Source: Patescibacteria group bacterium (GTDB lineage Bacteria > Patescibacteriota > Kazan-3B-28 > UBA10110). From it: a stretch of DNA of 64,000 nucleotides. The notes below the pieces were generated by a model, which ran no database searches, was not told where the DNA came from, and worked only from the letters and a program-made list of their open reading frames with translations. The stretch lies in the NCBI GenBank assembly GCA_016936175.1, contig JAFGPN010000015.1, positions 16,636 to 80,635 of the forward strand. The letters are read 5' to 3'. A program made the translations under genes and the position numbers. Of the stretch, positions 1 through 64,000 are shown piece after piece; positions within the stretch are counted from its first letter, which is position 1, and each line of letters begins with the position of its first letter.

Positions 1-2
1 TG

Positions 3-908
3 TTCCAGCGTGTCCACATTGTCCGCGAGGTCTTGACTCGTGTCAGCATTCCGACTTTGGGAGAGTTCCAGGAGTTCATGGACACCAAGGTTCTTCTCTG
101 GCTACCCAAGCCGTCACGCTCGCCTAAACTGCCCAAGGGCAACTGGCAAGCAGAACGGCTGAAGATTCAACAGAAAGCCTGGGTCAAGGTCGGAATTGAT
201 TTGCCACAGGCTCTGTGCGACAAGTTCGTCGACATTCTGAACCAGTGTGGCGCAGAGTTGGTGGCTCAACTTGAGGCCTACGGCTTCATGTTTGTCATCA
301 CAGCGGATGTCACCTGGACTGCCAGCACTTGGCCAACAGGATGGGTTAAGCCCAACGACTGGTACTGGCAAGTGTTGAATGGCGGCAGGGTCATCGGCAG
401 TGATGATAAGCCCATTGAGGCCTGTCGGCTTCTGGGCCATATCCTGCTGATCGACACCCGACAGAAGCCCCGGTACGCCGGTGGCCATCAGCGTTGGAAG
501 GACGATGTGTTCATGGAGGCGCTCATCGGCTACTTGCAGGATCGCAAGCTCCTGCTAGTGAACGATAATGCTGGCCGTGGCAGTCGGTTCTACCTGAGCC
601 GTAACGATTATACCAACGTCGTAGCCCCGGCCTTTGTGGAAGCTCTCCAACAGCTCGGCGTTCCGGTTCAAACGGCTCGCCTCGAATACTGCCCGGAGCA
701 TTCTGCTCTCTGCCAGCTGTTCAACTCGCCCCGAAAGGATAATGGCAAGACGAACACTTGGCTGTGGTTCCAGGAGTACCTGGACTCGTCCGAGGGCTCG
801 CTGGGTGGCGGGGACTCCGACGACGGTGGTCTTGCGGACGTCGGCTACGACGACTCCGGCGGTCGCTGGGACTACGCATCTGGTTCGCTCGTGGCAGTTC
901 TGGCCTAG
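3..908 (+). CDS. DGR target protein, 5'-partial; C-terminal variable region likely in a C-type-lectin-like fold
   Basis: Frame 0 is open from the window edge to TAG at 906-908, so the in-window TTG at 33 is probably not the true start. The last ~40 codons are the VR copy of the TR/VR pair. The C-terminus is Gly/Asp/Ser-rich with an xRWxY motif. Confidence 0.7.
   Translation, partial: FQRVHIVREVLTRVSIPTLGEFQEFMDTKVLLWLPKPSRSPKLPKGNWQAERLKIQQKAWVKVGIDLPQALCDKFVDILNQCGAELVAQLEAYGFMFVITADVTWTASTWPTGWVKPNDWYWQVLNGGRVIGSDDKPIEACRLLGHILLIDTRQKPRYAGGHQRWKDDVFMEALIGYLQDRKLLLVNDNAGRGSRFYLSRNDYTNVVAPAFVEALQQLGVPVQTARLEYCPEHSALCQLFNSPRKDNGKTNTWLWFQEYLDSSEGSLGGGDSDDGGLADVGYDDSGGRWDYASGSLVAVLA
780..899 (+). 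repeat. DGR variable repeat (VR) at the 3' end of the target gene
   Basis: 120 bp matching 1200-1319 except at 15 positions. Every mismatch has A in the 1200-1319 copy and G (13 times), T or C (once each) here. Confidence 0.85.
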
Positions 909-943
909 GTATTGATCATTTGGTTTTCTCGGACTTTGGTCCC

Positions 944-975
944 GGCGGGGTTGCTTGCAACCCCGCCATTTTTGT
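944..975 (+). terminator. GC-rich hairpin plus T-run just downstream of VR and the target stop (terminator, possibly a DGR homing-associated hairpin)
   Basis: ggcggggttgc / gcaaccccgcc perfect inverted repeat followed by atttttg. Confidence 0.55.
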
Positions 976-1199
976 ATAGTTATTTTGATGCGATAGAGCA
1001 TAGATTACTACGGTAACTATCGTCGCTCTCCCTTTTGGGACAGCCAGAGTTTATAGCCTAGGTTGGTTATAGAGAGCGCTAAACCTAAACGGGAAACTGC
1101 GTGTCGACTACTAAGCTTCAATGGGTGAAGCAGATAAAATACAGGCAATCTATACGAGTTTGTTTGCCAGTGACTTTGGGTGGTAGGCGACATTAACGA

Positions 1200-1319
1200 C
1201 TGGACTCGTCCGAGAACTCGCTGAATGGCGGGAACTCCGACAACGGTGGTCTTACGAACGTCGGCTACAACAACTCCGGCAATCGCTGGAACAACGAATC
1301 TGGTTCGCTCGTGGCAGTT
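1200..1319 (+). repeat. DGR template repeat (TR)
   Basis: Non-coding copy of VR. It carries adenines at all 15 VR-variable positions. In the target frame it encodes 10 AAC/AAT (Asn) codons in 40 codons, the classic DGR TR signature. Confidence 0.85.
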
Positions 1320-1362
1320 TCTCGCGTTGGTTAATTAGGGGCGGGGGATCTACTCCCGCCCT

Positions 1363-1741
1363 TTAATTGTATTTCTTGATCCAACCACCAAGCATTTTGC
1401 CGATTTCCTGTAACTTACTCTGCAAAACTAAATAGGATTTTTCGTTCAAAGCCTGAACGTCATATCCCAACCGGATTTGCAACTTCACTAAGTCTAGTAG
1501 TCCACTGGCTCTAATCAGAACTTCCATTCTGCCTCGTTCGGGCGTAATAGGCGCTTGAAGAACACACTCAATTAACTCTAATAGCTTCATCTGGGTCATT
1601 TGACCCAAAGTATACTTCTCAACTTTAGGATATTTCAGAAGATGCCCATGAAACTGTTTGTAAAACTCGTACAGTCTCAGAATAATAGGGATTTCTCCAA
1701 AACCATGAGGGGGGGGGCTTAATAGGAAAGTTATTTTTCAT
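1363..1741 (-). CDS. avd: DGR accessory variability determinant (Avd), four-helix-bundle / 23S rRNA intervening-sequence protein family
   Basis: Translation contains YPKVEKYTLGQ and a C-terminal QEIGKMLGGWIK, both hallmarks of the Avd / four-helix-bundle family. The track ORF (TTG at 1608) is open upstream to 1737. The ATG at 1741-1739 is in frame only if the 9-G tract at 1709-1717 is 8 G, giving 125 aa, Avd-sized. Confidence 0.75.
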
Positions 1742-2794
1742 AATGGTGTTTTTGCGGAGATTATTTCGTTAGAGAACCTATTCTTAGCCTGGACAGAGTT
1801 TCGGAAAGGAAAGCGGAACAAGTCTGATGTCCAAGCATTCGAACTCCATCTCGAAGATAACATATTTGCTCTGCACGAGGAGCTGGCGGATGGCACCTAC
1901 CGCCATGGCGGGTACCAACAGTTTCGTATCTCCGACCCGAAGCCTCGCCTGATCAGCAAGGCATCCGTCCGTGACCGGCTACTCCATCACGCCGTCTACC
2001 GGATTTTATACCCGGCGTTTGATAAAACCTTCATCTTCGATAGCTACTCCTGTCGGAAGAGTAAGGGGACGCATCGGGGCTTCTTTAGGTTAGCAGAGAT
2101 GGCTCGGCAGGTTAGCAGAAACTACACTAGTCCCTGTTGGGCGTTGAAGTTAGATATTCGCAAGTTCTTCGATAGCGTGGATCATGGGGTGTTGATTGGA
2201 CTATTGCGAGAAAAGATGGCAGATACACAGTTGCTAGGATTGTTGGAGAATATTATTGGCAGTTTCCATACTTGTCATGCTGAATTTAGTTCAGCATCTA
2301 AGGTCCTGAAACAAGTTCAGGATGACAGAGTGAGTGGCAAAGGGATGCCACTTGGGAATTTGACTTCTCAATTGTTTGCTAATATCTATCTCGACCCCTT
2401 GGATAAGTTCGCGAAACATTACCTAAAGGCTATGTATTATTTGCGCTATGCCGACGATTTTATCTTTTTGTCGGATAACCTAGACGAACTGATGGGCTAC
2501 CTGGTGGAAGTTGCCCGATTCTTGAAGTCGAAGTTAAAGCTTCAGCTTCATCCCAATAAGCTTATCCTGAGAAAGTTAAAGTGGGGGATAGACTATGTTG
2601 GGTACGTCGCCCTGCCGCATTACAATCTGCCGAGGAGAAAAACTGTCAAACTGATTCTGCGGCAGATTGCCAGACGGAAAGATGCTGGCAATGAAGATGC
2701 ATTAGCCAAAGCCTTGTCCTCGTATCTGGGGTACTTACGGCATGTGGAGGCCCATAAGCTGACAAAACGCATAACTGATACCATAAAGGTATGA
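1709..2794 (+). CDS. DGR reverse transcriptase
   Basis: Open frame from 1709. The N-terminus ENLFLAWTEFRKGKRNK matches RT motif 0. GMPLGNLTSQLFANIYL is the DGR-specific motif 4 ending in SQ, and YLRYADDFIF is the YADD catalytic box. The track's first ATG at 2099 is internal. The ATG at 1705 comes into frame if the G-tract is 8 G. The stop overlaps the uvrC start (ATGA at 2791-2794). Confidence 0.85.
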   Translation, partial: GGGLNRKVIFHNGVFAEIISLENLFLAWTEFRKGKRNKSDVQAFELHLEDNIFALHEELADGTYRHGGYQQFRISDPKPRLISKASVRDRLLHHAVYRILYPAFDKTFIFDSYSCRKSKGTHRGFFRLAEMARQVSRNYTSPCWALKLDIRKFFDSVDHGVLIGLLREKMADTQLLGLLENIIGSFHTCHAEFSSASKVLKQVQDDRVSGKGMPLGNLTSQLFANIYLDPLDKFAKHYLKAMYYLRYADDFIFLSDNLDELMGYLVEVARFLKSKLKLQLHPNKLILRKLKWGIDYVGYVALPHYNLPRRKTVKLILRQIARRKDAGNEDALAKALSSYLGYLRHVEAHKLTKRITDTIKV

Positions 2795-4833
2795 GTAGAG
2801 CGTTTAAGCCAAATTTGCAGAAGATACCGGGAAGCCCCGGAGTGTATTTAATGTATGGAGGGAGATTGCCACGCTCCGCTCGCAATGACGATTCATTTGT
2901 TTCTGGGTCCCCGGGTCACGCCCGAGGACAAGAGGAAAAAGTAATTTATGTGGGAAAAGCACTCAATTTGCGCAAAAGGGTGTCTTCGTACTGGAAACAA
3001 CCGACTAAGCAGAGCACCAAGACGCAAGCGCTGATAAAGCAAGTAACAAGATTAGATTTCATCGCTACTGACACCGAAGCCGAGGCGCTGATATTGGAAA
3101 ACGAGTTAATTAAAAAATACCAGCCGCAATATAATGTGCTATTGCGGGATGACAAATCATTCCAATATATTCGGATTGGGTTAGATCAAAAATTTCCTGA
3201 GATAGCCTCTGTTCGTCGGGTAAACCCAGCGGATATTAAAAGTCGAGACCCTAATCGGCCAAGATACTTTGGCCCTTATACCGCCGGGGGAACAGTAAAA
3301 AATACTCTCAAGCTGTTAAATAGCATATTTCCGCTTTGCGGGAAGGCGCGAGAGTTGAATCAGCATTACGATTCTGGACATCCGCCCGGACAAAAGTCCC
3401 TTCGGACGGGAGCCAGAATGACGGGAGGGGGATTAAAGGCGCCGTGCCTTAACTATCACCTGGGGCGATGTTTGGGGGTGTGTGTCGGCAAGGCCACTGC
3501 ATCCGATTATCGCCATGCTATTAATGAGATAGTAAAGTTTTTGAATGGCGATACCAAAGATGTAATTAAATATCTGCAAATTCGGATGTCGAAGTTATCA
3601 AGCGAGAGGAGATTTGAAGAAGCGGCGCGGTTGAGGGACAGGATAAATTCGTTAGAGCAATTATTTGAACAACAAAAAGTATCTCGGCCAAAAGACCTGG
3701 AACAGGATTTCTTGGGCTGGTTGGTCGAAGGCGAAAAGATGATAGTCTCTCGCGCGCAGGTGCGCGGCGGAAGGCTATTGGGCCAGCAGATATTTGTGTT
3801 GCGCGCACCGTTAAATAATGTGGAGGCTAATCTAATGTCGCAGGCGATTATAACCATTTACGATAAGGTATTCGAAGATCTGCCACGAGAAATTATTGTG
3901 CCGGTGTTGCCAGAAGATGCTGGTGCGATTGAAAAGTGGCTGAGTGATAGGCGAGCCAACCCCACCCAACCTCCCCTTGGGAAGGGGAGGAGTGAAATTA
4001 ATCCCCTCCTTTCCAAGGAGGGGGAGGGGGTGGTTGGGAGGAGAGGAGGGGTTCGTATTTTAGTGCCACAAAAGGGACCTAATCAAAAATTATTATCATT
4101 AGCCCAGCGCAATGCCGCTCAACATTCCGGCTCTTTATTAGATGTCGATGAGCGTTTAGGTGTAAAAAAAGCAATAGTAGACCTAAAAAATCTGTTGAAA
4201 CTAAAAAAATTGGAGCGGCTGGAAGCCTACGATATCTCGCATCTGGGTGGCACCCACACCGTCGGCTCGATGGTGGTGTTTAAAGATGGTAAGCCAGACA
4301 AGAATGGTTATCGGAGATTTAGAATCAAAACTGTGCCCGGGATTGATGATTATGCGGCGTTAGGTGAAGTGATAACGAGAAGGTTGAGCCCTAAGCGCAG
4401 AGCAGATAAAAGATTCGCAGCCGGTTTGCCGGATGCGATATTAATTGATGGCGGCAAAGGTCAACTTAGTTCGGTGTTAAAACACGTTTCGGTGGATGAC
4501 AAAAAGAAGATTCGGTTTTTTAGTTTAGCCAAACGAGAAGAAGAGGTGTTTTTGCCAAACAGATCGGGAGCAGCAGTCCTGTCCAAAAGTTCGGTGGCGT
4601 TGCAGATGTTGCAAAGACTGCGAGACGAGGCGCATCGATTTGCTATTGGTTATCAAACTTCGCTCAAAACCAAACAGTTGGTAGGGGATACAGAAAAGAT
4701 GGTTGGTATCGGAGCCACCACCCGTAAGAAATTGGTGAAACAATTTGGCAGTCTTGCCACTGCCCGATGCGCCAGTGATAGCGAGCTTGCTCAAGTTTTG
4801 AGTCCCAAACAAATCCAATCTTTCCGATCATAA
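2791..4833 (+). CDS. uvrC: excinuclease ABC subunit C (UvrC), with three in-frame repeat-derived insertions
   Basis: GIY-YIG N-terminus (PGVYLMYGG...KVIYVGKALNLRKRVSSY), an LRDDKS motif and the UvrC C-terminal domains. It is 680 aa against about 610 typical. Confidence 0.9.
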   Translation: MSRAFKPNLQKIPGSPGVYLMYGGRLPRSARNDDSFVSGSPGHARGQEEKVIYVGKALNLRKRVSSYWKQPTKQSTKTQALIKQVTRLDFIATDTEAEALILENELIKKYQPQYNVLLRDDKSFQYIRIGLDQKFPEIASVRRVNPADIKSRDPNRPRYFGPYTAGGTVKNTLKLLNSIFPLCGKARELNQHYDSGHPPGQKSLRTGARMTGGGLKAPCLNYHLGRCLGVCVGKATASDYRHAINEIVKFLNGDTKDVIKYLQIRMSKLSSERRFEEAARLRDRINSLEQLFEQQKVSRPKDLEQDFLGWLVEGEKMIVSRAQVRGGRLLGQQIFVLRAPLNNVEANLMSQAIITIYDKVFEDLPREIIVPVLPEDAGAIEKWLSDRRANPTQPPLGKGRSEINPLLSKEGEGVVGRRGGVRILVPQKGPNQKLLSLAQRNAAQHSGSLLDVDERLGVKKAIVDLKNLLKLKKLERLEAYDISHLGGTHTVGSMVVFKDGKPDKNGYRRFRIKTVPGIDDYAALGEVITRRLSPKRRADKRFAAGLPDAILIDGGKGQLSSVLKHVSVDDKKKIRFFSLAKREEEVFLPNRSGAAVLSKSSVALQMLQRLRDEAHRFAIGYQTSLKTKQLVGDTEKMVGIGATTRKKLVKQFGSLATARCASDSELAQVLSPKQIQSFRS

Positions 4834-4837
4834 CCCT

Positions 4838-5045
4838 TGTCCCCGGGCGTGACCCGGGGACCCAGAAATAAACAAAAAGCCCTTTGTCATCCTGAACTTG
4901 CCTGCCCGTTTCGTAGCCTCGGGCGAAGGCAGGAATCCATTTTTCTGTCATCCTGAGCGGAGCGTTAGCATAGTCGAAGGATATAGTTCTGCTGTACGGT
5001 AGAACACTATCGCTAGATTCTTCACTACGTTCAGAATGACAAGAC
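4838..5045. repeat. cluster of four short hairpin repeats (GTCCCCGGG..CCCGGGGAC type and GTCATCCTGA..CAGGATGAC type)
   Basis: Inverted-repeat hairpins whose motifs recur elsewhere in the window at 2866-2937, 13449-13482, 15341-15394, 27421-27509 and 57546-57633. Confidence 0.7.
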
Positions 5046-5075
5046 GTGGTGTATGAAGAGGGGTATAATAACTAT

Positions 5076-5363
5076 ATGAAGGTAGACAAAAGTAAACTAA
5101 AGGTGACGGGGATGTTAGCGGCGGTAATCGCCGTAGTGGGTATTACCGTGGTTATCGCCAATAGTTCGGTGGTGGATCTGACCAGAGGAGTTAGCGCCGA
5201 CCTGGGGGATCTGGCTACCGGTAGCGTTACGGTAATGTCGACGGAAGACTACGACCTGGTTTTAGATAAATTAACCGAATATTTTGATATAGCTACTGAC
5301 CAGACCCTACAAGACAACCTTGTAGCTGAAGTTGTCAATATCTTACAGGACGTCCAAAAGTAA
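5076..5363 (+). CDS. small membrane protein (one TM helix)
   Basis: ORF with a hydrophobic helix MLAAVIAVVGITVVIA. ATG at 5076 is preceded by a purine-rich stretch. Confidence 0.4.
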   Translation: MKVDKSKLKVTGMLAAVIAVVGITVVIANSSVVDLTRGVSADLGDLATGSVTVMSTEDYDLVLDKLTEYFDIATDQTLQDNLVAEVVNILQDVQK

Positions 5364-5493
5364 GGTTTTTATTGGGGATAAATGGGTGGCATATCGGCTC
5401 TGGTAGCCGCTTTTTAATAGTGCCAGCTGTCTAAAAAATCATTGACATTGTAAGTCAAGTATGGTATAATAGAAACAAATCAGTTTTGAAGCT

Positions 5494-6657
5494 ATGAGTA
5501 GTGCAAATTACAACGATTCAGGAGATAGTAAAAACCCCGCCGAAGACTCGGTGCTTGATCGCGTGCTATCAGAAAGTCAGTCGCAAGAGCTGGTGCAGGC
5601 GCGTCCATCTAAGGTGGTGACGGCGGCGGTTAACAAGCTACGGGATAGAGAACGCAATGTGTTAATTGCGCGCTACGGCATTAACCCCAGCCATACTGAT
5701 AAAGAGACATTGGAGAGCATCGGTAAAAAGCTATCCGTTACTCGTGAGCGGGTACGACAGATCGAGAATGCGGCCATAAAAAAAATTACCAAAAAATTTG
5801 CGACTACGCTTAAGCCGTTATGGAAGATAGTAGATGTTTATCTAACTTTGCACGGCAACATAGCGGACGTGGACTTTTTGATTGGTCATTTTAAGTTAAA
5901 TCAATCGGACAATTTAGAATTAGAAAAAAATGCTCTCAGATTGGCCCTGGCCGCCTACACCTCTGTTAAACCGATTAAAAAGCACCCAGAGCTTAAGGAT
6001 GGTTGGTTGGGCGATAACGTTAAACAGGAGGATATCTTGGCGGTGCAGAAGATAGCTATCGATGCTTTGACCAAAGCTGGTCAGCCAATGGCAGAGACAG
6101 CGTTGATAGAGCAGATCACCAATCAATCTAAAGGTAGTAGCCCGGCGTTGATCAAAGGTAGCCTTCGGGTAGGCGCTAAATTGGGAACAGATAACAAAGG
6201 CCAATGGGGGTTAGTTACTTGGCCATTAGTGGTTCCTCGCCGGATTCGTGACAAGGTATTTATTATTTTAGAAGAAGCTGACAAGCCGTTGCATTTTGAA
6301 GAAATTACTAAACTAATCGGCCGAAAATTTGTTAACGATAGGCCAGTATTAAGCCGAACAGTGCACAACGAGCTGATTAGCGACGACAGGTTTGTGTTAG
6401 TGGGTCGTGGCATCTATGCTCTTAAGAACTGGGGCTATGCGCCAGGCGTGGTATCGGACGTGGTAAAAGAGGTATTACAGCAAGCTGGTCAACCGATGAA
6501 GATAGGTGATATCGTTGATGAGGTGATGAAACGTCGGCAAGTTAAGCGAAACACCATCGTTGCTAATCTACAAAATAGGTCCTTATTTATTAAGGTGGCC
6601 AAAGCTACCTACGATTTGGCAAAACGAGCCAATGGTGGCGAAGCGGCCACAAACTAA
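5494..6657 (+). CDS. DNA-binding protein: sigma-70 region-4-like HTH followed by three HARE-HTH-like winged-helix repeats
   Basis: NVLIARYGI..ETLESIGKKLSVTRERVRQIENAAIKKI fits the sigma-70 region 4 pattern. Three repeats follow ending in RFVLVGRGIYALKNWGY, QWGLVTW and similar (HARE-HTH pattern rFvrvgrGvYgLxxW). Confidence 0.6.
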   Translation: MSSANYNDSGDSKNPAEDSVLDRVLSESQSQELVQARPSKVVTAAVNKLRDRERNVLIARYGINPSHTDKETLESIGKKLSVTRERVRQIENAAIKKITKKFATTLKPLWKIVDVYLTLHGNIADVDFLIGHFKLNQSDNLELEKNALRLALAAYTSVKPIKKHPELKDGWLGDNVKQEDILAVQKIAIDALTKAGQPMAETALIEQITNQSKGSSPALIKGSLRVGAKLGTDNKGQWGLVTWPLVVPRRIRDKVFIILEEADKPLHFEEITKLIGRKFVNDRPVLSRTVHNELISDDRFVLVGRGIYALKNWGYAPGVVSDVVKEVLQQAGQPMKIGDIVDEVMKRRQVKRNTIVANLQNRSLFIKVAKATYDLAKRANGGEAATN

Positions 6658-6668
6658 CCTAAAGTGTA

Positions 6669-9557
6669 ATGGAAGGCTTGGGCTCGCTCATCTTAATGGC
6701 GTTACTGGTGGTGGGGTGGCTGGCAGTAGCCGCTTTTTTGACGTGGTGGGTAATTAAAAAATTTGCCCAAAAAAAGGGTGAGGTTTCTACAACGCCAATC
6801 TTGACTACTTCGGAAGATGCGGTGTTGATAGCAATCGAAGTGCCAAAAGAAAACGAAAAGACTCCCTTAGCGGCCGAGACGATGTTTTCTAGTCTTCATG
6901 GCATTGGTAATCATCGGTTGAGTTTTGAAATTGAGGCTAAAGAGAAATCGGTTAGATTTTATGCTTGGGTCCCCACCAGCTTAAGAAACTATGTCGAGGG
7001 TCAGTTATACGCCCAATACCCAGACATGAACGTATTAGAAACAAAAGATTATTCGGATCCGACCCAGTTACCAGAGAACAGCGTGGGGGCTTCAACCGAG
7101 CTACTGTTTACGAAAAAGAATTTTTTCCCGATAAAAACGTTTATCAACTTTACCGTTGATCCACTGGCCGCTATTACCGGTATGTTGGGTAAATTGGGAG
7201 AGGATGAACATATCTGGATTCAATTAGTGATTAGTCCGGAGAGCAATCGGTGGCGAGACAGAGCGATGGCGTTTATCTCGGCGGTAAAATCTGGTCGTTC
7301 ACCCGAGATTGGCGCGGCCATTACCAAGAGTATATTTTCTCTAGCCGGGGATGTGGTTGGTTCTTTATCGCGTGGCGGTGGTTACGAGGCGAAAAAAGAA
7401 AACACTAAAGTAGAGCTATCTCCCGGCACCGACCTAATGCTAAAGGCTATTGAGGAAAAGAGCTCAAAGCTGGGCTTTAAAACCAAGATTCGATTGGTAG
7501 TGTGGGACAAGGATGAGGCGTCGGCTAAGGCCAAGCTTCAGTTAGCTTTAGGCACCTTTAAGCAGTTTGACACTACTAATTTAAACTCGTTTAAGGCTGG
7601 TAAATATGTTAATAATCGGGCAAATATTCTAACCACCTATAACCGACGGGAGTTGGGCAAGGACCCAACAATTCTTAATGTAACCGAGCTAGCCTCGATC
7701 TACCACTTACCCAATGTAAGCGTGGCGACTCCGAATATCGTTTGGGCTGGTTCGCGTAAGGGGGAACCGCCCGCCAACTTACCTTTGGTCGGTGAGGTAC
7801 CAGCGGAGGAGCTAACTACATTAGCCACCACTAACTTTCGGGGCACTCAAGAGAAGTTTGGAATTAAATTAAAAGATCGTCATCGCCATATCTACATCAT
7901 CGGTAAGAGCGGCACCGGTAAGTCAACTCTGCTTAATAATATGGCAGTTGATGATATTCGGGAACGGCGTGGGGTGGGGATTATCGACCCACATGGCGAC
8001 TATGTCGATACCGTTTTAAAGTACGTGCCAAACTATCGGGTAAACGATGTAATTTTATTTGATCCCGGCGATCGCGATTTTCCGATTGCGGTAAATATGT
8101 TAGAACTGCGTGACCCTAAGTATAAGGTAGTGGTGGCCTCCGGGGTGGTAGGTATCTTTAAAAAGATCTTTGGCTTTTCTTGGGGTCCCAGGCTTGAGTA
8201 CTGGCTGAGTTCGGCGGTAATGGCGTTGTTAGACTACCCCGATTCAACCTTAATGATGATTCCTGGATTATTTACCGACGCCGATTTTCGGGACAAGGTT
8301 ATCGCCAAGATATCTGACCCTCTAATTAAAAGACGGTGGATCTCCGAATATAACCAGCTCGATCAGAAACAACGTAACGAAACTATTTCGCCCATTTTAA
8401 ACAAGGTAGGCCAGTTCTTATCTTCGCCAGTGATTCGTAATATTGTTGGCCAGCCTCATTCCAGTATTGATTTTCGTAAGGTAATGGATGAGGGCAAGAT
8501 TCTGTTAGTAAAATTAGCCAAGGGTATTATCGGCGAGGATAACGCCGCCTTGATGGGCGCCATGATTATCACTCAGTTGCAGTTAGCCGCAATGTCTCGG
8601 GCCGATGTGGTCGAAGCAGGGCGCAAAGATTTTTATCTGTATGTGGACGAGTTTCAGAACTTTGCCACCGAATCGTTTCAGGCAATTCTATCTGAGGCTC
8701 GTAAGTATCACTTATCTCTCACTCTGGCTAACCAGTATATGGATCAGTTAATCCCCGAAGTAAGCGACGCCATCTTTGGTAACGTTAATACCATCATTGC
8801 CTTCCGGGTTGGCGGGGATGACGCTAAACAGTTGGAGAAAGAATTTGCCCCAATATTCGAAGCTAATGATTTGGTCAATTTAAATATGTTTAACATCTAC
8901 ATCAAGCTGTCAATCGATAATATTACCACTAACGCCTTCTCAGCCCAGACTCTGCCGTATCCGGATGATTTTAACCATAACGAAGAAAAGATTATCAAAG
9001 CTTCTCGTGAGCGCTATTCTCGTCCAGCCAGTTTTGTAGAAGAGAGGATAGATAAGGCCCTGGCTATTCCGGAGCCACCGCCTCGACCCGCTCCCCTGGC
9101 CGCGTCCCGCGACCGCGGGCAGGCTCGGACGGGTCAACCGAGATGGGAGAGGCCAACCGGACGGAGCCAAGCGCAGATGGGTCAGTCGCGGCGACCACAG
9201 GGCGATCAGGATTTTCAAAGGCCTCAACCACCAAAAAGGAGTCTGCCTGATCGACCAGTGCCGTTTCGGCCGGCGATGAAGGTGGAACCTCCCAAGCAGG
9301 TTTCCCCTGCGCCACAACCTAAACGTAAACCGGACGATTCTTTGCTAAAAAAGGTGATATCGGCGATGGAGAAGCAGAGGCCGTGGGTGCCTGGTCAGAA
9401 GCCAGCTAAACCCAATCCGGTTGCCGATCTCAATTCAGATAAAAAATCGATTGAGGATATTAGAAGGCAGAAATCGGATGAAGCGCAAAACAAGCCTAAC
9501 GAATCAATCCTGCTTGATGAAGACAGGGGTGAGATCAATCTATCAAATGACAAGTAG
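6669..9557 (+). CDS. membrane-anchored DUF87 / TraD-VirD4-like (type IV coupling protein-like) P-loop ATPase with a disordered Pro/Arg/Gln-rich C-terminal tail
   Basis: N-terminal TM helix, Walker A IIGKSGTGKST, Walker B YLYVDEFQNF, and a conserved GDY/HxxxD region. It has a paralog at 17243-19681. Confidence 0.7.
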   Translation: MEGLGSLILMALLVVGWLAVAAFLTWWVIKKFAQKKGEVSTTPILTTSEDAVLIAIEVPKENEKTPLAAETMFSSLHGIGNHRLSFEIEAKEKSVRFYAWVPTSLRNYVEGQLYAQYPDMNVLETKDYSDPTQLPENSVGASTELLFTKKNFFPIKTFINFTVDPLAAITGMLGKLGEDEHIWIQLVISPESNRWRDRAMAFISAVKSGRSPEIGAAITKSIFSLAGDVVGSLSRGGGYEAKKENTKVELSPGTDLMLKAIEEKSSKLGFKTKIRLVVWDKDEASAKAKLQLALGTFKQFDTTNLNSFKAGKYVNNRANILTTYNRRELGKDPTILNVTELASIYHLPNVSVATPNIVWAGSRKGEPPANLPLVGEVPAEELTTLATTNFRGTQEKFGIKLKDRHRHIYIIGKSGTGKSTLLNNMAVDDIRERRGVGIIDPHGDYVDTVLKYVPNYRVNDVILFDPGDRDFPIAVNMLELRDPKYKVVVASGVVGIFKKIFGFSWGPRLEYWLSSAVMALLDYPDSTLMMIPGLFTDADFRDKVIAKISDPLIKRRWISEYNQLDQKQRNETISPILNKVGQFLSSPVIRNIVGQPHSSIDFRKVMDEGKILLVKLAKGIIGEDNAALMGAMIITQLQLAAMSRADVVEAGRKDFYLYVDEFQNFATESFQAILSEARKYHLSLTLANQYMDQLIPEVSDAIFGNVNTIIAFRVGGDDAKQLEKEFAPIFEANDLVNLNMFNIYIKLSIDNITTNAFSAQTLPYPDDFNHNEEKIIKASRERYSRPASFVEERIDKALAIPEPPPRPAPLAASRDRGQARTGQPRWERPTGRSQAQMGQSRRPQGDQDFQRPQPPKRSLPDRPVPFRPAMKVEPPKQVSPAPQPKRKPDDSLLKKVISAMEKQRPWVPGQKPAKPNPVADLNSDKKSIEDIRRQKSDEAQNKPNESILLDEDRGEINLSNDK
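9086..9118. repeat. 33-nt GC-rich hairpin element, inverted copy of 11588-11620, embedded in-frame in the ATPase C-terminal tail
   Basis: cccctggccgcgtcccgcgaccgcgggcaggct is the exact reverse complement of 11588-11620. Confidence 0.8.
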
Positions 9558-9574
9558 TAGGCCTGTATAATTAA

Positions 9575-11584
<2,010 letters not shown>

Positions 11585-11587
11585 CCT

Positions 11588-11636
11588 GCCCGCGGTCGCG
11601 GGACGCGGCCAGGGGGGCTGGATCAGGTTTTTTTAT
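11588..11636 (+). terminator. rho-independent terminator of ligA (GC hairpin plus T7 run)
   Basis: cccgcggtcgcggg palindrome within a 33-nt element, followed by tttttttatgg. Confidence 0.6.
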
Positions 11637-11717
11637 GGTAGACTGAGGTGTTGTCCAAGCTTGGATAACTTATTCTTGTTTTCATTTTTTATTTTTGAGC
11701 ACAGGAGGTTCATTAAC

Positions 11718-13049
11718 ATGTCGGCAAGCAAGGAGTCCTGCGTTACCGCTGTGGTGGGTGCTCAGTGGGGTGACGAGGGCAAGGGGAAGCTGGTGCATCT
11801 GCTTTCTCGGAATTTTGACTTGGTCGTTCGTTATCAGGGGGGCGAGAACGCTGGTCATACGGTAGAAACGGATGGCCAAACCTATCGTTTTCGCCTCTTG
11901 CCAAGCGGCATTCTTTATTCTCACGTAACGGCCGTACTCGGCCGTGGGATGGTGGTTAATCCCATTAGCCTGGCGGCCGAGATTGATGAGCTCAGCACAC
12001 AAGGCGCTTTCCGCGGAAAACTAATCGTAGACCGCGGCATCCAGCTGGTGTTGCGGGCTCATCAACTACAGGATCAGTACAGCGAAGAAGCCAAGGATAT
12101 TGGTGGGCTGGCGGTAGGAACGACGCGACGTGGTATCGGACCGGCCTATGCGGACAAGCACTTTCGTGTAGGCATAAAGGCGGGAGATCTGCTGCGTCCT
12201 CGCGCAGAACTTCGTCAAATGTTTTGCTCTGATATCACCCGCAAGAACGCGCTGTTTGCGGGTTACTACGGACAGCCCCAGGGGGATGCTGGTGAGCTGT
12301 GGGCGGAATTTGAGCCGGCAATCGAAAAGATTGCGCCGTATATCGCAGATGCGGTCTCGTTGGTGATGGTGGCGAAGGAGAAGTGCAGGCCCATCCTCTG
12401 TGAGGGAGCCCAGGGCGTGTTGCTTGATCTCGATTACGGAACATATCCGTATGTAACCAGTAGCCATCCGGGCATAGCTGGCGCACTTTCCGGAACCGGC
12501 ATAAACTGGACCGATATCGGCGAAGTGATTGGGGTGACCAAGGCCTATACCACTCGGGTTGGCAACGGACCATTCCCGACCGAGGAGTTAGGCCCTTTGG
12601 GTGAACTGATGCGTGAGCGAGGCGCTGAATACGGTACGGTAACTAAGCGTCCCCGCCGGTGTGGTTGGCTGGATTTAGTGCTACTGAAGTACGCCCGTGA
12701 AGTTGTTGGCATTACCAAATGGGCGGTGACTAAAGTGGATGTGCTGGACGAACTATCAGAGATTCTCTCCTGCAACTTCTACGTCCAATCCGACCATATG
12801 GCAGGTCCAACCCTTAACCCGGAGATGGATCGACTTGGAGACTACTTGCCCCGCTATAGCCGTTTGAGTGGCTGGAACTGCGATACGACGCAGTGCCGTC
12901 GATATGCCGATTTGCCATCGGCGTTGATAAACTACCTCAAGCACATCGAGGTGGCGACTAAAACCCCGGTTGCCTTTGTATCGGTGGGCCCAGCCACCGA
13001 TGCTGTCGTCTGGATAGGAGCCGAACAGGTTGCCATGGCCGAGGCCTAA
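11718..13049 (+). CDS. purA: adenylosuccinate synthetase
   Basis: GAQWGDEGKGK P-loop. The aggagg ribosome-binding site lies 9 nt upstream of ATG 11718; the track start at 11661 is likely too early. Confidence 0.9.
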   Translation: MSASKESCVTAVVGAQWGDEGKGKLVHLLSRNFDLVVRYQGGENAGHTVETDGQTYRFRLLPSGILYSHVTAVLGRGMVVNPISLAAEIDELSTQGAFRGKLIVDRGIQLVLRAHQLQDQYSEEAKDIGGLAVGTTRRGIGPAYADKHFRVGIKAGDLLRPRAELRQMFCSDITRKNALFAGYYGQPQGDAGELWAEFEPAIEKIAPYIADAVSLVMVAKEKCRPILCEGAQGVLLDLDYGTYPYVTSSHPGIAGALSGTGINWTDIGEVIGVTKAYTTRVGNGPFPTEELGPLGELMRERGAEYGTVTKRPRRCGWLDLVLLKYAREVVGITKWAVTKVDVLDELSEILSCNFYVQSDHMAGPTLNPEMDRLGDYLPRYSRLSGWNCDTTQCRRYADLPSALINYLKHIEVATKTPVAFVSVGPATDAVVWIGAEQVAMAEA

Positions 13050-13072
13050 CAGTTCTTTCGGTTGCTTATCAT

Positions 13073-13112
13073 GCCGAGCCCTTTCCCACCGGGGCTCGGC
13101 GCTTTTTTATGC
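13073..13112 (+). terminator. terminator after purA
   Basis: gccgagccc...ggggctcggc hairpin followed by gcttttttat. Confidence 0.55.
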
Positions 13113-13144
13113 TCGTCTGATGGTTCAGGTATAATCTATATATA

Positions 13145-13444
13145 ATGAAACTTCCAAAGGCAGAGGTAGAACATATTGCGATGTTGGCCCGAATTGGGCT
13201 GACAGAAGCAGAAAAACAGCACTACTCGGACCAGCTTTCCGCGATTTTAGAATATGTGGATGAGTTAAAAAAGGTGGATATTAAAGATGTACCGGATGTG
13301 GGGCAGATCACTGGTCTGGAGAATCAATCGGCCAAGGATACTGTAAAAGGCTGTGAATTATCTCGGGAAGAACTATTTAAGAACGCGCCGATGACTGAAA
13401 GGGGGTACATCAAAGTAAAAAGCGTATTAGGCCGTGAAACTTAA
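13145..13444 (+). CDS. gatC: Asp-tRNA(Asn)/Glu-tRNA(Gln) amidotransferase subunit C
   Basis: About 99 aa. The GatC-like N-terminus (VEHIAMLARIGLTEAEK) sits immediately upstream of gatA. Confidence 0.85.
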   Translation: MKLPKAEVEHIAMLARIGLTEAEKQHYSDQLSAILEYVDELKKVDIKDVPDVGQITGLENQSAKDTVKGCELSREELFKNAPMTERGYIKVKSVLGRET

Positions 13445-13573
13445 TTTTGTCCTCGCGAAGGCGGGGACCCAGAAAGAAAAAGAAATATTTTTGTTATGGT
13501 CTGGATTCCCGCCTTCCTCTCGGCCATGAGCTCGAGGTCGAATGGCGCGGGAATGACAAGAAGAGAGTTATAT

Positions 13574-14941
13574 ATGAATATCACAGAGGCAAAAAAAGTT
13601 GACCTCAAGAAATTTCTCGACGAGGCTAAAGCCGCTGACGAGAAGTTTAATATTTTATTGTCCGTTGCTGACAAACCGGGCAAGTTGGGCAAAGGCGATT
13701 TAGCGGTGCCGTGTTTGATCAAAGACAATATTGTAACGACTGATTACCCAACAACTTGCGCTTCGAAAATATTAGAAGGCTTCCGCTCGCCGTATGAGGC
13801 GACAGTAGTAACTAAATTAAAACAAGCTGGGGCGTGGGTGGCTGGCAAGCTTAATTTAGACGAGTTTGCCATGGGCTCCTCCACCGAGAACTCCGCTTTT
13901 GGAGCTACTAAAAACCCGATTGACTCCACTCGAGTGCCGGGCGGAAGTAGTGGCGGCTCTGCCGCCGCGGTTGCGGCTGGTGTGACGCCGTTTAGTTTGG
14001 GTAGCGATACAGGGGGGAGCATAAGACAGCCTGCTGCTTTCTGCGGCGTGGTGGGGATGAAGCCAACCTATGGCCGGGTCAGCCGTTACGGACTCGTCGC
14101 GATGGCGAGTTCTTTAGATCAAATCGGTCCACTTACTACCACAGTGGAAGACTGCGCTCTCGTATTAAAAATAATTTCTGGAAAAGATCCGTTAGATGCC
14201 ACCTCGTTAGATGCGCCGGTGCCCGATTATGTGTCGGAGATGAAAAAAGATATTAAAGGGCTGAATATCGGTGTGCCGAAAGAATTCTTTGGTGAAGGTG
14301 TGGATAGGGCGATTGAAGAAAAAGTGCAAGTGGCTATTAAGGAATTAGAAAAGCTCGGGGCCAAAATAAAAGAAGTTAGTTTGCCCAATTCTCGCTACGC
14401 CTTGGCCACTTATTATATTATTCAGCCAGCCGAGGTTTCGGCTAATCTGGCACGCTACGACGGGGTAAAATACGGCGTTTCTGAGGGTAAAAATGAGCAG
14501 ATTGAAACCATCGAAGAGATGTACCGCCAAACTCGCGCTAAATATTTGGGTGATGAGGTAAAGCGCCGAATTATGCTGGGAACCTATGCCACCTCTGCTG
14601 GATTTAGGGATGCATACTACGACAGGGCCCGAAAGGTGGCGACTCTAATTAAGCAAGATTTTGATAAGGTTTTTAAAGAAGTAGACGTGCTGATAACTCC
14701 AACTACTCCCACAGTAGCGTTTAAGCTGGGGGAGAATACGACTGACCCGCTGAAGATGTATATGTCCGACCTGCTAACGGTTCCTGCCAATATTGCTGGA
14801 ATCCCGGCTATCTCTATTCCTTGTGACAAAATTGATGGCCTCCCGGTGGGATTGCAGATAATGGGGCCGCAACTGGGTGAAAGTAAGGTATTGCAAGTAG
14901 CCTATGCCTACGAGCAATCCACGGACTGGAGGCAACAATGA
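13574..14941 (+). CDS. gatA: Asp-tRNA(Asn)/Glu-tRNA(Gln) amidotransferase subunit A (amidase)
   Basis: Amidase signature [17 protein letters not shown] 13574 gives a typical length. The track start at 13496 runs through an upstream repeat. Confidence 0.9.
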
Positions 14942-15339
14942 TAGCGACTTGGTGGTTGCTTCCGATCTTGTTGATGGCCTGGCTACTGCTGTGGTGGATT
15001 ACTCGTACCAAAGGATTATCCGACAAAGACCGGTCGATAATTCTGCGCAAATGGAAAGAGGTGGAGGCGTTGATGGAAGAAAAAAGATATCGTGACGCAG
15101 TGTTAGAGGCCGACAAAACTTTGGATTTTGCGATGCGGAGGATGCATATTGTCGGAGAAACATTTGCTAAGCGGTTTAAAAAAGCTGAAGCATCAATCGG
15201 GAGATCCGAGGATGTGTGGGTGGCGCACAAGATGCGTAACCAATTAGTTCATGATATCGATTTTGAGATTACTAATAACAAGGCGGTTAACGCTACCAAC
15301 GCCTTTCATCGGGCGCTAAAAAAATTAAACGCACTATAG
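14938..15339 (+). CDS. small membrane protein inserted between gatA and gatB
   Basis: Start overlaps the gatA stop (ATGA). N-terminal TM segment [17 protein letters not shown]. Confidence 0.45.
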
Positions 15340-15340
15340 C

Positions 15341-15394
15341 GTCATCCTGAATTCATTTCAGGATCTAGATTCTGAAACAAGTTCAGAATGACAG
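15341..15394. repeat. two-hairpin dispersed repeat (GTCATCCTGAA..TTCAGGATC + TCTGAAACAAGTTCAGAATGAC)
   Basis: Related copies at 2277-2327 (inside the RT gene), 57783-57834, 27421-27509 and 36389-36473. Confidence 0.7.
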
Positions 15395-15405
15395 TAAGTA
15401 ATATT

Positions 15406-16776
15406 ATGAAAGAATACGTTCCCACAATTGGATTAGAGATTCATGTGCAGTTAAAGACGGCTAGCAAGATGTTCTGTCGTTGCGATAACAACGCGGAAGG
15501 TAAAGAACCCAATACGGTCGTCTGTCCTTTGTGCATGGGCTTTCCTGGGGTATTGCCGGTGGTTAATGCTACTGCCATCGAGTATGGGGTAAAAACCGCG
15601 CTGGCACTGGGTTGTAAGATAAATAAATTTCAGCGATTCGATCGCAAAAACTATTTTTACCCGGATCTACCTAAGGCTTATCAAATCTCCCAATTTTTCT
15701 TTCCCGTGGGCGAACACGGAGAGATAACCATTGATTATTTGGGGTCAGACAGAAAGACCAGAAAAGAATTTAAGGTTGGCATAAACCGAGTTCATTTAGA
15801 AGAGGATGCGGGTAAATTAATTCACACCAAAGATGCTACGCTGGTTGATTTCAACCGATGTGGCACACCGTTGATGGAGATAGTCACCGAACCAGATATC
15901 ACCTCACCGGAAGAGGCTAAGGCCTTTATGCAAGAACTTCAGCGAATCGTACGTTCATTGGGGGTGTCGTTTGCCGATATGGAAAAGGGCCATTTACGAG
16001 TAGATGCCAATGTTTCGGTTAGACCCAAGGGTCAGAAAAAGCTGGGGGTTAAGATCGAGGTCAAAAATATGAACTCGTTTAAATTTATGGAGCAGGCACT
16101 AAAGCACGAGATCGAGCGCCAGATATCTGCCTTAGAAGCGGGAGAAAAGTTGCAACAAGAAACCCGGGGCTGGGATGCAAAAACCGGCACCACAATATTG
16201 CAACGGGTCAAAGAGGGTTCGATTGACTATCGCTATTTCCCCGAGCCAGATCTGCCCCCCATTGTTTTGGACGATAAACAAATCAATGATTGGTCAAAAG
16301 AGGTAACGGCCGAATTGCCTTCCGCATTGCGCGCTAAAGCGGAAAAAACAGGTTTATCGTATGAAAAGATCTGTGAGCTACAAGATAAAAACGCATTAAT
16401 CAACTTATTGGTGATATTAGATAAAAATAAGAAACTTGATCCAACAGTAATAGCCAATTATCCAGGTGCATCATCAGAATTTTATAAATGGATAGTCGAA
16501 GAGAAACCATCCAATAGTGTAATACGTCAGGTGTTTGATTCGATTAGCTCCGGCAAAAAATTTAAAGATGCAGTCGATGTCGTTAAAATAGTGGACCATA
16601 GTGATTTGATGGTGATGGTAAAGCGAGTACTTGATGCCAATCCCGATGTGGTTAAAAGATATAAGGCGGGAGAGACCAAACTAATTGGATTTTTGACCGG
16701 TCAGATAATGAAGCAAGCGGGTGGGGGAGCGGACCCCATCTCTGTTACAGACCTGTTAAATAAACTATTGACATAA
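15406..16776 (+). CDS. gatB: Asp-tRNA(Asn)/Glu-tRNA(Gln) amidotransferase subunit B
   Basis: PTIGLEIHVQL N-terminus and a CRCD zinc motif. ATG 15406 follows a repeat element; the track start 15388 lies inside that repeat. Confidence 0.9.
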   Translation: MKEYVPTIGLEIHVQLKTASKMFCRCDNNAEGKEPNTVVCPLCMGFPGVLPVVNATAIEYGVKTALALGCKINKFQRFDRKNYFYPDLPKAYQISQFFFPVGEHGEITIDYLGSDRKTRKEFKVGINRVHLEEDAGKLIHTKDATLVDFNRCGTPLMEIVTEPDITSPEEAKAFMQELQRIVRSLGVSFADMEKGHLRVDANVSVRPKGQKKLGVKIEVKNMNSFKFMEQALKHEIERQISALEAGEKLQQETRGWDAKTGTTILQRVKEGSIDYRYFPEPDLPPIVLDDKQINDWSKEVTAELPSALRAKAEKTGLSYEKICELQDKNALINLLVILDKNKKLDPTVIANYPGASSEFYKWIVEEKPSNSVIRQVFDSISSGKKFKDAVDVVKIVDHSDLMVMVKRVLDANPDVVKRYKAGETKLIGFLTGQIMKQAGGGADPISVTDLLNKLLT

Positions 16777-16870
16777 TAATCCGCTTGTGGTATAATAAAA
16801 AGAAGTCTGCAGGTTTGACTTAGGAGGGTCAGCGGAGTAAGATTATGGGTTAGTAAAGGAAATATCCTTT

Positions 16871-17206
16871 ATGGGAAAGAATAATCCGGAATTAGTGCCA
16901 AATAGTGGCGAGGGAGCGTCGGAAATTGCTCCGAGCGCCGCTGTTGAGGGTGTACAAAATACCGAAATCGCTTCAGAGCCAACCTCATTAGAGACCACAG
17001 TTCCGTTTGTGCCGGATTTAGAGGTGACGGCTGATGCAGTCGACTTGACGACGGTAACCCCGCCGCATGTTAATCAGAATCGAATCAATCCCATAGATGG
17101 TACCGGGGCGCTAAAAAGCAGGTTTGAGCAAGGCGCAACCACAGCATCTAATGTAGCTCATAATGTCGTGGTAGAATTTACTAGGTTGAGAGAAGATCAA
17201 AAATAA
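16871..17206 (+). CDS. acidic, low-complexity hypothetical protein upstream of the second DUF87 ATPase
   Basis: ORF only. Ala/Thr/Glu-rich with no recognisable motif. Confidence 0.35.
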   Translation: MGKNNPELVPNSGEGASEIAPSAAVEGVQNTEIASEPTSLETTVPFVPDLEVTADAVDLTTVTPPHVNQNRINPIDGTGALKSRFEQGATTASNVAHNVVVEFTRLREDQK

Positions 17207-17242
17207 AATAAACTAACGTTCGAGCCTTCAAATTAAAATAAA

Positions 17243-19681
17243 ATGCTTATTTGGGTGGCAATTAGCTTAGTGCTGGTAGGACTCGCTATCGTCGGGTATG
17301 TTTTTTATACTGTATCAGTTCAGAAACGTAACAATGCTAAGCAAGCAGGTAGTGCAGTGGGACGGCGATTGTTTTTGGTTACCTTGCCCAAAGAGGTAAA
17401 GGAAGACGACAAAAACAAAGAGATTAGGGATTTAATTGCTCCGGCGGAGATTCTGCTTCGTAACCTACATTCGATTCAGGATAGTTTTAAAGGTGAGCAC
17501 ATCACATTAGAAATCATAGCCAAGGGTGGCCTGATTGGTTTCTATATTAGTGTGCCAAACAAACTCAGCACCTTATTGGAAAAGCAGATTACTGCTCAAT
17601 ATCCCGAAGCGGTAATCGAAGAGGTAGAAGACCCGAACATCTTCCCCGAACAGGGCCAGGTGGCTGCGGCTCAGCTTAAGCTAAAAAAGGAATCGGCTTA
17701 TCCGATTATGACCTATAAGTTATTCGAGAACGAAGCGCTCAACGCGCTAACCAATGCCTTAAGTAAACTAAATGAGGATAGCGAGGGAGCAGCGATTCAG
17801 GTCTCGATCCGACCAATATCCGATAAATGGCAGAAAAAGGGGAGAGCTATCGCCAACGCTATGCAACAAGGTAAATCCAGCAAAACCATCGCCGGCGGGG
17901 TAATGGAAGGCCTGCAAGGATTAATGATGCCCGGTAGTGGCAAGAAAGAAGATGCTCCCAAAGAAGAGAAAAAGCTAACCCCCACTCAAGAGAAGGTGGT
18001 AGAAGCGATTGGGGAGAAATCGTCTAAATCTGGATTTGAGGTATCTGTTCGAGTGATAGCCGCTTCGCCGACCAGGGAAGAGGCCCAAATAAATTTAAAC
18101 AATATTCTAAGCAGTTTTCACCAGTATAGTAGCTCTGCCAACAATCGGTTTACTTTGGACAAGGTGCCTGAGCATAAAGTTATCTCTCAGTTCATTTTTA
18201 GAATGTTTAATTTAGGCAAACCATATATTTTAAACACCGAAGAGATCGCTACCATCTGGCATCTACCCAATGCTCATTTGGATACTCCGAACATTCGTTG
18301 GTTAAAAGCTAAACGATTATCCCCACCAGACAGTTTGCCCAAAGAGGGGATAGTGTTAGGTAAAAACACTTATCGGGGGGTAGAAAATTTCATCCGCGTT
18401 AAAGAAGATGACCGGCGTCGGCATCTTTACTGCATCGGTAAAACCGGCACCGGTAAAACTACCTGGATGCAGAACTTAGCCCTGCAGGATATTCTGGACG
18501 GCAAGGGTGTTTGCGTAATTGATCCTCACGGAGATATGATCGATTGGCTGTTAGCACGAATTCCCAAAGAACGGGTTGATGATATTATTCATTTCTATCC
18601 GCCGGATCTCGAGCGGCCGATGGGTTTAAACATGTTAGAAGGGGGGAGTGCCGCCCATAAGGACATAATGGTGGCCGAGATGATCTCCATCTTCTATAAA
18701 TTATTTGATCCAACTGGCACTAGTCAGATGATTGGTCCGATGTTTGAACACTATATGCGTAATGCCATGTTGGCGTTATTGGCAGATGATGAAACCGGGG
18801 CTACTCTAATTGAGATTCCACGGATGTTCACGGATAAGGAATTTCGGGAGTACAAGCTCTCCAAAGTAACCGATCCGGCGGTGCGCCAGTTCTGGGTGCA
18901 GGAGTACCCTCAGTCTCAGCGCGGTCAGCAATCTGCCGACATGTTGAGTTACGTTATTAGTAAGATCGGCCGATTCCTGAGTAACGAGATGATGCGAAAC
19001 ATCGTGGGACAGGCTCGCTCTGCTTTTGATATCCGTAGGGTGATGGACGAGAGCAAGATTTTATTGGTTAATTTAGCCAAGGGTTTAACGGGGGATATCA
19101 ACAGTAATCTACTCGGATTTATTTTAGTATCGAAAATTCAGATGGCGGCTTTAGGTCGCGCCGATGTGCCCGAGAGTGAACGGAAAGATTTTTACTTATA
19201 TATCGATGAGTTCCAGAATGTTACTACCGATTCGATTGCCACAATCTTATCCGAAGCGCGCAAGTATCACTTAAACTTGGTGGTAGCGCATCAGTTTGTG
19301 GCCCAGCTCGAAGAAAAAATTCGTGACGCGGTGTTGGGCAATGTTGGCACGATGATTAGTTTTAGGATTGGCGCGCCCGATACCGAAGTCATTGGCAAGG
19401 AATTTGCGCCGGAAGTAAGCGAAAATGACTTAGTTAATATCGAGAATCGCAACGCCTACATCAAACTAATGGTAGATGGGGCGGCTACTAAGCCATTTAA
19501 CCTAACCGCTCTGCCGCCGATGGGTACGGCCAACCTCAAGGTAATGGATGCCTTAAAGAAGCTCTCGCGGCTTAAATTTGGCCGAGATAGACGAATTGTA
19601 GATATGGAGATTAGAGAAAGGGGTAGATTTATCACCGAATCTCAAAATAATCCGCCGTCAGAGCCGAAAAATCCGTTTTAA
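17243..19681 (+). CDS. membrane-anchored DUF87 / TraD-VirD4-like P-loop ATPase (paralog of 6669-9557)
   Basis: N-terminal TM helix, Walker A CIGKTGTGKTT, Walker B YLYIDEFQNV. Co-linear similarity to the first copy throughout. Confidence 0.7.
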   Translation: MLIWVAISLVLVGLAIVGYVFYTVSVQKRNNAKQAGSAVGRRLFLVTLPKEVKEDDKNKEIRDLIAPAEILLRNLHSIQDSFKGEHITLEIIAKGGLIGFYISVPNKLSTLLEKQITAQYPEAVIEEVEDPNIFPEQGQVAAAQLKLKKESAYPIMTYKLFENEALNALTNALSKLNEDSEGAAIQVSIRPISDKWQKKGRAIANAMQQGKSSKTIAGGVMEGLQGLMMPGSGKKEDAPKEEKKLTPTQEKVVEAIGEKSSKSGFEVSVRVIAASPTREEAQINLNNILSSFHQYSSSANNRFTLDKVPEHKVISQFIFRMFNLGKPYILNTEEIATIWHLPNAHLDTPNIRWLKAKRLSPPDSLPKEGIVLGKNTYRGVENFIRVKEDDRRRHLYCIGKTGTGKTTWMQNLALQDILDGKGVCVIDPHGDMIDWLLARIPKERVDDIIHFYPPDLERPMGLNMLEGGSAAHKDIMVAEMISIFYKLFDPTGTSQMIGPMFEHYMRNAMLALLADDETGATLIEIPRMFTDKEFREYKLSKVTDPAVRQFWVQEYPQSQRGQQSADMLSYVISKIGRFLSNEMMRNIVGQARSAFDIRRVMDESKILLVNLAKGLTGDINSNLLGFILVSKIQMAALGRADVPESERKDFYLYIDEFQNVTTDSIATILSEARKYHLNLVVAHQFVAQLEEKIRDAVLGNVGTMISFRIGAPDTEVIGKEFAPEVSENDLVNIENRNAYIKLMVDGAATKPFNLTALPPMGTANLKVMDALKKLSRLKFGRDRRIVDMEIRERGRFITESQNNPPSEPKNPF

Positions 19682-19938
19682 CAGCTTAGCCGACTGCCTG
19701 TAAAATGGGCAGACGGGGGAGAGATAACTTGATTTTTTCCACCTAGTGTAGATATAATTCTTTAGTCTAGAACAATAAACCCCGTTAGAGATTCGGAGAA
19801 GCCATGGAAAATATTCAAAACAAAATTTTGCCGCGAATCGTTTCACTTTCGTTAACTCTCATTAGCAGATCTCATCAGCGATCTCTAATGGGGTAAAATT
19901 AACCAGCAATATAAATATAAACCTAAACTAGAAAGAAA

Positions 19939-20463
19939 ATGACGAAGAACAAACAACTCGAGCAACTCCGCGCTTTTGTAGAAAACGCCTCTGCTAACCT
20001 GGCATCGGCTAAACAGCTGTTGGCTGGGCTTTTAGGTACCTCGGTAAACAGCCTGGATTACCAGGGTAAAGCAACCGGTATGGCTAGTGATGGTAAGGTG
20101 GTCGAAGGGGTGTTTGACGGGCAGTATATGGTGGATACGGACGGTAAGAAATATCCGGTACCGGCCAACTATGCTAGTAAGTCTAAATTAGTAGCGGGCG
20201 ATGTGTTGAAGCTAACTATTATGGAAGACGGCTCGTTTATCTATAAGCAGATCGGGCCGATTGCTCGCAAGAAGGTTATTGGTACATTAGTGCAAGAAGG
20301 TGATGATTATAAAGTAGTGGCAGGCGGCAAGTCGTACAGAGTGTTGTTAGCCTCCGTGACTTACTTTAAAGTATCGGTCGGTGACGAACTGACCATTTTG
20401 ATCCCAGAATCCGAAGACAGCGAATGGGCGGCAATTGAAAGCGCGGTAATTCAGCCCAAGTAA
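19939..20463 (+). CDS. hypothetical protein
   Basis: 174 aa ORF. A bidirectional terminator hairpin lies at 20474-20500. Confidence 0.45.
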   Translation: MTKNKQLEQLRAFVENASANLASAKQLLAGLLGTSVNSLDYQGKATGMASDGKVVEGVFDGQYMVDTDGKKYPVPANYASKSKLVAGDVLKLTIMEDGSFIYKQIGPIARKKVIGTLVQEGDDYKVVAGGKSYRVLLASVTYFKVSVGDELTILIPESEDSEWAAIESAVIQPK

Positions 20464-20609
20464 TACATAAATGAATAAACCGGTCGTCTAAAGGCCGGTT
20501 TATCTATAGTAAGGATAGCCTGGGGGTAATGTCGCACAAGATACATTGTGCGACGCTCTGTATTCAAACTCCCCCGATAAGCTGACGGGGCATTTTAAAA
20601 TAATTCTAA

Positions 20610-21056
20610 TTAGTTAGTTTTAATCTTTTGAGTAAAACTATCCGGGTATTTAACTTGCAATAGTTCAGCCGCTTCAGTTGGTTCGCACCAATGGTACTGG
20701 CTGTGTTCCCTACTCAAAGTGATGGGGGCCTTTTCGTCCATTACGGCACAACGGTAAATGAACAAAATCAATCCGACACCAATCTTATCGCCTGGATGTT
20801 GTGGAATACGGATGTTCGATAAGATACTGTCAAAATAGTCGTAACTCTTTAATCGTAGACCAGTTTCTTCTGTTACCTCTTTGGCTAATGTTTGTTCTAT
20901 GTTCTCCCCTTGTTTAACTCGCCCACCGGGGATATCCCAATAGGCGCGGTTCTCATCGATTAGTTCCTGTTTGTTGACTTGCAGTAATAAAATCTGCCCG
21001 GCCTGGTTGGTGATTAGGGCCTTAATACCCAAATTGTAGGTGTCTTCGTTGGCCAT
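20610..21056 (-). CDS. NUDIX hydrolase
   Basis: Nudix box GGRVKQGENIEQTLAKEVTEETGL. The ggggagag ribosome-binding site sits before the ATG. Confidence 0.75.
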   Translation of the reverse strand: MANEDTYNLGIKALITNQAGQILLLQVNKQELIDENRAYWDIPGGRVKQGENIEQTLAKEVTEETGLRLKSYDYFDSILSNIRIPQHPGDKIGVGLILFIYRCAVMDEKAPITLSREHSQYHWCEPTEAAELLQVKYPDSFTQKIKTN

Positions 21057-21206
21057 CTCTCCCCTATTGTATCATCCACAGATCTACTGGGGTGTTTTTT
21101 ATCTCTGAGACGCTACTTTTATAAAAAACAGGCCCAGATTTGTGCAACTTATTAGTTACACAATTCCAGGCCTAAGTCTTCCTATATTAGAGCCGTAGTC
21201 CCCATC

Positions 21207-21698
21207 TTAGCCGATTGGCGGGTTGAGTTCATCTGACACCACGCCGAATTGAATCGGGTCACGGGGGGCGTCGGTGCCGCTTGTCACCTGGGGGGTGACA
21301 ACGGTGGGGTCGACAAACGGGACAGCGGCCACTGCCGCTGTCATCGCATCTGGATCGGCGGGGTCGGTGGGGTCACCCTCTCTCTCTGTCTTCTCCCGCT
21401 GATACAATCGCTGAAGGGCATCCGGGCGGACGTCCACCTCGAGTAGCGAGGTGCCCACAATCACCTCATCGCCGATTTTTACCAACACAGCGGTAACGAC
21501 ACCGTCAGCGTCGGCATTCAGGCAGGTCTTGTCGATCATCATCAGGTGGTCGCCTGAACGTATCGAGTGGCCAGGTAAGACGAAAACCTGGCCGACAACG
21601 CCCCTGATTGACGAAGTCATTGCTACCAACAGTGGTATAGACCTACAAAACACGTCTTCCTCCTTTTTGGGGACTTCGCCTTGTCTTAGGTCGGACAT
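21207..21698 (-). CDS. hypothetical protein with a biotinyl/lipoyl-like hybrid-barrel domain
   Basis: GDHLMMIDKT...VVTAVLVKIGDEVIVGTSLLEVD resembles a biotin/lipoyl attachment fold. The region is GC-rich. Confidence 0.35.
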   Translation of the reverse strand: MSDLRQGEVPKKEEDVFCRSIPLLVAMTSSIRGVVGQVFVLPGHSIRSGDHLMMIDKTCLNADADGVVTAVLVKIGDEVIVGTSLLEVDVRPDALQRLYQREKTEREGDPTDPADPDAMTAAVAAVPFVDPTVVTPQVTSGTDAPRDPIQFGVVSDELNPPIG

Positions 21699-21778
21699 AG
21701 GTGTATTCCCATTTGTTCTTAAGTGTGGATACTACTTGGGGAACTGTACCCTCCCCATGGGTAAATTCAGATATATCC

Positions 21779-22129
21779 TCATTGGTGGCGGATAAAGAAA
21801 TGGCCGAGGTATTGACCAGGCCAGAGGTTATCGTCGGGTGGATGGTAGGAAAGGACGCGGCATGACAGGGGCTTGTCATACGGTGGTGGCAGGCCCTGGA
21901 CTTCTGCAAGTATTAGCGTCAGGTCCCAGCTGGCCATACTTTCCACAACACTGTGAACCCGGGCGGTTAATTTGATTAGCTCGTCATTCTCGCCGATGCT
22001 TCGAAGGGGTTCCTCTACCGACAGGAGTTTGCCGATGGTCAGTTCGATCGTATCTCCCCTAGTCACCGAGGCTAAGATCTCGTCCTCAGTCGGACCTTTA
22101 GTTATTACACTGTGAACGCAGTCGTTCAT
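21779..22129 (-). CDS. hypothetical protein
   Basis: ORF in the GC-rich islet. An aggggaggcagag ribosome-binding site precedes the ATG. Confidence 0.35.
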   Translation of the reverse strand: MNDCVHSVITKGPTEDEILASVTRGDTIELTIGKLLSVEEPLRSIGENDELIKLTARVHSVVESMASWDLTLILAEVQGLPPPYDKPLSCRVLSYHPPDDNLWPGQYLGHFFIRHQ

Positions 22130-22499
22130 CTCTGCCTCCCCTTTGTATCAAGGGCACGCTAATCGCTGAACCAGGCTTAGCACCTTGGTCGCTGACAACA
22201 CTTTTGGTTGATCTCAATGTCAAAAAGCTTGCCTGTATCAGGTATCGTGGATATCCCATTTTGTCACTATCCCCGACATCTGTCAATATGGATTTATGGC
22301 TCTCAGAGAGAATATTTATAAAAAAATAGGGCCAGAAGATTGTTTGGGATGAAAGCGTGTTTGCGCCTTTGACAATCTTCCGACCCACCACACCAATGGG
22401 TGGTTTGTGCCTCCGCCTTTGCACACAAGCCTCCGTCGGGGTATTACCTGTGTCTGTAGCCGCCTACTGTTCTACCGGTCGGGTGATTGGATGTCTACG

Positions 22500-22865
22500 T
22501 TATACCCCATCATTGGATGAGTGGCATCTGCCGGTTGGAAAGCCGGCCGATTGAATCTGACGGGCTGGGGGTGGTGCGTCTGGGTCTGCGATCACGATTT
22601 TACTTAGGAAACTTCCGGCAGTACCGGGAAAGCTTTCTATTGGCATCCTGACCGTGCCCAAACAAGAGGGCCCTCCATTGTAAACGGAGAACGAAATCTC
22701 TCCCCTCGTCACCTGGGTGGTCACGGAGAGGTGGGCCGGGGTTCCCTTTGACCCCTCGAGTTGAAACCTCTTGGTCCTACGGTAATCATCTGGCTTTCTG
22801 CGCCGGATGGTGCTCGTTGCCGCCGACAAAATGTCGGTGACATCGGTTTCGGTTAGACTCAACAT
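22500..22865 (-). CDS. hypothetical protein
   Basis: ORF only, in the GC-rich islet. Confidence 0.3.
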   Translation of the reverse strand: MLSLTETDVTDILSAATSTIRRRKPDDYRRTKRFQLEGSKGTPAHLSVTTQVTRGEISFSVYNGGPSCLGTVRMPIESFPGTAGSFLSKIVIADPDAPPPARQIQSAGFPTGRCHSSNDGV

Positions 22866-23002
22866 GAGGCAGTTCCTCCACTAGATTGAGTTGGTGTAGA
22901 TTAAAAAAGCGGCGAAATCAAGTAACAGGCAGGTAGCTTTAGACAGGCTCCCCGTGCCTGATTAGACTAAGCAATTCTCCCCTTTCTGTCAACCCGGGAG
23001 CT

Positions 23003-23791
23003 TCACCAATTGAAGTTGGGCTGAAGGGCGGGGTGGGACAGGCCGGAGTAGAAGGAGTTGGACGGAGCGTTTGGGATAACTGCGTTACTCCAATCGGTGT
23101 TGATTAGCGGCACCGGGTTAAGGGCGACCCTGGTTTTGCCGTCGACGTAGTCCACTTGAAAATGCAGGTGTGGGTTAGCAGTGCCAGTATTCCCCAAATG
23201 GCCGATTAAATCCCCTGCCTTAATTTGTTGGCCGACCCTTACTGAGACATCTTGCAAATGACCGTAAGTAATTTGATAATTGCCGGTTTTAACAATTACT
23301 GTATTACCAATCCTTTCACCAGCAAATGAAACTACTCCATCGCTGGCGGAGGTTACTTCGATTCCATCACGCCCTGCAAAATCTATGCCATTGTGTCTAT
23401 TCTGCCACTGTGGGTATTTAATATTGTAATCTTCTTTGATAGCGCTAAGTGAGCCAAACCAACCATAAATAAACCAAGTATCAGTCGAATCGCTGGAAAC
23501 GAATTGACCATCTTCTATCACAAAATATTTCTCGCCTTGATTAGTATTCCACCAAATCCCCGATTTGCTTTCATCCCCGCTTCTCCACCTCGACCCCACA
23601 TTAAACGGCAGCCTTAGTTCTAATTCGTTAACAATATTCACAGTAGCTACTGTGAATACGGTCGTATCTTGGACGGTTAAATCAGGTTGGGCCACTGCTG
23701 CTACATGGCCATCGGTGGAGGGGGCGCGCAAAGAGCTCGGCAACAAGACAACGCCGAGGACCATCAAACTAACTAATAGCCACTTTTTCAT
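23003..23791 (-). CDS. secreted M23 family metallopeptidase (LytM/lysostaphin-like)
   Basis: Signal peptide MKKWLLVSLMVLGVVLL. HxxxD-type motif within GIDFAG and an HLH motif (ANPHLHFQV). Confidence 0.8.
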   Translation of the reverse strand: MKKWLLVSLMVLGVVLLPSSLRAPSTDGHVAAVAQPDLTVQDTTVFTVATVNIVNELELRLPFNVGSRWRSGDESKSGIWWNTNQGEKYFVIEDGQFVSSDSTDTWFIYGWFGSLSAIKEDYNIKYPQWQNRHNGIDFAGRDGIEVTSASDGVVSFAGERIGNTVIVKTGNYQITYGHLQDVSVRVGQQIKAGDLIGHLGNTGTANPHLHFQVDYVDGKTRVALNPVPLINTDWSNAVIPNAPSNSFYSGLSHPALQPNFNW

Positions 23792-23877
23792 AACGCCCTA
23801 CCCTACCCGATTTGTGTGTCCCAGTCAAGAAAAAACTGCAGAGCTCCGAGATGGGGTCGGAACCCTGCAGTTGTTGG

Positions 23878-24363
23878 TTAGAAGCTTACCGTGTACTGAA
23901 CGCGCAACTCGTCGCCCGGACCGCCACCGCCAAGGCCGAAGGCCCCGAGTATGCTCAACGTGCCGCTCTTGCCCATGGGGATGTTGAACAGTGGCCCGGC
24001 TTGCCAGGTGGCGAGTTTACCAAAAGCACTGCTCTCGATGATGACGGCCTGTACCTGTGTCTGACCAAGCTGGCCGGCGTCAATTGCCAGTTCGTTGTAT
24101 AAACTGGCACGGTTGTCCTCTGGCAACTTGAGACTACTGAAGAGTGACCAGCCTCTCCCTAACGTTAGCGCTTGGAGCTTGAATGCGTTCCATTCACTGT
24201 GGTTGAAGATGGCGAGTACTCGCGGTTGCACTTTGGTGTTGCCGGTTAAGGTGCGAGTGCGGCCACGGATGCCGAAGTCGAACATATCGCCGCTTAAGTT
24301 GTAGTCAAACTGAGCGGCAGTGCCGTTGTCCATCGGCCGCCATAGCCGCATGTACTCCACCAA
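23878..24363 (-). CDS. hypothetical protein (C-terminus ends ..RVQYTVSF)
   Basis: ORF in GC-rich DNA. It overlaps a neighbouring ORF, so it may be spurious. Confidence 0.25.
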   Translation of the reverse strand: MVEYMRLWRPMDNGTAAQFDYNLSGDMFDFGIRGRTRTLTGNTKVQPRVLAIFNHSEWNAFKLQALTLGRGWSLFSSLKLPEDNRASLYNELAIDAGQLGQTQVQAVIIESSAFGKLATWQAGPLFNIPMGKSGTLSILGAFGLGGGGPGDELRVQYTVSF

Positions 24364-25024
24364 ATAGATTGGTTAATGTACCGGCGATGGTGGCAATGAT
24401 TGCCGCCCGGAATCCAAACGAAAGCCGCAAGGCATCGCAGAGTCCGATCTCACCGCTGGCCGCAGTAGTGCAATCCCCATAGATACCGCGCTCCTCGTAG
24501 GCTTCGAGGAGCAGAAGGTTGGCGAATGGGGCTACCAAGTAGGCAACGATCATTGAACCGTACTCGCGCTCGGCTACGCGCTTCCAATCGTAGCCGAAGT
24601 GTCTCAGTTTCATCATCAGTATCAGGGCGCCGGCCAGACCTGCTAGTGTTAGCAGTAATAGCCATCGGAGAGTGCAGGCTGTGTAGTAAGGTGCCAAGAT
24701 CGCGGCAGACTCTCCCACACCGATGCCGTATTCCTGAGCTAGTCGCTCCTTTTCTTGCCGGGGTTCTTCCATTAGTTCCCGATTAGCCCAGACCACTTTC
24801 AGCATTTCTGCCTCAGAGCGGGTGCCATCCAATCCAGCAGCCAACCGAAGTTGGTTGAACATGTCGCTACCAAGGATGTTGCTGGGCCACATTGGATCTT
24901 TGGATAACATCCGGTCTAGCTGGGTCTGGTAGCTCGCCATCGCTTCTAACCGCTGTTTGCAGTCGGTGATGGTGGGCAATTTAGCGACAGCCTGATCGGT
25001 CAGTTCTCGAGCGCTTTCGAACAT
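24305..25024 (-). CDS. hypothetical membrane protein
   Basis: Several hydrophobic helices (LLLLTLAGLAGALILMM, AAIIATIAGTL). Confidence 0.4.
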   Translation of the reverse strand: MFESARELTDQAVAKLPTITDCKQRLEAMASYQTQLDRMLSKDPMWPSNILGSDMFNQLRLAAGLDGTRSEAEMLKVVWANRELMEEPRQEKERLAQEYGIGVGESAAILAPYYTACTLRWLLLLTLAGLAGALILMMKLRHFGYDWKRVAEREYGSMIVAYLVAPFANLLLLEAYEERGIYGDCTTAASGEIGLCDALRLSFGFRAAIIATIAGTLTNLFGGVHAAMAADGQRHCRSV

Positions 25025-25387
25025 GGCCTGAACGGCAGCGACTCCCTCAGGCGTCCTGACGTCGTATTGATACGCTTCCCGTTTGGTCTTTGCCTCCAGG
25101 TACTCGCTTGAGTGCTGAAGTTCAGGCTTGGGGATTTGGATTCACAAGCAGATAAATATCAAAACTGGGAAGAGGAGTTGTAATCCTCTCCACCAGTATT
25201 TTTCTAACATGTCAAATGTCCTCCATGTCTGAGATTATGCGGCGTTGGGTCCCATCTCCCACCGCGACCCTCAAATATGCCACATTTTTAGCTCTCAGTC
25301 AAGCTAATTTTAGTATAAAAAGACCCCGCAAAGAGGTAGCAAATAGATTTACCTGATTGCGGGGGGTCTGTTTTGGGGCAGTCGAAG

Positions 25388-26209
25388 TTAGCACCATCTC
25401 CCTTGGAGAATGGCTTCGGGGTCGAGGCCAAGCCGTTGGGCGAGCCCCACGTAGCCTGTCATTACATCGCCGGTATCGAATCGGAACAGGTCCTTATCTA
25501 ACTTCTCGCCGGTCTGGGCGTCGACCAGTCGACAGGTATCGCCAGTAATCTCGTCGGCCACGGCGATATCACCGTAACGTAGGCGACCGAATTCGAGCTT
25601 AAAATCGAGTAGCTTAATGCCATGACCAAGGTAGATGCGGCGAAGGCCGTCGTTGACCTCTTCCGTCAAGTTGAGGATGGTGTGCATCTCGTCCGACGTC
25701 AGTAGCCCCATAATTTCCACCGGGATGGCGAGATGGCTGAAGAAGGGGTCGTGTAGGGCATCATTTTTGAGCCCGACTTCAATCAGTGGTCGTGGGATTG
25801 GAGTGCCCGGTTCGATGCCAAAGCGTTTACACAGACTGCCGTGCGCTTCGTTCCGCACGATTATTTCCAGCGAGATGATGTCAACCCTGTGCATTAGTTG
25901 GTGGGTTGGGCTGACCTGCGCGATGAAGGCGATTGGAGCAGTCGCTTCGTAGTCGGCGTTCAGCTCCTGCCACAGCCGGGAACTGATGGCACAGTTGAGA
26001 CGACCCTTCCCTGCCCTCTCATCACGTTTCACTGCATCGAAAGCCGTGAGGGAGTCCTTGAACTCCATCAGCACATATGCGCCCTGGGAATTGTTGGGAC
26101 ACTTGCGCACGCGCTTGGCCTTGCCCTCGTAGATCAGGGGAGCGCGGGAAAGCACCTCCTCCCCCATCTCCTGCAACGCATTGGCCAGTACTTCGATTTT
26201 CGGATCCAT
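25388..26209 (-). CDS. purC: phosphoribosylaminoimidazole-succinocarboxamide synthase (SAICAR synthetase)
   Basis: LIYEGKAKRV motif. The ggagg ribosome-binding site is 6 nt before ATG 26209 (the internal Met of the track ORF). Confidence 0.85.
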   Translation of the reverse strand: MDPKIEVLANALQEMGEEVLSRAPLIYEGKAKRVRKCPNNSQGAYVLMEFKDSLTAFDAVKRDERAGKGRLNCAISSRLWQELNADYEATAPIAFIAQVSPTHQLMHRVDIISLEIIVRNEAHGSLCKRFGIEPGTPIPRPLIEVGLKNDALHDPFFSHLAIPVEIMGLLTSDEMHTILNLTEEVNDGLRRIYLGHGIKLLDFKLEFGRLRYGDIAVADEITGDTCRLVDAQTGEKLDKDLFRFDTGDVMTGYVGLAQRLGLDPEAILQGRWC

Positions 26210-26287
26210 GTATTCCTCCAATAGTATGAAATGTCGAAGTCCATCGCCTAAAGCGACTTTTAATCCTAACAGACCCACTAATTTCCC

Positions 26288-26983
26288 TCAAGTGATGATA
26301 TCTCTGGCATTAACGGTAATGTATTGGCCGGGAGCGAGGTCGCGAAGGCGGAGTTTGCCGATGCGAATCCGTTTAAGCTCTTGAATTTGGAGATGTAGCA
26401 TCTCCGCTATTCGCCTGATCTGGCGCTTTCTCCCCTCTTTGAGGGTGAGCGAAACGACGTATCGATTACCAGTCAACTTTTCGATAATTTTCACTTTGAT
26501 TGGTTGGGTAAGTGAACCATCTAATTTAACCGGCCTCGCGAACTGTTCGATTTTTTTCTCATCACCTTTTAAAATAACCTCATACTCTTTTTCGTGTTCG
26601 TAGCGCGGATGAGTTAACTTATTAGCTAATTCGCCGTTATTGGTAACTAATATTAGTCCGCAGCTATCTTTGTCTAATCGGCCAACCGGATAGACGCGGA
26701 TATCTTTGGGGAAAAAATCCGCAATCGTTTTCTCGGCGTGCTTGTCGCTCAAGGTCGAGGTTACCCCAACCGGTTTATTAAAAGCATAGATAACTTCGCT
26801 TTCTGGTTTTACAATCTTCCCGCGGAATTTAATAATATCCATTTCTGAATCGATGGTGATGCCTAGTTCGTGTACCACCTTTCCATTAATAGACACCAAA
26901 CCCGCCGCAATTAACTCATCAGCTTTTCGGCGGCTGGCTATCCCGGCGGATGCTAAAAATTTATTTAGTCTTTCTTTGGCCAC
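26288..26983 (-). CDS. rRNA pseudouridine synthase, RsuA/RluB family (S4 domain plus catalytic domain)
   Basis: S4 N-terminus ERLNKFLASAGIASRRKADELI and a catalytic VGRLDKDSCGLILVTN motif. Confidence 0.8.
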   Translation of the reverse strand: MAKERLNKFLASAGIASRRKADELIAAGLVSINGKVVHELGITIDSEMDIIKFRGKIVKPESEVIYAFNKPVGVTSTLSDKHAEKTIADFFPKDIRVYPVGRLDKDSCGLILVTNNGELANKLTHPRYEHEKEYEVILKGDEKKIEQFARPVKLDGSLTQPIKVKIIEKLTGNRYVVSLTLKEGRKRQIRRIAEMLHLQIQELKRIRIGKLRLRDLAPGQYITVNARDIIT

Positions 26984-27386
26984 GGTAATGTAAGAAGAGG
27001 GCGATTAGAAAAGCGACAAGATAGATACAGGCGCCGTAAAAACATGGCGTCAAGAAAGGATTGGTGATATCTGCCGGGCAAGCGCTAACGCACTGTTCCC
27101 CCCGGAATAATTTGTAAGCAATATAACCCCAGTTGCCCAAAGCAAATAAGGTACCAGCGCCTAACAACCAAGTAATAAATCTCTGCCACAGCCGGTCAAT
27201 CTTATCCGGTGTAAACAGGATGTATAGAGCCGACAGGGCGGCGACGGTTAATCCTACAGCACCGTAAAAGCACATCACTTTAAGCGGATTAAGTCCGCGA
27301 GCAATATCATCCGATACTACATTCCAGGCAAACATTACGCCGCCTAATAACACTAACAGCTGTAAATATTGAACAGGGCGCATCAT
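26961..27386 (-). CDS. small integral membrane protein
   Basis: Four predicted TM helices. Confidence 0.45.
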   Translation of the reverse strand: MMRPVQYLQLLVLLGGVMFAWNVVSDDIARGLNPLKVMCFYGAVGLTVAALSALYILFTPDKIDRLWQRFITWLLGAGTLFALGNWGYIAYKLFRGEQCVSACPADITNPFLTPCFYGACIYLVAFLIALFLHYRGQRKTK

Positions 27387-27535
27387 AGAATTACAAATTA
27401 AAAATTATAAAGGTTGATGTGTCATTCTGAGCAAAGCGTCCTTGGGGCCTGGATCCTGAATAAGTTATTTATAGTAGGCCTACGGCAGTAAAGTGTTTTC
27501 AGGATGACAAGGGGTGCGGGGATGACGCGGGAGCG

Positions 27536-30500
27536 TCACTTTAATAAATTAATAACTTTTTTAAGTCCATCGACCCAGTTAGCCCCCAGGCCTGCCAGCG
27601 GCAATTTAACCAAGTTATCCGATACCTTGGCGCCGATATTCTCCAATGCGCCGATTACATTCTTATCCTTCAACACATTGGTTAGCATAATGTTGCATAG
27701 ATATTCTACCGGCTTATTGCTGGGCGCGATATTGCGAGCAATAATCGAATTGATTTTTTGGGTATCGAGGGCCAGCAATTTTAATTTGAGTAGATCAAAC
27801 AGATTCTGAACCTCTTTGGGTAGTTCTCCAAACTTTTCTTGCATCTCAGCTAAGGCTTCTTTCATCTCTTTTTCATCCTCGACCAAAGCTAACTGCTGGT
27901 AAGTTTTAATGCGTTGGGCTTCGTTATCGATATAACTGGTTGGCAGGTAGGCAGAAATGGGCAGGTCGACGGTAATAGTATCCACTTGTGGTCGATAGCC
28001 GGTTTTTAATTCTTCGATCGCACGATTTAACAGTTTGGTGTACATAGTTAATCCAACGGCGCTGATGTGGCCGTGCTGTCTTTTGGATAACACACCCCCA
28101 GCCCCTCGAATTTGTAGGTCCCGCAAAGCTATTTGATATCCGCTTCCCAGTTCGGTGTGACCGGCGATGGTTTTAAGCCGCTCCAAAGCCTTACCGGATA
28201 GTTTGCCAGCGCTGTAATAAAAGTAAGCATAAGCCTGAATCTTACCGCGACCGATTCGACCTCTTAATTGATGTAGCTGACTTAGCCCAAAGTTACCGGC
28301 GTTATCTACAATAAGGGTGTTAACGTTGGGGTTATCTAAGCCATTTTCGATAATAGTGCTAGCGACCAAACAATCGTATTTGCCCTGACGAAAATCTTCC
28401 ATGATCTTGGCCAATAACCGTTCTGGCATCTGACCGTGAGCGTAAACAAATCGCACCTCTGGCAGGACTTCTTTTAGTTTGTTGGTGATGCTGGCAATGG
28501 TAGCGACTCGGTTGTGGACAAAGTAAACCTGACCACCACGGCGAATTTCGTTTAGGATAGCCTCTTTTACCGCATCCATATCAAATGGGGCGACAGTGGT
28601 TTGAATTGGCAAGCGGTTGATCGGCGGCGTTTCGATAGTGCTGATATCGCGGATACCAGATAACGCCAGGTTGAGTGTTCGTGGAATAGGCGTAGCCGTA
28701 AGGCTTAATACATCAACTTCGGAGCGCATCATCTTTAATTTTTCTTTATGTCTTACTCCAAAGCGTTGTTCCTCGTCGATAATAATCAGGCCTAAATTGG
28801 CAAATTTGATATCTGGTGAAAGTAAACGATGCGTGCCAACCACAATATCAACCTCGCGGGTTTTGAGCCCGGTGACGATTCTCTTCTGTTCCTTGGTGGA
28901 GCGGAAACGGCTTAAGGCCGCTACCTGGGTACCGAAGGGGCTTAATCTCTCGGTAAAAGTTTTAAGATGTTGTTCAACCAAGATAGTGGTGGGAGCCAGC
29001 ACGGCCACTTGATAACCAGCGGTGACGGCCTTAAAGGCGGCTCGGACTGCTACTTCGGTTTTGCCAAAGCCCACGTCGGCAACTAATAATCGATCCATTG
29101 GTTTGGACCCTTCCATGTCGCCTAAAATATCTTGAATTACCTGTTCTTGGTCTGGGGTCTCCTCAAAAGCAAACGAATCGGCCAAGGCCTTCTCCCAAAA
29201 TTCACCGCCCTCAAAGGCGATGCCTTGATGAAGAGCTCGTTTAGCATAAAGATCCAGCAACTCTTTAGCAAACTCCTGAGATTCTTTTTTAATTCGACTG
29301 ACCAATCGCTTCCAGCCTTGAGAGCTTAGCTTAGACAGGACCGGTTTTTCGCCCGCCACCGAAACATACTTACTAATCTTGTCGATCTGATCAACTGGCA
29401 CGTAGATTTTGTCTGCTCCGGCGTATTGAATGGTTAAATACTCTCTGCTAATATCGTTAACCGTCATGGTGCCAATCTCTACCAGTTTGCCGATGCCGTG
29501 ATCGGCATGGACAACGTAATCTCCTTTTTCGATTCCGGCGAGGAATGCGAGTTGTCGGCGGCGTGGAGTTTTTTTGGAATGTCCGGTTTTTTCGGTAATG
29601 GGCGCAAATATCTCGGTATCGGTAAGCAGGATAATTTTTAGCGCCGCGCTCATGAACCCTTCTGGGACACGGCCTTCGATTAAGGCTAATTTATCGGTGG
29701 GCGTATCCCCCATCGAGATTTTGTGGTCCAGCAGTACGGGTAATAGTTGTTTGCCTTTTTCGGTGGCCAGGATTATCTGATAGTTTTTGGTATCGTATTT
29801 TTTTATCTCGTTAGCCATTCGGTTAAGATCATTGGCAAACAGGGGGGCTGAGGCTAAGTCAAATCGAATTAGGTCACGCTCGGTTGGCGGGATAGATACA
29901 AAATGCCAGGCCGGTAAGATATCTAATTGTTTGCTGACCGTGGTTAAAATAGTGTTGTCGCGATTATTATTACTGCCCTGATACAGCTCGTATAACATCT
30001 GAAACAGCTCGTCTGCTTGATGAAAGATGAGGAGGTATGGTTTAGGGTCTGGTTCGATTAATTCCAACAAGTACTGATTGATCTTGGCGCTTTTAATGGC
30101 CGGGATTTTGATCTGCTCTAGCTGTTTACGAGTAACTGCACTAACTGGATCAAATTCTGATATTTTTTCTAAGCGGTTGCCGTTAAATTCTAAGCGATAC
30201 GGATAGCCATTGCCGAGGGCAAAGATGTCGAGGTTGCCTCCTCGCATGGCTATCTCGCCGCTTTGAAAAACTTTGGTCTGCCGCTCGTAGCCGTTAGTGA
30301 TCGAGTTAGTCAGTAGCTCTTCCGGGTTATATTCGCAACCAATTTTTAGAGAGTTGGCAGAAGCAGGGCTGGTTAGTGGCTCAATTAGAGATTTGACGGG
30401 AAAGATAAAAATTCCGGGTTGTTTTTGAGTAAGCGCGGCGGTGGCGTTTGCTCGCTCCAAAAAATCGGAGATATATTCTTTACGATTGATTCGCTCGGAT

Positions 30501-30763
30501 TTTAGATTGGGATAGGTGTAGACAGGAGTATCGGTTAGTTGCTCTAAATCTTGTTTGATTGCCGCTTGCTCGCTCTCATTTTTGACAACATAGATAATTT
30601 TTTTATCAGTGTCTTGCCGAATCTGCGAGAGTACCAGCAGTTTCCCGGTTTGGTTAAGGCCGGTGATGTAAACCTTGCCATTATTAACCTTCTGCTTTAG
30701 AGATTTATAAGCAGTAAGATCGCTAAATTTAGCAGACAGGTGGTGCAGGATCGAGGTGACCAA
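27536..30763 (-). CDS. mfd: transcription-repair coupling factor
   Basis: 1075 aa with DEAD/H helicase motifs (ADVGFGKTEVA, DEEQRFG) and a UvrB-homology N-terminus. Confidence 0.9.
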   Translation of the reverse strand: MVTSILHHLSAKFSDLTAYKSLKQKVNNGKVYITGLNQTGKLLVLSQIRQDTDKKIIYVVKNESEQAAIKQDLEQLTDTPVYTYPNLKSERINRKEYISDFLERANATAALTQKQPGIFIFPVKSLIEPLTSPASANSLKIGCEYNPEELLTNSITNGYERQTKVFQSGEIAMRGGNLDIFALGNGYPYRLEFNGNRLEKISEFDPVSAVTRKQLEQIKIPAIKSAKINQYLLELIEPDPKPYLLIFHQADELFQMLYELYQGSNNNRDNTILTTVSKQLDILPAWHFVSIPPTERDLIRFDLASAPLFANDLNRMANEIKKYDTKNYQIILATEKGKQLLPVLLDHKISMGDTPTDKLALIEGRVPEGFMSAALKIILLTDTEIFAPITEKTGHSKKTPRRRQLAFLAGIEKGDYVVHADHGIGKLVEIGTMTVNDISREYLTIQYAGADKIYVPVDQIDKISKYVSVAGEKPVLSKLSSQGWKRLVSRIKKESQEFAKELLDLYAKRALHQGIAFEGGEFWEKALADSFAFEETPDQEQVIQDILGDMEGSKPMDRLLVADVGFGKTEVAVRAAFKAVTAGYQVAVLAPTTILVEQHLKTFTERLSPFGTQVAALSRFRSTKEQKRIVTGLKTREVDIVVGTHRLLSPDIKFANLGLIIIDEEQRFGVRHKEKLKMMRSEVDVLSLTATPIPRTLNLALSGIRDISTIETPPINRLPIQTTVAPFDMDAVKEAILNEIRRGGQVYFVHNRVATIASITNKLKEVLPEVRFVYAHGQMPERLLAKIMEDFRQGKYDCLVASTIIENGLDNPNVNTLIVDNAGNFGLSQLHQLRGRIGRGKIQAYAYFYYSAGKLSGKALERLKTIAGHTELGSGYQIALRDLQIRGAGGVLSKRQHGHISAVGLTMYTKLLNRAIEELKTGYRPQVDTITVDLPISAYLPTSYIDNEAQRIKTYQQLALVEDEKEMKEALAEMQEKFGELPKEVQNLFDLLKLKLLALDTQKINSIIARNIAPSNKPVEYLCNIMLTNVLKDKNVIGALENIGAKVSDNLVKLPLAGLGANWVDGLKKVINLLK

Positions 30764-31064
30764 CTCTTGACTGTTTAATAATTATGTGTTATAATGAGAA
30801 GAAATCTTAACCGTTTTGACAACCTGTGATACACTTTCTTATTCAGACTATTTCTTGAAAGTGGGGAGAATCTTGCTTGCAAGCCATTGTCCTACCCTCC
30901 TTGGGCAGAGCTTGCAGGCAGGATTCTCCCTGCTTATTCCGTTGGCGTCCCGACCCACACATTTACGTTGGGGTCCGGCACAAAAACTCTCTTAAAGAGT
31001 TTGACGCCTCCTAGGGGGCTGGGGGAAAAAGTTAAAAGGGGCCTAACCGCCCCTTTTAACATAC

Positions 31065-31583
31065 TTAGATTTTGAGGAACTTTTCTTTGATTGTTCTTAC
31101 CGCCATCGGCAGAACCTTTTTAACTTGGGATAACTGGGTATTAGTGAAATTTGAGGTGACGTACTCGTCTGGTTCTACTTTTTCCGAGCGGCCAATCCCA
31201 ATTTTTAATCGCGGGAAGATATTGGTTTTAAGTTGACCAATTACCGATTGGAGGCCTTTGTGTCCCCCGCTACTGCCAATTTCGCGATAACGCAATTTGC
31301 CTAACTCCATATCTAAATCGTCGGCAATGATTAAAATATCTTCTGGCTTGATACGATGTTTTTTGGCGGCGGCCCGCACCGCTATACCGGAATTATTCAT
31401 AAAGGTTCGTGGTTTTAGTAGTTCGACCTCGTCAGTTCTGGCGTAATCGGTATCCACCGTATGGCTTTTTTGGAATTTTAGGTTTAACTCTTTAGCCAGA
31501 GCATCGACTACCATAAAGCCCACGTTGTGGCGTGTGCGTTCGTACTTTTTACCAGGATTTCCCAATCCAACAACCAGTTTCAT
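31065..31583 (-). CDS. pth: peptidyl-tRNA hydrolase
   Basis: MKLVVGLGNPGKKYERTRHNVGF signature. Confidence 0.9.
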   Translation of the reverse strand: MKLVVGLGNPGKKYERTRHNVGFMVVDALAKELNLKFQKSHTVDTDYARTDEVELLKPRTFMNNSGIAVRAAAKKHRIKPEDILIIADDLDMELGKLRYREIGSSGGHKGLQSVIGQLKTNIFPRLKIGIGRSEKVEPDEYVTSNFTNTQLSQVKKVLPMAVRTIKEKFLKI

Positions 31584-31585
31584 AG

Positions 31586-31807
31586 CTATTCTTCCGTTTG
31601 GTTTTCTGTTTCAAAAAAATCTACTGCTTCTTGGCTAATGTCCAATTGATCTCCCGATAGCTCGGTTTTGTGGATGCCGTCTTTAGGTTTATGCAAAATA
31701 TCCTCGTCGGGACGAGCGGGGTTAACTTTATTAACTTTTTTTACCTTCCGATCGGGAACATCAGGAAAGTGGAAGGGGCCTTGCCCTTCAATTCTTATTT
31801 CACCCAT
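31586..31807 (-). CDS. hypothetical small protein
   Basis: ORF lying tightly between pth and the next gene. Confidence 0.35.
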   Translation of the reverse strand: MGEIRIEGQGPFHFPDVPDRKVKKVNKVNPARPDEDILHKPKDGIHKTELSGDQLDISQEAVDFFETENQTEE

Positions 31808-31850
31808 ATAGCTAATTGTTCGCGAAACTAAAGCCTCGCGTCGTAGTTGT

Positions 31851-32111
31851 TTAAGCTACGTAGACCATTGTACCTTCTTTAACCGGCTCGTCAACCTTGA
31901 TGCCGATTACGGCACCTTTTTTGGCTGATTCAACTGCCGCCCGTTCGATCTGCATCGAATCGATGGTCTGCTCGGTTTCGGCATCACCTTTAACGAATTT
32001 GACCTTATCGCCCACCTTGAGGGGTCCGGCCAATTCGATAATCGCTACTCCGATCTTGTCGTAGTAGTGGCTTACCTTACCGATGGTCTTGTTGGCTACT
32101 TTACCTGCCAT
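31851..32111 (-). CDS. small EF-Tu domain-2-like beta-barrel protein
   Basis: KVSHYYDKIGVAIIEL..LKVGDKV..QTIDSMQIERAAVESAKKGAVIGIKV resembles the translation-factor beta-barrel domain family. Confidence 0.5.
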   Translation of the reverse strand: MAGKVANKTIGKVSHYYDKIGVAIIELAGPLKVGDKVKFVKGDAETEQTIDSMQIERAAVESAKKGAVIGIKVDEPVKEGTMVYVA

Positions 32112-32210
32112 CTTATCCTCCCTTGGGTTAGGATATGACGATTTGATTATACCACATCTCCTGTTATGATGGGTCGTTGGGGGATAGCAAATCGACCGCT
32201 AACCCCTGGT

Positions 32211-32245
32211 GCCGATTAGGAGTGCGATCGCATTTCTAATCGGCA
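32211..32245. repeat. inverted-repeat element TGCCGATTAG-N-GCGATCGC-N-CTAATCGGCA (copy 1 of 3)
   Basis: Other copies at 37367-37402 and 43256-43292. All are intergenic and just upstream of gene starts. Confidence 0.7.
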
Positions 32246-32307
32246 AGTGGTTTGACAATCAGTAATGTATTCTCGAGAATCTACCCTACGGGGAAGGAGG
32301 AAATGCA

Positions 32308-33060
32308 GTGGCACACAAGTTGGCCGATGAAGCCAAAAAAAACTTTCTTGCTCTGGGGGCAAATCCATACCCAGGCAGAGGAATCGTGGTTGGCATCGAT
32401 GGGGCCGGATACTATCTCGTGCTGATATACTGGCTCATGGGACGTAGCGATAACAGCCGAAACCGTGCTCTGGCCAAAGGAAAGGAGTGGGGCAGTTTGT
32501 ATACTGTCCCGGCTAATCCGGACAGGATGATTACGGATCCCAGCCTGACTATTTATCAGGCGATGGGCGAACGGGCCGACGGCGTCTATGTTGTAAGCAA
32601 CGGAGTGCAAACTGAGACCGTTCTGTGTGAGTATCGTGAGTCCTTCGATCTGGGGGATATCTTGCGCAGGAAGTATCAGTATGAACCGGATGCGCCAAAC
32701 TTCACTCCCCGGATTACCGCGGTTTGCGCGCTGGGGTGCGACGATCTCAAGGTAAGCATGTCGATTCTGCGTCGCTCTCTTTTCACCGATGCGTGTGACC
32801 AAGAAATCTATTGCTACGAAGGGTTTGGTGCTTTCGGTGCCGGTTATGGCCGTTGCATCACCACCTACAATGGAGATGGAAATCCGTTGCCAGCTTTCGA
32901 TAGCAAGCCCCTGCTGGTTCCGATCGGCCTCGTGTCAATTGAGGAGATCGGCCGTGGGTACTGGGATAATCTGAACACGGAAAACCGTATTGCTCTGGCG
33001 GTCAAGAAGGTCGACCTCAAGAGTGGCGTATCCGAGACCCACATCATCAACCGCTACTAA
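32308..33060 (+). CDS. purO: IMP cyclohydrolase, archaeal PurO type
   Basis: GRGIVVGIDGAG..RSDNSRNR, YVVSNGVQTETV and FTPRITAV align with PurO-family motifs (VVSNGSHTDTI in the archaeal enzyme). Confidence 0.6.
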   Translation: MAHKLADEAKKNFLALGANPYPGRGIVVGIDGAGYYLVLIYWLMGRSDNSRNRALAKGKEWGSLYTVPANPDRMITDPSLTIYQAMGERADGVYVVSNGVQTETVLCEYRESFDLGDILRRKYQYEPDAPNFTPRITAVCALGCDDLKVSMSILRRSLFTDACDQEIYCYEGFGAFGAGYGRCITTYNGDGNPLPAFDSKPLLVPIGLVSIEEIGRGYWDNLNTENRIALAVKKVDLKSGVSETHIINRY

Positions 33061-33074
33061 AAGGAGGAAACGCT

Positions 33075-33365
33075 TTGAGTGATGACAAGCTGACAATAGT
33101 TGGCATTAAGGATGATGCTGTGCAGTTAGCCTATGGCGAGAACAAATGGCAGAGCGACCCGCTGCCGGCTTACTACCAGTGAGCGGGATTGCCGGATGAC
33201 CCGCTGGCGTTGCACAACTTCGAGCTGTTGGCGGCGGCCGGAATCGAGTACATCCTGGCCTCCAGCGGCTCGGTGGGCGACAAGAAAGTCATCTCGCGAG
33301 CCGGGGAGTTAGGAGTAACTCTGTATCTGATGCCCGATGAGATCGGGCGTGGATTCTTTGGCCAC
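33075..33365 (+). pseudogene. small ORF interrupted by an in-frame TGA at 33180-33182 (pseudogene, recoding or sequencing error)
   Basis: aaggagga ribosome-binding site followed by TTG. The same frame continues after TGA for 60 more codons. TGA is a true stop elsewhere in the window (RT and gatA ends). Confidence 0.35.
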
Positions 33366-33379
33366 TAAGGAGGTGCCCA

Positions 33380-33619
33380 GTGGTTGGTACAGGTATCGGT
33401 TCGTTTTCAGACTCGGGAAGGTTTGAAGTAAGAGTAGTGCCTGGTACAGAAGACGTGCGAGCTGGGAAAAAATGCCCACATTGTGGCGCTTGGATGACGG
33501 TAGCGCAGGTGTACTACTGCAATGTCAAAACAGGCGACCGGGTCTCCGAATCCTTTCTTGGCTATCTTTGTCCGCATCACGGTGCAGTCAACGAGGCCGG
33601 AGAGTCGCTGCTTCGGTAG
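33380..33619 (+). CDS. small zinc-ribbon protein
   Basis: aggagg ribosome-binding site. Two Cys/His pairs: CPHCG...CPHHG. Confidence 0.45.
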   Translation: MVGTGIGSFSDSGRFEVRVVPGTEDVRAGKKCPHCGAWMTVAQVYYCNVKTGDRVSESFLGYLCPHHGAVNEAGESLLR

Positions 33620-33674
33620 CGACCATATCTACAATGCCCTGCTTGGATGAGCACTTATCCTCGCAGGGCGTTTT

Positions 33675-35120
33675 TTATTTTTGGATCAGGTCGACTAACA
33701 GGCTAACTCCGAAACCAGTAGCATAAGTGGGAGGATTCCAGGCCTCGGTCTCTTTTGATTGAAAAGCTGGTCCAGCGATATCCAAATGAGCCCACGGTGT
33801 TTCGCCAACAAAGTGGGCCAAGAAAGCTGCGGCGGTAGAGGCTCCGCCGAATCTACCGGCACTACTTAGATTAGCTAAATCGGCTATCGGGCTCTTCATT
33901 TGGTCTTTAAATGAATCATCCAATGGGAGTGCCCAAATTTTTTCGCCAGAATTAACGCTTGCCGATTTTATATTTTTTTGTAGTTCTAAGTCGTTGCCAA
34001 GCAATCCGGCATAACGGAAACCCAGCGCGATAATGCAAGCTCCGGTCAAAGTAGCTAGATCTACCACGTAGCTGGGCTCAAAGTTTTTAATGGCGTAGCT
34101 TAAAGCATCGGCCAGGATTAAACGACCTTCGGCGTCGGTGTTTTTTATCTCCACTGTTTTTCCAGAATAGGAGCGAATAATATCGGCTGGCTTATAGGCA
34201 TCCCCAGAGATTAAATTCTCGGTGGCCGGGATAACGGCGATTACTTTTTTCTTACTACCCAACTCTGCCAGAGCTTTGATGGTGGCCAATACGGTGGCGG
34301 CTCCAGCCATGTCGGTGTGCATCACTTCCAAAAAACTATCCGATGGCTTGATATTATAACCACCGGAATCGAAGGTAATCCCCTTTCCAATTAGAACAAT
34401 GGGTTTTTCTTTCTTCTCGCGATTTATCTGCAAGATAATTAGCCGAGGTTCGTAAGCGCTCCCGCGATTGACTGCCAGTAATAAATTAAGGCCCTGTTCT
34501 TGCAGTTCTTTTTTGGTAAGTGCCTCAAAAGTTATGTTGTTGTATGTATGAGAAAGTTTGGCTGCTTCGTTTGCCAAATCTTCTGGTCTAAGATCGGCTG
34601 ATGGGGCAGACACAAGATTACGCGCATAGTGGACAGCATCCACGATTTTGATTATCTCTTGTAGCCGTTTTTTAAAGGTGGCATCTACTCCGCCAATAAT
34701 ATTGAGCGAAGTTAACAGTTTTCGTTGGCTTTTTTCGGCTTCTTCACCGGTCTTGTAGTGCAGGTTGACGTAGTTGCGCAGTAGTAAACCTTCGATTAGA
34801 AACAGCGCCAGATTTGGCCTTAGGTTTTTGTCCAACACCAAACCTACCGATTTATCGCCGATAACTCCTAACCCTGACCAAGTTTTGCCGCCAGCGGTTT
34901 TAGCCAGCTCGGGGTTAAGTTTCCCTTTCTCTCCCAGCCCGACGAACACCGATTTTTGTCCGGCGGATACATCGGTGCAGATTTCACCCAGATTGGCCTC
35001 GAACTCGCCGTTGTCGACCAGCTCGGCTAACCGCCCAGTTAGTTTATCAGTTTTGGCAAAAACTGGCACAATCAAGATATTTTGCTCTTCTGCCCCCTGT
35101 TTGCTGAATTTAATCTCCAT
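33675..35120 (-). CDS. pepA: leucyl aminopeptidase (M17)
   Basis: NTDAEGRLILADAL motif. The ggagg ribosome-binding site is 8 nt before ATG 35120. Confidence 0.85.
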   Translation of the reverse strand: MEIKFSKQGAEEQNILIVPVFAKTDKLTGRLAELVDNGEFEANLGEICTDVSAGQKSVFVGLGEKGKLNPELAKTAGGKTWSGLGVIGDKSVGLVLDKNLRPNLALFLIEGLLLRNYVNLHYKTGEEAEKSQRKLLTSLNIIGGVDATFKKRLQEIIKIVDAVHYARNLVSAPSADLRPEDLANEAAKLSHTYNNITFEALTKKELQEQGLNLLLAVNRGSAYEPRLIILQINREKKEKPIVLIGKGITFDSGGYNIKPSDSFLEVMHTDMAGAATVLATIKALAELGSKKKVIAVIPATENLISGDAYKPADIIRSYSGKTVEIKNTDAEGRLILADALSYAIKNFEPSYVVDLATLTGACIIALGFRYAGLLGNDLELQKNIKSASVNSGEKIWALPLDDSFKDQMKSPIADLANLSSAGRFGGASTAAAFLAHFVGETPWAHLDIAGPAFQSKETEAWNPPTYATGFGVSLLVDLIQK

Positions 35121-35206
35121 CTGGTTACCTCCTAAAGTTACCATACATCATACCATCGACTCGTAGGTGGTTGACAAATCGAAGGCTAATTGCGGTAGAA
35201 TGAAGC

Positions 35207-36388
35207 ATGGCAAAAGAAGTTGTGTTGCAACCTTTAGCGTACTCACTGAGTGAGTTTACGCTCGATACCGCCTATACCTCTCGAGAGCTCTCCAAATCGA
35301 GCGCTGACTTAAGCGTGGAGATTGCCCGAGGATTTAGGATTAATATCCCCTTTCTAAGCGCGGCGATGCAGGCAGTTACTGGACCAGAACTGGCCACCGA
35401 ATTAGCTCGATGTGGTGGTTTGGGGGTAATCTATTGCTCCCAACCCCTCTCTGGTGAGGCGGAGATGGTTCGACAGGTTAAAGCGATGCCACCTAACGCC
35501 GCAGAGTATACTTATCCGTTTAAAACCCTGGTGGATAAACAGGGTCGCTTAGTGGTCGGCGCAGCGATAAATACTAAAGATTACGCCGAGCGAGTGCCGG
35601 CGCTAGTTAACGCTGGAGCGGACATTCTGTTTATTGATTCGTCGCACGGAAATACCGATTATCAAAAAGAGACGCTCGAGTTCGTAAAACAGCACTATCC
35701 TCACATTCCGATAGTGGGTGGAAATATTATTAATGCAGATGGAGTTAACAACTTGGTTAACTGGGGTGCCACCGGAGTAAAGGTGGGTATGGGTATTGGC
35801 AGTATCTGTATTACTACCGATGTCAAAGCTACCGGTAAAGGCCAGGCATCGGCAGTGATGGAGTGCGTGGCCACTCGAGACAAGTTGTCTGACTATATTC
35901 CGGTAATAGCTGACGGTGGGATTGGCACTGCTCGTGAGATGTGCATTGCATTAGCGCTAGGCGCTGACGCAGTGATGTTAGGTAAGTACTTTGCCCGGTT
36001 TGAAGAAGCACCAGGCAACAAGATCTCTCGTAGTGATTTTTTACAGATGTTTCCTGGGGTCGATCGGAGATTGGACCCTAGTATTGAATATTTAAAAGAG
36101 TATTGGGGCGAAGGAAGCTTGCGAGCTCGAATTCATCAGGAAGCACAGTATCGCTATGGCCAAAACGAATTTGCCGAAGGGGTTGATAGCTACATCGAAT
36201 ACGCCGGTGGTTTAAAAGAAAACCTAGGTCGGACATTAGCCAAGATAATTAAATCGATGCACGATGCCGGAGCCAATAGTGTCAAAGAATTGCGCGAGAA
36301 AGCGGTGGTGCGGCTGGCCTCTGCCAAATCGATGAGTGAGGCGGGAGCACACGATTTAATTTCTTATCACAAGGTCGCTTTGTCGTAA
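35207..36388 (+). CDS. IMP dehydrogenase / GMP reductase family TIM-barrel protein without a CBS pair
   Basis: GMGIGSICITTDV catalytic-Cys loop and GGIGTA motif. A TTGACA..TAGAAT promoter-like pair lies 7 nt before the ATG, so the transcript may be leaderless. Confidence 0.75.
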   Translation: MAKEVVLQPLAYSLSEFTLDTAYTSRELSKSSADLSVEIARGFRINIPFLSAAMQAVTGPELATELARCGGLGVIYCSQPLSGEAEMVRQVKAMPPNAAEYTYPFKTLVDKQGRLVVGAAINTKDYAERVPALVNAGADILFIDSSHGNTDYQKETLEFVKQHYPHIPIVGGNIINADGVNNLVNWGATGVKVGMGIGSICITTDVKATGKGQASAVMECVATRDKLSDYIPVIADGGIGTAREMCIALALGADAVMLGKYFARFEEAPGNKISRSDFLQMFPGVDRRLDPSIEYLKEYWGEGSLRARIHQEAQYRYGQNEFAEGVDSYIEYAGGLKENLGRTLAKIIKSMHDAGANSVKELREKAVVRLASAKSMSEAGAHDLISYHKVALS

Positions 36389-36533
36389 CGTCATCCTGGC
36401 TTGTCCAGGATCGTATAAATCTATCTTACGATTCTGGAGTCTTCTGCTATTGCAGCAGAATCCCCAGAATGACGAGAAAGTAATAATTTAAATAAAAAAT
36501 CGAGGCCCGTAATTGGGCCTCGGTCGTTTGATG

Positions 36534-37244
36534 TCAAGCAATTGGAGAGAGCTTTGCCCAATCCTCGCGAGGGTCCACAGCCGGTGAGCCGGCTCGACAG
36601 AGGGGGCATTGGTCCGCCGGCCAATCGGAGAATCGCCTGTTTAGGTATGCCACCAGCTTAAACGTTCGTTCGCCGATTTGGATAGACTGGCGGCTGGTTC
36701 GGTTTAGGATGCAGCCGATTACCGGCAGGATCTCTATCGGTGTGCCAATCTGGTCTGCGTGTCGCTGAATGGCTTCCACGGTGTGGATAGCGGTGCTACC
36801 AGTGGCGACGGCGTTCTCTACTACCAGTATCTGCCCGCTATTCGGTAGCGAAGTGGAGCACTGTTCTGTCATCCGCTGATGCTCGTTGTTGGTCCCTTCT
36901 TCTCGCTTCTGAGTTAAACACATCTTAACCTGACGTTGCGCGCGACCATGTTCCTGGATGCAGAGCGTTAGCAAGGTTACCAACGGAGCCGTTTCCCGCT
37001 CTGGTCCGACGATGATGCTAAGCTTGTCGTACAGTACGCCTTTACTTACTAGCATGTCGTAAAGTTCGTAAGCGATGGTTCGCATCAAACTCGGATTATC
37101 CACCGGACTCCAGAAGTATCCGGTTGAGTGTAGCTTAGATACAGGTAGAATAACATGCGGTACGGTGGAAACAGCATCCTTGGGTCGTTCCCATAGATAA
37201 CCGCCCTCGCGCAACAGATTTTCGTAACCAGGGTGCGTGTGCAT
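36534..37244 (-). CDS. type I phosphoribosyltransferase domain protein
   Basis: PRPP-binding motif ILVVENAVATGSTA. C-terminal CPLC. Confidence 0.55.
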   Translation of the reverse strand: MHTHPGYENLLREGGYLWERPKDAVSTVPHVILPVSKLHSTGYFWSPVDNPSLMRTIAYELYDMLVSKGVLYDKLSIIVGPERETAPLVTLLTLCIQEHGRAQRQVKMCLTQKREEGTNNEHQRMTEQCSTSLPNSGQILVVENAVATGSTAIHTVEAIQRHADQIGTPIEILPVIGCILNRTSRQSIQIGERTFKLVAYLNRRFSDWPADQCPLCRAGSPAVDPREDWAKLSPIA

Positions 37245-37366
37245 TGGCGTTCACCTCCCTTTTGCTCTGGTTGAGCGAGTGAATTGCGCCGCGCTTACTC
37301 TATGTCAAAGTTGCCTAACATCAAACAACCCATCATAGCACAATCAAACTGACCCCCTCCTCCTCG

Positions 37367-37402
37367 TGCCGATTAGAAATGCGATCGCACTTTAAATCGG
37401 CA
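37367..37402. repeat. inverted-repeat element with a GCGATCGC core (copy 2)
   Basis: tgccgattagaaatgcgatcgcactttaaatcggca. Confidence 0.7.
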
Positions 37403-37478
37403 GACTAACAAATAACGGGATGCGCCCTAAAGGTTCGTCAAACAGGTATTCGATGATTGTTGATTATCCGCGAGGCGC

Positions 37479-37973
37479 TCAGGCGTTATCAGCTAACAAC
37501 TTTTCGTAGCCTGCTTTTAACAGACGGGTATCAGTTAAAGCATTATGCTGATCGATAATCGGTTGATGGATGTATCCGCGCGGGTCAACTCCGCTGAAAA
37601 ATAGCAAGGTAGCCATGTCGAGGGGGAACCAATAATCATAAGTCGGCCGATCTTTGGGCATACCAAATGTTTTCCAGAAGAACACCACATCAAAGTGGTT
37701 GATATACGACACAACGTAGGGATGATTTGGCCCGATAAATTCATTTAGTTTCTCCCAGGCTGCTGCCCGGCTTACCAGTGGCCCAGTAAATTTGGGAATC
37801 ACGTTTTCTTTTACCCAATCATCCAGGGTGTTCGGATCGTGTTCGATTTCCAAGTACAACTCCTCACCGGTTGGTTTGATCAAGGCGATCGAAATAATCT
37901 CGCCCACCGCTGGATTAATGGTGGAGAACTCCGCGTCCATAAAGAGCAAATTAGAGCTAAACGGTTTTATCAT
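37479..37973 (-). CDS. DEDDh-family 3'-5' exonuclease
   Basis: FMDAEFS (Exo I), a YxxxD motif and H-x4-D (HNALTD). Confidence 0.6.
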   Translation of the reverse strand: MIKPFSSNLLFMDAEFSTINPAVGEIISIALIKPTGEELYLEIEHDPNTLDDWVKENVIPKFTGPLVSRAAAWEKLNEFIGPNHPYVVSYINHFDVVFFWKTFGMPKDRPTYDYWFPLDMATLLFFSGVDPRGYIHQPIIDQHNALTDTRLLKAGYEKLLADNA

Positions 37974-39367
37974 TCGGTTTTGTTAGAGCTTTTAACAATC
38001 TCCCAGCGGATGGGAGCGCCAATTAGCGGATAATGTTCACGAACCTTTTTTTCTAAATATCGCAGATAAGAAAAGTGGATTTCCTCTGGATAGTTGACCT
38101 TGAGCGTGATGGTGGGTGGGCTAACTCGCTTAACGCTAGAGAAATAAATTTTGGGTATTTTGCGAGGACCTTTTGGCAGTTTAGCCGCAATAGCACTGCT
38201 AATAATTTGATTAAGCTGTTTGGTGGGGATTTTTTGATTCATTGAATGCCAAACAGTTTTGATGGTGGTAATAATTTTATCGGCGCGTTGGCCAGTTAGG
38301 GCCGAAACGTACACCCTGGGGGCCCATGGCACAAAAGGAAACTTCTGGGCTAAATATCTTTCGTACTCGGCCATCAGCTTGTCATCTTTTTCAACCGCGT
38401 CCCATTTGTTGATTACCAAGATTAACCCTTTGTCTGCCGCCAATATCATTTGGGTTACCTTCATGTCTTGAGCAATCACGCCCTCATCCGCTTCCATTAA
38501 CAGCAGGGCTATGTCAACATCCTGGAGTGATCTTAAAGCGCGCAGAGAGCTAAAATATTCTATTCCCTTTCCAATCTTGCCCGGCCGTCGTAACCCAGCC
38601 GTGTCGGTAATTTCGATATCAGCATCCTCCCCTGTAATCCGTCCCGTTAGAACATCTCGAGTGGTACCGGGTTGATTACTAACGAGCGCCCGCTTGCTTC
38701 CGATCAATTGATTAAACAGAGTCGATTTACCAACATTAGGTCGGCCTAATATCGATACTCTGATAATCGGCTTAGCATCTTTGGCCAGTTTTGTTACCTT
38801 GCCAACCTTACGAACTTTCTTTAGCTTCTTGATTAACTCGTCCAATATGTCACCGATGCCTCGACCTTGAATGGCTGATATTAATTGCGGTTCACCTAAT
38901 CCAAGTTGATGAAATTCATAGACCAATTGATCATATTTAGTTCCCTCGGCTTTATTGATAACCAGGATTACTGGCTTGCTTAGTTTCCGAATCAGTTCGG
39001 CGGCTGCTTTGTCGTCTGGTTGAAGTCCGGTCTTAGCATCAGCCAAAAATAGAATTAGATCGGCCGAGTCAATTGCCAACTGGGTTTGAGCAAGGATATC
39101 TTTTTCTAGATCGGTCTGAACTTCCGTTTCGATGCCGGCAGTATCGGCGATGGTAAAGGATGTTTTATCCCACACGACATTGCCGAACAGAACATCCCGG
39201 GTAGTGCCCGGAATCTCCGAAAGGATGGCTTGTCTTGAGCCCACTAGGCGATTGAACAGGGTAGACTTACCAACATTGGGGCGCCCGACGATGGCGACCA
39301 GGTATTTGCCAGTTTTATTCATCCCGTTAAAAATCTGCTTAGCGTCTATACCCAACCTTAGATTCAC
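37970..39367 (-). CDS. der: ribosome-associated GTPase Der/EngA (tandem GTPase domains plus KH)
   Basis: Two G1 motifs, GRPNVGKSTLFN twice. The start is uncertain (Met at 39367 or 39322). Confidence 0.9.
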   Translation of the reverse strand: MNLRLGIDAKQIFNGMNKTGKYLVAIVGRPNVGKSTLFNRLVGSRQAILSEIPGTTRDVLFGNVVWDKTSFTIADTAGIETEVQTDLEKDILAQTQLAIDSADLILFLADAKTGLQPDDKAAAELIRKLSKPVILVINKAEGTKYDQLVYEFHQLGLGEPQLISAIQGRGIGDILDELIKKLKKVRKVGKVTKLAKDAKPIIRVSILGRPNVGKSTLFNQLIGSKRALVSNQPGTTRDVLTGRITGEDADIEITDTAGLRRPGKIGKGIEYFSSLRALRSLQDVDIALLLMEADEGVIAQDMKVTQMILAADKGLILVINKWDAVEKDDKLMAEYERYLAQKFPFVPWAPRVYVSALTGQRADKIITTIKTVWHSMNQKIPTKQLNQIISSAIAAKLPKGPRKIPKIYFSSVKRVSPPTITLKVNYPEEIHFSYLRYLEKKVREHYPLIGAPIRWEIVKSSNKTE

Positions 39368-39412
39368 CTTGGTTGTCCCGATAAGTGATTTCTAACGGGA
39401 CAGGCATTTCTA

Positions 39413-40330
39413 TTATAGGGGCTCTATCCAAGTGTAGGCCTTTAGCGCCCAATCTAATAAAGTTTGTCCCTCCTCGAATCGCGCCGGACTATTTAGGAGC
39501 ACTGCGATTACAGTTTGATTAGAGTTGCCCTTAGCGGCGACTACTAATGAAGCCCCGGCCTCTTCGGTGGTGCCGGTTTTTACACCAATTACATTAAGGT
39601 ATTTGCCGATTAATTTATTGGTGTTTTCTAAGTTGTGTTTAATCTTTCCGGTTATATCGGTGACGGTGGTTTTTTGGATACTTACAATCGAACGAAATAT
39701 CTCATTTTTCATGGCGTAGGCGGTTAGTGTAGCCAACTCGCGAGCGGTAGAAAAATGAGCCACATCATCGGCACCGTAGCTATTAGTAAAATGAGTATTA
39801 GTTAGGCCCAATTCGTTTGCATACCTATCCATCGCATCAACAAACCGATCTACATTGCCAAAGGTACCCTCTGCCAAAGCGTAGGCGGCGTCGTTGGCAG
39901 AATCGATTAACATCCCCTTCATTAGATTTTTAATCGTCATGGTTTCGTTCTCCAGCAAATACATCTGGGAACCGCCAACTTTGGCGGCGGCGCCTGATAC
40001 TGTTAGGGTGTTCTCGAGGTTGGTTTTATAGCGCAATACAACCATAGCGGTCATGATTTTTGTAATACTGGCGATGGCTAGCCTCTCATCCGGGTTCTTA
40101 GATAAAAGTACTTTGCCGGTATCAGCATCAACTACGATGGCCGAAGTAGCCCTGACAGTGGGATCTTTATATAGCGGATTTCTTACCGGTTCGGGTTTGA
40201 GAGCGGTGGCCAATGTTCGAAGTGGGTTTTGGGCTGGATCTGTAACCGAGCTAATCAAACTATCCTTAATGCTATTTAAGGATCCGGTAAAGAAATTAAT
40301 TACAATCAAAAATATCGCTACGGTCTTCAT
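39413..40330 (-). CDS. D-alanyl-D-alanine carboxypeptidase (serine type, PBP5-like)
   Basis: Signal peptide. SxxK motif within ASITKIMT, plus SGN and KTG motifs. Confidence 0.8.
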   Translation of the reverse strand: MKTVAIFLIVINFFTGSLNSIKDSLISSVTDPAQNPLRTLATALKPEPVRNPLYKDPTVRATSAIVVDADTGKVLLSKNPDERLAIASITKIMTAMVVLRYKTNLENTLTVSGAAAKVGGSQMYLLENETMTIKNLMKGMLIDSANDAAYALAEGTFGNVDRFVDAMDRYANELGLTNTHFTNSYGADDVAHFSTARELATLTAYAMKNEIFRSIVSIQKTTVTDITGKIKHNLENTNKLIGKYLNVIGVKTGTTEEAGASLVVAAKGNSNQTVIAVLLNSPARFEEGQTLLDWALKAYTWIEPL

Positions 40331-40424
40331 AAATCAATTGTTGTCATTGCGAGCGTAGCGAAGCAATCTCTGAGATTGCCGCGTCGTCCCGACTTTAGTC
40401 GGGACTCCTCGCCATAACCGGTTG

Positions 40425-41810
40425 TTATTTGGATTTTTTAAATGAGATGCCCAATTCTTTTAGTTGTTCTGGGTTGGCTTCTCTGGGGGTGCCCATCATC
40501 GGATCGCGGGCTTTATCGGTTTTCGGAAAGGCGATTACCTCTCGGATATTGGGTTCGTTCTGCAAAACCATTACTAAACGATCTAATCCCCAGGCGATGC
40601 CACCGTGGGGAGGGGCGCCGTATGAAAACGCCTCCAACATATGGCCGAAATCTGTTTTGATCTGATCATCAGAATATCCCATAATCCCCAGTGCCGCTTG
40701 CAGAGCTTTAGGCTCATGGTTTCTAATACTGCCGCCACCGATCTCGAAACCATTTAAAACCACGTCGTACTGGGCGGCCACGATCTCACCGACATTTTTC
40801 TTAGCCAATAATTTGGGCATGCTCTCGGGCATTGGAGCGGAGAATGGGTTGTGAGTAAAGGTCCAACCACCTGATTTATCTTTTTCGAAGAAAGGAAAAT
40901 CAACTATCCAGCAAAATGCTAACAGGTCGGGGTCTTGTTTATCCTCGCGGAGGTCTGGCCGATCAGTTTTAAATTTTTTCTGTGCTTCGGCATAAGTAAA
41001 TCGGGGGAAGGGTATCGTCTGAATCCGTTTTTTGGGATATAAGGTTTTTACCAATTCGATTAGCAGTTTTTCGTTGAGCGCCATTACATCTTCGCGTTCA
41101 ACAAACGACATTTCGAGATCGAGTTGGGTAAATTCGGGTTGGCGATCCCCTCTCGAGTCTTCGTCACGCATACATTTAGCTATCTGGTAGTAGCGCTCTA
41201 TGCCGGCGGTCATCAATAGTTGTTTGTATTGCTGAGGGGCTTGAGGCAGAGCGTAGAAACTGCCAAGATATTTGCGGCTGGGAACTAAGAAGTCTCTGGC
41301 CCCCTCAGGGGTCGGTGCCGATAGGATAGGTGTCTCTACGTCGATAAACCCCTCTTGGTTCAAGAAGGTTCGAATATGGTTGATTAATTTGTGGCGCGCA
41401 ATTAGATTATTTTTAATTCGCTCATGGCGGATATCCAAGTAACGGTATTTTAGCCGCAACTCTTCGTCGGTAGCCTTTTCCTTATCAATTTCGAAAGGTG
41501 GTGTCTGGGCTGAGTTAATAATAATTAGCTCGGTAGCGGCGACCTCCACTTTGCCGGTGGCGATCTTAGGGTTGCAATACTTCTCGCCTCTCTCCACCAC
41601 CTTTCCGTTTACTTCGACTACATATTCGGCCCCCAATTCTTTAGTGAGATGAGATTTAGTATCGTCGAATACTACCTGGATGATGCCAGAAACATCACGC
41701 AAATCCACAAATACGATGCCACCCATGTTACGGATACTATGTACCCATCCCTTTAGTGTGACTTTTTTCCCAATCTGTTTTATCGCTTCCAGCGCTAAAC
41801 TTCGTTTCAT
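40425..41810 (-). CDS. aspS: aspartyl-tRNA synthetase, short archaeal/eukaryal-type (likely non-discriminating)
   Basis: Class II motifs including GAPPHGGIAWGLDRLVM. At 461 aa it is the short type, and GatCAB is present. Confidence 0.85.
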   Translation of the reverse strand: MKRSLALEAIKQIGKKVTLKGWVHSIRNMGGIVFVDLRDVSGIIQVVFDDTKSHLTKELGAEYVVEVNGKVVERGEKYCNPKIATGKVEVAATELIIINSAQTPPFEIDKEKATDEELRLKYRYLDIRHERIKNNLIARHKLINHIRTFLNQEGFIDVETPILSAPTPEGARDFLVPSRKYLGSFYALPQAPQQYKQLLMTAGIERYYQIAKCMRDEDSRGDRQPEFTQLDLEMSFVEREDVMALNEKLLIELVKTLYPKKRIQTIPFPRFTYAEAQKKFKTDRPDLREDKQDPDLLAFCWIVDFPFFEKDKSGGWTFTHNPFSAPMPESMPKLLAKKNVGEIVAAQYDVVLNGFEIGGGSIRNHEPKALQAALGIMGYSDDQIKTDFGHMLEAFSYGAPPHGGIAWGLDRLVMVLQNEPNIREVIAFPKTDKARDPMMGTPREANPEQLKELGISFKKSK

Positions 41811-41928
41811 TTGGTAGTTTTACCCTAACATCATAACATTGCCAGATTTCAGATGCCAGATTTCCGATCTCGGACACGAAAAAACGCTCTCCGATCTCTG
41901 ATATCCGACGTCTGATATCCGGACTCTG

Positions 41929-42216
41929 TTATTTGCCAATCATTAGCTTGGCCAGGGAATTAAAAACATTCTGCAAGACCGGAACGATACCTGGGAAGAG
42001 CACTACAATTAGCACCAACCACATCCAGTTCTTTTTGATCAGATTCCACAAGAAGGCGGCCAGCGCCAAGATGATAATAATTGATACTACCCACTGATAC
42101 TTTTCTGGAAAGATGCCAATAAACTGGTTGTAGATGTTAAAGATTCGCTCGAAGAAGCCGGTGGTGGCCTCTTCGGTAACTTTGTCGACGATGGCATTAG
42201 TGATGGTGTTGTTCAT
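41929..42216 (-). CDS. small membrane protein
   Basis: Two TM helices. Confidence 0.4.
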   Translation of the reverse strand: MNNTITNAIVDKVTEEATTGFFERIFNIYNQFIGIFPEKYQWVVSIIIILALAAFLWNLIKKNWMWLVLIVVLFPGIVPVLQNVFNSLAKLMIGK

Positions 42217-42237
42217 TCCACCAATATTTTATCATCT

Positions 42238-43242
42238 CTATTTTACCATAGCGGCCTTAAATTCTTCTACCATATCAACCGGGGTGGGATCAATGCCTAA
42301 GGAGAGGGCCAAGAAATAAGATACCCAATCCATTAGCATTAGTGTGCTTAGGGCTTTTTCTGGATAGGTTTTTCCCACCATATCGACGATCTTACTGGCC
42401 ACCCCTCGCCCCTTCAATACTTGCGCCAAGATCTCTATCCGTTGGTTAATCTTTGGATGATCGTTCTTATCTCTTAGCATCAATGCAAAGTAGGCGCCCT
42501 GCTGCAGATTAGTAAAGCCGACCATCTCATTATGGTTCATCTCTGGTAAAACATTCCAAAAGCAGGGTACCTTACTGTTCTCATTAATCTTGATTTTAGC
42601 GATACGCGCTACTGGCCAGTAGTTATCCGAAGCATAGATTAGGGGTGTGCGACCGATTAGTTCGTGGGCAATTCTGCTACCCATCTCTTCGAGTGGTTGT
42701 CCCTTTAAAAATTCGGCGGTCGAAAGTAAAGCATCCTTAGCGGATTCCGGTAGTATCCGAGCGTTTATTAGTAGTTGAGTTAAGACAGCTATAACATATC
42801 CAGATGACATTCTTGGCTGAAAATTCTGGGACTCCTTGATTAATAGCGCCAACGGCCAGGAGTTTACCCGAGCTAACTCGGCTAATTTACCGCCAGAAGC
42901 TATCGTGATGATCCGTGCCCCTTGTTGGTGCGCGGTTTCTATTGCCGAGAGGGTCTCCTCGGTGTTACCCGAAAAGGATATGCCGATGACCAGGGTCTTG
43001 GACGATACGAATTTTGGCAGGTCGTAGCTCCGGTGCACCGAAAAAGGCACTTGGATGCTTGGCTTGAAGAAAGCATAAACTAGATCGGGCGCCAGAGCGC
43101 TACCGCCAATTCCAACGATTATTACCTCGTTAATATCTGTGGGAATCTGAATATCTTTTGCCAAAGCAAGCCCCTTGGCAAATTGCTCTGGGTAGCCCTT
43201 AATCATCGAATACATGTCGGACGGATCTTTTGGATTCATCAT
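42238..43242 (-). CDS. bifunctional phosphoglucose/phosphomannose isomerase (SIS domain, archaeal type)
   Basis: VIIVGIGGSALAPDL and GISFSGNTEET SIS motifs. Confidence 0.7.
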   Translation of the reverse strand: MMNPKDPSDMYSMIKGYPEQFAKGLALAKDIQIPTDINEVIIVGIGGSALAPDLVYAFFKPSIQVPFSVHRSYDLPKFVSSKTLVIGISFSGNTEETLSAIETAHQQGARIITIASGGKLAELARVNSWPLALLIKESQNFQPRMSSGYVIAVLTQLLINARILPESAKDALLSTAEFLKGQPLEEMGSRIAHELIGRTPLIYASDNYWPVARIAKIKINENSKVPCFWNVLPEMNHNEMVGFTNLQQGAYFALMLRDKNDHPKINQRIEILAQVLKGRGVASKIVDMVGKTYPEKALSTLMLMDWVSYFLALSLGIDPTPVDMVEEFKAAMVK

Positions 43243-43255
43243 ATTCCTCTTATTT

Positions 43256-43292
43256 TGCCGACCTGGAGTGCGATCGCACTCCTAATCGGCAA
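43256..43292. repeat. inverted-repeat element with a GCGATCGC core (copy 3)
   Basis: ttgccgacctggagtgcgatcgcactcctaatcggcaa. Confidence 0.65.
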
Positions 43293-43303
43293 GGGTAAAT
43301 AAG

Positions 43304-44161
43304 TTATCTAGCGAGTTTTTTAACAAATTTCAGCTCTTTGATTCGGCTGGAAATAGCTCCCTTCGAATCGCCACCATACGGAGTTTCCATAATAAATGGG
43401 AGAGTGCGGAGCTTGGGGTGATGTAAGAGCGCTTTAAAACCAACGGTTCCAACATACCCTTGCCCGATCAGGGCATGGCGATCTTTTTTGGAACCAAGTT
43501 CGAATAGAGCATCATTAACGTGAATAAATTTTAGGTGTTGGATGCCGATTAGTTTATCGAATTTTTTTACCAACGCATCAATATCTTTTTTGGTGCGTAG
43601 GTCTATACCAGAAACAAATAAATGGCAAGTATCTAAGCAGAATCCAAATCTTTTTTTGTTCTTTATCCCCCGCCAGATCTGGGCTAACTCCTCGATAGTA
43701 TCGCCGATGCGATTTCCCGCTCCGGCATCGTTTTCGATAATTAAGGGGATGGGATATTTCTCGTCGCTTAATTCGGCCAATCGATTTAAAGTTTCTGTGG
43801 CCAATTTTAGACCTTCTTCGTTGCTGTTCTGGTTACTGCCGCAGTGGAAGTTGTAGCCATCGGCTCCAATCGCATAGGCGACTCTAATCTCTTCCTTCAT
43901 CTTTTTTAGGCTCATTCGCCGTAAGGTATTTTTATGGCTGGCTGGATTAGGTAGATAAGCGGAGTGAACTAAAACTTTTTTAACCTTTGATTTAGATAGG
44001 GCGCCTTTAAATTTTTTTACGACTGCTAAATCCACCTCCGGTGTCTGCCACACCTGAGGGCTGCCCACAAAAATTTGGATGGCAGTACAGCCGATGATTT
44101 CGGCTTCGGCAATAGCTTTATGTAACCCCCCGGCGGCGGAAACGTGATAGCCAATTAGCAT
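43304..44161 (-). CDS. nfo: endonuclease IV (AP endonuclease family 2)
   Basis: MLIGYHVSAAGG N-terminus, with conserved His/Asp/Glu metal ligands spaced as in Nfo. Confidence 0.85.
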   Translation of the reverse strand: MLIGYHVSAAGGLHKAIAEAEIIGCTAIQIFVGSPQVWQTPEVDLAVVKKFKGALSKSKVKKVLVHSAYLPNPASHKNTLRRMSLKKMKEEIRVAYAIGADGYNFHCGSNQNSNEEGLKLATETLNRLAELSDEKYPIPLIIENDAGAGNRIGDTIEELAQIWRGIKNKKRFGFCLDTCHLFVSGIDLRTKKDIDALVKKFDKLIGIQHLKFIHVNDALFELGSKKDRHALIGQGYVGTVGFKALLHHPKLRTLPFIMETPYGGDSKGAISSRIKELKFVKKLAR

Positions 44162-44163
44162 AG

Positions 44164-44607
44164 CTACATTCTACCAGTTGTTGTGGAAACTATCTCTACC
44201 TGATCAGCTGGCTTAGCGGCGGCAATGGCTTCGGCTCTAAAATTTATCCAGGCAGGGGTGGCCCAATCGTCCACATCAGCCACTAGTGGGTGTCCCCCTA
44301 AAGCACCGTGTAGTTTAGCATCGCTGTCTATAAAATGAATTGGGTGATCTCGTTGGGTGATGTCAGGGGGATCGACAACCATACCGGTTTTACGATCCAT
44401 GCCGCAAAGCCAGTGATATGGTTGAGTGGTTGGTTGGTTACCATTATTGCCGGATATCTCTCTTGATTCAATTACTATCCCTCCAAGCTCAGAAAAATGT
44501 TTTGCTCGCTCGAACGGCTCGAGATTTTCCTCGACCATCTGGCGGAGACAGACTATCTCGGCTGTGTGCTTTGGGTCGGACCAATATTCAGGCGCCTCTC
44601 TGCCCAT
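44164..44607 (-). CDS. hypothetical protein
   Basis: ORF abutting nfo. Confidence 0.35.
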   Translation of the reverse strand: MGREAPEYWSDPKHTAEIVCLRQMVEENLEPFERAKHFSELGGIVIESREISGNNGNQPTTQPYHWLCGMDRKTGMVVDPPDITQRDHPIHFIDSDAKLHGALGGHPLVADVDDWATPAWINFRAEAIAAAKPADQVEIVSTTTGRM

Positions 44608-44751
44608 GAAGTTAGCTTTAACTTATTACCCTTCAGTCTATCAGAAAAGCGTTTGGTTATTAAAAAAGCGAGGGGCGGATCGTTGGTCAACCCGCCAATC
44701 CTCGCTTAATGCTCCAGGGCGAATTATGCGGCTCGGCTGGGATCGGTGCTG

Positions 44752-46068
44752 CTAAGTCACCGATTGATCAGCGGGCATCGCAGCGTACAGCTCAATCATG
44801 GTACGCAGAATTTGCGGGATTGCCTCCAGCTCTTCTATTACCACAAATTCCTGTGGTCCGTGAAGATTGCGGGTGCCCGTTCCGATGTTCGGTGACGGCA
44901 GATTGGGATAGTGCATGTTCACCATCGCTCCGTCCGTGCCACCGCGCACTGACTTATAGTAGGGCTTAAACCCACAGATTTCATGTGCGCGGAAGCCGAC
45001 CGATACCAGCTCGCGGTGTGCTTCCGTTGCATCCTGGATGTTGATGGACATCACTCGATCCGACACTTTGAATGTCGCCCGGTAAAGAGCTGCGGCTTCT
45101 TCTGCGATCTCACGAATGTTCTCTAACATCCAGTCGGACTCCTCGCGGCGGAACGACCTGGGGATGCAGGTGACCCTGGCTCCGCTAGCCTTGCCGCTGT
45201 ACTCCGTCACGTAATAGAAAGGCTGCTGGCCGCGGCTACGCATTGGCGTACGATGACGCAACAAAGCGGCCATTAGTTCCATGGCGGCGTATTGAGCCGG
45301 GTGCAACTTGTGAGGGCTGACTCCAGGATGCGCGTCAACTCCCGCAAAATCGATTACGACCTCACGGGTAATGAAACAGGCATTCTCCACTGGCCCGACT
45401 TCCTCGCCATCCACCGTCCATAAGACGTTCCACGACCGTACCAGCTCTTCCGGCAAGGTACTGATGTCTAGCGCACCAATCTCCTCGTCCACGCAGAACC
45501 AGAAGGTTAGTGGACCGTGAGGTTCAGGCTCTTGTACCAACTGGTACATGGTTTCAATCAGCGCAACCACCCCTGCCTTGTCATCGCCCCCGAGTAGCGT
45601 AGTGCCGTCGGATGTAATGATGGTCTTGCCCACTAGACCACCCAAATCACTCTCCGGAATGACCTGGCCACTGTCGGCCAGGGTTAAGTCGCCGCCCTCG
45701 TAAATGCGGATATGCGGATTGCATACCTGGCCTGGGAAGCCATAGTAGGTGTCCAGGTGGGCGGCAAAGCAAACATGCGGTGTCGTTTCGTAGCCTGGGG
45801 TAGCCGGAATAATCAGTGCAAACGAGCCGTCCTGAAATGACTGAATGCGCCAGTTGTTCGGCAAGCCGAAGTCAGCTAGATCCCGCCTGATCATATCGGC
45901 TAAAGTTTCCTGGCCAGGAGTGCTTGGATGGTGGATTTCCGCGCCATCCTCAAATTTACACGAGCGAGTGTCTACGGCAATGTATCGTAGAAACCGCTCG
46001 ATAATGGTACTCCGTTTCACGGGGCAGTCCTCCTTCTGGATGTCAAACAATGTATGCTTCACAAACAA
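44752..46068 (-). CDS. pepT: peptidase T-like M20 tripeptide aminopeptidase
   Basis: HLDT, GGDDKAG and DEEIG motifs. A GTG at 46020 with a ggagg ribosome-binding site is a likelier start than the track ATG. Confidence 0.75.
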   Translation of the reverse strand: MFVKHTLFDIQKEDCPVKRSTIIERFLRYIAVDTRSCKFEDGAEIHHPSTPGQETLADMIRRDLADFGLPNNWRIQSFQDGSFALIIPATPGYETTPHVCFAAHLDTYYGFPGQVCNPHIRIYEGGDLTLADSGQVIPESDLGGLVGKTIITSDGTTLLGGDDKAGVVALIETMYQLVQEPEPHGPLTFWFCVDEEIGALDISTLPEELVRSWNVLWTVDGEEVGPVENACFITREVVIDFAGVDAHPGVSPHKLHPAQYAAMELMAALLRHRTPMRSRGQQPFYYVTEYSGKASGARVTCIPRSFRREESDWMLENIREIAEEAAALYRATFKVSDRVMSINIQDATEAHRELVSVGFRAHEICGFKPYYKSVRGGTDGAMVNMHYPNLPSPNIGTGTRNLHGPQEFVVIEELEAIPQILRTMIELYAAMPADQSVT

Positions 46069-46254
46069 GCTAGACCAACTAGCTCACTTGGCTACTTAGT
46101 CTATCAAACAGGTAGTTTCTGGCAAGTCATAGTTAATGACAAAGGCATAAAGCTTTGTTATATATAGATGAGACAAGCCGTTATCATTCCGTCTACGCCG
46201 AGGCTACGCCGGACTACACTAGTGGTTAGGACGTCTCAAGCTGACAATTATCAA

Positions 46255-46329
46255 GCCGCCATCGTCTAGTGGTTAGGACGCAAGATTCTCATTCTTGTAA
46301 CCGGGGTTCGACTCCCCGTGGCGGTACCA
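46255..46329 (+). tRNA. tRNA-Glu (anticodon CTC), CCA encoded
   Basis: Manual cloverleaf: acceptor GCCGCCA/TGGCGGT, D-loop AGTGGTTAG, anticodon stem CAAGA/TCTTG with loop TTCTCAT, T-arm CGGGGTTCGACTCCCCG. Confidence 0.85.
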
Positions 46330-46431
46330 CTTCAGAGCTCTTGCCAAGAAGCCCCAGAGGTGATATTTTTGCCTGGTACAGCCTGGGCTGGGATGCCCAA
46401 GCACGAATAGCCAGACGATAAGCCAGAAGAT

Positions 46432-46992
46432 ATGGTTGGACAGCTCCGGAAGATACAAATAGGGGTAATGGGGTCGGCTGCGGATTTGGAGTACTCCAAG
46501 GAATTAGAGCAGTTGGCTTTTGAGATCGGTAGTCGCATTGCCGAAAGCGGCAATATCACCGTGTACGGAGCAGAAAAAGATTACGACTCACTCTCAACTG
46601 CTGCCTCACGTGGCGCCAAGAGTGCTGGCGGTATTACAGTTGGTATAACCTACGGGAAGGGTAAAGATATTTGGGATAAAGATGGCAACACGGATGTCAT
46701 CATAGCTACTGGTATCGAAAGAGGCGGAGGCCGCGAATTTGTGCTAGTTAATTCTTGTGATGCTATTATCATCGTATCTGGAGGATCCGGGACGCTAACC
46801 GAATCAGCCATCGCGTATCAACTGAATATCCCCATCGTGGCGCTAGTCGGTACTGGCGGTTGGGCCGATAAATTAGCGGATACCTATATTGACGGGCGTA
46901 ACCGAATCAAGGTTGGTGCGGCAACAACACCCAAAGAAGCGGTGGAACTGGCATTAGATTCAGCGCGCGGTAAGATGGCAAACAATGGTTGA
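46432..46992 (+). CDS. LOG-family / TIGR00725 Rossmann nucleotide-binding protein
   Basis: IGVMGSA N-terminus and a VSGGSGTLTE motif. Confidence 0.6.
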   Translation: MVGQLRKIQIGVMGSAADLEYSKELEQLAFEIGSRIAESGNITVYGAEKDYDSLSTAASRGAKSAGGITVGITYGKGKDIWDKDGNTDVIIATGIERGGGREFVLVNSCDAIIIVSGGSGTLTESAIAYQLNIPIVALVGTGGWADKLADTYIDGRNRIKVGAATTPKEAVELALDSARGKMANNG

Positions 46993-47689
46993 CGCTTCTA
47001 GGCAAAAGCAGCGTCATCCTATAATTTTTGATTTAGACGGCACACTCTATGAATTACGTGGCGGTTCTTATAAACGCTCTCTTCTGCGGAAGCGAGTGGT
47101 TGATAATGCCAGAAAGTATGTGGCCGCCAAACTCAAGTGTGGCGAGTCGAAAGCCCGTAAGGTCCTGGCTAACATTCAGAAATTATATGGTGAAAATGTG
47201 AGCATTGGGCTAGAAAAGGAATTTAAAATCAATCGTTATGATTATTTTGACACCGTTTGGAATATACCGGCCAAAGGTATCGTTAAGAAAGAGGGGGGGC
47301 TTGGCAAAACTCTATCGTCGCTAAAGACGAGATACGATTTAGTGCTGCTTTCCGATGCCCCGAGAGTGTGGATCGACAGCGTATTAGCGGAGCTGAGAAT
47401 AAAAGATATTTTTTGCGATAATGTTTTTTCTGGAGAAGGCAATAATCGCAAGGGATTAGGCACTGCTTTCCGGAATGTCACCAAGGCTTTGGATATTGAG
47501 CCCAGCAGCTGCATAGTAGTTGGCGACCAAGAAGATACTGACATTATCCCCGCGGTTAAGCTGGGCATGCGGGCTATTTTTGTACATCGCACTAGGCGTT
47601 CGAAGGTGGCGGATATTACGATTAAATCAATTATGCAGTTGCCGGCAGCTATTCGTGAGCTACCGGATCGTCGGGTGATCCGTAATTAG
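46985..47689 (+). CDS. HAD-superfamily hydrolase
   Basis: IIFDLDGTLY motif I and a GD..D motif IV. The start overlaps the previous stop. Confidence 0.7.
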   Translation: MVDASRQKQRHPIIFDLDGTLYELRGGSYKRSLLRKRVVDNARKYVAAKLKCGESKARKVLANIQKLYGENVSIGLEKEFKINRYDYFDTVWNIPAKGIVKKEGGLGKTLSSLKTRYDLVLLSDAPRVWIDSVLAELRIKDIFCDNVFSGEGNNRKGLGTAFRNVTKALDIEPSSCIVVGDQEDTDIIPAVKLGMRAIFVHRTRRSKVADITIKSIMQLPAAIRELPDRRVIRN

Positions 47690-47776
47690 TCTCTCCAGGA
47701 TTGATTTTTATCCGGGACTGGGGTAGCATTGTGAGTTAGACTGTTGTTTAAAAATTCAAACGGAGGTCGCTGTGCT

Positions 47777-48643
47777 ATGGACATTCAAGATGTTGAGAAA
47801 CTGATCGGCGCGCGTTACTCAGATTCCTACGCTTCAGGGCACATGGGATCTCAGATTTGGCGTTTCCAACGCCAGAACGACCATAAGCCGCTGGTTGTTA
47901 AATTTGCCGCGGCAGAAGATGCCGATGCAATGACCGATATCGCAGCTAATGTCCTCGGGTATGAAAAGATTCGGTCGATCGGAGGATCCAGCTTGATCCC
48001 TTCTGGGCTTAAGGAGATTCCGGCAACGGATGGACGAGCTCTCGTCATGGAGGATTTGGGGCAGTCCATGAGGGTGGCTGATCGTGGATTGAGCATGTTC
48101 GTTATGTTCTGGATCCACTTTCGACAAGTTGTGCTGCAAACCGTGTCACCAACTCAGCCGAAGTCGTCTGGCTTGCCTAGCTTCGTGGCGGAAGTCGTGC
48201 ACCACATGGAGCGGTTTTCGCACGGAGACGTTCCCCGAATTATCGAGACGATCGGGGAGCGTGATTGGGGCATTAACTGGGGACGACCGGCCCTTATGTT
48301 GCTTGATTTCACCCCAGACAATCTGTTTGTTCGCGAGGACAACCTGGCGTTTATCGATCCTTGGCCTCAAAACACCTATCTGGGACATCCGGCCGTCAGC
48401 ATCGGGCAGTTCATCGCGTTAACACGCATCTATCAAATGCGGGACGCTGGTCAGGCCACCTGCATGCTAGAGGGGCGTTGTCGCGAAGAACTTCCCGCAA
48501 TACTTGGTTGCGATGTTTCATCGATCGAACAAGCGCTACGTATCGGGATGACGCTGCAGTATGTGTTGTCTTCATACGTCAGGCAGACATCTGCCCCATC
48601 CCGAGCTAATGAGATCCTGGCAGAGGCGTTCAAGCTATGGTGA
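47777..48643 (+). CDS. phosphotransferase with a protein-kinase-like (APH/choline-kinase) fold
   Basis: LLDFTPDNLFV..FIDPW resembles the APH Brenner motif. A ggagg ribosome-binding site precedes ATG 47777. Confidence 0.45.
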   Translation: MDIQDVEKLIGARYSDSYASGHMGSQIWRFQRQNDHKPLVVKFAAAEDADAMTDIAANVLGYEKIRSIGGSSLIPSGLKEIPATDGRALVMEDLGQSMRVADRGLSMFVMFWIHFRQVVLQTVSPTQPKSSGLPSFVAEVVHHMERFSHGDVPRIIETIGERDWGINWGRPALMLLDFTPDNLFVREDNLAFIDPWPQNTYLGHPAVSIGQFIALTRIYQMRDAGQATCMLEGRCREELPAILGCDVSSIEQALRIGMTLQYVLSSYVRQTSAPSRANEILAEAFKLW

Positions 48644-48762
48644 CCGCAGGGGTTAGACCCCAACAGGCCGATTGGCTCCCACACTGAGCCGGTCGGTTTT
48701 TTATAAAAAAGAGGGCGCCGGATGGCGCCCTTTATCGTACTTGTCTGGCAACGTGGCGGCTG

Positions 48763-49767
48763 CTACGCCAAGCTGGCTATTTCCGTCAGCGAGTACTGCC
48801 ACTGGCGGATGAGATTAATGAACCGATCGTTCGGCTGAGCCGAGAACCCGAGCGGGATTCGCTCCATCATCTTCACCGTTACCGGATGCCCGAGGGTGTC
48901 TTCCACCAGTTCAAACAACTGGATGGAAACATCGAGCAGGCCCAGGCGAAGCCGCTGGAACTTTTCGGGGTCTAACTCGTCGAGTGAGCCACGATTGCGG
49001 CCCTTGTCTTCGAGGTAGCTGAGCCCGCGCCAGATCCCGTCGATCGGTTCGATCACCGTGCGGCCAGAGAGTGGCCAGCCGGGGACGAGATCGCGCATGC
49101 AGACCCAGTCTTGGTTCTCCGACTTGGGGATGACGTTGTCCGGGTGGACGATCAGCGGCACGGCCGTTGGTTTGCCATCATTGAAGTGGAAGACCACGAT
49201 GGCGGATTCCACGCTGACGCCGGAGTCGGCAAAGAAATTGCCGATCTTGCGAACCGTGGAACCCTCCCAGTAGCCGTCATCGACTAGCACGATCCGGCGT
49301 CCGTTGGCTTGCTCGGCCAGCTGCTTGACCTGCTTCTCGATGGGCGGAAATTTGGGACGAGGGCCGTGTTCGTGATCGATGTCGTCGCCGTGGATGTCGC
49401 AGATGCGAGTGATGCTGATTTGAGGCAGCTCGTCTTGGCAGCATATGGTCGGATCGAGCGACACGAAAAACACTTCGCTGTGCTGACGCGCGTGGTGAAA
49501 GAACGCAGCAACTTCCTCGCTGGGGAAGCTGTGGTCCATTACCATACGCTCGGCCAACGAGTGGCCGACGTGGCACCGCAGCTCGGACTGGGTCTTCATC
49601 GTCAATTCCCAGGTTTTCGGTAGATGGTCAGACATCAGTTTCTTGATGCCCGCCTCCAACTTACTAACCCGGGATGCCGGAAGATTCCAGCCCGCACAAG
49701 CGGCGGATTCTACCAGGTCGGCCGTTAGGATGTAAGAAAGCCGGTTAGGCTCACCCTTGGCAGACAT
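48763..49767 (-). CDS. hypothetical protein with a PRTase-like segment
   Basis: RRIVLVDDGYWEGSTV resembles a PRPP-binding loop. GC-rich. Confidence 0.4.
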   Translation of the reverse strand: MSAKGEPNRLSYILTADLVESAACAGWNLPASRVSKLEAGIKKLMSDHLPKTWELTMKTQSELRCHVGHSLAERMVMDHSFPSEEVAAFFHHARQHSEVFFVSLDPTICCQDELPQISITRICDIHGDDIDHEHGPRPKFPPIEKQVKQLAEQANGRRIVLVDDGYWEGSTVRKIGNFFADSGVSVESAIVVFHFNDGKPTAVPLIVHPDNVIPKSENQDWVCMRDLVPGWPLSGRTVIEPIDGIWRGLSYLEDKGRNRGSLDELDPEKFQRLRLGLLDVSIQLFELVEDTLGHPVTVKMMERIPLGFSAQPNDRFINLIRQWQYSLTEIASLA

Positions 49768-49973
49768 CAGGATTCCGAGTCTCCTTTATGGAAATGTACC
49801 CTGGCCGATGTTTTGTCCCAACATAGGGCATCACCAGAGCCGTATTAAACGTATACCCTAAACCAATAAAGTCAATGTCACCACTGATTTCGTGCCATAA
49901 ATTTGTAATAAAAAAGCCGCCACCCACGGGGATGTGGGGGCGGCGTAGTTATCTTGAGGGTCGGTAGCTGGAG

Positions 49974-51347
49974 CTACTGGTTAAGCAGCAAATCGTGCAG
50001 GTGAGCGACCAGCATGGTGTCGGTAACTGGCGCTTGCTCGCGCGTTCGGAGGTCCTTGACCTGCCAGATGCCTTTTTCGAGCTCTTCTGGCCCACCGATT
50101 ACCAGGAGAGGAATCCCCTGTTTAACGGCATAAGCCAGCTGAGCCTTAAAGGCGGTGTCATCTCCGCAATGGAGTTCGGTGGCTAGACCGTTCTCTCTTA
50201 GCCGGTTGGCTACCTGGAGATACTTGGGCAGTGATGACTGGTCAAAGACTAGGATAAAGACCTGGGTGGCGGTGGTGGCAAGCTGTTGAAGGGCGTTGAG
50301 CTCCTCGAGAGCTGCGAACAACCGATCTACACCGATGGAGGCGCCGGTGGCAGGAACGCTGTCATTGGCGAACCTGCCGACGAGTCCGTCGTAGCGACCA
50401 CCCGAGAAGACACTGCCGATTGATGGCAGATCATCGAGAGAGGTCTCGAACACGGGGCCGGTATAGTAGCCGAGTCCCCGGGCGACGGACAGGTCAACCA
50501 CAACGCGATCATCGGGTACGCCCATGTTTTGAACGTATCCTCGGACCTGTTGTAGTTCCTGAATGCCGGCGTGCCCGATTTGCGTGGAATTGCCGAAGAA
50601 CTCGGCTGCCTCTTCTAGGGGCAGGGTGGAGTCTGCAGCAATCCGCAAGAACTCCTGCACGGTCTCAACGGCTCTGTCCGAAAGGTTGAGAGCCGTTTCG
50701 TCCAGCCTGTTGTCCGGTGGTCGTTGCAGGATCTTGGTGACCTCTTCCATACCGAGCTTGTCCATCCGATCCAAGATCTGGAACAGGATGTTGGCCTTGC
50801 TCCCAACGCCAATCATTTCTGCTAATCCATTGAGGATTTTGCGGTCGTTAATCTTAATCGTGACCCGGGGGATCTTGAGCGCCTGGAAGGTGCTCCAAAT
50901 AACCGCGATTACCTCGGCATCAGTCAGCATCGAACCGCTAAAGACGGTGTCAATGTCGAACTGATAAAAGCCGTTGTATCGGCCTTTCTGGCTGGTCTCG
51001 CCCCGGAACACTCGCCCAAGCTGGTAGCGCTTGAATGGTCGCGGCAGAGTGTTGCCGTAAGCCGCCACAACTCTCGCCAAGGGCACCGTCAGATCAAACC
51101 TGAGAGCTAGGGGCTCGTCGGTTTTATCTCCGAGAGAGACCTTGTAGATCTTCATGGCAGTGACCTCGTTTCCGGTCAGAACGCTCCAGCGCTCTACTTC
51201 CGGGGTATCGAGGGGCAAGAAGCCGAAGGATTGATAGACCTTCTCGATGGTGCGCAGGATTTGCGTCCTGCGAGTTTGTTCAACCGGTAGATAGTCCCTG
51301 AATCCCCCAGGGACCTCCGGCGCAATCAAGAGCGTCATGCTGGTCAC
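49974..51347 (-). CDS. hisS: histidyl-tRNA synthetase
   Basis: Class IIa motifs (GFRDYLP, FRGE) and a C-terminal anticodon-binding domain. It lies directly downstream of tRNA-His. Confidence 0.8.
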   Translation of the reverse strand: MTSMTLLIAPEVPGGFRDYLPVEQTRRTQILRTIEKVYQSFGFLPLDTPEVERWSVLTGNEVTAMKIYKVSLGDKTDEPLALRFDLTVPLARVVAAYGNTLPRPFKRYQLGRVFRGETSQKGRYNGFYQFDIDTVFSGSMLTDAEVIAVIWSTFQALKIPRVTIKINDRKILNGLAEMIGVGSKANILFQILDRMDKLGMEEVTKILQRPPDNRLDETALNLSDRAVETVQEFLRIAADSTLPLEEAAEFFGNSTQIGHAGIQELQQVRGYVQNMGVPDDRVVVDLSVARGLGYYTGPVFETSLDDLPSIGSVFSGGRYDGLVGRFANDSVPATGASIGVDRLFAALEELNALQQLATTATQVFILVFDQSSLPKYLQVANRLRENGLATELHCGDDTAFKAQLAYAVKQGIPLLVIGGPEELEKGIWQVKDLRTREQAPVTDTMLVAHLHDLLLNQ

Positions 51348-51385
51348 CTCCTTGGAGACCCCCTAGAGACTTTGAGGATAAAAAA

Positions 51386-51458
51386 TGGGCAGGACGGGAC
51401 TCGAACCCGCGACACCCTGATCCACAGTCAGGCGCTCTAGCCGCTGAGCTACCTGCCC
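51386..51458 (-). tRNA. tRNA-His (anticodon GTG)
   Basis: Reverse complement folds: acceptor GGGCAGG/CCTGCCC, anticodon stem CCTGA/TCAGG with loop CTGTGGA, T-arm GCGGGTTCGAGTCCCGT. A73, no encoded CCA. Confidence 0.8.
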
Positions 51459-51552
51459 ACTACTGAGATCAACACGGCAGTTGCTGGTCGAAAACCTCTC
51501 GAGATTTCTCTCGAGGTAATTCGAACTAGTTATCAAGCTGCGCGTTACAGCC

Positions 51553-51580
51553 CATTATAATCACACCCCTGTTTTTGTCA
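51553..51580 (-). promoter_or_regulatory. near-consensus sigma-70-type promoter (TTGACA-N16-TATAAT) driving tRNA-His and hisS
   Basis: On the minus strand the sequence reads ttgacaaaaacaggggtgtgattataat. Confidence 0.45.
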
Positions 51581-51631
51581 ATCAGGGAAAAGGTTTATCT
51601 AAAAATTACCGAGGCTAACAAGACTAGCCGG

Positions 51632-53170
51632 TTAAGCCAGCTTGCCAGAAACAGCCTCCACCGACCTTCGAAGGTCTGCAGACATTAATAACCCATCTAT
51701 GGCGTGGATGTCTCTGTAAAGCTCACGATCTTGGGTGATAGCTGGTGAAACTGATCTGATTGCCCGATAGACCGCCTGGCTAGCCGGACTAAGTTTAGAG
51801 ATGTCACGGAACTCCAGCCCCTGAGCGGCCGACAAAAGTTCGATAGCCAACACTCGGCGGGTATTCTCGATAATGCGGGCGGCGTGTCGTGAGCCGATTG
51901 AGGCCATGCTGACATGATCTTCTTGATTGGCCGAGGTGGGTATGGAATCAACTGATGAGGGATGAGCTAGAACCTTGTTTTCGGAGACCAGCGCGGCAGC
52001 TGTATATTGCGGTATCATCAACCCGCTATTCAATCCACCTAACTGTGGGTCAATCAGGAAGGCAGGCAAACCATGGTTGTTGCTTTTGTCTACTAATTTA
52101 GCAGTGCGTCGTTCGGAGATGCTGGCGATCTCGGCAATGCCAATTGCCAATGTGTTCATAGCTATACCGACTGGTTCGCCATGGAAGTTACCGCCCGAAA
52201 GCGAGAACCCGTCTTCGACAAATATGATCGGGTTATCGGTAGCCGAATTAATCTCGATTTCAACTACACGCTTGGCGTAAGCAAAGGCATCACGTGCAGC
52301 GCCGTGTACTTGTGGCACACATCTAAGCGCGTAGCTATCTTGGACTAAGCGATAGTATGGCTCGCGATCGACCAAACCGCTTCCCTCGCATAGTTTGCGA
52401 ACATTCTGAGCAGTGGCGATCTGGCCTGGGTGAGGCCGAATGGCTTGGATCTTTTCGAAGAACGGATTGATCGTGGCAGTAAATGCCTCTAGCGATAAGG
52501 CTGTAGCGATGTCCGCATATTTGAGTATCTCTTCGGCTCGAACGATATTAAGCACCGCCTGTCCGGTTAGCACTGAGGTGCCATTACTAAGTGCCAAACC
52601 CTCTTTGGCTTCTAACACCAGAGGTGTAAAACCATAGTGAGCCAAACCGTCAACACCATGTACCCGCTTGCCGTCAATGATCATCTCACCGGCTCCGATC
52701 ATGGCTGAGACAATGTGGCACAATGGAGAGAGATCACCACTAGCGCCAACCGACCCTTGCTGTGGAACATAGGGATAGACCTGCTTGTTTAAGAAATTAA
52801 CAAACGTCTGAGCGGTATCCAAAGTGATACCAGAATAGCCTTTGATTACCGAATTCAGCCTAACTAACATCGTAGCGCGCACCACATCTTCCTTAAATGC
52901 CTCTCCAACACTTACCGAGTGGCTTAAAATAATATTGCGGGAGAGTTCTGCTGTTTTGTCTTTTGCAATGTGAGTGTCTTTAAAGGCGCCGAAGCCGGTG
53001 GTTAAACCGTAAATTACTTTACCTTCGTCTGCGGCTCGAATAACAAAGTCACGCGCTTTTTTAATTTTTTCGATAGCAACATCCGAGAGGCTAACCGTAG
53101 CTTGTTTATGGGCGATTTTCCATACCTGTTCGATTGTCAGGCTTTCCCCATCTATCACGATGTTTTCCAT
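51632..53170 (-). CDS. hutH: histidine ammonia-lyase
   Basis: Ala-Ser-Gly triad that forms the MIO cofactor, within GSVGASGDLSPL. 512 aa. Confidence 0.85.
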   Translation of the reverse strand: MENIVIDGESLTIEQVWKIAHKQATVSLSDVAIEKIKKARDFVIRAADEGKVIYGLTTGFGAFKDTHIAKDKTAELSRNIILSHSVSVGEAFKEDVVRATMLVRLNSVIKGYSGITLDTAQTFVNFLNKQVYPYVPQQGSVGASGDLSPLCHIVSAMIGAGEMIIDGKRVHGVDGLAHYGFTPLVLEAKEGLALSNGTSVLTGQAVLNIVRAEEILKYADIATALSLEAFTATINPFFEKIQAIRPHPGQIATAQNVRKLCEGSGLVDREPYYRLVQDSYALRCVPQVHGAARDAFAYAKRVVEIEINSATDNPIIFVEDGFSLSGGNFHGEPVGIAMNTLAIGIAEIASISERRTAKLVDKSNNHGLPAFLIDPQLGGLNSGLMIPQYTAAALVSENKVLAHPSSVDSIPTSANQEDHVSMASIGSRHAARIIENTRRVLAIELLSAAQGLEFRDISKLSPASQAVYRAIRSVSPAITQDRELYRDIHAIDGLLMSADLRRSVEAVSGKLA

Positions 53171-53202
53171 GGCGATAAATTAACGAATATAGTTAGAATT
53201 AA

Positions 53203-53224
53203 AAAACACCTGTTAACACAGGTG
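53203..53224. promoter_or_regulatory. perfect 9-4-9 palindrome (aacacctgt taac acaggtgtt) about 35 nt upstream of the hutH start; candidate operator
   Basis: Read directly from the sequence, in the divergent hutH / pyrE-like intergenic region. Confidence 0.4.
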
Positions 53225-53529
53225 TTGCGCAGGCAACAAGTGACAATGATGGCCAAAATGATGATGAGTCTGATTCATTTGGGCGTTAACTCTTCCAGCC
53301 AAAGCCTAATGCTAAGTTTTAAAATAGTCAAGATAGCAGCTAATTTTTGACTGCCACGATGTATCTGTTAGGATGAAGGGTCGAAAGGTGGCTAATGGGG
53401 GTTGGTCGCCCCGAACGCCCCTTGATTTTAATGTGAGCTCACAGTTATGAATTCCTTTAGGAGGAAATGCCATGGCAGAAGAAAGCGGCCAGTCATCTAA
53501 GGCCGCGGAACGAGAAGGGGGTATGAGCG

Positions 53530-54228
53530 ATGGAAGCTAATCAGGGACACCGGGAGTGGATTGATCGGGAGACCAACGACGGGGCGATGAAGTGGTTCGA
53601 GGAGATCGGTGTAATCAGGCACGGCCACTTCGTTCTCACCTCGGGCAAGCATAGCGATCTTTATGTCAATAAGGATGGCGCTTATCCTTATGTCGTGCAG
53701 ATCTCTATGATGTGTAAGATTATCGCCGAGCACTTTCCAAACTGGTCCATCGAGGTGGTGGCAGCGCCGGCGCTGGGCGGTATCGCTCTTGGTCAGTGGG
53801 TGGCTTATCACCTGGCTGAGAGATCGATTGTGGCTATTCGGGCGCCGTTCTCCGTTTACGCGGAGAAGTCCAACGACGGCCAAACGTTCGAGTTCCGCCG
53901 AGGCTACAACACATTGATCTCTGGCAAGAGAGTGCTGGTGGTTGAGGACATCTTGACTACCGGCGGTTCGGTTGCCAAGGTAATCGCCGCAGTCCATAAA
54001 CTTGGCGGCGTTGTTGTTGGCGTCGGTGCGCTCTGCAACCGCGGAGGGGTAACAGCAGAAGCTCTGGGTGTACCTAAGCTCTACTCTGTTACCAGCCTGA
54101 GCGCCGATGCCTGGGAGGAGGCTGACTGCCCGCTCTGTTCCGGAGATGTTCCAATCGACACGGATGTCGGCAAAGGCCGTGAGTACCTCGCCCACAAAAT
54201 GGCGGAAGGCGAGTGGAGGCCGGGTTAA
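53530..54228 (+). CDS. pyrE: orotate phosphoribosyltransferase-like PRTase
   Basis: HGHFVLTSGKHSDLYVN N-terminus and PRPP loop VLVVEDILTTGGS. Confidence 0.55.
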   Translation: MEANQGHREWIDRETNDGAMKWFEEIGVIRHGHFVLTSGKHSDLYVNKDGAYPYVVQISMMCKIIAEHFPNWSIEVVAAPALGGIALGQWVAYHLAERSIVAIRAPFSVYAEKSNDGQTFEFRRGYNTLISGKRVLVVEDILTTGGSVAKVIAAVHKLGGVVVGVGALCNRGGVTAEALGVPKLYSVTSLSADAWEEADCPLCSGDVPIDTDVGKGREYLAHKMAEGEWRPG

Positions 54229-54338
54229 GCACCAATGCCGCGATAAGTTAAACCTGACAACCACGGCATCGTACCGGAAGCGCAGTACTGACCAGTGCGC
54301 TTCCGGTTTTTTATTACTTAAATTGTTTATACAAATTT

Positions 54339-54524
54339 GTCATTCCGGGCTTGACCCGGAATCCATCCTACGCTCTATGAGCTACGGAGGACTGGCGTAA
54401 GTTATTTATTATAGGCCTACGGCAGTAAAGTGTTTTCCCTGGCCGCGACCGGCTACGGGCAGGCAGGATGACATGAGAGGAGATTGCTTCGTCGCTTCGC
54501 TCCTCGCAATGACGAGTTAGGGGG
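54339..54524. repeat. composite of GTCAT-type hairpin repeats (includes a 40-nt segment shared with 27463-27500)
   Basis: gtcattccgggcttgacccggaatcc, then aagttatttattataggcctacggcagtaaagtgtttt, then gcaggatgacat, then gcttcgtcgcttcgctcctcgcaatgac. Confidence 0.65.
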
Positions 54525-54595
54525 GGGACCATCAATAACATGAATGTACTCAAAATCCCGGCAAGCCGGGACGTTGAGTTTGAGTGTAAAATTAA

Positions 54596-54793
54596 TTACT
54601 TCTTCTTCAGGATGGGCAAACCGGTGCGGGCGCTCTCGATGACTTTGTAGCCCTCGGGAACCGCGTCGCAGGCGCCGACGCTGGCAACCTTGGCGAAGTA
54701 ATAAATCATCTGCTTGCGTCCCCCCTTGAGGCTTACATTCTTGCTGTGCAAGTAGTAAGTATTCCCCCGACTGTTCTTGTGACTGAAGGCCAT
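54596..54793 (-). CDS. small hypothetical protein
   Basis: 65 aa ORF with a downstream hairpin plus T-run at 54556-54580. Confidence 0.35.
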   Translation of the reverse strand: MAFSHKNSRGNTYYLHSKNVSLKGGRKQMIYYFAKVASVGACDAVPEGYKVIESARTGLPILKKK

Positions 54794-55136
54794 ACGTCTC
54801 CTCCTGAAGTTATTAACTATATACCAACACCTTAAAGTCTATCAGAGGTGGACTCCTATGACAAGCCGGTCTACACCTATGACCCAAATGATGCAAAAAT
54901 TAACTGATTAGATAATCAATTTTGCGCTTCTAGACAATAAAAAAACGGGAGCTTGATTGCCTAAGCAACCAGGAGCTCCCGATGATCGGTTCAGCCGATC
55001 AGGCTCTGGTAGCGCTGGAGCTTGCCAGCAGAACAGCGCCACCTACTATGACCGATTGTGCGGAGTAGCCTGAGCCGTGGAAGAAGTCCATATTCGACCA
55101 CAGCATTACTGCGCACAAAAGGTTGATAGCCGAAAG

Positions 55137-56570
55137 TTAAACTTCTGCTCGGCCCTTGGGTACCGGTAACGGATAGTCACCAGTGAAGCAACCGGTGCAG
55201 AACTTATCGCCTAGCACGTGGAAGGTGCTATCGAGACCGAGGTAGTGGAGATGGTCGGCGTGGATCAGTCGTTTAACTTGTTTCTCGGTTCTGCCGTGAG
55301 CGATCAGCAACTTGGGGTTGGGAGTGTTGATCCCAAAGAAGCACGGAAAACGATGTGGCGGAGCGGTGGAAGCATAGATGATGGTTCCGGCGCCAGCTGC
55401 CCTAAGTTCGGGAACTAACGCGCGAGCCTAATCGCCTCTGACGATGGAATCGTCCACTATCACCACTACTTTGCCAATGCCAGTCTTTTTGTGCACCAAG
55501 GGGCCGGGGTTAACCGAGAAGCGTCTTTTGACCAGCTGCGATCGAGCCATCTCGTCCTGTTGGAAGACCCGCTCGGAAAACCTGTCCTTGAGGATGGCCG
55601 TACGGAACAACTTGCGGAGTTCCGCCGCGCAACCCTCGGCCGCCGAATTGCCAGAGTACGGTACTGGTATAACTACTTCGGGGGTGGGATATCCTGCCCG
55701 AGCGATCTCTCGCGCGAGCTCTACCCCAAGCTGAAACCGGATCCCGTCGATCAACTCGTTGGAGTTGTTGTCGAAGAGAGAATCCGGTCTGGCGAAGTAG
55801 TAGTACTCCATCAGACACCGCCGAATGAGCTCTTCCGCAAACCGATGAACTTCGATCTTGCCGCTAGGCTCGACTGTCATCAGGGTGCCTGGCTCTACTT
55901 CGTACGGCTTGCCGAAACCGGCGATCACCGCCGATTCTGAGCAGACATGAAAACCATCCTTGTTCTCGGTCCACCAGTATGGACGAAATCCGTGTGGGTC
56001 TCGCATCACGAACAGCCGCTTGCTCGGCGTGATGGCCGACAAAGAGTAGGCCGCCTGCAATGTCTGGCCCATGTGGATAAAGGCGGATTCTTCGCTACCA
56101 TCGTAGACCCACAGGTAATCGCCAAGTAGTTTAGCGATCACCTCTGCATCACAGCGGGAAGCGAAGGGGTAGCCCTTACCTTTGAGCCGTCTGCGTTCGC
56201 GCTCGCAGAAAGGAATGTCACCGTTGGAGACAAGAATGATCTTCTTCCCTCCAAAATCGAAATAGTGCGGTTGAGCATTCTTGCCATCCCGCAATGAAGC
56301 GGTGGCGTAACGCACATGCCCTATTCCGATATTGCCGCGCAATTCCCGCAACAGCTTCTGAACCAGTGGTCCACCGGTCTCCCGGTTGAACCACTTGTGA
56401 GCCGAACCCGGCTCCTTCCAATGGCGAGTGGGGACTCCCGGATACCGGCTGTCAGTAGTTGCCAGCCCAACAGAATCCTGTCCCCGATTTTGAATTAGAC
56501 CGAGGGTCTCCAGGATCTCTGGAGTCACGGTCTTACACTTGTAGCTACAACCAGCACAAGTTCCGCACAT
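55137..56570 (-). pseudogene. purF: amidophosphoribosyltransferase (PurF) interrupted by an in-frame TAG at 55426-55428; the conserved C-terminus continues in the same frame
   Basis: N-terminal nucleophile MCG, LIQNRGQDSVGLA, PRTase loop VVVIVDDSIVRGD, then TAG. The same frame continues PHRFPCFFGINTP...FCTGCFTGDYP (the PurF Fe-S C-terminus) to TAA at about 55137. Confidence 0.65.
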
Positions 56571-56707
56571 CCTGGATGACCTCCGTCAAATTGGTTTGAG
56601 AATAAGTACTAATTATCAAAGAGCCAGCGAACACCTGTCGGGCTGTACGGCCTGACATTTGATTCTAAACCTTTTTACTAAAATCTCAATCCCGGCAGGG
56701 ATCGGAG

Positions 56708-57517
56708 TCAAGCCGCTTTAAGCCAGGCTTGTAAGGCCGGAATCTCCTTAGCCAGCTTAGCTTTTTCAATCCGTTTTATCAGACTGCGGTACTCCACCAA
56801 ATTAAAGTGACGATTTGAGGCTTCGACCAAATCGATGGCTTGGTCAAACTGGTTGTGCGTAAAGTACTGCTCGACCAGAGCCAGGCAGTCTGTTTTAGGG
56901 TCTTTGGGCGCGACCAACGGCTCAATGGCCTCTGCCTTAATAATTGGTTGATCGGCTGTTACTGATTTTTTTGGCATTGCTTCTGCCGGTTCTTCTGCAA
57001 TGCGGATATTTTCTGCGGTGCTAATCACCTCACTTTTACTATCGGCGCTCGCAGAATAAAATTTATTAATTAATGAACTCTTGTCCGAAGCACTGATATT
57101 CTTTTGGTTTAGTGTACTGAGCAGGCTACTTTTTAAGCTTTCTAACCGTTTAATCAAACCCGTAATTTCACTAATGAGTTGGCCCTTGCCCTGATAACTA
57201 GCACTATGTCCATCATTCAAGTAGCTAACCTGTTCCCCAGAAGTTAAAAGATCATTATCGACGGTTTTTTCTAATTTAGATAAGCGAGCGAGGCCCGAAG
57301 CAACAAATCGATCTATATGGCTCAAAAGCCCTTCCAGGTGAAAGATCTTAGTGCAAGCATCGGCACCTGCATACCATTCGGCCGCTTCACTCGGTGTAAA
57401 TACTCCTAACGATTCACCGTAAGATATCTCGCTATTTAGTTGCGATAAAAGCGCACTAGCCTCGTGCGACATCATCTCATCTTCTTGCTCGACTATCTCT
57501 ATCTCTTCTTTTTCCAT
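56708..57517 (-). CDS. hypothetical coiled-coil protein
   Basis: ORF only. The likely start is MEKEEIE; the track extension upstream runs into a repeat element. Confidence 0.4.
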   Translation of the reverse strand: MEKEEIEIVEQEDEMMSHEASALLSQLNSEISYGESLGVFTPSEAAEWYAGADACTKIFHLEGLLSHIDRFVASGLARLSKLEKTVDNDLLTSGEQVSYLNDGHSASYQGKGQLISEITGLIKRLESLKSSLLSTLNQKNISASDKSSLINKFYSASADSKSEVISTAENIRIAEEPAEAMPKKSVTADQPIIKAEAIEPLVAPKDPKTDCLALVEQYFTHNQFDQAIDLVEASNRHFNLVEYRSLIKRIEKAKLAKEIPALQAWLKAA

Positions 57518-58039
57518 AACTCTACACTCCTTTTTGTCATTCCTGCGTAGGCAGGAATCCATTTTATTGCTTCTGCCTGGATCCCCGATGTCGACGCGCT
57601 AACGCCGTCGGCTCTGGGATGACATTTTAATTTATTAATAAAAATACCTCTCACGAAAAGAGGTTTAGTAAAAACACAAAGTTTCCCCTAACTCTTCACT
57701 CGGAGTTGGTTCACCCCGTTAGAAATAATAATTTCTAATCGGGGTTGCTACGAATAACGTTGGCGACCTGGCTTACTATCTTGTCATGCTGAACTAGTTT
57801 CAGCATCTAGATCCTGAAATAAATTCAGGATGACGATAGTTTACAGTTGCGGGACAGCGCCGGACTCCCCGCCCATTTCATGATTCGGGCAGGCCACCGG
57901 ACTTCGCAGTCGTTACTCGGGTTAGTATTCAAGGTAGGCTCATTATACACCTCTAACCAAACAGGCAAATAAAAAAGCGGCAACCCTGCTCTGTCTAGCA
58001 GAGATCGCCGCTCATTTCCATTCTGGTTAACCAAAATGA

Positions 58040-58747
58040 TTAGGAGGTCTTCTCATCCTTGTGGTTGTCCTGGAAACCCTTGGTTGAGCCAAGACCGCCG
58101 GTCCCGCGAGTTGTCTGCCTCAGGTCGGTGTAATCGGCAACCGAGATAAACCGAGGTAATACCGCCCATTGAAAGAGAACCTGGGCAATCCTCATATCAC
58201 GGTAGATGGTCACCCAATCGTTGCCGTTGTTAACGATAACGACACAGGCCTCGCCCCTGTAGTCGCTATCGACTGTACCCGGTGCGTTCTGCAGGGTTAT
58301 CCCAAGTCTGGATGCCAGTCCGCTTCTGGGGGACACCCAGTACATTAGCTGGATTATCATGGCCGTAACGAAGCCGATTCCGCCAGTGATACGCCCTCCC
58401 GGCTTGAGCATAAACACCCATTCTTTGTGGCCCCTATCTTCAACCTCAATAAACTTAAACTTGCCCTGCTGTTCCAACTCTGTTCGGACATCAGCAGATA
58501 GCTGGCTGGGATCGGTCAAAAAATCGAACATGGTGAGGCGCAGCATCTGGCGAGGTTCCGACTCCATCTTTCTTGGGGATACCAGGGCTCGGAGCGATAC
58601 GTCGTATCCGATTGCGCCCTTGGTTTTGCGCTCTGGCATTTTGCCGCCCGGTAAGACATGAATCCAGACCGGAGGATGGAAGTAGATGACGATACCTGCC
58701 ACCACAAGCAGATTCATCAACAACAAGATTAGATCAAACCAACTCAT
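58040..58747 (-). CDS. dut: dUTPase with an N-terminal transmembrane anchor
   Basis: dUTPase motifs (GYDVSLRA, RSGLASRLGI, VDSDYRGE, RIAQV, GGLGSTKG) after a TM helix. The aggaga ribosome-binding site precedes ATG 58747. Confidence 0.7.
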   Translation of the reverse strand: MSWFDLILLLMNLLVVAGIVIYFHPPVWIHVLPGGKMPERKTKGAIGYDVSLRALVSPRKMESEPRQMLRLTMFDFLTDPSQLSADVRTELEQQGKFKFIEVEDRGHKEWVFMLKPGGRITGGIGFVTAMIIQLMYWVSPRSGLASRLGITLQNAPGTVDSDYRGEACVVIVNNGNDWVTIYRDMRIAQVLFQWAVLPRFISVADYTDLRQTTRGTGGLGSTKGFQDNHKDEKTS

Positions 58748-58885
58748 GGCGCTGGTCTCCTTTCTATACAGTTTCCTAGTTATCAACCCCCACAAGCAAG
58801 GCTGACTTTGTATATTACCACATACCAAAAACCCGAGCCTTGGGGGGCTCGGGTTTCTTGTTAATTGAACTTAGTCAACTAAGAA

Positions 58886-59197
58886 TTATCGGCGATCGTA
58901 TCCACCACGTCCACCACCGCCACCACCAAAGGAGGGGCGATCGACTTTAGGACGAGCAACGTTCACCGAGATAGTACGACCGTCGAGCTCTTTGCCATTG
59001 AGTTCATCAATCGCCTTCTGAGCCTCTTCTTCGGTAGCCATCTCGACGAAACCAAAGCCCTTGGAACGACCGGACATGCGATCGATGATCACAGTCGCGG
59101 ATTCCACGGTACCAGCGCCAGCAAAAAGCTCGCGGAGGTTATCGTCCGTAGTAGCATAGTTCAATCCACCGACAAACAATTTCTTGTTGTTATCCAT
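58886..59197 (-). CDS. RRM-type RNA-binding protein with a Gly-rich tail
   Basis: RNP-2 KLFVGGL and RNP-1 KGFGFVEM. Confidence 0.8.
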   Translation of the reverse strand: MDNNKKLFVGGLNYATTDDNLRELFAGAGTVESATVIIDRMSGRSKGFGFVEMATEEEAQKAIDELNGKELDGRTISVNVARPKVDRPSFGGGGGGRGGYDRR

Positions 59198-59331
59198 GTG
59201 AGATCTAAACCTTACTTACTTAATATACGTAGGGCGGTCCGCATCTCACACGGCCGAACGTTATACACTTTCTAACCTGTTGAGATTACCTACTCCAGAG
59301 ACATTATACAGGCAACCCCTAAAAAGTCAAG

Positions 59332-59793
59332 CTAGGCCCGATTTTGCTTCAGATATTCCAGGACTTTGGCTAACACATGCCTGGCCGCCGGAAAAGTGAT
59401 GAGTTTACGAGCCTGCTGGGCTGTTACCCACCGATAATCCTTTAGCTCTGATTTTAATATTTGGACTGACGGCTCCCCTACCCAGCCTAGAAAATATTTA
59501 ACAGTTTTATTAATAATCTCTCCCTCCAGACCAGAGGCCTCTCCGGGCCGGTGGCCCCGGTCGCGACCCTTAAATTGATAGCTTTCACTTGCTTGCCAAT
59601 CTGGCACTAGCTCAACGGCCGTGATGCCAGTTTCTTCGCGCAGTTCTCTTAAGGCCGATTCAACCTCTGTCTCACCAGCTTCTGGGTGGCCTTTTGGAAA
59701 AGACCAGTGCCCCACATTGTGACGTACTAGTAAAAACTTTATTTCTTTACCATCCCGATAAATAGGTACTACCCCAAACGAGCGCTGTTCCAT
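59332..59793 (-). CDS. NUDIX hydrolase
   Basis: Nudix box GHPEAGETEVESALRELREETGI. Confidence 0.75.
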   Translation of the reverse strand: MEQRSFGVVPIYRDGKEIKFLLVRHNVGHWSFPKGHPEAGETEVESALRELREETGITAVELVPDWQASESYQFKGRDRGHRPGEASGLEGEIINKTVKYFLGWVGEPSVQILKSELKDYRWVTAQQARKLITFPAARHVLAKVLEYLKQNRA

Positions 59794-59819
59794 AAACCCA
59801 TTTTCTCACAACAATGGGA

Positions 59820-60704
59820 TTACTTGCGGTATTGGACCAATCTTTCGCGAAGTATCAGGATAAACCGTTCGTCCATAATGTAGCCCATCGCGGCCAGAAT
59901 CAGGATGGCCCAGAGCGGCCAAACTACGCTGGTAGCAGTACCACCGGTTGATGGCGGGATAAGAATTTGAGCGGTTTCGATGGCCGGTGGTTCCGGTAGC
60001 CCTAAGTCCGCCCCGGTCGATAAATCGTTAATTACAGAGATAAGCGGCTTGGATTGAGCCGGGGTATCTACCGACGTGGATTCAAATGCACCGGCCACCT
60101 TTTCAACCACCGACGTAGCCACCGAAGTTATCTGACTAATTTCTTTTACTGTTTGGGTGGCCTCGACACCAAAATGTTGAACAATAAACAAAGTCTCTCG
60201 ATTTTCGTACCAACCCAGAGCCATACCAACACCGATATCGGTAAACTTAATCTCGGTTAAATTCTTGTAGTGAGTGGGGCTAGCAATCCAAGCGTTCATT
60301 AATCGATTGATATCGTTGTATCCTTTGGCGATATTTTCGCCGGCCAGTGAATAAACATAGCTTTGGGGACTAATCCAATAGCCCATCCGATTACCGTTGG
60401 CATCGGCGTGCGCAAAGTATCCCTTGGTAGCCATGTCGGCAGCTTTGGCGGCGGCTGAGCGCATCAAGCGACCGTCTGTGTTAAGAGCTGGCAAGCCAAT
60501 TTCGGCTCGCACCTGGTTAGTCCGACCAATAATGGTGGCTTCTTGTCCAATCAGATCGTTAGCAAACGCCGGCGCAGCTCCGCCGATTAAGGCAATCGAG
60601 AAAAAGTACGCCAAAACAACGACCTTGACCGTTGTCCGCGCTATTCCCCACCCGTCATTCCCGCGCAGGCGGGAATCTATTTTTACTTTGTTTTTGTTTT
60701 TCAC
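59820..60704 (-). CDS. CAP/SCP/PR-1-like domain secreted protein
   Basis: GYFAHAD and GENIAKGY motifs. The N-terminal extension of the track ORF reads through a repeat element, so the true start is probably near the hydrophobic segment around 60610. Confidence 0.5.
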   Translation of the reverse strand: MKNKNKVKIDSRLRGNDGWGIARTTVKVVVLAYFFSIALIGGAAPAFANDLIGQEATIIGRTNQVRAEIGLPALNTDGRLMRSAAAKAADMATKGYFAHADANGNRMGYWISPQSYVYSLAGENIAKGYNDINRLMNAWIASPTHYKNLTEIKFTDIGVGMALGWYENRETLFIVQHFGVEATQTVKEISQITSVATSVVEKVAGAFESTSVDTPAQSKPLISVINDLSTGADLGLPEPPAIETAQILIPPSTGGTATSVVWPLWAILILAAMGYIMDERFILILRERLVQYRK

Positions 60705-60832
60705 TTTTTACCGCTTGCAGGTTAGTTTTTACCTGTTTTTTTATTATAACATACTTATATCTTTTTGTCAATAATAACCAAGACCCCCGATTGCTCGGGG
60801 GCCTTAGATATTTTAGTTTGTGTTAAACGATT

Positions 60833-63800
60833 TTATTCTTCGAACTCACTTTGCTTGCGACGGTAAGTGAATGAGGTGGCCAGTAAACTAACTAAGGCCG
60901 CCAAGCTCATCACGATAAAGGTCGGGGTACCAGCGGCTGGTAGTTGTTCTCCACCGACCGCTTCGTTAACCGGCTCATTGAGCGCTAATGCCGGATTAGT
61001 CTGTTGTTCACCACCAACCTCTTCGTTACTGCCAGTAGGAGGAGTGTAGTATCCCCCACCGCCACCTCCGCCGCCGCCAGTGGGGCCGCCGGGTTCACCC
61101 TGAGTTTCTGGCCCACCGGGTTGCCAGTTACCAAAGTCGATATCCACCCAATCCCATTCACCTTCGCCGTCACCGACGGGTAGGCTGTAAGCCACAGGCG
61201 CGCCGGTTATATCGTGCGGGAAGGTTTGACTCCAGGTGCTTTGTGGTACTTCGCGGACAACATAGGTATCGGCGGGCAGTCCAGCGAAATTATAGGAACC
61301 GTCTCCTTCTGTTTCGTAGAATGGCTCTTGAACATCTAAGTCGCCGTCGTTATTCAAGTCCAGGTAAATCGTCCAGCCGGATAGGCCTCCGTCTTCGCTA
61401 TCTTTTTCGCCATTGCCGTTGTGATCGTGGAATTTGATACCGGCGATAGAACCGGTTGGTTCGGGCTCATCTTCCTCTTCGATTGAGCGGTTACCAAAGT
61501 CTAACCCATCGGTCAAACCGTCGGCCGAAGCTTCGTGATAACCTTCGGGCATCGGGTAGGTTTGCACCCAACCATCTTGGGTTTCTTCTGCCACCACTAC
61601 GTCACCGGTAATTTCGGCAGGAATCTCTAACTCGTAGTTGCCATCGGAGTCGGTAATGGCAGTATCTATTACATTGTAGATCTTAACGTTTAACGAGCCA
61701 GAGTTGTTGTAGGCATAGATGTCGTGAATGTGGAATTCGTAGGTCATTCCATCGCCCACCAATGTGTGCCAATAGACGTGGCTCGGGTTGTAAGAACCCC
61801 AAAGACTAAAGTTGTTGCGAATCCAGAGATCGAGCAACTTAACGCCATATCCGCCGTAACCGTGTACATCGTCAGTCCAGGCATCTGGGTCCGGGGCAAA
61901 CGACCGCTTAGAATATTGAGCATCAGCGGTAATGCCGTCACCTGCTTCGAATGTGCCTTCTGCGCGAATAATATACTTTTGTCCGCTCTCTAAAACCTTA
62001 TTAGTAAAGAACGAAGCGCCGTCTTCGGCATCGTTTTGAGCCTCTACATCCAACTCGTCATACAGTTGCCCGGCGTAGATGGTCCAGCCTGCGAGGCCTT
62101 CATCACCTTCGTCTTTGTCGCCCATACCGTCGTGGTCGTTAAACTTCATGCCAGTAATTGTGCCCGGAATGTCTTCGCCGTGGTTACCAAAATCTAGACC
62201 GGTCAATTCGCTTTGACCAATAACAACATCGTAGTAGACGGTTTGCGGGAAGGTTTGTGTCCAAGTGCGCTGGGGAATCTCAAACACTAATACGTGCCCA
62301 ACATCTATAGGGATAGTAAGCTCGTAGTCACCATTAACATCGGTGGTACCCACGTCTACCACGCGGTAGATCGTTACAGTTAGCTCACCGTTGTTATCGC
62401 CATACCAGCCAGGGTTTTTGATTGGAGGATTACCATCAAAGACAGAGAAATTAATGGGACCATCCTCGGCTAACTCGTAGTTGAGATAGTAGATATGTTC
62501 TCCGCTATATGGGCCCCAATCGACAAACGCATCATCAACCATTAGATCAGCTTGATCTGCGCCTAAATCATTTCCGTCCGTGTGAGTATTCCATCCATCA
62601 CTGGTGAAGTACTCGGCATCGCGAAGATTACCATCCCCGGGCTTATTAATGTTGTTATCCCACTGTCCCTCAACAATTAGCAAGTAATCGTCATCCGGTA
62701 ACACATCGGAATCAGCACCAGTCATCTCGTCTGAAGGCACGATAACAACATCCACTGGTTCGGGATCAACCGCTTTAATAACCCAACCTTCGAGTCCTTC
62801 GTCACCTTCGTCTTTATCGCCCATACCATCGTGGTCGTTAAATTTCATGCCGGTGATAGTAGTTTCAGAGGAAACGTTAAATGCGACTGCGTAGTAAGTT
62901 TGGCCCACTTCAATTCCTTCGATCCGATCGTAGTTATCGTAGTTAAGTACATCGGTAGTGGCATAAACCTCAGCCGAGAACTCGTCATCTGCGGTCGGGA
63001 CATTTGAGCCGTTAGAGAGCCAACCACTAAACGGGATATATCCTTCTTGCGGTATCTCACGGAACCAAAGATAGTTGCTGTTACCGATATCTCCAGCTGT
63101 GAGGGTAATAGTTGTTTCCCCGTTTGCATCGGTGGCTGGAAGGGTGTGCCAACTACCAGCTTCGCCAGTATTGTCGCCGGGGTTTGAGGTGCCTTCTGGC
63201 GCCCACTGGAACTGCCAATCCGGGACTAACCTACAACCCTGATGGCTATCAACAAAATCTTGGGCAGTATTTCCATCGATGCCGCCCGCCGGATAACCTT
63301 CTCCATCACCATCGCCCCAGTTGGGGAGAAGATCTTCGGAATCACAGACGATCTTACTGGCAATAATGGTTACCTTTGGCTCTTCTGGCACCGGACAGGC
63401 GGCGTTGTACGGCAGAACTTGTAATCCTTGGTCTTCGAAGGCAAAACTCATCCACGACTGGACGGTGTGCCGTTCGGCAAAGAAGACATCGACGATGTGA
63501 GTGCCGACGGTCAGATGCATAGAGCCATCATTCTCAGTTGGCTGATGAATGCCCGAATTATCTTTTACTAATCCGCCGTTGAGATAAACCCAAGCATCGT
63601 CATCTGATTTCAGAGTAAAGTCGTAATCCCCTTCTGTGCTAATGGTGACTTTGCCGCTCCAGTGAATACCGAAGTGGTAATTGTGACCCGATCCCACAGG
63701 ATCCGTGCCCAACCCGTCTAACGGGAAGAAGTTATCTCCAAAATTAAGATCGGGGTCAACTTGGGATTGGACAAGATATTGGGAATCGTACCAATCGGTA

Positions 63801-64000
63801 TCCCAAGTGCCACTCAATGGATCACCATGGCTGTCGTCCGGCCATTCATTCTGAGGCAGATTCATATCCAGATGAGTAGCGTCGTAGTTGTAGTACTGAC
63901 CAAACCAGCCAGTTTGGTCACCGAAGTCACACTCATCTTCTTCCTCTTCTAAAACATTAAATCCAACGGCGTAGTAGGTATGGCCCGGTTGGATTCCATC
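60833..64000 (-). CDS. very large cell-surface protein (N-terminus beyond the window): PA14-like domain, repeated SdrD-B-like domains, C-terminal LPAAG sortase-type sorting signal
   Basis: The frame stays open to the window edge. GDYDFTLKSDDDAWVYLNGGLV is PA14-like. FNDHDGMGDKDEGDEGL.GW and FHDHNGNGEKDSEDGGLSGWTIYL are SdrD-B-like. The C-terminus is LPAAGTP + TFIVMSLAALVSLLATSF + YRRKQ. Confidence 0.75.
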   Translation of the reverse strand, partial: DGIQPGHTYYAVGFNVLEEEEDECDFGDQTGWFGQYYNYDATHLDMNLPQNEWPDDSHGDPLSGTWDTDWYDSQYLVQSQVDPDLNFGDNFFPLDGLGTDPVGSGHNYHFGIHWSGKVTISTEGDYDFTLKSDDDAWVYLNGGLVKDNSGIHQPTENDGSMHLTVGTHIVDVFFAERHTVQSWMSFAFEDQGLQVLPYNAACPVPEEPKVTIIASKIVCDSEDLLPNWGDGDGEGYPAGGIDGNTAQDFVDSHQGCRLVPDWQFQWAPEGTSNPGDNTGEAGSWHTLPATDANGETTITLTAGDIGNSNYLWFREIPQEGYIPFSGWLSNGSNVPTADDEFSAEVYATTDVLNYDNYDRIEGIEVGQTYYAVAFNVSSETTITGMKFNDHDGMGDKDEGDEGLEGWVIKAVDPEPVDVVIVPSDEMTGADSDVLPDDDYLLIVEGQWDNNINKPGDGNLRDAEYFTSDGWNTHTDGNDLGADQADLMVDDAFVDWGPYSGEHIYYLNYELAEDGPINFSVFDGNPPIKNPGWYGDNNGELTVTIYRVVDVGTTDVNGDYELTIPIDVGHVLVFEIPQRTWTQTFPQTVYYDVVIGQSELTGLDFGNHGEDIPGTITGMKFNDHDGMGDKDEGDEGLAGWTIYAGQLYDELDVEAQNDAEDGASFFTNKVLESGQKYIIRAEGTFEAGDGITADAQYSKRSFAPDPDAWTDDVHGYGGYGVKLLDLWIRNNFSLWGSYNPSHVYWHTLVGDGMTYEFHIHDIYAYNNSGSLNVKIYNVIDTAITDSDGNYELEIPAEITGDVVVAEETQDGWVQTYPMPEGYHEASADGLTDGLDFGNRSIEEEDEPEPTGSIAGIKFHDHNGNGEKDSEDGGLSGWTIYLDLNNDGDLDVQEPFYETEGDGSYNFAGLPADTYVVREVPQSTWSQTFPHDITGAPVAYSLPVGDGEGEWDWVDIDFGNWQPGGPETQGEPGGPTGGGGGGGGGYYTPPTGSNEEVGGEQQTNPALALNEPVNEAVGGEQLPAAGTPTFIVMSLAALVSLLATSFTYRRKQSEFEE

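Follow-up and report, generated by a model that had tools for sequence, protein, structure and literature searches.

Introduction

The prototype diversity-generating retroelement (DGR) is that of phage BPP-1, whose components are arranged in the order mtd-avd-TR-brt. The element analysed here lies in a 64-kb stretch of DNA from an uncultured Patescibacteria/CPR bacterium, referred to below as the window. It resembles the prototype in the adenine-specific transfer of sequence from a template region (TR) to a variable region (VR) at the 3' end of the target gene, in the substitution of about half of the TR adenines, in the variability of AAY codons and in the presence of a GC hairpin downstream of VR. 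Its reverse transcriptase (RT) is homologous to the Bordetella enzyme bRT and is accompanied by a protein of the Avd (accessory variability determinant) family, and TR is flanked by structured RNA in both cases. The window element differs from BPP-1 in that it is chromosomal rather than carried by a phage, and in that avd is placed between TR and the RT gene, on the opposite strand and overlapping the start of the latter. Its conserved RNA is located 5' of TR, whereas that of BPP-1 is the 3' Spacer with the priming adenosine, and no IMH/IMH* mismatch pair was identified in the window. Moreover, substitutions in the window's clade are biased towards A-to-G changes, whereas T is the commonest outcome with bRT, and the shared 5' coding overlap contains a homopolymer.

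Among CPR DGRs, 90% show architecture B3, TR-(avd)-RT, according to the accessible part of Wu et al. 2018 (PMC5758913). The window element belongs to the CPR/DPANN B3 family as described in that part and by Paul et al. 2017, with which it shares gene order, strands, host radiation and a target free of recognized domains. The accessible description in PMC5758913 makes no mention of an antisense overlap between the avd and RT starts, of a G/C tract or of a covarying leader. Targets fused to signalling or ATPase modules have been reported for other DGRs, including cyanobacterial kinase-linked elements and, in the accessible part of Wu et al., the CPR 'Midasin/AAA' group UVR4. The domain of the window's target occurs in fusions of this kind but stands alone in the window, and the C-type lectin fold of other DGR targets was not demonstrated for it.

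The third class of systems relevant to this locus comprises the poly-G/C contingency loci of Campylobacter, Neisseria and Haemophilus. The tract described below resembles them in being a run of 7-14, mostly 9-10, G/C residues near the 5' end of an open reading frame (ORF), in varying in length among near-identical genomes, in setting the on or off frame and in being 'off' in many genomes. In contrast to these loci, a single tract in the window is read on both strands by two overlapping divergent genes; it would gate a mutagenesis machine rather than a surface structure, with a presumed reversibility. We know of no earlier description of a contingency locus in the Candidate Phyla Radiation, or of phase variation in CPR bacteria.

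Results

Template and variable repeats

Two 120-nt repeats with 15 mismatches had been reported in a preliminary description of this DNA, and they were reproduced exactly when the sequence was compared with itself, ungapped, at a 420-nt offset. VR (positions 780-899, + strand) comprises 40 codons that end two short of the end of the target gene, and TR (1200-1319, + strand) is non-coding and contains 28 adenines. The claimed directionality also held, with A in the TR copy at 15 of the 15 mismatches and G (13 times), T (once) or C (once) in the coding copy, and with no mismatch at a non-adenine TR base among the 120 matched columns. VR was hence substituted at 15 of the 28 TR adenines (54%); in vitro, misincorporation by Bordetella RT-Avd (bRT-Avd) affects 52% of adenines (PMC7826257). 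The probability that all 15 mismatches fall on A, given the composition of TR alone, is ~3e-10, and every substitution affects codon position 1 or 2 of the target frame. TR is rich in Asn when read in this frame, as had been stated, and translates to LDSSENSLNGGNSDNGGLTNVGYNNSGNRWNNESGSLVAV with ten Asn codons (AAY), the corresponding VR sequence being LDSSEGSLGGGDSDDGGLADVGYDDSGGRWDYASGSLVAV. The sequences flanking the two repeats are unrelated on either side, and divergence starts immediately after positions 899 and 1319, respectively. The invariant 3' block of VR (878-899, + strand) is identical to positions 1298-1319 of TR over 22 nt and occupies the expected IMH site, with no IMH/IMH* difference within the repeat. 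Across the whole 64 kb, no further VR-like copy was detected. The pooled spectrum of TR-adenine substitutions in the clade comprises G (58%), T (25%) and C (17%), compared to which the window, with 13 of 15 changes to G, is unusually G-rich (p ~0.02).

The GC hairpins that the preliminary description had placed after each repeat were located at positions 944-967 and 1337-1363. The former (+ strand; a 10-bp stem with a 4-nt loop, followed by a T run) starts 45 nt downstream of VR, where it represents the terminator of the target gene and occupies the position of the DGR cruciform; relatives carry hairpins of differing sequence at the equivalent position. The latter is flanked by the end of TR on one side and by the stop codon of avd, a convergent gene, on the other, and is probably a bidirectional terminator, with equivalents that are present in some relatives and missing from others.

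Reverse transcriptase and Avd

The RT gene (1705-2794, + strand) encodes a protein of 362 aa, starting from an ATG at 1705, if the G/C tract near its start has a length of eight residues (G8), and of 363 aa at G11. No stop interrupts its frame between 1709 and the stop codon at 2792-2794, the latter overlapping the start of uvrC in the sequence ATGA. The product matches Pfam RVT_1 (1.6e-22), contains the motifs LGNLTSQ and YADD, and has the RT of the Bordetella phage DGR as its best PDB match (8ub7_A, 1e-44), with group II intron RTs at 6.5e-18. Judged by its sequence, it belongs to the bRT-like DGR clade, and its nearest relatives are found in candidate division Kazan genomes. The avd gene (1363-1741, - strand) encodes 125 aa from an ATG at 1741 at G8, and 126 aa at G11. 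Its product scores above the cutoff for Pfam bAvd (5.6e-16) and below the equivalog cutoff for NCBIfam DivGenRetAVD (2.7e-19); a comparison of its sequence with the PDB returned a single, spurious match. The DGR-type RT of the preliminary description is therefore present with an open frame, but as assembled it lacks an in-frame start codon, and the same is true of avd. ATT or ATA starts were considered for both proteins and dropped, as the G8 frames yield ATG starts and N-termini that match those of tract-less relatives. At locus L003, the RT is annotated from an internal TTG, and avd is displaced by an ORF on the wrong strand. The DGR is chromosomal, with uvrC, ligA, purA and gatAB as its neighbours.

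Target protein

The target gene (1-908, + strand; stop codon at 906-908) is entered by the window 49 codons after its start. The full protein (P0001, 350 aa) is 100% identical to 'hypothetical protein JXA59_02295 [Patescibacteria group bacterium]'. Searches of the target against Pfam and NCBIfam, and a profile search against PDB sequences, gave no match. The family is unannotated and comprises at least 513 cluster representatives at E<=1e-3, in whose alignment the VR-equivalent columns are variable and interspersed with conserved scaffold residues (RL.GG.S..GGLA.V....W...LAVL). No fold could be assigned to the target, and the C-type lectin fold proposed in the preliminary description was not confirmed. 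Other proteins carry the domain at their C terminus in combination with an AAA_5 ATPase domain or a Ser/Thr kinase domain; in the window's target, the module is preceded by a helical N-terminal region.

Diversification in related loci

The order of the components (target/VR, TR, avd on the reverse strand, RT) corresponds to CPR DGR architecture B3, and 61 related loci show the same layout and adenine-specific mismatches. Together, the adenine-only TR/VR differences, the bRT-like RT, the presence of Avd and the CPR-typical TR-(avd)-RT layout support the earlier reading of the locus as a DGR, and we consider it almost certain that it is a genuine chromosomal DGR of a Patescibacteria/CPR bacterium, ordinary in kind. 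In six groups of near-identical contigs from relatives, differences are confined almost exclusively to the TR-adenine positions of VR. Thus, L125 and L128 differ at 23 positions in 4.5 kb, 21 of which fall in VR and 19 at TR adenines; L137 and L138 differ at 17 positions, all in VR; and L021 and L022 show 14 differences in VR, each of them at a TR adenine. Relatives in the RT clade of the window are therefore shown to be diversifying in nature. When JGI metagenome contigs were scanned for the 3' block shared by VR and TR, no match from the same species was obtained, and exact-sequence look-ups of UvrC and of the target protein likewise yielded no source contig.

Structured leader upstream of TR

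A non-coding leader of the putative TR transcript (985-1199, + strand), with a predicted fold, precedes TR, and a -10-like element (TATAGT, 975-980, + strand) that may belong to its promoter lies just upstream of this span. On the + strand, helix P1 is formed by positions 1101-1106 and 1108-1113 pairing with 1181-1186 and 1188-1193, helix P2 by 1115-1120 pairing with 1126-1131, and helix P3 by 1144-1148 pairing with 1164-1168. Conserved single-stranded ATAAAATACA (1134-1143, + strand) is found between P2 and P3, and an invariant GTG (1170-1172, + strand) after P3. P1 covaries across 42 loci, with 89.6% of cells paired compared to 61.6% after shuffling; none of 500 shuffles reached the observed value, and slid controls gave at most 59%. 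P3 covaries across 19 loci (95.3% paired compared to 75.2% shuffled, with 0 of 500 shuffles as high). The sequence motif of the leader was recovered at 39 of the 61 loci, and an Rfam scan of positions 700-3000 at E<=1 identified no family. The leader may serve as the handle, or recognition element, by which RT-Avd engages the template RNA.

A G/C tract in the avd/RT overlap

The avd (- strand) and RT (+ strand) genes are arranged head-to-head with an antisense overlap of 12 codons, such that each ATG lies antisense to the His-12 codon of the partner. Within this overlap lies a G9/C9 homopolymer (1709-1717), the longest G/C run in the 64-kb window, which encodes Gly-Gly(-Gly) in RT (codons 3-5) and Pro-Pro-Pro in Avd (codons 9-11). 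Because both genes traverse this one homopolymer, its length sets both frames at once. In silico, a tract of G8 or G11 leaves RT and avd intact, and one of G9 or G10 breaks both. At the assembled G9, RT stops after 5 aa and Avd after 38 aa, so that the DGR as sequenced is 'off'.

A run of at least eight G residues is present at the avd/RT junction in ~89 of 129 non-redundant related loci (~70%), and it is specific to this site, given that the ~89 junction runs compare to 2 elsewhere in 712 kb. Of 62 loci with a tract, only 16 are assembled in frame, as opposed to all 22 of the tract-less loci (Fisher p=2e-10). The frame classes of the tract-bearing loci (16 in frame, 27 requiring -1 and 18 requiring +1) do not depart from uniformity (p=0.18), and the out-of-frame majority (~75%) recurs in two independent collections. 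At each of the 40 GTDB loci with a tract, RT gains an upstream in-frame ATG in the same length class in which Avd is restored. Tract length differs between near-identical contigs, being G7, G8, G9 and G9 in L103, L130, L125 and L128, respectively, and G10, G9 and G9 in L044, L151 and L152, respectively; slippage at the DNA level therefore occurs. With respect to the hallmarks of phase variation, the window has a homopolymer of at least ~7 residues in the 5' part of an ORF that sets the reading frame, and a difference in length between close genomes was observed in the relatives only.

Searches for DGRs in combination with homopolymers, phase variation, slippage or poly-G returned no relevant paper in the searchable literature, which does not include Paul et al. 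2017. Both the clade-wide G run and the covarying leader 5' of TR are undescribed in this literature; the article of Paul et al. 2017, outside it, may mention the tract.

Discussion

Proposed mechanism

According to the mechanism proposed here, the + strand would be transcribed from about position 985 to about 1363, yielding an RNA that consists of the structured leader, TR and the terminal hairpin. RT and Avd would copy TR into cDNA, misincorporating opposite template adenines, and the cDNA would then replace VR at the 3' end of the target gene. In this way, up to ~17 codons with a TR adenine at position 1 or 2, including the ten AAY codons, could be recoded while the scaffold residues stay fixed, and the recoded codons would be located in the proposed ligand-binding C-terminal module of the target. 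Expression of the machinery would be governed by the tract, with G8 or G11 turning Avd and RT on and G9 turning both off. Slippage in the tract, whether during replication (leading to heritable phase variation), during transcription or both, would cause the mutagenic machinery to be expressed rarely and stochastically.

As a whole, this account of the locus is very probable, although its parts differ in strength. The specific proposition that the tract gates both avd and RT, for which the frame relationships argue, is slightly favoured. More tentative, and in our estimate falling somewhat short of the favoured side, is the joint proposition that the tract constitutes a heritable and reversible phase switch for Avd and RT and that the leader corresponds, in this clade, to the Bordetella 'DGR RNA' scaffold but is placed on the opposite side of the template.

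Alternative explanations

A duplication of the usual segmental kind, affecting the 3' end of the gene and followed by divergence without reverse transcription, would account for two 120-nt direct repeats at a spacing of 420 nt, but it leaves unexplained that the differences are directional in all 15 cases and avoid codon position 3 (chance ~3e-10), that RT and Avd adjoin the repeats and that the pattern recurs in 61 related loci; this reading is effectively refuted. It is also improbable that the DGR is dead or decaying, with RT and avd as true frameshift pseudogenes and VR as a frozen trace of earlier activity. Such decay would agree with the premature termination of both frames at the assembled G9, which cuts RT to 5 codons and Avd to 38, and with the skew of the substitution spectrum towards A-to-G changes. 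However, apart from the tract, the frames of RT and avd are fully open and the catalytic motifs kept, and TR retains all 28 adenines with zero non-adenine mismatches. The out-of-frame state is moreover shared by about three quarters of the 62 related loci, including lineages with VR turnover, among them L125 and L128, which are both 'off' at G9 yet differ at 21 positions in VR; pseudogenization that occurred independently, every time at one homopolymer alone, is implausible.

A low probability likewise attaches to the idea that the tract length reflects a sequencing or assembly error around a true, in-frame G8, which would leave ordinary genes and no switch. Homopolymers of 9-14 residues are error-prone, metagenome assemblies can miscall their lengths, the same collections contain poly-C artefacts at contig ends, and some of the relatives stem from long-read assemblies. 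Errors around a true in-frame length should nevertheless leave most assemblies in frame, contrary to the 16 in-frame loci seen against 27 (-1) and 18 (+1), and the split recurs in two independent collections. Several independent contigs also share an out-of-frame length (L005, L085 and L095, all G9; L125 and L128, both G9), and error does not explain why an unstable run has been kept at this exact site in ~70% of the clade. As the main explanation, an artefactual G run was rejected, the run being conserved clade-wide and the frames being concordant on both strands. More serious, if still rather unlikely, is an effect at the level of RNA or the ribosome, in which polymerase slippage or ribosomal frameshifting provides a low, constitutive amount of both proteins in frame, irrespective of the length of the DNA tract, and no heritable switching takes place. 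Slippage on long homopolymers is an established route to the expression of out-of-frame genes, VR turnover is seen in lineages with an out-of-frame consensus, and the frame state across loci is indistinguishable from random, as expected if the length of the DNA tract is not under selection for frame. Since the in-frame fraction is no higher than chance, it fits the switch and slippage at the RNA or ribosome level equally. On the other hand, near-identical contigs do differ in tract length, demonstrating that slippage at the DNA level is real, and the best-documented cases of transcriptional slippage involve A/T runs, whereas G/C runs give more stable hybrids. The DNA-level and RNA-level mechanisms are compatible with each other and not mutually exclusive.

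Implications

By itself, the DGR adds one further example to a class that is well known and abundantly represented in CPR genomes. The leader RNA provides a defined candidate for RT-Avd recognition in the most DGR-rich branch of bacteria, which is useful for the development of compact DGR mutagenesis tools. Annotation practice would change, because gene callers truncate or miss most of these RT and avd genes. According to a study from 2024, both the signals and the mechanisms by which mutagenic retrohoming is controlled 'await discovery'. If the proposed role of the tract is true, a hypermutable tract read by both machinery genes would restrain DGR mutagenesis in a compact and stochastic manner, and, as it is read on both strands by the overlapping avd and RT genes, the two proteins would be switched together. 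Within the searchable literature, this would be the first regulatory mechanism of its kind for DGR mutagenesis. It would establish bet hedging at two levels, in which a contingency locus picks the few cells that run the mutator, and diversification of a ligand-binding protein by the mutator follows.

The retroelement and its genomic setting

When the sequence was compared without gaps against itself, shifted by 420 nt, a single 120-nt direct repeat with unrelated flanks was found at positions 780-899 and 1200-1319. The copies differ at 15 positions, all of which carry A in the downstream non-coding copy (the template region, TR) and G (13 times), T (once) or C (once) in the upstream coding copy (the variable region, VR); based on base composition alone, the chance of all 15 mismatches falling on A is near 3e-10. 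Of the 28 TR adenines, 15 are changed in VR, always in the first or second codon position of the gene ending at 908, and the ten Asn codons (AAY) obtained by reading TR in the target frame are replaced by Gly, Asp or Tyr codons in the gene. GC hairpins follow both VR (944-967, with a T run) and TR (1337-1363). The preliminary description of this pair (120 nt, 15 adenine-only mismatches, ten AAY codons, hairpins after both copies) was accurate in every detail. No further VR-like copy was found in the 64-kb window.

The target gene (1-908, plus strand), whose first 49 codons lie upstream of the window start, encodes a sequence with 100% identity to a hypothetical protein (350 aa) from a 'Patescibacteria group bacterium' MAG. 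The avd gene is located at 1363-1741 on the minus strand (Pfam bAvd, 5.6e-16, above cutoff; NCBIfam DGR Avd, 2.7e-19) and the reverse transcriptase (RT) gene at 1705-2794 on the plus strand (RVT_1, with LGNLTSQ and YADD motifs). The best solved relative of the RT is the Bordetella phage DGR RT 8ub7 (1e-44); group II intron RTs were matched at 6.5e-18. The order target/VR, TR, avd (reverse) and RT corresponds to the 'B3' architecture, which, according to Wu et al. (PMC5758913), is found in 90% of CPR DGRs and is almost absent elsewhere. Given the adenine-only TR/VR pair, the bRT-like RT, avd, the B3 order and the adenine-specific mismatches in relatives, the initial interpretation as a DGR stands, and the element is almost certainly genuine, a new member of a known CPR class. 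Its downstream neighbours are uvrC, followed by ligA, purA and gatA/gatB, so the DGR is chromosomal. The RT stop and uvrC start codons overlap at 2791-2794 (ATGA), leaving the DGR wedged against a housekeeping repair gene.

Further features were observed in this region. Two short DNA palindromes in the RT gene encode a 19-aa in-frame insertion (TCHAEFSSASKVLKQVQDD, 2268-2340) that follows 'IIGSF'; three Kazan-group RTs (L005-L007) carry insertions of other lengths at this site, which is empty in more distant RTs. One arm of a 37-nt inverted repeat (95% complementary) lies in the 5' part of uvrC (2896-2932), the other just past the uvrC stop (4836-4872). A second palindromic stretch in uvrC (3960-4050) is translated in frame (ANPTQPPLGKGRSEINPLLSKEGEGVVG), and a third GTCCCCGGG copy is located at 50474. 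The uvrC palindromes resemble small palindromic elements that entered coding genes without breaking the frame. Two large genes for TraG/VirD4/HerA-like coupling ATPases (6669-9557, with a long Pro/Gln-rich C-terminal tail, and 17243-19681) flank ligA, purA, gatA and gatB.

Diversification among related loci

Species-representative genomes and JGI metagenomes each yielded 80 loci in an RT profile search. The titled genome records with a related RT are nearly all CPR, the closest belonging to candidate division Kazan (68-73% identity). At 61 related loci (genome set and locus L003; 62 with the window), TR and VR are ordered as in the window, spaced about 420 nt and distinguished by adenine-specific mismatches. 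Pooled over the related loci, 57% of TR adenines are substituted, with G (58%), T (25%) and C (17%) as outcomes, and 4.7% of mismatches fall on non-adenines; the window's A>G share (13/15) is high for this spectrum (p about 0.02). For the Bordetella enzyme, misincorporation affects 52% of adenines, with a preference for the change yielding T (PMC7826257), whereas the window's clade favours G. In six near-identical metagenome contigs with a related RT (L105, L106, L109, L111, L112 and L119), no TR/VR pair was detected over the 2.5 kb upstream.

Six sets of near-identical contigs recovered from different samples allowed a direct test of activity. Contigs L125 and L128 showed 23 differences in 4.5 kb, 21 of them in VR and 19 at TR adenines. 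The corresponding values were 24, 20 and 19 for L125 and L130, 17, 17 and 14 for L137 and L138, 12, 10 and 9 for L147 and L144, and 26, 14 and 14 for L021 and L022; L126 and L131 showed 46 differences (plus 3 gaps) in 5.5 kb, with 7 in VR, all 7 at TR adenines. Since near-identical contigs differ in VR, largely at TR adenines, the clade is diversifying in nature. Exact-sequence look-ups and a scan of JGI metagenome contigs retrieved no second sequence from the window's own species, for whose genome we infer DGR activity. Four positions occupied by A in the L022 TR carry the VR bases in the L021 TR (G, G, G, C; 3040-3054), pointing to gene conversion from VR to TR or to a chimeric assembly of the two repeats.

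Target protein

No relatives of the target were found in Pfam, NCBIfam or PDB sequences. Iterated searches recovered 22 homologues, and an exhaustive profile search 513 cluster representatives at E<=1e-3. In the family alignment, conservation is high throughout the body of the protein, and the last 40 residues form a fixed scaffold (RL.GG.S..GGLA.V....W...LAVL) with free positions in between. An AlphaFold model reached a pLDDT of 67 overall and below 50 over VR; on these values, a C-type lectin fold is a possibility. The module is also C-terminal in larger proteins of 560-1160 aa (P0072, P0084, P0089, P0098, P0117, P0122, P0127 and P0134) with an AAA_5 (MoxR/dynein-like) ATPase or Ser/Thr kinase domain. 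These fusions match CPR and cyanobacterial target classes published by Wu et al. (PMC5758913) and hint at a role in intracellular sensing or signalling rather than at the surface.

A structured leader upstream of TR

The stretch of 300 nt from the target terminator to TR is non-coding, contains a -10-like TATAGT (975-980) after the terminator and matched no Rfam family. Across the clade, the last ~110 nt before TR share the boxes ACTGCTTGCC and ATAAAATACA (the latter present in 39/61 loci), an invariant GTG, GGATG and GGCAA. A conserved structured RNA with two covarying helices was identified directly upstream of TR (1095-1199; alignments A6 and A7). Its domain is closed by the long-range helix P1 (1101-1113/1181-1193), for which 89.6% of cells are paired in 42 loci, versus a shuffled mean of 61.6%. 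The P3 hairpin (1144-1148/1164-1168) ends one base before the GTG, with 95.3% of cells paired in 19 loci versus 75.2%, and compensatory changes in 9/9 pairs. For both helices, 0/500 shuffles scored as high, and slid controls reached at most 59% (P1) and 60% (P3). A stem at the P3 site appears in the minimum-energy fold of 42 loci. In the Bordetella 'DGR RNA', the segments on either side of TR bind RT-Avd and contain the priming site; by analogy, the leader is a putative RT-Avd recognition scaffold. It is positioned 5' of TR, the Bordetella Spacer 3' of it.

A G tract in the avd/RT overlap

In the assembled sequence, RT and avd both lack an in-frame start codon (ATG, GTG or TTG). Between their starts lies the longest G/C run of the window, a G9 tract at 1709-1717. 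With G8, the RT would comprise 362 aa from ATG 1705 and Avd 125 aa from ATG 1741 (minus strand); G11 gives 363 and 126 aa. With the assembled G9, RT stops after 5 and Avd after 38 codons, and with G10 after 22 and 21 codons, respectively. In the 'on' state, with both genes in frame (N-termini: RT, MRGGLNRKVIFH; Avd, MKNNFPIKPPPH), they overlap antisense by 12 codons, each ATG being antisense to the His-12 codon of the other protein, and the tract is read as Gly-Gly in RT and as Pro-Pro-Pro in Avd.

In tract-bearing loci of the clade, the overlapping avd/RT 5' ends carry a G/C homopolymer of 7-14 (at 7718-7725 in L003). A run of at least 8 G was present at this junction in about 89 of 129 non-redundant related loci (712 kb), and twice elsewhere in the same 712 kb (3.8 expected by composition). 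These counts exclude poly-C runs at contig starts (L093 1-41, L100 1-15, L142 1-84), which are probably sequencing or assembly artefacts. In all 40 tract-bearing genome-set loci, the length class restoring full-length Avd also provides the RT with an in-frame ATG upstream of the tract, which the other classes almost never do. Tract lengths vary among near-identical contigs (G7, G8, G9 and G9 in one species, with G8 'on'; G10, G9 and G9 in another). The source annotation of L003 replaces avd by a 141-aa opposite-strand ORF (7263-7688) and starts RT (7783-8778) at an internal TTG; gene callers appear to be misled by the tract.

Interpretation of the tract

It is improbable that the tract length is a plain assembly error, in which case most loci should be in frame. 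As assembled, this applies to 9-10/40 tract-bearing loci in the genome set and 6/22 in the independent metagenome set, versus 22/22 tract-less or decayed-tract loci with both genes intact (Fisher p=2e-10). The distribution of tract-bearing loci over the in-frame (16), -1-requiring (27) and +1-requiring (18) classes does not deviate from uniform (p=0.18). Assembly error would also fail to account for an unstable run being conserved at a single site. Independent pseudogenisation of RT and avd is implausible, as it would always have struck at this run while sparing the remainder of both ORFs, and is contradicted by VR turnover in L125 and L128, lineages that are both 'off'.

The best reading of the tract is that its slippage would produce rare, stochastic expression of both DGR enzymes, and we infer that it functions as a switch. 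Slippage may occur in the DNA, as heritable phase variation resembling the poly-G contingency loci of Campylobacter or Neisseria, in RNA or at the ribosome, or at more than one of these levels. How mutagenic retrohoming is controlled was called unknown in a 2024 study, and the searchable literature yielded no paper linking DGRs to homopolymers or phase variation. The homopolymer that frames both enzyme genes in their shared overlap and the covarying TR leader are both clade-wide and apparently undescribed, and these two features make this DGR worth following up.

What the first reader, a model, noticed from the sequence alone, without database searches (positions are those of the whole stretch)
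1363..2794. Unusual DGR architecture: avd inverted, TR upstream of avd, RT translationally coupled to uvrC
Canonical DGRs run target-avd-TR-RT on one strand. Here the order is target/VR (+), TR (+), avd (-), RT (+). Any TR-containing transcript reaching the RT would carry about 380 nt of antisense avd instead of the usual short spacer. The RT stop overlaps the uvrC start (ATGA at 2791-2794), which implies co-expression of the mutagenic RT with a nucleotide-excision-repair nuclease. No second target gene was seen in the window. The true target N-terminus and any further targets lie upstream of position 1.
Basis: partly seen in the sequence, partly recalled or inferred. Interest (0 to 1): 0.6.

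Follow-up and report, generated by a model that had tools for sequence, protein, structure and literature searches.

The report
Ordinary CPR DGR, hypervariable poly-G switch
This is a standard diversity-generating retroelement of the type normal for ultra-small (CPR) bacteria, so its "inverted avd" layout is already described; however, its avd and RT genes overlap head-to-head across a run of nine G's that varies in length between near-identical relatives and here leaves both genes out of frame, which looks like an on/off switch for the mutator.

Summary
All 15 VR/TR mismatches fall on TR adenines.

The layout is not unusual. It is "Architecture B3, TR-(avd)-RT" of Wu et al. 2018, found in 90% of CPR DGRs. 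Of 129 related loci, 124 have avd(-) directly upstream of RT.

The TR probably does not need a transcript running through antisense avd. A covarying structured element sits 5' of the TR, and a strong terminator-like hairpin sits 3' of it.

uvrC adjacency is rare: uvrC in 3 and uvrB in 2 of 111 loci. It lies in a partly syntenic housekeeping neighbourhood.

The two genes overlap head-to-head across a G9 run (1709-1717). G8 or G11 would restore both frames.

A G8-G12 run sits at this exact spot in about 30% of related loci. It differs in length (G9/G10/G11; G10/G11) between sequences that are otherwise at least 99.7% identical, switching the frames on and off. I found no report of this in the library I could search.

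The parts
3..908 (+). 3' part of the DGR target gene (N-terminus off the window). No Pfam domain. VR at its C-terminus.
   Evidence: ORF 33..908. No Pfam hit. 65% identical orthologue of 368 aa in L003.
781..899 (+). Variable repeat (VR)
   Evidence: 119 nt repeat of the TR. 15 of 15 mismatches are at TR adenines, at codon positions 1 or 2.
944..967 (+). GC-rich hairpin plus T run downstream of VR and the target stop (terminator and/or DGR target-recognition hairpin)
   Evidence: 10-bp stem, 8 GC pairs, followed by ATTTTTGTAT.
1051..1194 (+). Conserved structured element 5' of the TR. Its parts, in order: upstream hairpin plus AGAG(C/T)G; motif A GAAACTGCGTG (1093-1103); long-range helix P0 (1101-1113 with 1181-1193); P1 (1115-1120/1126-1131); invariant ATAAAAT(A/T)CAG (1131-1144); P2 (1144-1148/1164-1168); AGTG (1169-1172).
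   Evidence: P1 and P2: 42 sequences, 91.6% of cells paired versus 56% shuffled; covariation score 0.848 versus 0.239; 0 of 500 shuffles as high. P0: 8-13 bp in most loci with different sequences; 28 of 41 loci at p<=0.05. The single-sequence fold recovers P0 and P1 and a register-shifted P2. No Rfam family matches. The upstream hairpin was seen by eye only.
1201..1319 (+). Template repeat (TR)
   Evidence: 28 adenines, of which 15 are substituted in the VR.
1332..1369 (+). Strong hairpin 13 nt after the TR (GC core 1337-1363) followed by a U-rich tail. Candidate Avd-binding stem-loop and/or TR-RNA terminator. Abuts the avd stop codon.
   Evidence: -22.2 kcal/mol, z -3.1. Terminator-like by scan. 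79 of 97 related loci have a hairpin of <= -15 kcal/mol after the TR. Stem-loops downstream of the TR are reported for 207 of 278 Avd-type DGRs (bioRxiv 10.1101/2023.10.23.563531).
1363..1741 (-). avd (bAvd). ATG at 1741..1739, frame broken inside the C9 run. With C8 it reads MKNNFPIKPPPHGFGEIPIILRLYEFY... (125 aa).
   Evidence: PF22296, E 5.7e-16 on the corrected protein. Frame analysis. The same N-terminus, MENNFP.., is in frame in L007.
1709..1717 (.). G9/C9 homopolymer inside the head-to-head avd/RT overlap. It reads GGG in the RT frame and PPP in the avd frame. Candidate contingency (phase-variation) tract, here in the out-of-frame state.
   Evidence: Longest G/C run in the 64 kb window. 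Identical G9 in an independent Logan contig. G8-G12 at the same site in 39 of about 130 non-duplicate relatives: 41 junction runs versus 7 elsewhere in 1.05 Mb. Length polymorphism between near-identical loci.
1705..2794 (+). DGR reverse transcriptase. The conserved frame runs 1709-2794. Candidate starts ATG 1705 (also 1642 and 1648) are in frame only with G8 or G11. YADD and LGNLTSQLFANIYL motifs are intact.
   Evidence: RVT_1, E 1.6e-22. 65-77% identical to Kazan/Patescibacteria RTs. Frame analysis.
2275..2335 (+). In-frame insertion made of two small palindromes inside RT (HTCHAEFSSASKVLKQVQDDRVS), absent from some homologues
   Evidence: Sequence. P0009 and P0010 lack it; P0002, P0004 and P0006 carry other inserts at the same site.
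2791..4833 (+). uvrC. Its start overlaps the RT stop (ATGA).
   Evidence: GIY-YIG, UVR, UvrC_RNaseH and UvrC_RNaseH_dom. Overlap seen.

Best explanation
The window holds a normal CPR-clade DGR of the published B3 architecture, target/VR - TR - (avd) - RT.

Shown:
- an adenine-specific VR/TR pair;
- bAvd and a DGR-type RT;
- the clade-wide divergent, abutting or overlapping avd/RT arrangement;
- a covarying structured element immediately 5' of the TR and a strong hairpin 3' of it;
- a G9 run in the avd/RT overlap that puts both genes out of frame;
- the same tract at the same site in about 30% of relatives, with length differences between near-identical sequences that toggle the frames.

Inferred:
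1. The TR is expressed as its own roughly 320-nt non-coding RNA (about 1051-1370). Its 5' multi-helix domain and 3' hairpin recruit RT-Avd. No transcript through antisense avd is needed, since DGR components work in trans.
2. The poly-G tract acts as a slippage-prone switch. DNA slipped-strand mispairing is the main candidate, with possible help from transcriptional or ribosomal slippage. It gates production of full-length Avd and RT together. In this genome the consensus state is OFF, one nucleotide from ON, and past activity is recorded in the VR.
3. The 4-nt RT/uvrC overlap is compact-genome operon packing at a conserved chromosomal position, not a mechanistic link.
For: Architecture:
- 124 of 129 loci have avd(-) immediately upstream of RT, 89 of 98 have TR(+) just beyond the avd stop, and 80 of 98 show the full order.
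- The start codons are head-to-head: 'CATG' or 'CATATG' in 22 of the 65 tract-less loci where both starts could be assigned, and within -6 to +2 nt in 41 of those 65.

TR RNA:
- P1 and P2 covariation: 0 of 500 shuffles reach the observed score.
- P0 is a long-range helix of 8-13 bp whose sequence differs between loci.
- P0 encloses the ATAAAAT motif, so that motif is transcribed rather than acting as a promoter.
- G-U pairs outnumber A-C pairs (8 versus 2 at one pair), which favours the + strand.
- Hairpins after the TR occur in 79 of 97 loci, and about half have a T-rich tail.

Poly-G tract:
- In the window, G9 to G8 gives RT MRGGLNRKVIFHNGVFAEIISLENL and Avd MKNNFPIKPPPHGFGEIP.
- There are 41 tracts in the roughly 18 kb of junction windows versus 7 in the remaining roughly 1.03 Mb.
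- Tract lengths are 8 to 12 nt. Avd is in frame in 8 loci, needs -1 in 17 and needs +1 in 10. RT and avd need the same correction in 25 of 28 loci.
- Berkelbacteria lineage: G9 in L091, L168 and L169 (in frame, 354-aa RT); G10 in L089, L165 and L166; G11 in L167. These are at least 99.7% identical over about 2.2 kb, except L169 (98.8%). In five of six comparisons to L091 the tract is the only length difference.
- Kazan lineage: L010 (G11) versus L170 (G10) has 0 mismatches in 2487 nt and a single indel, which is the tract.
- Each state is seen on several contigs.
- The tract is scattered over the RT tree, with at least 15 state changes.

uvrC.
Against: - No reads or transcripts were available, so tract heterogeneity within this population, the TR-RNA ends and Avd/RT expression are all untested.
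- For the window's own lineage only G9 was seen: the window plus one Logan contig, possibly built from the same reads.
- The L003 lineage shows the same out-of-frame G9 in four independent assemblies. This fits 'default OFF', but it equally fits expression by RNA-level or ribosomal slippage.
- In the G10 state of the Berkelbacteria lineage a GTG at the tract edge could still start RT, so the switch may act mainly on Avd.
- Long G runs are error-prone in sequencing.
- The 5' element could be a regulatory RNA rather than an RT-Avd scaffold.
- NER genes next to RT are more frequent than random expectation (5 of 111).
Confidence: 0.7

Rival explanations
1. This is an atypical DGR whose TR must be read through about 380 nt of antisense avd to reach RT, and whose RT is functionally co-expressed with the NER nuclease UvrC, which helps process the cDNA or target.
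For: The ATGA overlap is real. uvrC lies directly downstream of RT and co-oriented in three divergent loci (window; L092 with a 5-nt gap; L016 with a 135-nt gap). uvrB does so in L005 and L009. That is 5 of 111 neighbours against about 0.3 expected. RNase HII (2 loci) and PolA (1 locus) are also neighbours.
Against: The architecture is the clade norm. 95% of loci have no NER neighbour. The neighbourhood (uvrC, ligA, gatCA) is partly syntenic across loci, so the cases are not independent. The paper on the BPP-1 DGR reconstituted in E. coli highlights ExoI and contains no mention of uvr genes. A terminator-like hairpin follows the TR.
Confidence: 0.1
2. The tract lengths are sequencing or assembly errors at a long G run. 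The real genes are intact (true length 8 or 11 here) and nothing switches.
For: Homopolymers of 9-12 G are error-prone. About three quarters of assemblies are out of frame, close to the 2/3 expected from random length calls.
Against: The same G9 appears in two assemblers' output for this locus, and in four independent assemblies of the L003 lineage. Each of G9 and G10 recurs on 6-8 contigs in one lineage. A tract maintained at one site across RTs only 46-73% identical to the window's, against 7 runs elsewhere in 1 Mb, needs explaining whatever the exact lengths are.
Confidence: 0.12
3. Programmed recoding. The out-of-frame DNA length is the functional state, and full-length Avd and RT are made at a low level by transcriptional slippage on the G/C run, or by +1 ribosomal slippage at CCC-C / GGG-G.
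For: The runs are at least 9 nt, a length at which slippage is known (general knowledge). A stable out-of-frame G9 is seen in the L003 lineage. 'One nucleotide too many' is the commonest state, 17 of 35. It would give the low expression expected for a mutagenic RT. It is not exclusive of DNA-level switching.
Against: The direction is not conserved: 17 loci need -1, 10 need +1 and 8 are in frame. Near-identical loci differ at the DNA level. Many relatives have no tract and plain ATG starts.
Confidence: 0.25
4. The cassette is a decaying, dead DGR whose avd and RT are pseudogenes.
For: Both reading frames are broken in the assembly.
Against: A single 1-nt change restores both frames, and there are no other stops. 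The catalytic YADD and SQ motifs are intact. VR and TR are identical at all 91 non-A positions. The same 'lesion' recurs at the same site in dozens of otherwise intact cassettes.
Confidence: 0.08

Closest known systems
CPR/DPANN DGRs of Architecture B3, TR-(avd)-RT (Wu et al. 2018, PMC5758913; the CPR set of Paul et al. 2017; DGR clade 2 of Roux et al. 2021, PMC8144416)
   Same: Same gene order and strands. The target has no known domain and carries a C-terminal VR. Same bAvd and RT family; the best RT hits are Kazan, Berkelbacteria and Patescibacteria.
   Different: Nothing at the level of architecture. The poly-G tract in the avd/RT overlap and the 5' structured element are not mentioned in the papers I could read. 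Paul et al. 2017 was not available.
Bordetella phage BPP-1 DGR (mtd-avd-TR-brt), the prototype
   Same: Adenine-specific TR-to-VR information flow. Avd plus RT. A GC hairpin downstream of the VR. A stem-loop downstream of the TR, as in the Avd-binding stem-loop described by Handa et al..
   Different: avd is on the opposite strand, between TR and RT. Only about 43 nt separate the TR from the avd stop, instead of a 140-nt spacer. The conserved structured RNA lies 5' of the TR. The avd and RT starts overlap head-to-head.
Poly-G/C contingency loci (simple-sequence-repeat phase variation) of Neisseria, Campylobacter, Haemophilus and Mycobacterium
   Same: A G/C homopolymer of 8-12 nt near the 5' end of coding sequence. 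Length differs between otherwise identical sequences. Each +/-1 step toggles the reading frame.
   Different: One tract lies in two divergent, antisense-overlapping genes and shifts both at once. The controlled function is itself a targeted hypermutation machine. The host is a CPR bacterium. Switching rate and reversibility are unmeasured.
Retron msr-msd non-coding RNA
   Same: A structured RNA domain 5' of the reverse-transcribed template, bracketed by long-range pairing. This is an analogy only.
   Different: There is no evidence here for 2'-OH priming from the 5' domain. The RT family and the biological output differ.

Membership tests
Diversity-generating retroelement (DGR), Architecture B3 | Reverse transcriptase of the DGR clade (RVT_1 with the ...LGNLTSQxFAN... 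and YxDD motifs) | tested here: met
   PF00078, E 1.6e-22. LGNLTSQLFANIYL and YADD are in the sequence. 65-77% identical to RTs that sit in TR/VR cassettes.
Diversity-generating retroelement (DGR), Architecture B3 | TR/VR repeat pair whose differences are confined to TR adenines, with the VR inside a protein-coding target | tested here: met
   119 nt. 15 of 15 mismatches at TR adenines, codon positions 1 or 2. The VR is at the C-terminus of ORF ..908.
Diversity-generating retroelement (DGR), Architecture B3 | Avd accessory gene on the strand opposite to TR and RT, lying between them | tested here: met
   bAvd PF22296 on the minus strand at 1363-1741. Same layout in 124 of 129 relatives. Definition taken.
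Diversity-generating retroelement (DGR), Architecture B3 | Intact avd and RT reading frames (putatively functional cassette) | tested here: not met
   With G9 neither gene has an in-frame canonical start. One nucleotide fewer restores both.
Diversity-generating retroelement (DGR), Architecture B3 | IMH-like invariant 3' end of VR/TR and a GC hairpin downstream of the VR | tested here: inconclusive
   The last 22 nt of VR and TR are identical. A GC hairpin lies at 944-967, 45 nt after the VR. No functional definition of the IMH is available for this clade.
Diversity-generating retroelement (DGR), Architecture B3 | Ongoing mutagenic retrohoming | not testable with these tools
   Needs read-level VR heterogeneity or an experiment.
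Simple-sequence-repeat phase variation (contingency locus) | Homopolymer of at least 8 nt within or at the 5' end of coding sequence, over-represented at that site | tested here: met
   G9 at 1709-1717. 41 tracts at this junction versus 7 G/C runs of at least 8 nt in about 1 Mb of flanks.
Simple-sequence-repeat phase variation (contingency locus) | Tract length varies between otherwise (near-)identical genomes | tested here: met
   Met in two related lineages: G9/G10/G11 at >=99.7% identity, and G10/G11 with 0 mismatches in 2487 nt. For the window's own lineage only G9 was seen, so it is inconclusive for this genome itself.
Simple-sequence-repeat phase variation (contingency locus) | Length change switches the gene product on and off | tested here: met
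   By sequence only. In-frame and out-of-frame ORFs, and the corresponding 354/343/348-aa and 361/337-aa gene calls.
Simple-sequence-repeat phase variation (contingency locus) | High-frequency, reversible switching within a clonal population | not testable with these tools
   Needs reads or culture.
Programmed frameshifting / transcriptional slippage | A conserved, single direction of shift needed across homologues | tested here: not met
   17 loci need -1 nt, 10 need +1 nt and 8 are in frame.
BPP-1-type DGR RNA (upstream segment - TR - about 140-nt spacer) | Stem-loop just downstream of the TR | tested here: met
   1332-1369, -22.2 kcal/mol, z -3.1. Present in 79 of 97 relatives. Compare.
BPP-1-type DGR RNA (upstream segment - TR - about 140-nt spacer) | Non-coding spacer of about 140 nt between the TR and the RT gene | tested here: not met
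   43 nt from the TR end to the avd stop. The next 380 nt are antisense avd.
Translationally coupled RT-uvrC unit as a DGR feature | The adjacency is conserved among related DGRs | tested here: not met
   uvrC follows RT in 3 of 111 loci and uvrB in 2 of 111. Only the window has a stop/start overlap.

The most novel reading that the evidence does not exclude
The G/C homopolymer in the avd/RT head-to-head overlap is a selected, reversible contingency switch. It turns the whole DGR mutator (Avd and RT together) on in a minority of cells. If so, a targeted hypermutation system in CPR bacteria is itself gated by a hypermutable tract. Separately, in this clade the RT-Avd-recruiting RNA scaffold has moved to a covarying multi-helix domain 5' of the TR, replacing the 3' spacer of the Bordetella paradigm.
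Probability: 0.45. Interest if true: 0.7.

Novelty: new variant of a known kind. Interest (0 to 1): 0.5.

Why it matters
As submitted, the finding is a textbook CPR DGR and adds nothing new.

What matters is the tract. How DGR mutagenesis is kept in check is largely unknown. A 1-nt-per-step switch sitting in both essential genes would give stochastic, heritable and reversible control of hypermutation in organisms that cannot be cultured.

It also has a practical consequence. Gene callers truncate or miss avd and RT in roughly three quarters of tract-bearing loci. Examples are RTs called from 'MAWTEF...' and Avd calls of 76-95 aa. DGR surveys may therefore misclassify these cassettes as defective.

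The 5' structured element gives a concrete RNA to test in the cis-priming model outside Bordetella phage.

Tried and rejected
1. I first thought the RT start was ATG 1743 with a slip in the T5 run (1749-1753), or an ATT start at 1733 or 1760. I rejected this after relatives showed in-frame starts upstream of the G run (L028, L037, L049, L091).
2. I considered ATAAAAT (1134-1140) as the TR promoter -10 box. I rejected this because the covarying helix P0 encloses it.
A second MAFFT alignment (A5) misaligned motif A, so P0 was tested with a script instead.
4. An exact-protein look-up of the window's UvrC found nothing. The metagenome scan found no RT closer than 72% identity. Tract polymorphism therefore could not be tested in the window's own lineage.
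5. Paul et al. 2017 (Nat Microbiol) is not held.
6. Rfam gave only a spurious mir-4660 hit on a palindromic insert in uvrC.
7. The sigma-70 scan found nothing convincing for the TR, avd or RT promoters.
8. The RT and avd needing the same frame correction is not independent evidence. Any indel in an antisense overlap shifts both genes.
Full report
**Observation.**
- The region contains a bona fide DGR. VR (781-899) and TR (1201-1319) are 119-nt direct repeats on the + strand. They differ at 15 positions, and every one is an adenine in the TR. All fall at codon positions 1 or 2 of the target frame, and 13 are A->G. All 91 non-A positions are identical.
- A TR-with-A-as-wildcard scan finds no other VR in the 64 kb window.
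- Pfam places bAvd (PF22296, 5.7e-16) on the minus strand at 1363-1741. RVT_1 (1.6e-22) is on the + strand and ends at 2794. A four-domain UvrC runs 2791-4833. The RT stop (TGA 2792-2794) and the uvrC start (ATG 2791-2793) therefore overlap as ATGA.
- The target is cut by the window edge. Its 65%-identical orthologue in locus L003 is 368 aa, so about 65 codons are missing.

**The architecture is not unusual.**
- Wu et al. 2018 (PMC5758913) define Architecture B3 as "TR-(avd)-RT", with parentheses marking the reverse strand. [quoted passage not shown]
- I fetched 80 loci from GTDB genomes and 80 from metagenomes with relatives of this RT. They are Kazan, Berkelbacteria, Saccharimonadia, Parcubacteria and DPANN MAGs.
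- Among non-duplicate loci with enough upstream DNA, 124 of 129 have avd on the minus strand immediately upstream of RT. TR(+) lies just beyond the avd stop in 89 of 98, and 80 of 98 show the full VR(+)-TR(+)-avd(-)-RT(+) order.
- The median VR-to-TR gap is 338 nt, and the TR-to-avd gap is about 48 nt.
- The A->G excess is also clade-wide: 941 G, 393 T and 278 C.

**How the TR is probably expressed.** Comparative analysis points elsewhere.
- Upstream of the TR there is a conserved element on the TR strand. In order it contains:
  - motif A, GAnACTnC(G/T)TG;
  - a long-range helix P0;
  - hairpin P1;
  - the nearly invariant ATAAAAT(A/T)CAG (window 1131-1144);
  - hairpin P2;
  - (A/G)GTG;
  - the 3' strand of P0;
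  - and then, 8-12 nt later, the TR.
- On 42 sequences, P1 and P2 are 91.6% paired against 56% in shuffles. The covariation score is 0.848 against 0.239, no shuffle of 500 reaches it, and register-slid controls score 0.11-0.24.
- P0 is 8-13 bp with quite different sequences in different loci, for example TTGCCTCT/AGAGGCAA and GTGCCGCCTATT/GATAGGCGGCAC. It beats shuffles at p<=0.05 in 28 of 41 loci.
- Because P0 encloses the ATAAAAT motif, that motif is part of the RNA and is not a promoter.
- The window's own sequence (1090-1200) folds into P0 and P1, plus a P2 shifted by two nucleotides from the comparative register.
- No Rfam family matches.
- Downstream, 13 nt after the TR, lies a hairpin of -22.2 kcal/mol (1332-1369, z -3.1). 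It is followed by a U-rich tail and abuts the avd stop.
- 79 of 97 relatives have a hairpin of <= -15 kcal/mol there, and about half have a T-rich tail.
- Handa et al. (bioRxiv 10.1101/2023.10.23.563531) reported putative Avd-binding stem-loops just downstream of the TR in 207 of 278 Avd-type DGRs, CPR included. They examined only 40 nt upstream of the TR.
- I infer a stand-alone TR RNA of about 320 nt with a 5' scaffold and a 3' hairpin. This is not shown; no transcript data were available.

- Neither avd nor RT is an intact ORF. The RT frame is closed by TGA at 1706-1708 and has no ATG, GTG or TTG until 2099. The avd frame has none until TTG 1608, which would remove helix 1.
- Close RT homologues in the protein database show the same symptom. 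Gene calls start at 'MAWTEF...', or run far upstream through '...GGGL.RKIIFH..F.EIISLENL'.
- Both defects map to one G9 run at 1709-1717. It reads GGG in the RT frame and PPP in the avd frame.
- With G8 (or G11), ATG 1705 gives RT as MRGGLNRKVIFHNGVFAEIISLENL..., and ATG 1741 (minus strand) gives Avd as MKNNFPIKPPPHGFGEIPIILRLYEFY... The two genes then overlap head-to-head by at least 36 nt.
- The same Avd N-terminus (MENNFP...) is in frame in L007, which has no tract.
- Head-to-head starts are the clade rule. Both starts could be assigned in 65 of the 91 tract-less loci. Eleven of these read CATATG, eleven read CATG, and 41 of the 65 lie within -6 to +2 nt.

**The tract is conserved, site-specific and length-polymorphic.**
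- Of about 130 non-duplicate loci, 39 carry G8-G12 at exactly this junction. The lengths are 8 (2 loci), 9 (20), 10 (11), 11 (4) and 12 (2).
- In 1.05 Mb of fetched sequence there are 41 such runs in the 120-nt junction windows and only 7 G/C runs of at least 8 nt elsewhere. Four of those 7 lie at a second recurrent site inside RT.
- In the 64 kb window, G9 is the longest G/C run.
- On an NJ tree of the RTs, tract presence needs at least 15 state changes, so it is old and/or repeatedly gained and lost.
- Frame state by nearest ATG: avd is in frame in 8 loci, needs -1 nt in 17 and needs +1 nt in 10. RT and avd need the same correction in 25 of 28 loci. That agreement is expected for any indel in an antisense overlap and is not independent evidence.
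- Length polymorphism between near-identical sequences is direct. In a Berkelbacteria lineage, about 2.2 kb is at least 99.7% identical (L169 is 98.8%). There, L091, L168 and L169 have G9 (RT in frame, 354 aa, MNKRNFNWGELRGGGLNRR...). L089, L165 and L166 have G10 (RT called from a GTG at the tract, 343 aa; avd called at 76 aa). L167 has G11 (348 aa).
- The tract is the only length difference in five of six comparisons to L091. The G9-type and G10-type proteins occur on 6 and 8 contigs respectively.
- In a Kazan lineage, L010 (G11, out of frame) and L170 (G10, in frame, 361-aa RT) have 0 mismatches over 2487 nt and one indel, which is the tract.
- For this window, an independent Logan contig from SRR13394437 is identical, including the G9.
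- The L003 lineage has the same out-of-frame G9 in four assemblies.
- Two full-text searches combining DGR terms with homopolymer, poly-G, phase variation, contingency and frameshift returned no relevant paper. Paul et al. 2017 could not be read.

**Interpretation of the tract.**
- The pattern is that of a simple-sequence contingency locus. It is a hypermutable homopolymer placed where each +/-1 step shifts both essential DGR proteins. In this genome the consensus is one step from ON.
- DNA-level slipped-strand switching is the most economical reading.
- Transcriptional or ribosomal slippage on the same run may contribute. The stable out-of-frame G9 in the L003 lineage supports that possibility. 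The lack of a conserved shift direction argues against a purely programmed recoding signal.
- Sequencing error cannot be excluded without reads. It does not explain the conservation of the tract, nor the recurrence of each length on many contigs.
- Simple decay is unlikely. One nucleotide restores both genes, the catalytic motifs are intact, and VR and TR are otherwise perfectly matched.

**The uvrC link.**
- The overlap is real. Of 111 first-downstream ORFs scanned with Pfam, only 3 are UvrC (window; L092 with a 5-nt gap; L016 with a 135-nt gap) and 2 are UvrB (L005, L009). Tyrosine recombinases (4), RNase HII (2), RNase III (2) and one PolA also occur.
- Five NER neighbours is more than the roughly 0.3 expected at random, but the cases are not independent.
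- The window's neighbourhood is uvrC, a sigma-r4/HARE-HTH protein, a HerA/TrwB-like ATPase, ligA, purA and gatA. It is partly syntenic with other DGR loci: ligA near RT in L027, L110, L031 and L113, and gatCA directly after RT in the Berkelbacteria lineage.
- That points to a conserved chromosomal position.
- The paper on the E. coli reconstitution of the BPP-1 DGR highlights ExoI and does not mention uvr genes.
- I treat a functional RT-NER coupling as a low-probability lead.

**Verdict.** 'Unusual architecture' is already known as B3, and RT-uvrC coupling is incidental or at most a weak lead.

Noticed in passing
window 2275-2335 (RT); 2860-2935, 3361-3425, 3955-4050 (uvrC): Small palindromic, MITE-like elements are inserted in frame in coding sequence. 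Their translations are RT 'HTCHAEFSSASKVLKQVQDDRVS'; uvrC 'RLPRSARNDDSFVSGSPGHARGQEE' (inside the GIY-YIG hairpin); 'HYDSGHPPGQKSLRTGARMTGGG'; and 'RANPTQPPLGKGRSEINPLLSKEGEGVVGRRGG'. RT homologues carry different inserts, or none, at the same site (P0002 'SVWIPGRARNDGG', a long insert in P0004, none in P0009/P0010). The weak Rfam 'mir-4660' hit at 3958-4035 is one of these palindromes. The '...CGCTCGCAATGAC' core recurs at 40343, and a variant at about 54500.
   Followed up: partly
L038, L053, L068, L161: +521 to +633 nt from the RT anchor: There is a second recurrent poly-G site (G8-G12; G12 in L068) inside the RT coding region, near the GGGKG(M/L)PLGN segment. It occurs in loci that lack the junction tract. 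This may be another frame-switching site.
   Followed up: no
L031, L035, L040, L044, L047, L053, L057, L059, L064, L068, L080 and others (avd/RT junction): In tract-less relatives the divergent avd and RT start codons abut or overlap as CATATG or CATG. Each gene's promoter and ribosome-binding site must therefore lie inside the other gene.
   Followed up: partly
first ORF downstream of RT in 111 loci (alignment A6): DNA-repair and nucleic-acid-processing genes are frequent immediate neighbours of these DGRs: UvrC 3, UvrB 2, RNase HII 2, RNase III 2, PolA 1, tyrosine recombinases 4. ligA and gatCA recur nearby. I did not resolve whether this reflects conserved position or function.
   Followed up: partly
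window 781-899 versus 1201-1319, and all related loci: There is a strong A->G bias at mutated TR adenines: 13 of 15 here, and 58% clade-wide (941 G, 393 T, 278 C).
   Followed up: partly
window 54520-54527: This is the only other G run of at least 8 nt in the window (G8). It is intergenic, directly after a '...CTCCTCGCAATGACGAG' repeat copy.
   Followed up: no
window 1051-1080; L002-L004, L010 at equivalent positions: A further covarying hairpin, followed by a conserved (A/G)AGAG(C/T)G motif, lies upstream of motif A of the TR-leader element. The conserved RNA may therefore start near 1051. This was seen by eye in alignment A3 and was not tested statistically.
   Followed up: no
window 1191-1196 and 1331-1336: A 6-nt complementarity, ATTAAC/GTTAAT, links the sequence just upstream of the TR to the sequence just downstream. 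It could correspond to the 'cPRT stop duplex' described for other DGRs. It was seen by eye only.
   Followed up: no

What the first reader, a model, noticed from the sequence alone, without database searches (positions are those of the whole stretch)
1700..1745. 9-G homopolymer at the overlapping divergent starts of avd and RT: a one-base contraction restores ATG starts for both
As assembled, neither avd (minus) nor the RT (plus) has an in-frame ATG/GTG/TTG ahead of its conserved N-terminus. The RT frame opens right after a stop at 1706-1708, and the avd frame is open to 1737 with only a TTG at 1608. If the G-run at 1709-1717 were 8 G, the ATG at 1705 reads ATG AGG GGG GGG CTT into the RT frame (362 aa), and the minus-strand ATG at 1741 reads MKNNFPIKPPPHGFGEIPIIL into full-length Avd (125 aa). 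The two reading frames then overlap by 37 bp around the tract. One base of slippage therefore switches both diversification genes on or off while the target stays intact. This is either a classic homopolymer assembly error or a slipped-strand phase-variation switch controlling DGR activity, which would be novel.
Basis: partly seen in the sequence, partly recalled or inferred. Interest (0 to 1): 0.8.

Follow-up and report, generated by a model that had tools for sequence, protein, structure and literature searches.

The report
Poly-G on/off switch in a DGR
A run of nine G's lies in the overlapping starts of the two genes that drive a protein-diversifying retroelement, leaving both out of frame here; related bacteria keep the same run at varying lengths, so it looks like a heritable on/off switch rather than a sequencing error.

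Summary
G9 at 1709-1717 leaves avd (minus strand) and the RT (plus strand) without a canonical start. 8G or 11G restores both.

It is not a one-off:
- An independent Logan assembly and the NCBI protein record of the same sequence both imply 9G.
- 39 of 117 non-redundant related Patescibacteria DGR loci carry a G7-G12 run at the same avd/RT junction, always G on the RT strand.
- All three frame states occur among them.
- The nearest upstream ATGs of RT and Avd need the same correction in 26 of 30 loci.

Natural allele pairs show the switch directly:
- Kazan L166 (10G, both genes full length) against L006 (11G, both truncated) have 0 mismatches in 3.5 kb.
- Berkelbacteria alleles with 9G (on) and 10G or 11G (off) are 99.7-99.9% identical, and the lengths recur on different SNP backgrounds.

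Best reading: a conserved slipped-strand contingency tract that switches the DGR's RT and Avd together, and this window is in an OFF state. Read-level heterogeneity and reversibility remain untested. The main rival is leaky, frame-independent expression through polymerase or ribosome slippage. I found no published description.

The parts
1709..1717 (.). Poly-G tract (G9), read as GGG codons in the RT and CCC codons in avd. It is the proposed slipped-strand switch and is in an OFF length here; ON lengths are 8 or 11.
   Evidence: A homologous tract is present in 39 of 117 related loci.
1363..1741 (-). avd. The ATG is at 1741-1739 and the stop at 1365-1363. The ORF is contiguous (125 aa) only with 8G, or 126 aa with 11G. 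As assembled, the domain frame is open only over 1366-1737.
   Evidence: Pfam PF22296 bAvd 59.4 bits and NCBIfam DivGenRetAVD over residues 18-122.
1648..2794 (+). DGR reverse transcriptase. The domain frame is open over 1709-2794. Candidate ON-state starts are ATG 1648 (conserved, -61), ATG 1642 and ATG 1705 (window-specific). All are one base out of frame at 9G.
   Evidence: The N-terminal extension MK..V.I.Q.LNN.DF..VRGG recurs in homologous gene calls. Pfam RVT_1.
1706..1708 (+). TGA that closes the RT domain frame immediately 5' of the tract in the 9G state.
1738..1740 (-). TGA (minus strand) that closes the Avd domain frame just downstream of the Avd ATG position in the 9G state.
1720..1722 (+). 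Premature TAA reached from the RT ATGs at 9G (MRGGA*).
1625..1627 (-). Premature TAA reached from Avd ATG 1741 at 9G, giving a 38-aa product.
1733..1735 (+). ATT codon that the NCBI annotation uses as the RT start (protein MBN2585456.1, MFHNGVF...). This shows that the deposited genome also lacks a canonical start.
1201..1319 (+). Template repeat (TR).
   Evidence: 119-nt repeat of the VR. All 15 mismatches fall at TR adenines.
781..899 (+). Variable repeat (VR) at the 3' end of the target gene. The target ORF runs off the left edge of the window and ends at 908.
944..967 (+). GC-rich hairpin downstream of the VR.
1337..1363 (+). GC-rich hairpin between the TR and the 3' end of avd. It looks like a terminator on the plus strand.

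Best explanation
The G-run is a conserved, hypermutable homopolymer (a contingency locus). It is embedded in the overlapping 5' coding ends of the divergently transcribed avd and RT genes of a Patescibacteria DGR.

How it works: slipped-strand mispairing during replication adds or removes G's. Only one length class in three (8 or 11 here) places the RT start upstream of the tract and the Avd start on the other side in frame with their domains. One tract therefore switches both proteins needed for mutagenic retrohoming on or off together, and the state is heritable. The target gene and the TR are not touched. In this window the tract is 9G, so both genes are OFF and the VR is frozen.

Shown:
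- the tract, the frames and the effect of length;
- conservation and enrichment of the tract at this junction;
- natural ON and OFF alleles in two related lineages that differ only in tract length;
- recurrence of the same lengths on different SNP backgrounds.

Inferred:
- that the length changes arise by replication slippage at high, reversible rates;
- that out-of-phase alleles make no functional RT or Avd;
- that the state matters for fitness.
For: (1) The 9G state removes canonical starts from both genes, and 8G or 11G restores both.

(2) The 9G call is reproduced in the Logan assembly of SRR13394437. It is also implied by the NCBI protein that starts at ATT 1733.

(3) 39 of 117 non-redundant divergent avd/RT loci have a G7-G12 run at the junction, always G on the RT strand. 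There are 47 G>=8 runs in about 35 kb of junction windows against 6 G/C>=8 runs in about 830 kb elsewhere. The length mode is 9-10.

(4) The tract is retained in several RT clades down to 46% identity: 14 Fitch steps against about 35 when shuffled. Close relatives such as L005 carry an interrupted version (CGAGAGGGGCC) with both genes in frame.

(5) All three phases occur. The nearest upstream ATGs of RT and Avd need the same correction in 26 of 30 loci with 27 different geometries (binomial p = 2e-9 against 1/3).

(6) Allele pairs:
- L166 (10G) has a 127-aa Avd and a 361-363-aa RT. L006 (11G) has 14-aa and 16-18-aa products. The two differ by 0 mismatches and 1 gap in 3,487 nt.
- L008 (9G) has a 131-aa Avd and a 354-aa RT. 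L007, L167 and L168 (10G) and L165 (11G) are truncated. They are 99.7-99.9% identical and the only gap is the tract.

(7) In the Berkelbacteria RT cluster, the 9G-type and 10G-type N-termini both occur on both ED[S/N]IF haplotypes. All four combinations are present, which indicates recurrent tract change.

(8) Genes with no canonical start are enriched in tract loci: 19 of 41 against 10 of 79 (Fisher p = 9e-5). The rest of the RT and Avd frames stay intact in OFF alleles.

(9) The DGR has been active in the past: 15 of 15 VR/TR mismatches fall at TR adenines.
Against: - No read-level data were available. In this strain only 9G has been seen, and no ON-allele RT or Avd of this exact sequence is in the protein collection.
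- The L003-type Kazan locus is 9G (OFF) in all four sequenced contigs, and all 16 contigs of its cluster carry truncated RT calls. Switching at the consensus level can therefore be slow, and some of these assemblies may share reads.
- In-phase alleles are the rarest class (5:16:9 for 0, 1 and 2 bases to delete; chi-square p = 0.045). This fits a costly DGR that is mostly OFF, but it also fits expression that does not depend on the genomic frame.
- Some out-of-phase alleles have a GTG or TTG at the tract edge that could still start the RT.
- Co-phasing is partly expected from shared ancestry and from codon-aligned antisense overlap.
- Illumina consensus errors at G10-G11 cannot be fully excluded for single pairs.
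Confidence: 0.6

Rival explanations
1. Frame-independent, leaky expression. The tract is kept as an attenuator, and RT and Avd are made from any genomic length. This could happen through RNA-polymerase slippage on the 9-12-nt G/C run, +1 or -1 ribosomal slippage on CCC and GGG codons, or near-cognate initiation (for example ATT 1733 for the RT). The genomic phase would then have little effect on activity.
For: - Out-of-phase alleles are the majority, and in-phase alleles are the rarest class.
- One lineage is stably 9G and OFF in every contig seen.
- Tract lengths of 9-12 match the length of the RNA:DNA hybrid.
- NCBI already had to use ATT as the RT start.
- CCC-C sites are known +1-prone sites. 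This last point rests on established knowledge and was not tested here.
Against: - Both directions and the zero shift occur among near-identical alleles, unlike programmed frameshifts, which keep one direction.
- Co-phasing of the two start codons (26 of 30) has no value if each mRNA slips independently.
- In E. coli, productive transcriptional slippage is documented for A/T runs, not G/C runs. This is from my own knowledge, not a tool result.
- Avd has no near-cognate rescue as obvious as the RT's. Its frame between the tract and the domain contains only ATC, ATT or CTG.
Confidence: 0.2
2. Homopolymer miscall. The true sequence in this organism is 8G, and both genes are simply intact.
For: G9 runs are error-prone, and a single base restores both genes.
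Against: - Two independent assemblies or records give 9G.
- The Logan contig runs straight through the tract and breaks only at repeats.
- Dozens of orthologs from other studies show the same out-of-phase condition, with lengths replicated across contigs.
Confidence: 0.1
3. Irreversible decay. In this strain the DGR is a young pseudogene that happened to be hit at a fragile homopolymer, with no regulatory meaning.
For: Both genes are OFF, and no ON allele of this strain is known.
Against: - Apart from the tract, 361 RT codons and 124 Avd codons are open.
- The TR/VR pair is clean, with 15 of 15 differences at TR adenines.
- The tract is conserved and pure across deep divergence, and it recurs in length on different haplotypes.
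Confidence: 0.07

Closest known systems
Poly-G/C contingency loci of Campylobacter, Neisseria and Haemophilus (translational phase variation by slipped-strand mispairing)
   Same: - A pure G/C homopolymer of about 8-12 nt near the 5' end of a coding region.
- Length polymorphism among near-identical genomes.
- Frame-dependent ON/OFF states.
- A tract maintained far beyond neutral expectation.
   Different: - Here one tract lies in the antisense-overlapping 5' ends of two divergent genes and switches both.
- The controlled function is a mutagenesis engine (DGR RT plus Avd), not a surface or modification gene.
- The hosts are uncultured Patescibacteria.
- Switching rate and reversibility have not been measured.
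Haemophilus influenzae hifA-hifB fimbrial switch (one repeat tract controlling two divergent genes)
   Same: A single simple-sequence repeat between or within divergent genes co-regulates both.
   Different: In hif, TA dinucleotide repeats change the -10/-35 spacing of overlapping promoters, so control is transcriptional. Here the tract is inside both reading frames, so control is translational. The comparison is from my own knowledge and was not tested.
Canonical DGRs (Bordetella phage BPP-1 mtd-avd-TR-brt)
   Same: - A TR/VR pair with adenine-specific differences.
- An Avd four-helix-bundle accessory protein.
- An RT.
- A hairpin after the VR.
   Different: - The gene order is VR-TR-(avd inverted)-RT, with overlapping divergent starts.
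- I found no description of a homopolymer switch in DGR surveys (Wu et al. 2018, PMC5758913).
Phasevarions and switchable mutators (phase-variable mod methyltransferases; repeat-controlled mismatch-repair genes)
   Same: A stochastic repeat switch sits upstream of a system that itself creates population diversity, giving second-order control.
   Different: The machinery controlled is different (retrohoming mutagenesis of one target gene). The analogy is from my own knowledge only.

Membership tests
Diversity-generating retroelement (DGR) | TR/VR repeat pair whose differences fall at TR adenines | tested here: met
   TR 1201-1319 against VR 781-899. All 15 mismatches are at TR adenines.
Diversity-generating retroelement (DGR) | Reverse transcriptase gene next to the TR | tested here: met
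   RVT_1, E = 1.8e-22; thousands of Patescibacteria RT homologs lie in the same avd/TR context. No DGR-specific RT model was available to score.
Diversity-generating retroelement (DGR) | Avd accessory protein | tested here: met
   PF22296 bAvd scores 59.4 bits against a cutoff of 40 on the 8G reading. NCBIfam DivGenRetAVD scores 69.3 bits, below its cutoff of 80.
Diversity-generating retroelement (DGR) | Intact, expressible RT and Avd (a currently active element) | tested here: not met
   at 9G neither gene has a canonical start before its conserved domain.
Simple-sequence contingency locus (phase-variable gene) | Homopolymer of at least 7-8 nt inside the reading frame | tested here: met
   G9 at 1709-1717 lies inside both overlapping 5' coding ends.
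Simple-sequence contingency locus (phase-variable gene) | Tract-length polymorphism among otherwise near-identical genomes | tested here: met
   Met in related lineages: L006 against L166 has 0 mismatches in 3.5 kb with 11G against 10G, and L008, L007 and L165 carry 9G, 10G and 11G. It was not observed for this exact strain, where only 9G is seen in two records.
Simple-sequence contingency locus (phase-variable gene) | Length change switches between a full-length and a truncated product | tested here: met
   by translation of natural alleles and of the window with 7-11 G.
Simple-sequence contingency locus (phase-variable gene) | Recurrent or reversible change at a rate far above point mutation | tested here: inconclusive
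   the same lengths occur on different SNP haplotypes (all four combinations), and the tract is the only difference in 3.5 kb. No rate, reads or cultures are available.
Simple-sequence contingency locus (phase-variable gene) | Mixed tract lengths within one population | not testable with these tools
   This needs raw reads, for example SRR13394437.
Programmed ribosomal frameshift or transcriptional-slippage recoding site | The same shift direction conserved among orthologs | tested here: not met
   0, 1 or 2 bases must be deleted in 5, 16 and 9 loci, and near-identical alleles differ in phase.
Programmed ribosomal frameshift or transcriptional-slippage recoding site | Shifted protein or edited transcript detected | not testable with these tools
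   No transcriptome or proteome data.
Assembly artefact | Not reproducible in independent assemblies | tested here: not met
   the Logan contig has 9G, and the NCBI protein start implies 9G.

The most novel reading that the evidence does not exclude
A large group of Patescibacteria DGRs carries a conserved hypermutable poly-G tract in the overlapping starts of avd and RT. The tract acts as a heritable, reversible master switch for targeted hypermutation. Lineages can turn diversification on, then lock in a useful target-protein variant by slipping out of frame. This would be a second-order evolvability control not described for any DGR.
Probability: 0.55. Interest if true: 0.85.

Novelty: new variant of a known kind. 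Interest (0 to 1): 0.78.

Why it matters
How DGR activity is regulated is largely unknown, and DGRs are unusually common in the small-genome, host-dependent Patescibacteria.

A stochastic, heritable switch on the RT/Avd pair would explain why many assembled DGRs look broken. Annotators currently truncate these genes, call them pseudogenes or give them odd start codons.

It would also give a testable link between tract state and VR diversity in time-series metagenomes. It would extend contingency-locus biology to uncultured CPR bacteria and to a mutagenesis engine. In practice, DGR surveys should treat this junction homopolymer as a state variable rather than an error.

Tried and rejected
- I looked for an ON allele of this exact strain. 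The RT search found only the 231-aa and 353-aa out-of-phase calls. Exact look-ups of eight possible Avd products (8G, 11G, and TTG or near-cognate starts) found nothing.
- I tried to fetch the NCBI contig through P0141; it is not on record.
- I tried to read Paul et al. 2017 (PMC5436926 and its DOI); it is not held.
- I tested whether VRs differ among contigs fixed in the OFF state in the L003 lineage. This was inconclusive: L162 is 100% identical to L003 and may come from the same data, and L163 and L164 break just after the VR.
- A VR comparison between L165 and L167 was confounded by a structural difference upstream.
- I considered an insertion in the T5 run at 1748-1752 that would use ATG 1743 for the RT. 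I rejected it because that ATG is not conserved and it would not rescue Avd.
- I considered the tract as a promoter spacer. I rejected it because it lies between conserved coding segments of both genes, and relatives without a tract have overlapping ORFs there.
- The promoter scan gave only weak 9/12 matches.
- Rfam found only two tRNAs in the window.

Full report
**What is in the window.** Positions 1-2800 hold a diversity-generating retroelement (DGR).
- The target gene runs off the left edge of the window and ends at 908. Its 3' end carries the VR (781-899).
- The TR (1201-1319) differs from the VR at 15 positions, all of them TR adenines.
- GC-rich hairpins follow the VR (944-967) and the TR (1337-1363).
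- avd lies on the minus strand (1363-1741) and the reverse transcriptase on the plus strand, ending at 2794.
- Read with 8 G, Avd matches Pfam bAvd (59.4 bits, cutoff 40) and NCBIfam DivGenRetAVD over residues 18-122. The RT matches RVT_1.
- The closest RT homologs come from Patescibacteria (Kazan, Berkelbacteria and others) at up to 77% identity.

**Checking the observation.**
- The G9 at 1709-1717 is real.
- The RT domain frame opens right after TGA 1706-1708 and has no ATG/GTG/TTG before 2099.
- The Avd domain frame is closed by TGA 1738-1740 (minus strand). Its first canonical start is TTG 1608, inside the domain.
- Removing one G joins ATG 1705 to a 362-aa RT and minus-strand ATG 1741 to a 125-aa Avd. 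11G does the same; 7G and 10G do not.
- At 9G the ATG frames end after 5 to 26 codons for the RT and 38 codons for Avd.

The 9G call is not peculiar to one assembly. A Logan contig from SRR13394437 is identical over window 1381-2891 and also has 9G. The NCBI protein MBN2585456.1 is this RT annotated from ATT 1733 (MFHNGVF...), which only makes sense if the deposited genome also lacks a canonical start.

**The tract is conserved.** I fetched 160 related loci from metagenomes and species-representative genomes.
- The divergent avd/RT arrangement with abutting or overlapping starts is general in this RT family.
- In 39 of 117 non-redundant loci a G-run of 7-12 nt sits at the same junction. It is always G on the RT-sense strand and never C.
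- Across 141 loci there are 47 runs of G>=8 in about 35 kb of junction windows. The remaining roughly 830 kb hold only 6 G/C>=8 runs.
- On an RT neighbour-joining tree the tract is clustered but present in several clades down to 46% identity to the window RT (14 parsimony steps against about 35 when shuffled).
- Flanking nucleotides have diverged freely while the run stays pure.
- Some close relatives have an interrupted version. L005 has CGAGAGGGGCC where L082 has C-G9-C, and both of its genes are in frame from ATGs on either side.

**Phases.**
- For each tract locus I counted how many bases must be deleted to bring the nearest upstream ATG into the domain frame. All three values occur: 0, 1 and 2 in 5, 16 and 9 loci.
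- The RT ATG (left of the tract) and the Avd ATG (right of it) need the same correction in 26 of 30 loci, although the ATG distances vary (27 distinct geometries). The binomial p is 2e-9 against 1/3.
- I treat this as supporting evidence, not proof. The loci are related, and a codon-aligned antisense overlap on both sides would give the same result.
- Under a lenient test (any ATG/GTG/TTG in the domain frame), 19 of 41 tract loci lack a start for at least one gene, against 10 of 79 loci without a tract (Fisher p = 9e-5).
- The five loci that lack both starts are the window and its nearest clade (L002, L003, L085, L086).
- Apart from the tract, the RT and Avd frames are intact in these loci.

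**Where the RT starts.**
- ATG 1705 is specific to this window; orthologs have GTC there.
- An in-phase ATG at -61 (window 1648) is shared with L002, L003, L085 and L086.
- Many RT gene calls, in homologs with and without a tract, begin with a similar extension: MK..V.I.Q.LNN.DF..VRGG followed by L/V-K/N-R-K-.-I/L-F-H.
- The RT therefore most likely reads through the tract from a start well upstream. This region is also antisense to conserved Avd codons, which could explain part of the conservation.

**Direct allele evidence.**
- Kazan lineage: L166 has 10G, a 127-aa Avd and a 361-363-aa RT. L006 has 11G, and both ATG frames stop after 14-18 codons. The two sequences have 0 mismatches and one gap, the tract, in 3,487 nt.
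- Berkelbacteria lineage: L008 has 9G, a 131-aa Avd and a 354-aa RT. L007, L167 and L168 have 10G and L165 has 11G, and both genes are truncated in all four. Identity is 99.7-99.9% over 2.3-2.7 kb, and the only gap is the tract.
- In the 90% protein cluster of this RT, the 354-aa (9G), 343-aa (10G) and 348-aa (11G) N-terminal classes occur in 6, 8 and 1 contigs.
- Both the 9G and 10G classes occur on both alleles of a linked SNP (ED[S/N]IF). All four combinations are present, which points to recurrent tract change rather than one old event.
- Other tract-bearing clusters show the same kind of N-terminal length classes.

**Interpretation.** The simplest account is a contingency locus. A hypermutable homopolymer is kept by selection in the shared 5' overlap, and its length sets both genes ON or OFF. 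The window is OFF, one contraction away from ON.

**What argues for caution.**
- I could not see reads, so heterogeneity and reversibility in this strain are inferred.
- No ON allele of this exact strain exists in the collections searched.
- The L003-type locus is 9G (OFF) in the four contigs I read, and its cluster comprises 16 contigs that all carry truncated calls. Some of these may be re-assemblies of the same data; L162 is 100% identical to L003 over 4.1 kb.
- In-phase alleles are the rarest class.
- Some out-of-phase alleles have a GTG or TTG at the tract edge.

These points keep alive the rival in which RNA-polymerase or ribosome slippage, or near-cognate initiation, gives some expression whatever the genomic frame. 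The tract would then be an attenuator. Against that rival, the phases are mixed even among near-identical alleles, unlike programmed frameshifts. Co-phasing of the two starts would also serve no purpose. A simple miscall and irreversible decay are each unlikely, for the reasons given under the rival explanations.

**Novelty.** Homopolymer phase variation is well known. One repeat controlling two divergent genes also has a precedent in hifA/hifB, which I cite from my own knowledge. Full-text searches combining DGR terms with phase variation, homopolymer, poly-G, slipped-strand or contingency found nothing relevant. The large DGR survey of Wu et al. (PMC5758913) does not mention it. The CPR DGR paper of Paul et al. 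2017 could not be read, so a mention there cannot be excluded. I rate this a new variant of a known kind: a translational poly-G switch placed in the antisense-overlapping starts of the two DGR machinery genes, widespread in Patescibacteria.

Noticed in passing
L122:4477 (G8), L135:1267 (G9), L156:2057 (G12): A separate clade of related DGR RTs has a G8-G12 run inside the RT gene itself, in the variable loop just before the G-x-P-x-GNLTSQ motif. It is in frame in all three loci. This may be an independent homopolymer switch at another position in the RT.
   Followed up: partly
window 2270-2335; also 15341-15392 and 57783-57834: The RT carries an in-frame insert (HTCHAEFSSASKVLKQVQDDRVS) made of short hairpin-forming repeats. 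Its core, CCTGAAACAAGTTCAGGATGAC, recurs as inverted pairs at two other places in the window (5 matches against 0 expected). RT homologs have different inserts at the same site (for example P0005 and P0007). This looks like a small dispersed palindromic element that inserts into coding regions.
   Followed up: partly
window 2868-2935 and 3955-4045 (inside uvrC, 2791-4833): uvrC seems to contain two further in-frame insertions of GC-rich, self-complementary sequence (for example ccaaccccacccaacctcccc...ggggagggggtggttggg). They resemble the element family above. I read them by eye only.
   Followed up: no
window 1733-1735: NCBI's annotation of this genome (MBN2585456.1, 353 aa) starts the RT at an ATT codon. 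This is a sign that automated pipelines paper over the out-of-phase state.
   Followed up: yes
L117:1-51: One related contig begins with 51 C's exactly at the avd/RT junction. This is probably an assembly artefact or a contig break at the homopolymer, and it is on the opposite strand from every other tract.
   Followed up: no
L015:3986-4037, L021:3986-4037: Two relatives without a tract also lack any ATG/GTG/TTG for the RT ahead of the conserved N-terminus (frame ...KRLLLHEGDF...), with an out-of-frame ATG in CATGAGGGTGAC. Non-canonical initiation or another frameshift may be involved.
   Followed up: no
L163 and L164 (contig ends), compared with L003:3056-3257: Two independent contigs of the L003-type locus end just downstream of the VR and its hairpin. 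This would fit VR hypervariability or the TR/VR repeat breaking the assembly.
   Followed up: partly
window 54520-54527: The only other G/C run of at least 8 nt in the window (G8) lies in a stretch with no ORF that looks like a real gene. A 61-aa ORF over it reads ...HCEERSDEAISS..., which looks like translated repeat sequence. I found no evidence of a second contingency gene.
   Followed up: partly
window 2791-2794: The RT stop (TGA 2792-2794) overlaps the uvrC start (ATG 2791) in an ATGA junction, so the DGR is packed tightly against a housekeeping gene.
   Followed up: no
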